IMG/VR virus record: IMGVR_UViG_2695420687_000010
Location: 1 to 7,836 of that record
Reading direction: 5' to 3' (one strand)
Length of the DNA stretch: 7,836 nucleotides
Source of the DNA: a virus
Lineage: Duplodnaviria > Heunggongvirae > Uroviricota > Caudoviricetes
Shown here: one piece after another, positions 1-7,836 of the stretch
How the letters are laid out: each line of letters opens with the position of its first letter
How positions within the stretch are numbered: the first letter of the stretch is position 1
Translations under genes and position numbers: made by a program
Notes under the pieces: model-generated
Databases searched by the model: none
What the model was told of the DNA's origin: nothing
The model's input: only the letters and a program-made list of their open reading frames with translations

Positions 1-6875: not shown

Positions 6876-7064
6876 ACTTTCTACCGGACGCGCCCACAGG
6901 GCTTCATCCAGCCGGTAAGCCTGCTGTTCATCTTCACAGGCGATGAGTACGCGCTTACCGTTGCGCCAACGTTCTGCGGCAATTTCACACACCAGCTGCT
7001 CAACGGCGCTTAAGCCATCGACGGTGGTGTCATTGTCCAGAAGGTAGAACGTTGCGTTTTTCAT
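6876..7064 (-). CDS. holC: DNA polymerase III chi subunit, 5' fragment (first ~63 codons), fused in frame to the capsid ORF
   Basis: From ATG 7062-7064: MKNATFYLLDNDTTVDGLSAVEQLVCEIAAERWRNGKRVLIACEDEQQAYRLDEALWARPVES matches recalled E. coli HolC residues 1-63. The next codon contains N at 6875 (ntt, compatible with Phe64 of HolC); after it the sequence is capsid, not HolC. Confidence 0.85.
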
Positions 7065-7116
7065 ATATGAGGCTTCTTGTGGTGGATTTAAATACACATC
7101 AGGTAAACACCGTATT

Positions 7117-7153
7117 GCCCGATGCGACGCTATCGCGTCTTATCAGGCCTACG
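7117..7153. repeat. REP (repetitive extragenic palindromic) element
   Basis: gcccgatgcgacgctatcgcgtcttatcaggcctacg matches the E. coli REP consensus (GCCKGATGCGRCG...CGYCTTATCMGGCCTAC), in the holC-pepA intergenic region. Confidence 0.8.
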
Positions 7154-7167
7154 AGTTCAGTGCTGTG

Positions 7168-7203
7168 TAGGTCGGATAAGGCGTTTACGCCGCATCCGAC
7201 AAT
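7168..7203. repeat. REP element in inverted orientation (forms a BIME with the 7117-7153 copy)
   Basis: taggtcggataaggcgtttacgccgcatccgacaat is the reverse-complement form of the REP consensus, 14 nt from the first copy. Confidence 0.8.
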
Positions 7204-7220
7204 AACAATGCCTGATGCAA

Positions 7221-7331
7221 TTACTCTTCGCCGTTAAATCCGGCGCGGTTTAGCAGGAACTGTGCCAGCAACGCTACCGGACGACCGGTTGCGCCTTTTG
7301 CCTTGCCAGAACGCCAGGCGGTTCCGACGGT
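7221..7331 (-). CDS. pepA: Aminopeptidase A (leucyl aminopeptidase, M17 family), 3' fragment (last ~36 codons)
   Basis: C-terminal translation ..[34 protein letters not shown] matches the recalled E. coli PepA C-terminus. Stop TAA at 7221-7223. Native synteny (pepA upstream of holC with REP in between) is preserved for this block. Confidence 0.8.
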
Positions 7332-7478
7332 GTCCAGCGCTGCCATTTCAGCGTCACGCGTTACTTTCGCCAGAATAGACGCGGCGCTGATTTCCGGCAC
7401 GCGGCTATCGCCTTTAACTACTGCCATCGACGGCATAGGCAATTTCGGACAGCGATTCCCATCAATCAATACATATTC
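7332..7478 (-). CDS. rnhB: Ribonuclease HII, internal fragment (about 49 codons), fused in frame to the pepA 3' fragment
   Basis: [49 protein letters not shown] matches recalled E. coli RnhB (about residues 103-151), including the conserved RNase HII motif SIAAASI(L/I)AKVxRD. Flanking sequence on both sides is not RnhB. Boundaries are approximate (+/- 6 nt). Confidence 0.75.
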
Positions 7479-7769
7479 CTCCTTGGTGTAGGAATCTGGT
7501 GTCGGGCATTCACATTCAAGAGAAACCTTCGTGCCATTCGACCAGTTCATAACATCGGGCAAAACCGTATTCGCTACGTTCTTTTTTAGGCTGCGTCGTA
7601 AATGCGCGAAATGCTTCTGATTTTGCGTGTTGTTAGCATACAGGCGTAGTAGTAGCGCCAATGCGCTATCTTTCTCCAGTATGCTATCGCCTGCAATGTC
7701 TGGAGGTATTTCATCTGTGAATAAATCATCAAAATCCACCTCACACCTCCAGATGTGATAATTCGGCAC
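7479..7769 (-). CDS. Unidentified ORF fragment (about 86-96 codons) fused in frame to the rnhB fragment; hypothetical protein
   Basis: Minus-strand translation (V)[96 protein letters not shown] is not recognised from memory. Start candidates: GTG 7767-7769, or GTG 7737-7739 preceded by GGAGG at 6-nt spacing. In-frame TAA 18 nt upstream of 7769 bounds the ORF. Confidence 0.35.
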
Positions 7770-7836
7770 GTAATTCTCGTAGTCGTGTTATCGTTTCGTC
7801 ATAGTGCGCAATATTACTTTGCTTATCATTGTATTG

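Follow-up and report, generated by a model that had tools for sequence, protein, structure and literature searches.

The window, by which we mean the whole stretch of DNA that was analyzed (7,836 bp), is the entire contig CDRK01000176.1 of the Escherichia albertii draft assembly GCA_000936005.1, as established through an exact match of the protein of its truncated ManA open reading frame (ORF). This contig is a patchwork whose 7.8 kb contain at least seven joins. Eight origins were identified, comprising six chromosomal loci (narZ, manA-ydgA, dinF, holC-pepA, rnhB, and a fimbrial gene), a prophage, and a plasmid, and they are unlinked in all reference genomes, where the joined loci lie far apart or on different replicons. 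All pieces are truncated gene fragments, some of them only 52 to 153 nt long. Undetermined bases (Ns) occur in the window only at positions 143-145, 2123, 2146, and 6875. A literature search found no paper mentioning the accession or a matching E. albertii ENA project.

The contig starts with an internal fragment of narZ, encoding the nitrate reductase Z alpha subunit (1-142, plus strand; 94.4% identical to Escherichia coli narZ), which is separated by NNN at 143-145 (join J1) from manA. The plus-strand piece at 146-2145 consists of manA without its first 32 codons, the following spacer, and the 5' half of ydgA; over 2,000 nt it shares 99.7% identity with an E. albertii locus versus 86.5% with K-12, and the ManA fragment shows 99.7% protein identity to E. 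albertii ManA versus 94 to 95% for E. coli. At 2123, within the colinear ydgA sequence and 23 nt before join J2, an N stands in place of the native A. According to the parent alignments, the N at 2146 marks J2 itself, where ydgA meets dinF with the two genes on opposite strands. The dinF piece is an internal fragment of 52 nt (2147-2198, minus strand) with 88.5% identity to dinF in all 5,426 E. coli genomes. Join J2b (2198/2199) leads from there into a prophage block (2199-6874, minus strand); many E. coli genomes carry prophages that match it at 99.8 to 99.9% identity over exactly these coordinates. Pfam analysis assigned to the block the 5' part of a tape-measure gene, tail chaperones, major tail and head-tail genes, and a major capsid gene without its first codons. 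The capsid gene runs in frame into holC at join J3, where the N at 6875 follows three shared bases (CAA) and occupies the first discordant position.

The remaining pieces all lie on the minus strand. Positions 6876-7326 contain holC codons 1 to 63, the holC-pepA spacer with its REP elements, and 103 nt from the 3' end of pepA, and are colinear with E. coli holC-pepA at 92 to 93% identity. Join J4 (7326/7327) connects pepA in frame with an internal 153-nt fragment of rnhB (7327-7479), which in turn adjoins at J5 (7479/7480) an internal 107-nt fragment of an LpfD-like fimbrial gene (7480-7586). The fimbrial piece matches two E. albertii loci at 105 of 107 positions, encodes a protein stretch identical to an E. 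albertii fimbrial protein, and is in frame with both neighbors. Beyond J6 (7586/7587), a plasmid piece extends to the contig end (7587-7836). It comprises the beginning of one dynamin-family gene, whose native start codon is at 7739, together with the end of an upstream dynamin-family gene; both E. albertii plasmid CP030779.2 and E. coli plasmids match it at 100% identity. J2b, J5, and J6 are N-less joins that an earlier, sequence-only reading of this DNA had left unmentioned.

The core-gene pieces of the contig are only 86 to 94% identical to E. coli. Set against these values, the 99.9% identity of the prophage and the 100% identity of the plasmid genes indicate that E. coli and E. albertii share the mobile elements almost unchanged. 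Identities of 86 to 93% to E. coli point to another Escherichia species as the parent, and one E. albertii genome with its plasmid could account for all pieces.

The rnhB parent could be assigned exactly. Window positions 7327-7479 correspond to codons 113 to 163 of the 198-codon gene, and five E. albertii genomes, the complete chromosome CP030778.2 among them, have an rnhB that matches at 153 of 153 positions; in all five, the same 153 nt lie within an intact rnhB located between lpxB and dnaE. Beyond the 153 nt, E. albertii rnhB continues with GTATATCCGCAA (LDTVYPQ). An exact search with a 26-mer from the rnhB piece retrieved a metagenome contig with a 152/153 match to 7327-7479, and changing one residue of its RnhB from V to M, as in the window, yields the 198-amino-acid E. 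albertii RnhB. The intact 198-amino-acid protein with this exact fragment occurs on 49 contigs under the name E. albertii. By comparison, E. coli rnhB aligns to 7333-7479 at only 88%, and among the matches listed for GTDB representatives, with E. albertii absent from the list, the best were E. ruysiae and Escherichia sp. at ~90%. A search of a 5.8-billion-protein set with a 53-amino-acid RnhB fragment returned short partial proteins only, missing full-length RnhB as well as the contig's own protein; LDTVF was seen to occur natively.

Two of the rnhB records deserve comment in their own right. The GTDB representative CP169086.1 (Enterobacter hormaechei strain B17-3) encodes at 1501-2094 an RnhB that is 100% identical to that of E. 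coli K-12, and its DNA aligns to the window as K-12 does; the record may be mislabeled or contaminated. In Logan contig ERR9923189_38184 (808-1345), rnhB is divided into two ORFs of 65 and 92 amino acids, the second of which ends in LDTVFHSMVLH; judging from the ORFs, this would be a frameshifted gene or a sequencing error.

The other parent of J4 is the 3' end of pepA. Together with the holC-pepA spacer, the E. coli pepA end aligns to 6872-7337 at 92 to 93% identity, and the native pepA stop codon lies at 7221-7223. The pepA end in the window, CGGAACCGCCTGGCG, is identical to the pepA allele of 2 of the 10 reference loci, all 10 of which read CTGGATATCGCCGG(T/A)ACC at the corresponding place, and all 14 full-length PepA sequences examined contain HLDIAGTAW. 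The comparison of this parent was with E. coli alleles, and the assignment otherwise rests on the invariance of HLDIAGTAW: cluster listings of PepA, HolC, LptF/G, RraB, ValS, YjgN, YjgM, and YjgR contained no E. albertii member, and one RraB variant led only to E. coli loci. Within the holC-pepA spacer, 7100-7215 carries REP-like palindromic units in a copy number unlike that of the E. coli references, and BLAST yields two overlapping pieces in this interval.

Minus-strand translation of 7221-7769 and alignment with both parents placed the rnhB-to-pepA switch, which had been proposed to lie in frame inside 7320-7345, exactly at 7326/7327. Read along the plus strand, pepA sequence extends up to the G at 7326 and rnhB sequence starts with the A at 7327; the coding strand shows CTG GAC ACC GT/C GGA ACC GCC TGG, with rnhB before and pepA after the slash. 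E. albertii rnhB reads GCA GCG CTG GAC ACC GTA TAT CCG CAA on its coding strand and pepA of the 10 reference loci CAC CTG GAT ATC GCC GG(T/A) ACC GCC TGG, while the window has GCA GCG CTG GAC ACC GTC GGA ACC GCC TGG. Position 7327 (coding T) is specific to rnhB and 7326 (coding C) is specific to pepA, so the switch falls between these two bases, within a Val codon, and from 7326 downwards the window follows pepA. Since all 14 full-length PepA proteins examined read HLDIAGTAW, a pepA origin of 7327 would be very unlikely; if E. albertii pepA reads GATATCGCCGGAACC, 7327 cannot be pepA derived.

The transition thus takes place within one codon and is not spread over about three, as the sequence-only reading had it. 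That reading had also described the intervening T-V residues as matching neither parent. E. albertii RnhB natively contains LDTVYPQ, and rnhB supplies T and the first two of the three V-codon bases, pepA only the third. T-V is therefore native RnhB sequence, because the true rnhB parent is E. albertii and not E. coli; choosing the right parent species removes the apparently "novel" residues. Both gene assignments, to RNase HII and to the PepA C terminus, proved correct, as did the statement that no N marks this boundary.

An L-D-I tripeptide had been described for both parents at the join, and it is indeed present in each (LDIVFPQ in K-12 RnhB and HLDIAGTAW in PepA), so that J4 sits at local similarity. 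With the parents aligned in register, the 11 bases that adjoin the crossover on its rnhB side include 8 identities (CTGGAyAyCGy, encoding L-D-[I/T]-[A/V]), and the 42 bases within 21 nt on either side include 19. In 200,000 simulated in-frame joins, drawn between 26 Escherichia coding sequences, at least 8/11 identities occurred with a probability of 0.0048 and at least 19/42 with a probability of 0.0086. The similarity at J4 is above chance for a single join and marginal when seven joins are allowed for, which we regard as suggestive. The patch may have favored the join, or its position there may be a coincidence. All three mismatches in the patch are C/T transitions, and all three carry the rnhB base in the window, none having been converted to N.

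Exact sharing is another matter. The parent alignment shows 0 nt of exact microhomology at the J4 crossover, and the longest exact string common to both parents nearby is 5 nt (TCCAG, 7333-7337), lying 6 nt off the crossover. The sequence-only reading had suggested checking the assembly graph for a shared k-mer at the join; a de Bruijn-graph join needs about k-1 exact bases, and with a longest exact string of 5 nt, offset from the crossover, a shared k-mer does not explain J4. Its reading of a breakpoint between two unrelated genes at a short similarity, within a chimeric sequence, thus holds up in substance, but not in the idea of a shared k-mer or in the origin of T-V.

The seven joins fall into two classes. 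The N-marked joins (J1, J2, and J3) are found where two long pieces meet, and in each the Ns sit on the first in-register discordant base or bases, replacing native bases one for one: at J1, narZ TC-ACG-C and manA TC-CAA-C give TCNNNC, at J3, CAA-T and CAA-A give CAAN, and J2 shows the same pattern. The N-less joins (J2b, J4, J5, and J6) lie at the edges of the short pieces (52, 153, and 107 nt) and have 0 to 3 nt of exact overlap. Exact identity at the switch point amounts to CGC at J2b (2 to 3 nt shared), CAA at J3, and TC at J1; there is none at the J4 crossover, beside which 8 of 11 bases agree in register, and none in register at J5 or J6. In-register parent identity is 27% at J1, 29% at J2, 20% at J2b, 39% at J3, 45% at J4, 35% at J5, and 31% at J6, against a background of ~26%. 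A general placement of the joins at similarity was rejected, as only J4 and, weakly, J3 rise above this background. A reference-ordered concatenation of leftovers was likewise rejected; the order of the chromosomal pieces on the K-12 map is roughly ascending, but their orientations are inconsistent. Proximity-ligation or mate-pair junctions were rejected because the joins carry no restriction-site or linker remnants.

Six of the seven joins connect pieces on the same strand, and four consecutive ones, J3 to J6, do so in the native frame of both partners. As a result, the minus strand contains two in-frame chimeric ORFs, each with a native start and stop codon: one of 172 amino acids at 7221-7739 and one at 5694-7064 (HolC(1-63)-X-capsid). 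We estimate the probability that at least four of seven joins are same-strand and in frame by chance at ~0.02 (taking p = 1/6 per join). The run may be due to chance, or it may be a by-product of joins favoring codon-level similarity; the J5 partners share E..LI.G. To our knowledge, there is no assembly process that should care about reading frame.

J4 lies in a minus-strand ORF that spans 7221-7769, within which the gene call on the contig is the 172-amino-acid chimera. It combines 51 amino acids of a dynamin-family N terminus, 35 of the fimbrial protein, 51 of RnhB, and 34 of the PepA C terminus. The RNase_HII domain (PF01351) is represented only by profile positions 98 to 171 of 199, and the complete domain with the N-terminal DEVGRG metal-binding segment was not found; nor did the ORF give a Pfam match to the M17 peptidase domain of PepA (leucyl aminopeptidase), of which only the last 34 residues are present. 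With a partial RNase_HII domain and no M17 domain, the predicted product would be incapable of working as an enzyme.

The join itself is unique to this contig. A 33-mer across J4 had no match in 185,579 GTDB species representatives and none in IMG/VR, and coverage of 7100-7836 stayed below 80% in all 5,426 complete E. coli genomes. Among ~15 billion proteins, the 172-amino-acid protein forms a singleton cluster, and in a full protein search nothing but the chimera itself covered more than 59% of it. A native RnhB or PepA containing the combined sequence, which would have shown one of the two gene assignments to be wrong, was not found in these searches. Neither recurrence of the fusion nor homologs of the same architecture, as would be expected of a natural gene fusion, were detected in them. 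The parent genes are intact in relatives: rnhB in five E. albertii genomes, manA-ydgA in E. albertii, and holC-pepA in E. coli.

Seven joins between unlinked loci, truncated pieces, Ns at joins, a junction found once, and parent genes intact elsewhere together lead us to conclude with high confidence that the rnhB/pepA switch is an artificial join in a chimeric contig and not a gene fusion in the organism. The analysis shows the patchwork itself, the crossover position, both parents, and the uniqueness of the junction; the artificial status of J4 and the step at which it arose are inferred. Several observations speak against an artifact or its details. The joins J3 to J6 are in frame with native start and stop codons (chance, ~0.02), the similarity at J4 hints at a similarity-guided process that could in principle be recombination in a cell, and the lack of exact overlap at the N-less joins does not fit a de Bruijn k-mer join and is hard to reconcile with classical microhomology-mediated template switching. 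We do not think that the in-frame run rescues a biological reading.

For the artificial join, the two classes suggest different steps. The N-marked joins look as though a scaffolding or consensus step had butted or overlapped sequence ends, with a tiny forced overlap. The N-less joins must have existed in the sequence that the assembler received, and probably arose from chimeric molecules or reads formed in library preparation or amplification, or else in a permissive extension or gap-closing step. We give an origin in silico and an origin in the library roughly equal weight.

There is about an even chance that the join was a physical, in vitro chimera, in which fragments of the isolate's DNA were joined by end-to-end ligation of small fragments or by polymerase template switching in the library or during amplification and the duplicates were then assembled faithfully. 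The N-less joins border pieces of fragment size (52, 107, and 153 nt), which fits single reads or read pairs, and a graph assembler would presumably cross such joins only if reads contained them. As the parents differ in the J4 patch by C/T only, a nascent rnhB strand could have paired with pepA via wobble-type mismatches. Yet J4 has no exact microhomology at the crossover and its 3'-terminal base would be mismatched, random ligation predicts random strand and frame whereas six of seven joins are same-strand and four are in frame, and the joins show no trace of adapters or linkers.

A purely computational origin is also a serious possibility, which we place somewhat below even. Here a scaffolder, a gap closer, or an overlap-merging step would have joined short low-coverage contigs or read ends while tolerating mismatches within a very short overlap, and there would have been no physical junction molecule. 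The Ns stand exactly at the in-register conflicts of J1, J2, and J3, as a consensus over a tiny forced overlap gives, and the 8/11 in-register match of the parents at J4 is in keeping with such merging; the three mismatches in the J4 patch were, however, not turned into N, so that J4 would have been made by an operation other than that behind the N-marked joins. J5, J6, and J2b have overlaps of just 0 to 3 nt, and common assemblers need much longer exact overlaps. The chimeric protein is found only in the NCBI copy of the contig and in no Logan assembly of the collection, although this absence is weak evidence, as a partial ORF would escape an exact look-up.

It is very improbable that the contig represents a real mosaic locus of the E. 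albertii strain, built up in the cell through successive events of illegitimate or short-homology recombination that left in-frame fusion ORFs beside a prophage. The in-frame, same-strand chain from J3 to J6 with its native start and stop codons, the above-chance in-register similarity at J4, and the compatibility of all pieces with one E. albertii genome and plasmid would suit such a locus, but it requires seven independent joins of unlinked loci in 7.8 kb, with pieces down to 52 nt, carries Ns on three joins, encodes products without complete domains, and is absent from the five E. albertii rnhB loci, the 5,426 E. coli genomes, the GTDB representatives, and the 15-billion-protein collection. 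No bacterial mechanism that would build a patchwork of this kind is known to us. Least probable of all is a physical mosaic in which a prophage-adjacent locus of the strain gathers short fragments of chromosomal and plasmid genes by repeated short-homology-guided joining, preferentially in frame, and so generates new chimeric ORFs.

Under the artificial-join interpretation, no new gene or mechanism is indicated biologically. The practical consequence is a warning. Large protein collections already contain chimeric ORFs of this public contig, listed as a "unique" RNase_HII-domain protein, and pan-genome, gene-fusion, and novelty screens could take the chimera for real. N-less misjoins can hide beside N-marked ones.

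The contig can be compared with three known kinds of composite sequence. Like natural bacterial gene fusions and products of domain shuffling, it has an uninterrupted ORF, native at its start and its stop, in which parts of several genes are joined in frame; unlike them, it keeps no complete domain, the fusion is seen in no other genome, and the joined partners are housekeeping genes, intact in all relatives. Chimeras made by PCR or template switching resemble it in that J4 adjoins a short similarity of two unrelated templates and the pieces are fragment sized. Classical template-switch chimeras show perfect identity over a few bases where the switch occurs, whereas the similarity at J4 is imperfect (8/11) and the crossover base is discordant. 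Compared with the misjoins of short-read draft assemblies, the pieces are unusually many and short (52 to 153 nt), several joins are without N or exact overlap, and four in a row keep the frame. It nevertheless shares with these misjoins a small contig that unites unlinked chromosomal, prophage, and plasmid segments, Ns at some of the joins, junctions that occur in one assembly only, and parent genes that are intact in related genomes.

Follow-up and report, generated by a model that had tools for sequence, protein, structure and literature searches.

The LeoA/LeoBC bacterial dynamins of ETEC (PMC4159319) have a split GTPase and comprise LeoC (206 aa), LeoB (572 aa) and LeoA (577 aa); PADLOC lists them as the Eleos anti-phage system. 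The locus examined here contains a short piece of a different operon of dynamin-family genes, embedded in a reading frame that had been flagged as unassignable to any family. The window, meaning the whole stretch of DNA that was analysed, is the entire 7,836-bp draft contig CDRK01000176.1 (GCA_000936005.1). Its minus strand holds an open frame running from GTG at 7769 (the mechanical start) or GTG at 7739 to TAA at 7223–7221. This frame is made of four butt-joined pieces, derived from a dynamin-family gene, an LpfD-like gene, rnhB and pepA, all on the same strand, in frame with one another and each read in its native frame. Since the four share strand and frame, a gene caller reads a single 172-aa product across them. 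We consider the frame, with a probability of about 0.9, to be an artefactual chimera from assembly or library preparation, and neither a gene nor the carrier of a function.

A megablast search with 7836–7400 (minus strand) against 5,426 complete E. coli genomes returned matches to only five plasmids, which covered just 7836–7587 (250 nt). These bases, the dynamin-operon piece of the contig (7587–7836, minus strand, 99.6–100% identity to E. coli plasmids), are identical at 250 of 250 nt to plasmid NZ_CP148580.1 (locus L001), and the same stretch is found on an E. albertii IncF plasmid at 99–100% identity. At 7741–7836 lies the 3' end of the second dynamin-family gene of the operon (WP_001072867.1, 724 aa), its last 31 codons and the TGA at 7743–7741 being 100% identical to L001:6001–6096 (CDS 3922–6096). 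The contig end truncates this fragment, and a 31-residue gene is called there. One intergenic base separates that TGA from the GTG of the 405-aa third gene (WP_001346274.1), whose first 51 codons fill 7587–7739 on the minus strand with 100% identity to five E. coli plasmids. The first-pass annotation had proposed GGAGG, a 6-nt spacer and GTG at 7739–7737 as the start of the flagged frame, and it was right: this GTG is the annotated CDS start of WP_001346274.1 (L001 CDS 6098–7315), and the GGAGG Shine-Dalgarno at 7750–7746, 6 nt upstream, is also present in the native plasmids. Nucleotide identity and the shared start therefore both tie this piece to an annotated dynamin-family gene.

The native WP_001346274.1 runs on as ...RRSLQEYLPE, and the window departs from it after codon 51, at 7587. 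In the 405-aa parent, Dynamin_N (PF00350) is matched at residues 98–264 with 62.7 bits, so the window carries only a stub that precedes the domain. Residues 1–51 belong to the N-terminal extension alone; the P-loop is missing, and so is the GTPase domain, which in the parent begins at about residue 95. The fused product holds these 51 residues only and returned no Dynamin_N match, and it does not qualify as a Dynamin_N or P-loop protein.

The next piece, at 7480–7586 on the minus strand, is a 107-nt internal fragment of an LpfD-like fimbrial gene (codons 53–87 plus 2 nt), also in its native frame. Sensitive blastn of 7600–7470 found 76% identity to the E. coli "fimbrial protein" gene located between lpfC and lpfE, which is lpfD. 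A degenerate-pattern scan of species-representative genomes for this piece led to one locus, in E. albertii NBRC 107761 (L006), and local BLAST then gave 100% identity to L006:2705–2811, inside a 355-aa ORF at 2549–3616. The order of genes there is an 841-aa usher-like ORF, the 355-aa ORF, a 178-aa ORF and an eptB-like ORF, the E. coli counterpart being lpfC, lpfD, lpfE and eptB. The parent thus occupies the interval between usher and lpfE that is expected in a chaperone-usher operon, a position that the piece in the window does not share, its flanks being the dynamin and rnhB pieces. When compared with NF011753, the LpfD equivalog model, the full-length E. albertii parent scored 288.5 bits, under the curated cut-off of 412, so on its profile score we call it LpfD-like rather than an equivalog.

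The third piece is an internal fragment of rnhB of ~146 nt (about 7334–7479, minus strand; approximately codons 102–150 of 198, or nt 306–452 of 597), with 87–89% identity to E. coli rnhB. The Pfam family RNase_HII (PF01351) matches residues 86–149 of the fused product, at profile positions 98–171 of 199 only, and the product has no full-length RNase HII catalytic domain. The frame then closes in the 3' end of pepA (7221–7333, minus strand), which contributes its last ~36 codons and the TAA. This end is natively contiguous with REP elements and holC, and the contig retains that arrangement: the pepA-holC intergenic region with its REP elements and the first 63 codons of holC follow at 6876–7220, up to the N at 6875, where holC is fused in frame to the prophage capsid gene. 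Over window 6872–7337, the block aligns to K-12 pepA-holC (L009) at 92% identity. REP-type repeats at 7115–7205 also match E. albertii and E. coli lpf/eptB intergenic DNA and K-12 DNA downstream of ydgA, and are ordinary REP elements. None of the pieces in the fused ORF retains the functional (catalytic) core of the gene that it comes from.

Ungapped alignments to both parents place the dynamin–lpfD join at 7587/7586, where it is blunt (CTA/AAA), falls on a codon boundary and has no microhomology. The lpfD–rnhB join, at 7480/7479, is likewise blunt and lies inside a codon (GA/G), with ...CCAAGGA on the lpfD side and GGAATATG... on the rnhB side. The rnhB–pepA join lies within 7332–7337, near 7334, with 0–2 nt of possible microhomology; it is placed within a few nt, the comparison having been made with E. 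coli and E. coli-like references. An RNase HII variant with the same Ser (P0015) was considered as an E. albertii rnhB reference and set aside as E. coli-like (~87% DNA identity). The native flanks of the dynamin and lpfD pieces differ from the window directly past the joins. All three joins are free of N, show 0–2 nt of microhomology and preserve strand and frame; because they are blunt and share so little sequence, overlap-driven (simple k-mer) misassembly is ruled out for them.

These boundaries account for most of what the first-pass annotation had described. It had seen a coding fragment fused in frame to the rnhB piece, with its C-terminus cut near 7478, and the join at 7480/7479 bears this out. 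The second join, at 7587/7586, breaks up what it took for a single ORF fragment of ~90 codons into two unrelated gene fragments. All the features that it listed are present (an acidic stretch, a basic stretch and the Cys-x-Cys motif ECECPTPDS), but not as parts of one gene: the basic segment (ending KKN) straddles the dynamin–lpfD join, and the motif belongs to the lpfD piece, where it is the conserved "CEC" of LpfD. The SD-like AAGGAGG noted at the boundary does span the lpfD–rnhB join, but it is a string created by that join and not a ribosome-binding site. Nor is the segment without a family, as both of its pieces are 100% identical to native genes, one for a dynamin-family GTPase and one LpfD-like (NF011753). 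The suggestion that it came from an ordinary E. coli or prophage gene holds insofar as the parents are ordinary mobile or accessory Escherichia genes. No megablast match to 7400–7836 was found among 50,697 phage records, and a phage origin was rejected for that stretch. A clear match to a well-characterised housekeeping gene had been proposed as grounds for losing interest in the segment, and in spirit this is what happened: the matches are clear, although the genes matched are annotated accessory genes and not housekeeping genes.

The rest of the contig has the same character. It is composed of at least eight unlinked pieces, among them narZ, manA-ydgA, prophage, holC-pepA, rnhB, lpfD and plasmid DNA. 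An internal fragment of narZ (nitrate reductase Z alpha subunit; 1–142, 94% identity to E. coli) is joined through NNN at 143–145 to manA-ydgA (146–2145, 86.5% identity to K-12), in which manA lacks its first ~30 codons. An N at 2146 separates ydgA from a 52-nt piece (2147–2198) that sits before a phage tape-measure fragment and matched nothing in the fetched loci or among the E. coli hits listed. The HK97-type prophage block, from tape measure to capsid (2199–6874), is 99.9% identical to E. coli prophages and is followed by the N at 6875 and by the minus-strand holC 5' part, REP elements and pepA 3' end (6876 to ~7333). In reference genomes, the source loci of the pieces are megabases apart or on different replicons. 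The core genes rnhB, pepA, holC, manA and narZ are represented in the window by internal or terminal fragments only, and several pieces are the size of sequencing reads (52, 107, 142 and ~146 nt). Because the contig packs at least eight unlinked pieces into 7.8 kb, several of them read-sized, and has Ns at three of its joins, we regard it as chimeric.

Six N characters occur in the contig (143–145, 2123, 2146 and 6875), every one of them at, or no more than ~25 nt from, a join of unlinked pieces; their positions are consistent with placeholders inserted by a scaffolder. The N at 6875 lies within a second artefactual fusion ORF (5694–7097, minus strand), in which the first 63 codons of holC are read in frame into the HK97-type major capsid gene. 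That capsid gene is without its first ~12 codons, and the public record lists the fusion as a gene of 456 aa. For the prophage block, identity to the prophages of numerous E. coli strains stands at 99.9%, against only 86–92% between the chromosomal pieces and E. coli; either the phage is common to several Escherichia species or the sample was mixed. The 8–14% divergence of the chromosomal pieces from E. coli, together with the identity of the lpfD piece to E. albertii, suggests a host that is probably E. albertii-like. A literature search on CDRK01 and GCA_000936005 found no paper.

A genuine gene would be expected to recur in independent genomes, and the fused coding arrangement does not. The 172-aa product is a singleton, with 1 member on 1 contig, in a collection of ~15 billion proteins. 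In the megablast search with 7836–7400, no record covered 80% or more of 7400–7836 among the 5,426 E. coli genomes and 72,556 plasmids.

Which genes the pieces come from and where each one stops was observed directly, as were their blunt joins, the unique occurrence of the fusion, the mosaic make-up of the contig as a whole and the Ns found at other joins. An origin of the joins in vitro or in silico is what we infer. Ligation or template-switch chimeras formed in the sequencing library could have produced them. Alternatively, they may stem from read-sized mini-contigs that were scaffolded and had their gaps closed, as could happen with a mixed or contaminated sample. The pieces would have been drawn from unlinked sites in the genome of an E. 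albertii-like host, in its plasmid and in a prophage.

The aspect of the joins that sits least easily with an accident is their register. The holC–capsid join keeps strand and frame, as do the three joins of the flagged frame. Random joining would be expected to give this with a probability of (1/6)^3 = 0.005 for the three joins, or ~0.01–0.02 for four of 6–7 joins, estimates that are post hoc, the ORF having been noticed for being open. A succession of blunt joins that preserve strand and frame hints that the process was not random. We nevertheless judge it improbable that a real process lies behind it, be it a fusion locus truly scrambled in the strain or template switches made in the sense strand from one transcript to another.

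A chimera of non-random molecular origin would result if template switching had taken place in the sense strand on transcripts, with cDNA or RNA present in the library. Such switching forces same-strand joins and raises the odds of an in-frame join from 1/6 to 1/3 each. It also agrees with the joins as a set: five of the 6–7 join the same strand, and all N-free joins connect the coding strands of expressed genes. Against this, ydgA and the tape-measure fragment converge at their join, there is intergenic DNA in the pepA-REP-holC piece (although a single transcript could span it), there is no sign that RNA was present, and chance is still required for the frame to be kept. We think it very unlikely that the joins arose in this way.

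It is a shade less likely again that the mosaic is physically real, with repeated illegitimate recombination having built an in-frame dynamin-LpfD-RNaseHII-PepA fusion under the Shine-Dalgarno and GTG of the dynamin gene. The three joins are indeed clean, N-free, same-strand and in frame, and a bona fide Shine-Dalgarno and start stand ahead of the fusion. Yet at least eight unlinked pieces, some of 52–147 nt, would have had to be assembled within 7.8 kb, and Ns mark the other joins. The resulting protein would consist of pieces without their catalytic cores (Dynamin_N begins at residue 98 of its parent, and RNase_HII is covered at positions 98–171 of 199), and the fusion is found once in the protein collection. 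No recombination mechanism known to us strings blunt, read-sized pieces of core genes together one after another.

The view that the segment is one uncharacterised gene of at least ~90 codons, its 3' part replaced by rnhB, has next to no chance of being correct: its frame is continuous and its start good, but the native dynamin-family gene and the window diverge past codon 51, and codons 52–86 are 100% identical to the interior of an E. albertii lpfD, which refutes it.

The flagged segment is thus almost certainly not a real feature, but part of a chimeric reading frame. The case calls for caution over fused "proteins" from this contig that stand in public collections, namely the 172-aa product annotated as RNase_HII and the 456-aa holC-capsid product. 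Mining for novel ORFs or domain fusions would be misled by such products, and resolving the chimera removes a false lead. What is worth retaining as a biological pointer is solely the triple-dynamin operon from which the stub derives. It may merit a study of its own, and it is not encoded by the window.

The parent operon has three dynamin-family genes in a row (563, 724 and 405 aa), each matching Dynamin_N with a complete domain, and after them an 829-aa CFI-box-CTERM gene (NF041770). It is located at L001:2209–9797 (NZ_CP148580.1) and in E. albertii NZ_CP030779.2 (L004), where it adjoins IS elements on IncF plasmids. The triple-dynamin operon is rare (5 of 5,426 complete E. coli genomes), and the subfamily of the 405-aa protein is small, with 42 clusters at E ≤ 1e-5 and relatives in Chlorobium, Vibrio and Lachnospira MAGs. 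In a chicken E. coli plasmid (NZ_CP148424.1, L002:3922–6096), the annotation splits the 724-aa dynamin gene into three separate short ORFs of 516, 807 and 450 nt, which suggests an operon in decay or a record that contains sequencing errors. A literature search found no paper that mentions "CFI-box". The operon, combining three dynamins with a CFI-box-CTERM gene and having no literature, could represent a new system for membrane remodelling or for defence against phages.

As a whole, the window resembles chimeric short-read draft contigs: it is short, contains many unlinked read-sized pieces, has Ns at several joins and yields a unique product. It differs from them in that the three joins of the flagged frame have no N and nearly no microhomology and keep strand and frame, which is unusual for overlap-driven misassembly. 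The fimbrial piece aligns to residues 52–86 of E. coli LpfD (long polar fimbriae; minor subunit or adhesin) and shares the conserved CEC motif with it, but the window holds only 35 of the 355 codons of the E. albertii parent. From the WP_001346274.1 operon the window has a 250-nt stub with 51 of the 405 residues of the third dynamin.

For the parent operon, the best relative in the PDB is the C. jejuni DLP pair (5owv). A PDB sequence search with the operon dynamins gave no match to LeoA, and the PADLOC matches of the operon were weak at 16–33 bits (27 bits for LeoA; 33 and 22 bits for LeoBC). Given these results and the different architecture, we judge LeoABC orthology unlikely. LeoA/LeoBC is the nearest described analogue, but only distantly similar: like it, the parent operon encodes tandem dynamin-like GTPases, but these are of 563, 724 and 405 aa, each with a complete Dynamin_N domain where Leo has a split GTPase, and they are accompanied by the additional CFI-box-CTERM gene.
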